A DNA stretch of 8,956 nucleotides from Verrucomicrobiota bacterium (GCA_008932965.1 WBXG01000066.1:1-8956); one strand, 5' to 3'; counted from the first letter of the stretch, positions 1 to 8,956 are shown. Made by a program: numbers and translations. The notes: generated from the sequence alone by a model not told the origin.

Positions 1-149
1 GTGGAAAGCTCATCATTACTGCGTTGGTCTCGAATTGTGATTTGGGCAGTATGAAACATACAGCCCGGCATCCCAATCCTTCGCCCGCCTTGTACTAATA
101 AGCTTTGCACGGCGCCTCATGACGATTCAGTATGAAATATCCGGGCTAA
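1..149 (+). repeat. Palindromic MITE-like repeat, copy 0. About 40 nt of the left end lies outside the window.
   Basis: Positions 1..149 align with the other copies. The inner left arm CTGCGTTGGTCTCGAATTGTG matches 4511..4530. The apex GGGCAGTATGAAACATACAGCC (45..66) matches 4809..4830. The right arm GCGCCTC..GACGA..CAGTATGAAATATCCGGG is followed by CTAA (146..149). Confidence 0.85.
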
Positions 150-179
150 AATATTTAATAGATCGCAAAATATTTTAGC
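145..179. repeat. Perfect 12-bp inverted repeat GCTAAAATATTT (145..156) / AAATATTTTAGC (168..179) with an 11-nt spacer. Function unknown.
   Basis: Read directly from the sequence. It starts at the last base of the copy-0 terminal repeat, includes the CTAA boundary, and lies about 70 nt upstream of the CDS at 247. Confidence 0.5.
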
Positions 180-246
180 TCCAAGAAAATAGAAGACTCG
201 AAATCATCTCTAAAAACCCTCCACTCCTCAATCCCTAATCTTTACT

Positions 247-1557
247 ATGATCAACTTGATTTGGCTTGGATTACTCCTTGGGGGCCTTGTCACAGGCCTC
301 TTCACAGGACATCTTGAGGCTGTTACGGCAGCAAGCTTTGATGCGTGTAAGGCAGCCATCATGACAATTGCCCTCCCGCTGAGCGGTATCATGGCTCTCT
401 GGCTTGGACTGATGCGACTTGCTGAAAAATCAGGGTTGCTTGAAAAACTAGCTTTTCTTTTAAGACCTCTCTTAGTTCGTCTTTTTCCAGAAATTCCAGC
501 AGATCACCCAGCAATGGGATCCATGCTCATGAATATTGCAGCAAACATGCTCGGTCTTGCAAATGCTGCAACACCGCTTGGATTAAGGGCCATGCAAGAT
601 CTACAATCACTGAACCCAAATCCTTCCATAGCCAGTAATGCGATGTGCACATTTTTAGCAATTAATACGAGCTCTGTGCAGCTGATTCCTGCCACAGCAA
701 TCGGTATTCTCGCAGCTGCTGGAGCCCTGCATCCAAGTGCTATTATTGGAACAACACTGGTAGCAACGGCATCCTCCTGTTTTGCTGGAATCACTGCTGC
801 TAAGCTGCTTCAAGGCTTGCCCTTTTTTGTCCTGCCTCCTAGGCCGGTTATTCCTCCTGCTACGGTTATCACATGCTCCACTCAGCAAGAAGAGATAAGC
901 ACCTCCTCCTTGTGTCCATTATCATGGGAAAAAAAGAGTGTGCTGATTCTCTTTGTTGCTTTATTTGCCTATGGCTTTGTGACCCTTTTTAACAAAGGCT
1001 CTGCAGAAATAACCTCTCCCTTTCTTCAAGTAATGACAGTTTTTTCCATGATGGCGATTCCATTTTTACTCGGTTTTTTTCCGCTCTACGCCTTTTTAAA
1101 AGGGGTTCCGGTGTATGAAGAGTTTATAGAAGGAGCCAAAGAAGGGTTTCAAGTGGCACTGAGAATCTTTCCCTACCTTGTGGCTATTCTTGTCGCCATT
1201 GGCGTTTTCCGAGCTGCGGGTGGGATCGATTTTTTAAGTTATCTTTTATCTCCATTGCTTGATAAAATCGGGCTGCCCTCACAATTGCTTCCACTCATCC
1301 TAGTGCGTCCCTTGAGTGGAAGTGCTGCTACGGGACTCTTTGCAGAGATTGTGAAAACGGCCGGACCAAATAGTTTCGTGAGTCAATTAGCAGGAACCAT
1401 TCTAGGAAGTACCGAAACAACATTTTATGTGTTAGCTGTTTATTTTGGTTCCGTGGCGATCAAAAAAAGTCGACACGCTCTTGCAGCAGGGCTGATAGCT
1501 GATACTGCTGGGGTTGCTTCTGCACTCCTGATCTGTCATCTACTATTGAAAGCTTGA
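247..1557 (+). CDS. Nucleoside-recognition (Gate) domain membrane protein, a fused SpmA/SpmB-like protein
   Basis: 436-aa ORF, polytopic and hydrophobic. The N-terminal half has the SpmA-type pattern (GIMALWLGLMRLAEKSGL, FPEIPADHPAMGSMLMNIAANMLGLANAATPLGL). The C-terminal half has the SpmB-type pattern (LVRPLSGSAATG, GSTETTFYVLAVYFG). Confidence 0.85.
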   Translation: MINLIWLGLLLGGLVTGLFTGHLEAVTAASFDACKAAIMTIALPLSGIMALWLGLMRLAEKSGLLEKLAFLLRPLLVRLFPEIPADHPAMGSMLMNIAANMLGLANAATPLGLRAMQDLQSLNPNPSIASNAMCTFLAINTSSVQLIPATAIGILAAAGALHPSAIIGTTLVATASSCFAGITAAKLLQGLPFFVLPPRPVIPPATVITCSTQQEEISTSSLCPLSWEKKSVLILFVALFAYGFVTLFNKGSAEITSPFLQVMTVFSMMAIPFLLGFFPLYAFLKGVPVYEEFIEGAKEGFQVALRIFPYLVAILVAIGVFRAAGGIDFLSYLLSPLLDKIGLPSQLLPLILVRPLSGSAATGLFAEIVKTAGPNSFVSQLAGTILGSTETTFYVLAVYFGSVAIKKSRHALAAGLIADTAGVASALLICHLLLKA

Positions 1558-1588
1558 GGTTTTGGGGGGAAGGAAATAGGCTCACAAA

Positions 1589-1951
1589 GTGTTTCAAGTT
1601 ATTTTTAATCCTATTAGTGCTGCAGAAATGAGTGCTCTTCCCAAAGATCTGCAGCTTGATTTGCTCTCAGAATTTCAGGTCTTGCCAGAGGATCTTCAAC
1701 ATCTCGGAGGTGAACAATTTGGTACGATTCATCGTGATGGAAGAACACTTCATCGCTATCGCTGCCTCGATTACCGAATCTATTTTGAGTCACATGCTCA
1801 AGGAATTGTTGTTCATCGTGTGCTTCATAAAAATACAATTCGTGATTTTCTTTTTCGCTCTGAACTTCCTATGAGCGAAGATGAACAGGTGGCCGATGCT
1901 GGAGCTTTTTGGAAACTCATTGATGAGGCAGATGCTTCAAAAACGTTATAA
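1589..1951 (+). CDS. RelE/ParE-superfamily toxin-like small protein with an acidic C-terminal extension
   Basis: 120-aa ORF with a GTG start. AGGA lies 14 nt upstream, so the ribosome-binding site is weak. The layout fits the RelE/ParE pattern: an N-terminal strand (FQVIFNP), LPKDLQ..LL, then HRYRCLDYRIYFES..GIVVHRVLHKNTIRDF, comparable to the family motif R.GDYR.IY....L.VL.V.HR..VY. An alternative ATG start is at 1628. Confidence 0.5.
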   Translation: MFQVIFNPISAAEMSALPKDLQLDLLSEFQVLPEDLQHLGGEQFGTIHRDGRTLHRYRCLDYRIYFESHAQGIVVHRVLHKNTIRDFLFRSELPMSEDEQVADAGAFWKLIDEADASKTL

Positions 1952-1954
1952 AAA

Positions 1955-2030
1955 ATGAACATACAGGCTCCCCTGAGGTATAACAGGCTTTGTACGGCCT
2001 CTCTTTTCACCTCGTTATAAAATATTTAAT
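1955..2030 (+). repeat. Degenerate remnant of the MITE-like repeat (apex plus right arm, terminal repeat eroded)
   Basis: ATGAACATACAGGC (1955..1968) resembles the apex ATGAAACATACAGCC. GCTTTGTACGGC..CTC (1987..2001) resembles GCTTTGCACGGCGCCTC of copy 0 (102..118). The flank ATAAAATATTTAATA (2016..2030) resembles CTAAAATATTTAATA (146..160). Confidence 0.4.
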
Positions 2031-2046
2031 AACCTTTGCTAAAATC

Positions 2047-3162
2047 ATGCATTCAAAAGTTTCTGATTTGCCGACCGAACACAATGATCCTATCAATGCT
2101 GCTATTCTTTCTATTTCTGAGGATAAGATTATTGGATTTCAAAAAGATCCTTTTTTCGTAGTCGCAGAACAATCAGGCATTCCTCTTGAAGTCGTTCTAG
2201 AGCGAATCAAAGCGATGTTACAGGCAGGAACGATTCGACGGATTCGTCAAACACTCGTTGCCAATAATCTAGCAGATGGAGCACTTGTTGCATGGCGTGT
2301 CCCTGAGGAAAAGCTGGAGGCCACTTTTGATTTTTTATTTCAAGAAGATCCTTTCTCAGGTCATGTTGTTATTCGTTCCACAGATGCTAACATTCCCGGA
2401 GCAAAATACCGTCTCTGGACCACGCTCAAAGTCCCAGCAGGGTTTTCCTTGGCAGAGCATTGTGAGCTACTTCTTCAAAAAACAGGAGCGACATCTTTTC
2501 TTCTGCTTCCTGCTAAAGGGATTTTTACACTTGGGGTGGGGCATGTGCGTCGCAAAAAATGTGAACCTGGAGATCTCTCTCCTGAGCCTGCTTCGATGAT
2601 GACCCCAGCAGTAGTTCACCTTTCGCAGCAGGAGTGGAAAATTCTTACGGTATTAAAAAAGGAATTTACCCCAGAAGAAATCACTTCCTTCCCGTGGCGC
2701 TCGCGAGCTCAGGAAGCAGGAGTGACAGAAGAAGAATTTTATGCAGCAGCCCATTCATTTGAGGAGAGAAAGCTTCTTGGGAGGTTCTCCACTTTTTTAG
2801 AACATGTGAAACCCTCATTGTCAGGAGTTCGAGTCACACGTTTTAATGGGCTTTTTCATTGGGCCGTTCCGCCTGGTATGGAGGTGAAGGCAGGAGCTGA
2901 AATTGGACGGCACGACATCCTCACTCATTGTTACTGGCGTGAAGGAGGTCCTGATTTTTATAATGTCAATATCATGGGTGTTGCTCATGGAACCGATCGT
3001 GCTCGACTTTATGAACACAAGGCTGCAATCGATCGGCACCTCGCAGAATGTAATATTCCATTGCTCTATACCAATGTTTTTTGGGGAGGAAGAAGCGAAA
3101 TTAAACCCTCAGAAATTTCCCCTGAAATATATCAGCAATGGAGAGAGAAGATGAAGGGATAG
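2047..3162 (+). CDS. Tandem AsnC/Lrp-fold protein, a fused NirD/NirL (AhbA/AhbB)-like siroheme decarboxylase homolog
   Basis: The ORF track starts at TTG 1990, but that extension runs through a repeat remnant, so ATG 2047 (MHSKVSDLP) is preferred. Two homologous halves each show the family pattern. The first half has VLERIKAMLQAGTIRRIRQ..GALVAWRVPEEKLEA...SGHVVIRS...YRLWTTL...LPAKGIF. The second half has ...GRFSTFL...NGLFHWAVP...LTHCYWRE...YNVNIMGVAHG. Confidence 0.55.
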   Translation: MHSKVSDLPTEHNDPINAAILSISEDKIIGFQKDPFFVVAEQSGIPLEVVLERIKAMLQAGTIRRIRQTLVANNLADGALVAWRVPEEKLEATFDFLFQEDPFSGHVVIRSTDANIPGAKYRLWTTLKVPAGFSLAEHCELLLQKTGATSFLLLPAKGIFTLGVGHVRRKKCEPGDLSPEPASMMTPAVVHLSQQEWKILTVLKKEFTPEEITSFPWRSRAQEAGVTEEEFYAAAHSFEERKLLGRFSTFLEHVKPSLSGVRVTRFNGLFHWAVPPGMEVKAGAEIGRHDILTHCYWREGGPDFYNVNIMGVAHGTDRARLYEHKAAIDRHLAECNIPLLYTNVFWGGRSEIKPSEISPEIYQQWREKMKG

Positions 3163-3186
3163 TGGTGCTTGTTTCGAGTATTCAGG

Positions 3187-3370
3187 TTAATCCGAATAGT
3201 GCATACCAATCTACTACGGAATCCGGGAAGTCAGATGGATGCTGCGTTGATCTCGAAGTCTTCCTCGGGCAGTAGGGACACATACAGCCCTGCATCAAAA
3301 TGCTCGCCTGCCTTACCCCATCAGCTTTCGCGGCCTCCTCGTCACGATCAGTATGAAACATCCGAGTTAA
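3187..3370 (+). repeat. Palindromic MITE-like repeat, copy 1, with a degenerate left terminus and a mosaic body
   Basis: TTAA at 3187..3190 and 3367..3370. The period to copy 2 is exactly 180 bp. Positions 3281..3370 match 3461..3550 at 89 of 90 positions. Confidence 0.9.
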
Positions 3371-3550
3371 CCCGGATATTTCATACTGATCTACTACGGA
3401 AGCCGGGAAGTCAGATGGATGCTGCGTTAGACTCACATTTTGATTTGGGCAGTATGTGCACATACAGCCCTGCATCAAAATGCTCGCCTGCCTTACCCCA
3501 TCAGCTTTCGCGGCCTCCTCGTCACGATCAGTATGAAACATCCGGGTTAA
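3367..3550 (+). repeat. Palindromic MITE-like repeat, copy 2, the best-preserved canonical unit
   Basis: The unit is TTAA-CCCGGATATTTCATACTGATC ... GATCAGTATGAAACATCCGGG-TTAA. The terminal inverted repeat matches at 20 of 21 positions. The dyad centre is GTATGTGCACATAC at 3452..3465. Confidence 0.92.
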
Positions 3551-3601
3551 GTTCAAAACACGATTCCTTACTCTTGTTTTTTGAAAAGTTAATATTTTTT
3601 G

Positions 3602-3943
3602 ATGCCTTTAAAAAATTTTAAAACTCGTTCACCTGGTCTATCAGATCCGATTTTTTTATTTACTTTAAGAGTATTATTTTTCGTGGCTGGGGCTCTCGTG
3701 CTTGCGAGTGCTTGGGTTCTAGTTCCACAATGGATGAGTAGTAGTGTGAATCATCTGGCTCCAGGAGCAAAACCTCAGAGATCTGTTCTGGGTCTCTTCA
3801 AGCCTGGTCTGAGTGGAACTATCCATCATGAAAAAATGAAGGAAGAGATGGTATTGCCTTCTGATTCATTAAAAAAAGCTAAGGATTTACAATCTACTCC
3901 TTCCTCACAAAAGGTCTTAAACGAAAAAGAGACAAAATTCTAA
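3602..3943 (+). CDS. Hypothetical small membrane-anchored protein (one N-terminal TM helix, Lys/Ser-rich tail)
   Basis: The ORF track start at 3599 is TTG and is immediately followed by ATG at 3602. The TM segment is IFLFTLRVLFFVAGALVLASAWVLV. I do not recognise a family. Confidence 0.5.
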   Translation: MPLKNFKTRSPGLSDPIFLFTLRVLFFVAGALVLASAWVLVPQWMSSSVNHLAPGAKPQRSVLGLFKPGLSGTIHHEKMKEEMVLPSDSLKKAKDLQSTPSSQKVLNEKETKF

Positions 3944-3953
3944 AACGGTTTCT

Positions 3954-4376
3954 ATGGGGTTAGAGGAGGGGGTTCAAGCAGGAGAGAGTCTTGCTATTAT
4001 TAGCGTTCAACACATTCCAGGAGCAGAGGGAGAGCAGATTTTAAAAATTGCTATTAAATCACAATCCCATGAGGTCATTTCTGTTTCCGAGGTGAAGGTG
4101 CAAGTCTACTTCTATGATCAAATTGCTGGGGAGGTCGTTGCAAGCAAATCACCAGTAACCTCCCAGTGGCTCAATGCAGCTGTTGATTGGAAAAATGGAG
4201 AGCCACAGCTTCTTCAAGTGACCTACCAACCTAGTAACAACAATCCTGATGCGCGCTACCTTGGATACATTGTTGCTGTTTATTATAAAGGAGAGCTGCA
4301 ATCCTATCGTGCTGATCCCCCTGCCATCACAACTTATTTTCCAATTAAGGTTTACATTGGGAGAAATGAATTTTAA
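3954..4376 (+). CDS. Hypothetical beta-rich protein with no recognisable family
   Basis: 140-aa ORF starting 10 nt after the preceding stop. Alternating hydrophobic patterns typical of beta strands are present (KVQVYFYD, LLQVTY, LGYIVAVYYKGEL, FPIKVYIG). Composition resembles the neighbouring genes. Confidence 0.6.
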   Translation: MGLEEGVQAGESLAIISVQHIPGAEGEQILKIAIKSQSHEVISVSEVKVQVYFYDQIAGEVVASKSPVTSQWLNAAVDWKNGEPQLLQVTYQPSNNNPDARYLGYIVAVYYKGELQSYRADPPAITTYFPIKVYIGRNEF

Positions 4377-4451
4377 CCGGAGCCTGCTCCACATAGGATC
4401 AGAATGGTAGGGGTGATGACATCAGGATTTTTTAAATCATTTTTCAAATAG

Positions 4452-4732
4452 CTAACCCGGATATTTCATACTAAAAATATTACAACTTGTGAAAAATTCT
4501 ATGACTCCTGTGTTGGTTTTGAATTGTGGTATGGATGGTAGGGACTCCTACAGCCGTATATCAAAATACATGTCTGTGTTGACTCACTCGCTCCCGCTCG
4601 TCTCGCCCTTTCAGGGCTGCCTAAAAGAAGTAGAAGTCTCTGGCAGTCCCCCCGCGGTCTCCCGACCTCCGGTGGTGCCCCATCAGCCTTCGCGGCGCCT
4701 CGCGACGAACCAGTATGAAATATCCGGGTTAA
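4452..4732 (+). repeat. Palindromic MITE-like repeat, copy 3, expanded to 277 bp per unit and probably rearranged or composite
   Basis: CTAA-CCCGGATATTTCATACT at 4452. The right end is CAGTATGAAATATCCGGG-TTAA (4711..4732). About 97 extra nt lie in the right arm (about 4569..4675). Confidence 0.85.
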
Positions 4733-4912
4733 CCCGCATATTTCATAATGATTCTGCTGCGGCTTGCGAACACCTGATGGATACTGCGTCAGCTTCGAAT
4801 TGCTCCTCGGGCAGTATGAAACATACAGCCGTCGTCGCAATCCATCACCTTCCTTGTCTGCATCAGGATTCGCGGCGCCTCGCAACGAACCAGTATGAAA
4901 TATGCGGGTTAA
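4729..4912 (+). repeat. Palindromic MITE-like repeat, copy 4, a canonical 180-bp unit
   Basis: The unit is TTAA-CCCGCATATTTCATAATG ... CAGTATGAAATATGCGGG-TTAA. The spacing from TTAA to TTAA is 180 bp (4729 to 4909). The apex is GGGCAGTATGAAACATACAGCC at 4809..4830. Confidence 0.92.
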
Positions 4913-4970
4913 GTTAAAAGTGCATCTATTTGTGAAATTTGTTAATATCATCCTGTTATTCTTTTGACGT

Positions 4971-5579
4971 ATGAATTCTTTTCGAACTTTTTTTCTTTTG
5001 CTGCTCCTCGTTTTTCTTTTTTCCAGTTGTGCATCATATGATCATCGCCTCAACGACCCCTCGACGCGTTACCTAGGATTAAATGGTTCGCTCACTTCTC
5101 AAGAGCGTGGGACTTTTGCTGACCGTATTTCTTACTGGGATGGAGATGCTATTTCCGGAGCTCCCTCAATTGCCATCGATCTGAGTGAACAGCGACTCTA
5201 TTACTACAAAGGGAATAAACTTGTTGCCATTTCTGCTGTCTCTACGGGAGCAGAAGGGCGTGAAACAAAAACTGGTCATTACAGAATTATGAAAAAAGAT
5301 CTTCATCACGTCTCCTCTGAATGTGGAGATTATGTCAATAACCAAGGGGAAGTTGTGATTAAAAATGTTGTTGTTCGGGAGGTGCCAATGCCCTCAGGGG
5401 CGCATTTTGTCGGCTCTCCCATGCCTTATTACATGATGGTCTATCCAGGAGTAGGAATGCATACAGGGTTTCTTCCTGGGGTTCCTGATTCTCATGGGTG
5501 CATTAGACTGCCTGATCGTATGGCAAAAATCTTTTTTGAAGTAACCCCAATGGGCACACCTGTTACTGTGCAAAGGTAA
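4971..5579 (+). CDS. L,D-transpeptidase (YkuD domain) lipoprotein
   Basis: 202 aa. A signal peptide with a lipobox is present (LLLLVFLFSSC). The YkuD features are IAIDLSEQRLYYYKGNKLV and the catalytic motif SHGCIRLP near the C-terminus. Confidence 0.88.
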   Translation: MNSFRTFFLLLLLVFLFSSCASYDHRLNDPSTRYLGLNGSLTSQERGTFADRISYWDGDAISGAPSIAIDLSEQRLYYYKGNKLVAISAVSTGAEGRETKTGHYRIMKKDLHHVSSECGDYVNNQGEVVIKNVVVREVPMPSGAHFVGSPMPYYMMVYPGVGMHTGFLPGVPDSHGCIRLPDRMAKIFFEVTPMGTPVTVQR

Positions 5580-5726
5580 ACATGGCGAATACCTCAAAGA
5601 AAAAATCATCTGATAGCCGCTCTACGCTTTACAATATCGACACAATGTAAGTTATAAGCACTGATTTCAGAATTCATTTCCTTTACCCTTTACTCATCAC
5701 CCTTCACTGCATTCTAATTCCTTTTT

Positions 5727-6572
5727 ATGTTCTCCATCCATATTGCTCGTCATGGACAGCCTCTCGGTTCTTTTAGTGAAGAAGAAATTCGCGAAGGTAT
5801 TTCTTCAAAACGTTTTTTGAGAGATGATTTGGTATGGCGTATTGGAATGAGTGACTGGACTCCCTTGCATGAAGTTGCCGATGCCTGGGGCTTTGATATC
5901 GCTCAGTTGGGTGAGGTGATCACCAAGGGAGTAATACCACCTGATTGCATGGAACCAGCTTGGGAGAGACGCCATCAGCTTGGTTTCATCAAGGCCATCT
6001 ATCTTACCATAAAAATGGTACTCCTTGCTCCTAATCATGCATTTTCTAGGTTACAAATGACAGGAGGTTTCATGAATCCTCTGTTCTACTACCTCATCAT
6101 GGCAAGTCTTAGCTTTGCTATAAGAATTCTCTTTGAAACACCTCTGGTTTTAAAAAACCCTTCATTGTTAGGGACTCAATTTGCCTCGCTTTCTCAAAAT
6201 AATATCATTGTAGGTGCTATAGTTCTTATTTTTTTAAGCCCGCTTTTCTTTATCATTGGCATCTTTTTTTCCTCTGCAATAACGCACCTTAGTCTCAAAT
6301 TAGTTAAGGGAGCTCACGAGCCTTATGAGGCTACATTTCGTACATTCTGTTATGCATTAGGCTCTGTTGCAATTTTTCAACTTTTTCCGCTTCTTGGTGG
6401 AATCATTGCTGCCTTTTGGGGTGTGTTATCTTACTTTATTGGGTTAAAAAAAGTACATGTCATCTCATCGTGGCGAACCTTTTTTGCCATTTTAATTTCA
6501 ACAGTGATCTCTTTTGTGATCGTGATGGTGATGGTCGCGATATTCATCGTAACCTCAGGGGTCAAAGTCTAA
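5727..6572 (+). CDS. GYF_2 (DUF4339)-domain plus Yip1-like multi-pass membrane protein
   Basis: The N-terminus is of the GYF_2 type (G.F..EEI..GI......DDLVWRIGMSDWTPL). It is followed by about 5 hydrophobic helices in a Yip1-like arrangement. Confidence 0.7.
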   Translation: MFSIHIARHGQPLGSFSEEEIREGISSKRFLRDDLVWRIGMSDWTPLHEVADAWGFDIAQLGEVITKGVIPPDCMEPAWERRHQLGFIKAIYLTIKMVLLAPNHAFSRLQMTGGFMNPLFYYLIMASLSFAIRILFETPLVLKNPSLLGTQFASLSQNNIIVGAIVLIFLSPLFFIIGIFFSSAITHLSLKLVKGAHEPYEATFRTFCYALGSVAIFQLFPLLGGIIAAFWGVLSYFIGLKKVHVISSWRTFFAILISTVISFVIVMVMVAIFIVTSGVKV

Positions 6573-7335
6573 TTGTCTGACTTATAGTATCAGGTCTAGC
6601 ACACCATCGTTGAAGAGAAGATGAGTCATCAATAATTGAGTGAATTGCAGCAAGTGCTAATTCCTCTCGGTTACAATCAGCGCTTAAGTGACCTAAAGCC
6701 ACGTAACGCAACTCTTGATGAAGGAGATATTTTAATAATGCTGCTGCTGCATGATTGGAAAGATGACCGTGGCGGGAGGCAATACGTTGTTTTACAGCCC
6801 ATGGACGCTTAGTGTCTTGTTGAAGCAGTTCTTCATCGTAGTTGGCTTCGAGCAACAACCCATCCACATTATGCAAGGCATCAAGTACAAGTGACGAAGC
6901 ATAACCAAGGTCTGTTGCAAATCCAAAAGAGTATTTTTTTTCACGTAGGACGAATCCAACTGGATCAACAGCATCATGGGGGATCGAGAAAGAACGAACA
7001 TCAAGACTCCCAATGAGAAAAGAGGATCCTGTTTCAAAAATTTTCCATAACCGATGCTCCTTTATTTTATCACGAAGTACCGTTGCTGTATGGCGATTGC
7101 AATAGAGTGGTGTCGAGTAGTGCTTGCACCACTGGTCTAATCCTTTGACATGATCTCCATGTTCATGAGTAATTAAAATGCCTGAGATTTCCTCAGGCGT
7201 CACCCCGCAAAGAGCTAAACGTTCCCGAAGTTTTTTTGCGCTCAGGCCTGCATCGACAAGCACCGTGGCTCCTTCTGAACGCACCAGTGTTGCATTACCG
7301 CTGCTTCCACTGGCTAGAATGGTGACTTCAAACAT
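6562..7335 (-). CDS. MBL-fold metallo-hydrolase (YycJ/PhnP-like)
   Basis: The N-terminus is MFEVTILASGSSGNATLV and the metal-binding motif is ITHEHGDHVKGL. A later GHLS motif is also present. The ORF track begins at GTG 7353; ATG 7335 gives the family-typical N-terminus. The stop codon TGA is at 6564..6562. Confidence 0.85.
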   Translation of the reverse strand: MFEVTILASGSSGNATLVRSEGATVLVDAGLSAKKLRERLALCGVTPEEISGILITHEHGDHVKGLDQWCKHYSTPLYCNRHTATVLRDKIKEHRLWKIFETGSSFLIGSLDVRSFSIPHDAVDPVGFVLREKKYSFGFATDLGYASSLVLDALHNVDGLLLEANYDEELLQQDTKRPWAVKQRIASRHGHLSNHAAAALLKYLLHQELRYVALGHLSADCNREELALAAIHSIIDDSSSLQRWCARPDTISQTIRL

Positions 7336-7420
7336 TTCGTAAGAATGACGCACTGTTTTCTAGAGTACGAGATTTTTTACAGTTTCTAATTTTATTTTTT
7401 TATCTATAGTTCACTTTCAG

Positions 7421-7493
7421 GCGCTCGTAGCTCAGGGGATAGAGCAGGGGATTTCTAATCCCTTGGTCGCAGGTTCAAATCCTGCCGAGCGCA
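7421..7493 (+). tRNA. tRNA-Arg (anticodon TCT)
   Basis: The cloverleaf was folded by hand. The acceptor stem pairs GCGCTCG (7421..7427) with CGAGCGC (7486..7492), and the discriminator is A7493. The D-loop is AGCTCAGGGGATAGAGC. The anticodon stem is GGGGA/TCCCT with loop TT-TCT-AA. The T-arm is GCAGG-TTCAAAT-CCTGC. No CCA is encoded. Confidence 0.9.
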
Positions 7494-7510
7494 CGCTATT
7501 CGAACTATTC

Positions 7511-8383
7511 ATGGATATAATCAATCACAGTTCCATATCATTTAATGCTCTCAAGCTTGTTCGCTTTTTAGATAATCTCCCATTTTTGGAGATGCTTTTG
7601 ATCATTGTTGGAGTAACAGTTTTCATTGCAATATTGATGATAATAATAACTCATTATTTTATCGGGGAAAAAAAATATGTTGTTTCAGAAGGTGCTTTTG
7701 TAGCAAATGATATTAATGCCGGTATTGTAGGACTTATCTTAGCTTTTATTGTTGTTTCCATGTATGAAACGAATCAAAAGGCTAAAGAGAGCATTATGAA
7801 AGAGACAAGCATCTTGTGTTCTATTTTGAATACGTCGCAAATTCTCGACAATGCTGATCAGATTCGTGCTCTTGTACAGAGGTACACTCAAACTGTTACT
7901 CAAGAGGAGTGGCCATTGATGTGCTCTGGAAACATTGATAAAATATGGAGTTCCTCAAGCTTCATGATCAATCCTAAGACTCATGAGTTTAAAAATCCTT
8001 TTTACAAAGTTGTACAGGAGTCCCACCCCAAGGGAGTTATCCAAGAGAGTTTCTATAACTCACTTCCCAATTTATTAGAAAAATTAACCGATGCTCGTCG
8101 CACGCGAATTGAAGCTGCTGATTTTCATCTACCTATTCAATTTTGGAGAATTATTATTTTGATGACGATTATCTTGGTTTGGTTTGTGGTCTATATGAAT
8201 CCGTGTAATGGATGGCATTCCGTGATGCCAGTTGTTGTTTCATCACTCGTCATAGGCCTCTGTCTCTCCCTTTTGATTTCACTCCATTACCCATTTCTTG
8301 GCCCTTTTGCTGTTTCAACAAAGCCTTATTTTGAAGGTCCGCTCAATTTTTCAGTGACTCATAGCTCCTCTCAAAAAGAGTAA
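7511..8383 (+). CDS. Hypothetical membrane protein, possibly DUF4239-like (1-2 N-terminal and 2 C-terminal TM helices around a soluble helical region)
   Basis: The ORF track start at 7463 lies inside the tRNA gene. The first ATG downstream of the tRNA is 7511 (MDIINHS). The family assignment rests on topology and length only and is not secure. Confidence 0.7.
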   Translation: MDIINHSSISFNALKLVRFLDNLPFLEMLLIIVGVTVFIAILMIIITHYFIGEKKYVVSEGAFVANDINAGIVGLILAFIVVSMYETNQKAKESIMKETSILCSILNTSQILDNADQIRALVQRYTQTVTQEEWPLMCSGNIDKIWSSSSFMINPKTHEFKNPFYKVVQESHPKGVIQESFYNSLPNLLEKLTDARRTRIEAADFHLPIQFWRIIILMTIILVWFVVYMNPCNGWHSVMPVVVSSLVIGLCLSLLISLHYPFLGPFAVSTKPYFEGPLNFSVTHSSSQKE

Positions 8384-8384
8384 C

Positions 8385-8485
8385 TTAACCCGAATATTTC
8401 ATACTGATCTATTACGGAAGCCGGGAAGTCAGATGGATGCTGCGTTAGACTCACATTTTAACTTCGACATTATGTGCCAATAGAA
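8385..8485 (+). repeat. Half copy of the MITE-like repeat, copy 5 (left arm plus apex only)
   Basis: TTAA-CCCGAATATTTCATACTGATCTATTACGGAAGCCGGGAAGTCAGATGGATGCTGCGTTAGACTCACATTTT is nearly identical to 3367..3442. Similarity ends just past the apex (TATGTGCC, about 8470..8485). No right arm or right terminal repeat follows. Confidence 0.85.
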
Positions 8486-8519
8486 TCTCATTATTTCATG
8501 GTAAGGGTATGAGTAGTCC

Positions 8520-8956
8520 TTATCCAATGAGAGTTGCAAGCTCTTGAATAATTTTATCTGCTGCCTGGTTGATGAAAAATGCATCACGTCCTTCAATAAG
8601 GAGTCGCAAAAGTGGCTCTGTTCCTGAATAGCGCAATAAGAGACGCCCTTGTCCCTGGAGTTGCTTCTCTACTTCTTCAATGAGCGGAATTTTTTCATGT
8701 AAAACATCAATAGCTAGTTTTTCTTTAATACGCAGATGACGCTGTGCCTGGGGATATTTTATAAGGCACTTTCGAAGAAGGCTCAGGGATTGTTTTTTTT
8801 CCGTCATGAGGCGAAGCACTTGCAATGCTGCTATAATACCGTCTCCAGTAGTACTATGATCGTGAAATATAAGGTGCCCACTTTGCTCTCCTCCAATATT
8901 AAAGCCCTCACGTCTCATAGCTTCGATAACATAACGATCACCGACAGGTGTTCTAA
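8520..8956 (-). CDS. glmM: Phosphoglucosamine mutase, C-terminal portion. The 5' end lies beyond the window.
   Basis: The reading frame stays open to the window edge (..RTPVGDRYVIEAMRREGFNIGGEQSGHLIF..). The phosphohexomutase sugar-binding motif GEQSGH and the phosphate-binding loop RYSGTEPLLR are present. The stop codon is at 8522..8520. Confidence 0.85.
   Translation of the reverse strand, partial: RTPVGDRYVIEAMRREGFNIGGEQSGHLIFHDHSTTGDGIIAALQVLRLMTEKKQSLSLLRKCLIKYPQAQRHLRIKEKLAIDVLHEKIPLIEEVEKQLQGQGRLLLRYSGTEPLLRLLIEGRDAFFINQAADKIIQELATLIG

Follow-up and report, generated by a model that had tools for sequence, protein, structure and literature searches.

Introduction

Bacterial MITEs, among them Correia/NEMIS of Neisseria, RUP of S. 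pneumoniae, ERIC of enterobacteria, the MaeMITEs of Microcystis and MITEPye1 of Paracoccus, are non-coding, intergenic elements of 100-300 bp with TIRs, which occur in many copies with subfamilies and mosaics, form hairpins if transcribed and presumably owe their movement to a related IS acting in trans. RUP, which is IS630-type, and Correia carry TA duplications, and for Correia and ERIC we know of neither a transposase nor a link to the IS1380 family. For the IS1182-type MITEPye1, mobilisation in trans by IS1182 has been reasoned (PMC11578231).

Elements of the IS1380 family are described as having IRs of ~16 bp and DRs of 4-5 bp, with a DR of 5 for IS1247, and as moving adjacent DNA via surrogate ends (PMC3281130). 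The ends of the family (IS1380A, ISEcp1, IS1247, ISBdi2; NF033539/PF13701, DDE_Tnp_1_4) consist of CCCG and then an AT(A)TTTCA-type motif, within TIRs of about 15-28 nt, and a 4-bp direct repeat lies at YTAR. ISEcp1 and other clinically known members have other TIR sequences and 5-bp DRs. Eukaryotic piggyBac elements target TTAA, duplicate 4 bp and have ends that begin with CCC and finish with GGG. The transposases of IS1380 have been treated as distant prokaryotic relatives of piggyBac, or as its outgroup (PMC10140906, PMC10813416).

The elements that we describe here, from a DNA of the Verrucomicrobiota, share with the bacterial MITEs the size range, the non-coding and intergenic character, the TIRs and the copy, subfamily and mosaic structure; with the IS1380 family they share the ends, the TIR length and the target, and with piggyBac and its MITEs the TTAA flanks, which may reflect insertion there with a 4-bp duplication, and the CCC...GGG ends. 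They differ from the IS1380 ISs in having no transposase gene, in being 176 bp long instead of 1.65-2.1 kb and in an interior that is unrelated to any sampled IS. They differ from RUP and MITEPye1 in sequence and parent family, from the TA-duplicating MITEs in the probable 4-bp duplication at TTAA/YTAR, and from piggyBac in being bacterial, in having PF13701 as their related transposases and in a target relaxed to YTAR. An assignment to REP/BIME or ERIC was considered and rejected, given a length of 176 bp with defined TIRs in place of 20-40-nt palindromes headed by GTAG/CGTC, and no match in Rfam. In the literature that we searched, which was not exhaustive and did not include ISfinder, no description of an IS1380-derived MITE or of this sequence was found: the end sequence gave one irrelevant primer match, and the publications on IS1380 and MITEs, on IS1380, piggyBac and TTAA, and on MITEs of Verrucomicrobia do not describe the element.

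Results

Seven copies of the element lie between the genes of the window

The window, by which we mean the whole stretch of DNA analysed, is 8956 bp long with 43% G+C, and its genes lie mostly on the + strand with repeats between them. They encode a nucleoside-recognition 'Gate' membrane protein (247-1557), an NirDL/AsnC-like protein (2047-3162), a YkuD L,D-transpeptidase (4971-5579), a GYF+Yip1 protein (5727-6572), an MBL-fold hydrolase on the - strand (6562-7353), tRNA-Arg(TCT) (7421-7494) and a Bestrophin-like protein (7511-8383). Overlaps with the window were found in two contigs, L119 from a JGI freshwater metagenome and L120 from Logan.

By a combination of repeat searches, alignments and profile scanning we placed seven copies, here c1 to c7, at five sites of the window: four full copies in two tandem pairs (c2-c3 and c4-c5), one copy cut by the window edge (c1), one left half (c6) and one decayed right half (c7). 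The original prediction had put the element at seven places, and together with shuffle tests these analyses showed all of them to be real. The 18-nt end CCCGGATATTTCATACTG, with up to 3 mismatches allowed, was matched nine times in the window compared to a mean of 0.01 in 200 shuffles, on the - strand at 128-145, 3349-3366, 3529-3546, 4711-4728 and 4891-4908 and on the + strand at 3371-3388, 4456-4473, 4733-4750 and 8389-8406. The copies align in register and add up to 1148 bp, which amounts to 12.8% of the whole window and to 65% of the non-coding DNA within it, of which they had rightly been said to occupy most.

The element proper measures 176 bp (e.g. 3371-3546) and is bordered by the 4-bp sequence TTAA, sometimes CTAA. 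It comprises, in this order, a TIR of 22-25 nt (CCCG-N-ATATTTCATACTG), the left arm, a conserved mini-hairpin in the centre, the right arm and a second TIR. The two arms are approximate reverse complements of each other, and the 176-bp unit as a whole is an imperfect palindrome. In the window copies c3, c4 and c5 an inverted-repeat search gave TIRs of 20-26 nt that are 92-100% complementary. The central mini-palindrome, which in c3 occupies 3444..3472 on the + strand (GGGCAGTATG..CATACAGCC), resembles the inner right TIR (CAGTATGAAACAT) and is the point at which the half copies c6 and c7 are broken.

The best preserved copy is c3 (3367..3550, + strand; element proper 3371-3546), with a profile score of 200, TIRs of 25 nt that are 96% complementary and TTAA at 3367-3370 and 3547-3550, the former common to c3 and c2. 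The latter copy (3187..3370, + strand; element proper 3191-3366; profile score 197) is also full, has TTAA on both sides and a degenerate left TIR, TCCGAATAGTGCATACCA, and is 88% identical to c3. The second tandem pair starts with c4 (4452..4732, + strand), a long variant of 273 bp with a left-hand CTAA and a right-hand TTAA, 20-nt TIRs that are 100% complementary and a GC-rich insert of 97 nt at about 4579-4675. It is followed by c5 (4729..4912, + strand; element proper 4733-4908; profile score 173), with TTAA at 4729-4732, common to c4, and at 4909-4912. In both pairs, therefore, a single TTAA is common to the two members, and perfect-like palindromes of 42 nt are found at the junctions.

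The remaining three copies are partial. The left ~40 nt of c1 (1..149, + strand) lie outside the window and its nhmmer match (4-149) corresponds to profile positions 41-184; its right end at 128-145, CAGTATGAAATATCCGGG, is an exact TIR match that is followed by CTAA at 146-149. The left half c6 (8385..8481, + strand) comprises TTAA, the left TIR and the left arm (profile positions 1-97), is 91% identical to c3 and begins 2 nt past the stop codon of the Bestrophin-like gene. Finally, c7 (about 1954..2030, + strand) is a decayed relic of the right half of a c1-type copy, which extends from the central ATGAACATACAG, with deletions in its interior, as far as a degenerate right end. It was missed by the nhmmer profile scan at E<1e-3, and was supported by local alignment with the right half of c1, whose score of 20.5 was reached by 0 of 1000 shuffles (shuffle mean 8.7). 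A right flank of 14 nt, TAAAATATTTAATA, is common to c1 and c7; apart from this, the flanks of the window copies are unrelated.

As had been proposed, the copies carry no transposase: tblastn of the window with an IS1380 transposase query gave no match, and neither of the ORFs overlapping copies (3169-3621 and 4489-4917) had a match in Pfam. A 138-aa 'gene' is called across c4-c5 in the JGI contig. The window copies occupy short spacers of co-directional genes, and c6, c7 and c2 are positioned 2-25 nt after stop codons.

Arm subfamilies, mosaics and length variants

At least three subfamilies of arms can be distinguished, A (c2, c3 and c6), B (c5) and D (c1, together with the copies at L065 4-158 and L088 339-524 of related genomes). 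Mosaics of these arms were found as well, namely a B-type left arm with an A-type right arm in L033 and an A-type left arm with a D-type right arm in L055 and L105, and both arms of the copy at L117 2680-2866 are of the left type. The insert of c4 is also present in the copies at L105 5630-5907 and L117 5241-5511, and the long form is thus a subfamily in itself. At the other extreme of length, a short form of 101 bp (L055 2489-2589) consists of a B-type left arm joined directly to the right TIR. Adjacent copies sharing one TTAA recur in the related genomes, at L088 160-524, L117 5245-5689 and, head-to-head, L081 4169-4526. The mosaics, the long subfamily, the short form and the recurrent adjacent pairs are typical of MITE dynamics.

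The family is dispersed in related genomes

A scan for AACCCGNATATTTCATA in one genome per species, which covered 596 Gb, matched at least 118 stretches. Since ~280 matches are expected by chance in 596 Gb, single matches mean little, and it is the clustered matches with inverted pairs 150-190 bp apart that are real. Many of the matches lie at contig ends. With a profile built from c2, c3 and c5, at least about 35 copies were then identified; their 14 contigs belong to three MAGs, Spartobacteria Kiruna_bin-02438, Chthoniobacterales Tobar2m-G38 and Chthoniobacterales SMAG_U8253. These copies lie at unrelated loci, each with the same TIRs at its ends and TTAA next to them; c5 shares 96.7% identity with a Tobar2m copy (L081 4343-4526) and c3 90.8% with another. 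Viral contigs gave six singleton pattern matches, and blastn of the MITE against the plasmid collection gave no match.

Most full copies of the MITE have TTAA on both flanks and several combine CTAA on one flank with TTAA on the opposite one; with a target so nearly invariant, the flanks fit a duplication and a target preference alike. One Kiruna contig (L107) is syntenic with positions 6235-7494 of the window at 72% identity and carries a copy downstream of tRNA-Arg, a site that is copy-free in the window, the synteny stopping at the tRNA so that there is no empty-site alignment. This synteny assigns the window to a related lineage within the Verrucomicrobiota.

The ends of the element match those of the IS1380 family

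The same terminus was found with different interiors in Nitrosomonas, Endozoicomonas, Thiomicrospira, Salinisphaera, Sulfuricella, Limisphaerales, Desulfoluna and other taxa, which pointed to a widespread transposase. Where the paired ends are 1.2-2.1 kb apart, they enclose full-length insertion sequences. In an Endozoicomonas MAG (L112 1912-3642) such an IS reads CTAA, then CCCGAATATTTCATAAAAG ... TTTATGAAACATTCGGG, then CTAA, and its ORF of 482 aa matches NF033539 transpos_IS1380 (E 1e-104) and PF13701 (E 6e-134). A second one, in a Verrucomicrobiae MAG (L060 1-2085), has the ends CCCCAATATTTCATAGG and CCCGCATATTTCATAAC, the flank TTAG and a transposase of 485 aa that is 45% identical to that of IS1380A (Acetobacter) and 50% identical to that of a P. 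putida plasmid IS. Degraded or partial versions of the same pattern are present in L096 and L087.

A metagenome scan with the transposase alignment provided 80 further IS1380 loci, of which those with both ends read YTAR followed by CCCG(C/G)AT(A)T(T/C)TCA(C/T)A. The IS of the P. putida plasmid pKF715A has CTAG followed by CCCGCATTTCTCACAG and ISBdi2 has CTAG followed by CCCGTCTTATTCGTCAG, the CTAG target being common in GC-richer hosts. Over 15-17 nt the MITE ends (CCCG-N-ATATTTCATA) do not differ from the ends found in L112, in L060 and in the metagenomic loci L128-L142. Moreover, full-length ISs are flanked by non-palindromic 4-bp direct repeats, TTAG/TTAG in L139 and L198 and CTAA/CTAA in L150 and L112, and such equal 4-mers on both sides indicate that the IS1380 family duplicates 4 bp of a YTAR target. 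Judged by sequence, the MITE ends are thus typical ends of the IS1380 family and their flanks an AT-rich version of the family target, TTAA.

Because of their ends and target we file the elements of the window as IS1380-type MITEs, and we regard it as highly probable that they are such MITEs, inserting at TTAA/YTAA and presumably moved in trans. The sequence had originally not been recognised as a named family; with termini of the IS1380 type, identical over 15-17 nt to those of elements with NF033539/PF13701 transposases, its novelty is lost at the level of the family. A subterminal match to the MITE arms beyond ~17-18 nt was found in none of 138 IS ends, whose best scores fell within a broad background. 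In a tblastn search of 120 loci, the IS1380 transposase was found in none of the Chthoniobacterales loci, which are 8-kb pieces of MAGs, and the ISs belonged only to other lineages. A specific parent IS was accordingly not found among these 138 IS ends and 120 loci, and an IS1380 partner in the same genome as the MITEs is hypothetical.

Secondary structure and alternative explanations

Three other explanations of the repeats were weighed against that of an IS1380-type MITE family. A local segmental duplication or recombination in this region, involving no mobile family, would fit the two tandem pairs within 9 kb and the 14-nt right flank common to c1 and c7; it is contradicted by the dispersed copies in three related MAGs, at unrelated loci on 14 contigs and with the same TIRs and TTAA, as well as by the unrelated sequence that otherwise flanks the window copies, and we consider its probability to be negligible. 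The dispersal that the original prediction had asked for in other genomes was therefore confirmed. An alternative that does accept a mobile family is a MITE of the IS630/Tc1-mariner type (RUP/Nezha-like, with a Correia-like architecture), having the ends ACCCGG...CCGGGT and duplicating TA only. In nearly all matches the left flank has YT before AACCCG, which is compatible with Y-TA-[ACCCG...], but the full-length elements with these ends encode IS1380 and not IS630 transposases, and the direct repeats TTAG/TTAG and CTAA/CTAA are not expected from a TA-only duplication, which would need the terminal bases to be mismatched in exactly these cases. The non-palindromic 4-bp repeats rule out the reading of the YT-AACCC flank as a TA duplication, and that the family is of the IS630 type appears very improbable.

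The third explanation concerns function, i.e. that the repeat is a structured intergenic hairpin selected by the host and acting on RNA or DNA, its transposon-like ends being incidental or ancestral; as an RNA it could serve as an mRNA stabiliser, a processing site or an attenuator, as proposed for ERIC, Correia and REP/BIME. Single copies do fold very stably: the long hairpin of c3 has -81.5 kcal/mol (z -9.9) when folded as RNA and -45.5 kcal/mol (z -9.0) when folded as DNA, and a further single-copy RNA fold reached -72.6 kcal/mol (z -6.5). Across 19 full copies, 73% of the cells of the whole-element hairpin are paired, compared to 33-42% in slid controls, with 88% for the TIR helix and 87.5% for the central mini-hairpin (helix 8), the hairpin having been derived from one of the 19 sequences on which it was tested. 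The location of the window copies in short co-directional spacers is likewise as this explanation would have it. The excess of pairing, however, is no evidence of a selected RNA, because any inverted-repeat element shows such pairing. RNAalifold retained the TIR pairs only, with an essentially nil covariation term (-0.65 kcal/mol), and neither it nor the pairing counts pointed to selection on an RNA structure over and above the inverted repeats. The free mosaics of arms, including left-type arms at both ends, also argue against a co-adapted stem.

Nor did the context of the copies favour a selected hairpin. In the relatives, orientation with respect to co-directional genes is mixed, with four copies against the genes (L003, two copies in L033, and L100) and two to four along them (L038 and L117). 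The uniform co-orientation of the window copies (5/5), to which the original prediction had drawn attention, is for this reason best read as chance. Promoter-like sites (11 against 15.6 expected) and terminator-like sites (7 against 7.7 expected) are not enriched. When the whole window was compared with Rfam at E<=1, only tRNA-Arg and sub-threshold chance matches were obtained, as exemplified by a miRNA model on the TIR-TIR junction, which scored 27 bits where the gathering score is 90; no family in Rfam matched the element. A host-selected hairpin is compatible with a MITE origin, to which it only adds a function, and we consider it improbable. Copies co-transcribed in runs of co-directional genes would nevertheless form very stable RNA hairpins, and an effect on the neighbouring genes of the host is possible.

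Discussion

The repeats of the window form a real and well-defined MITE family, an ordinary kind of element with a parent family that is not usually linked to MITEs. The MITE-like character first ascribed to them is borne out by their small size, TIRs, non-coding and intergenic nature and TTAA flanks. Their resemblance to Correia, ERIC and RUP, also part of the original prediction, holds for the architecture and stops there: the ends of those three differ from the ends of these MITEs, RUP and Correia have TA duplications, and an IS1380 link of ERIC or Correia is not known to us.

From the sequences we infer mobility and activation in trans of the MITEs, along the following lines. A DDE transposase of the IS1380 type, produced from another locus of the genome, would bind both ends of the MITE, cut it out or copy it, and insert it at TTAA, or at the looser YTAA/YTAR, with duplication of 4 bp. 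Each insertion would recreate a perfect TTAA beside the end of the element, so that new copies would often land in the duplicated bases next to a resident one; the result would be pairs, tandem or head-to-head, with a single TTAA between their members. In a similar way, TAA stop codons may supply TTAA targets and thereby cause copies to accumulate just after genes, as for c6, c7 and c2. The 176-bp unit itself probably derives from an inverted pair of ~100-bp monomers, whose long junction palindrome would then have collapsed to the present central hairpin; the 42-nt junction palindromes of today's tandem pairs may be the same kind of intermediate. Recombination at the centre, or between internal and terminal CAGTATGAAA repeats, could have produced the arm mosaics, the half copies and the 101-bp form. 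The published behaviour of IS1380 is compatible with the end-shuffling seen in the MITE copies.

For the annotation of genomes the family has practical consequences. Its copies take up two thirds of the intergenic DNA of the window, break metagenome assemblies and yield spurious gene calls, for which reason MAGs of Chthoniobacterales and their relatives would be annotated better if the copies were recognised.

These findings tie a MITE family to IS1380, a family known mainly for ISEcp1 and the movement of adjacent genes, and leave the general understanding of MITEs as it was. One conserved IS1380-type end bounds different and unrelated short elements in many phyla, and several other phyla have MITE families with this end. 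The likeness to piggyBac is one of ends and target and not of membership, and a sequence profile of the IS1380 transposase run against the PDB did not reach the solved piggyBac chains. As a speculation, to which we give rather low odds, the IS1380 clade with YTAR followed by CCCG-N-ATATTTCA could be a TTAA/YTAR-specific bacterial counterpart of piggyBac (TTAA followed by CCC...GGG), with an end of ~17 nt that has remained almost the same during a divergence of the transposases to about 33% identity. MITE families would then have arisen from this clade several times over, in no fewer than five phyla or classes (Verrucomicrobiota, Beta- and Gammaproteobacteria, Desulfobacterota and Hydrogenedentota). 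If this were true, the rules for ends and target that piggyBac follows would predate the split of the prokaryotic and eukaryotic lineages, and the MITEs of the window would be a natural set of substrates for studying these rules, including seamless excision.

Ends and targets of the IS1380 elements and MITEs

The comparison of ends and targets took in the 80 metagenomic IS1380 loci L125-L204, the full-length IS1380 elements L060 and L112, and the terminal inverted repeats (TIRs) of the window. The transposases of L060 and L112 are ~33% identical, yet the terminal 15-17 nt of the elements are nearly unchanged and the YTAR target is the same. The TTAA-CCC...GGG-TTAA layout resembles that of piggyBac. 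At base 5 of the TIR (CCCG-N-AT), the left and right ends agree within a MITE copy (columns 9 and 190 of A2, the alignment of MITE copies from the window and its relatives), with left/right pairs G/C in 6/19, C/G in 4/19 and A/T in 2/19 MITEs, and in single ISs (L128-L142) this base also agrees between the two ends. It seems either that the two ends of an element stay matched to one another, or that the subfamilies trace back to different master ISs. Two full-length ISs, L157 and L172, carry CTAG at one flank and TTAA at the other, while the two 4-mers are equal in the other ISs. Such flanks would be expected if two IS copies had recombined, or if the rule is not strict.

Copies in the window and related loci

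A GC-rich insert of 80-97 nt marks a long MITE subfamily that different genomes have in common. It lies at 4579-4675 in the window, at ~5763-5845 in the matched locus L105, at ~5300-5374 in L117 and, partially, at ~1510-1590 in the Kiruna MAG contig L107, and contains a small internal hairpin, GGGCTGCC...GGCAGTC. The right flanks of the first window copy (146-160) and of the decayed right half near 2 kb (2018-2031) have in common an exact 14-mer, TAAAATATTTAATA, which could be part of the end or target of the subfamily of the first copy, or the trace of a local duplication.

Two long ORFs of the window, 4489-4917 (+) and 3169-3621 (+), span the tandem MITE pairs, and one of them corresponds to a 138-aa gene call on the JGI contig L119 (1165-1581); in related loci, stop-to-stop ORFs likewise cross MITE copies. 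Searching the window ORFs that span the pairs against Pfam gave no match. These ORFs are most likely annotation artefacts.

In L107, from the related Kiruna MAG, positions 1424-1639 were compared with window 7494-7511: a MITE lies 66 bp 3′ of the orthologous tRNA-Arg, and the gene downstream of the tRNA is not the same as in the window, which points to the stretch 3′ of tRNA-Arg as a hotspot of rearrangement or insertion. The Rfam match 'Plastid-ycf2 5UTR' at window 7421-7494 (-) was rejected as an artefact of the tRNA, to which it is antisense; it is sub-threshold (28.6 bits vs a gathering score of 65.7).

Short elements with the same ends in other lineages

Among the matches listed, a second MITE family of 165-166 bp, distinct from that of the window, was found in Beta- and Gammaproteobacteria: in Nitrosomonas (L068 631-796, L097 2134-2299, L106 2998-3163), Thiomicrospira (L044 1837-2001, L079 984-1148), Salinisphaera (L047 1924-2089, L045 6992-7157), Endozoicomonas (L095 753-918) and Sulfuricella (L023 6503-6667). 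As in the window MITEs, the ends are TTAA-CCCG-N-ATATTTCATAAA. The interior is palindromic, and its sequence differs from lineage to lineage with arm complementarity kept.

The matches listed also include tiny elements bounded by ends of the window-MITE type, namely an 80-bp form in Ca. Sororendozoicomonas (L006 2142-2221, L026 5902-5980, L043 5000-5079 and 6511-6590, L046 2836-2915) and micro-palindromes of ~27-33 bp (L015 ~2750-2783, L034 ~5335-5367, L094 ~1480-1509). Two overlapping TIRs make up nearly all of the latter, as in AACCCGAATATTTCATAAAAATATTCGGGTT. These smallest derivatives may have formed when an element collapsed, or may have been left behind by excision.

Further short elements with the window-MITE end, of 134, 179, 214, 245 and 383 bp among the matches listed, occur in Limisphaerales (L116 287-420, L032 7570-7704), Saelkia (L059 3044-3177), Hydrogenedentota (L016 1598-1776) and Desulfoluna limicola (L070 6070-6283), as well as at L067, L110 and L090 (~245 bp each) and L031 (730-1112, 383 bp). 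Since the same end is found on short elements across other phyla and classes, the IS1380 clade that carries it looks like a recurrent source of MITEs.
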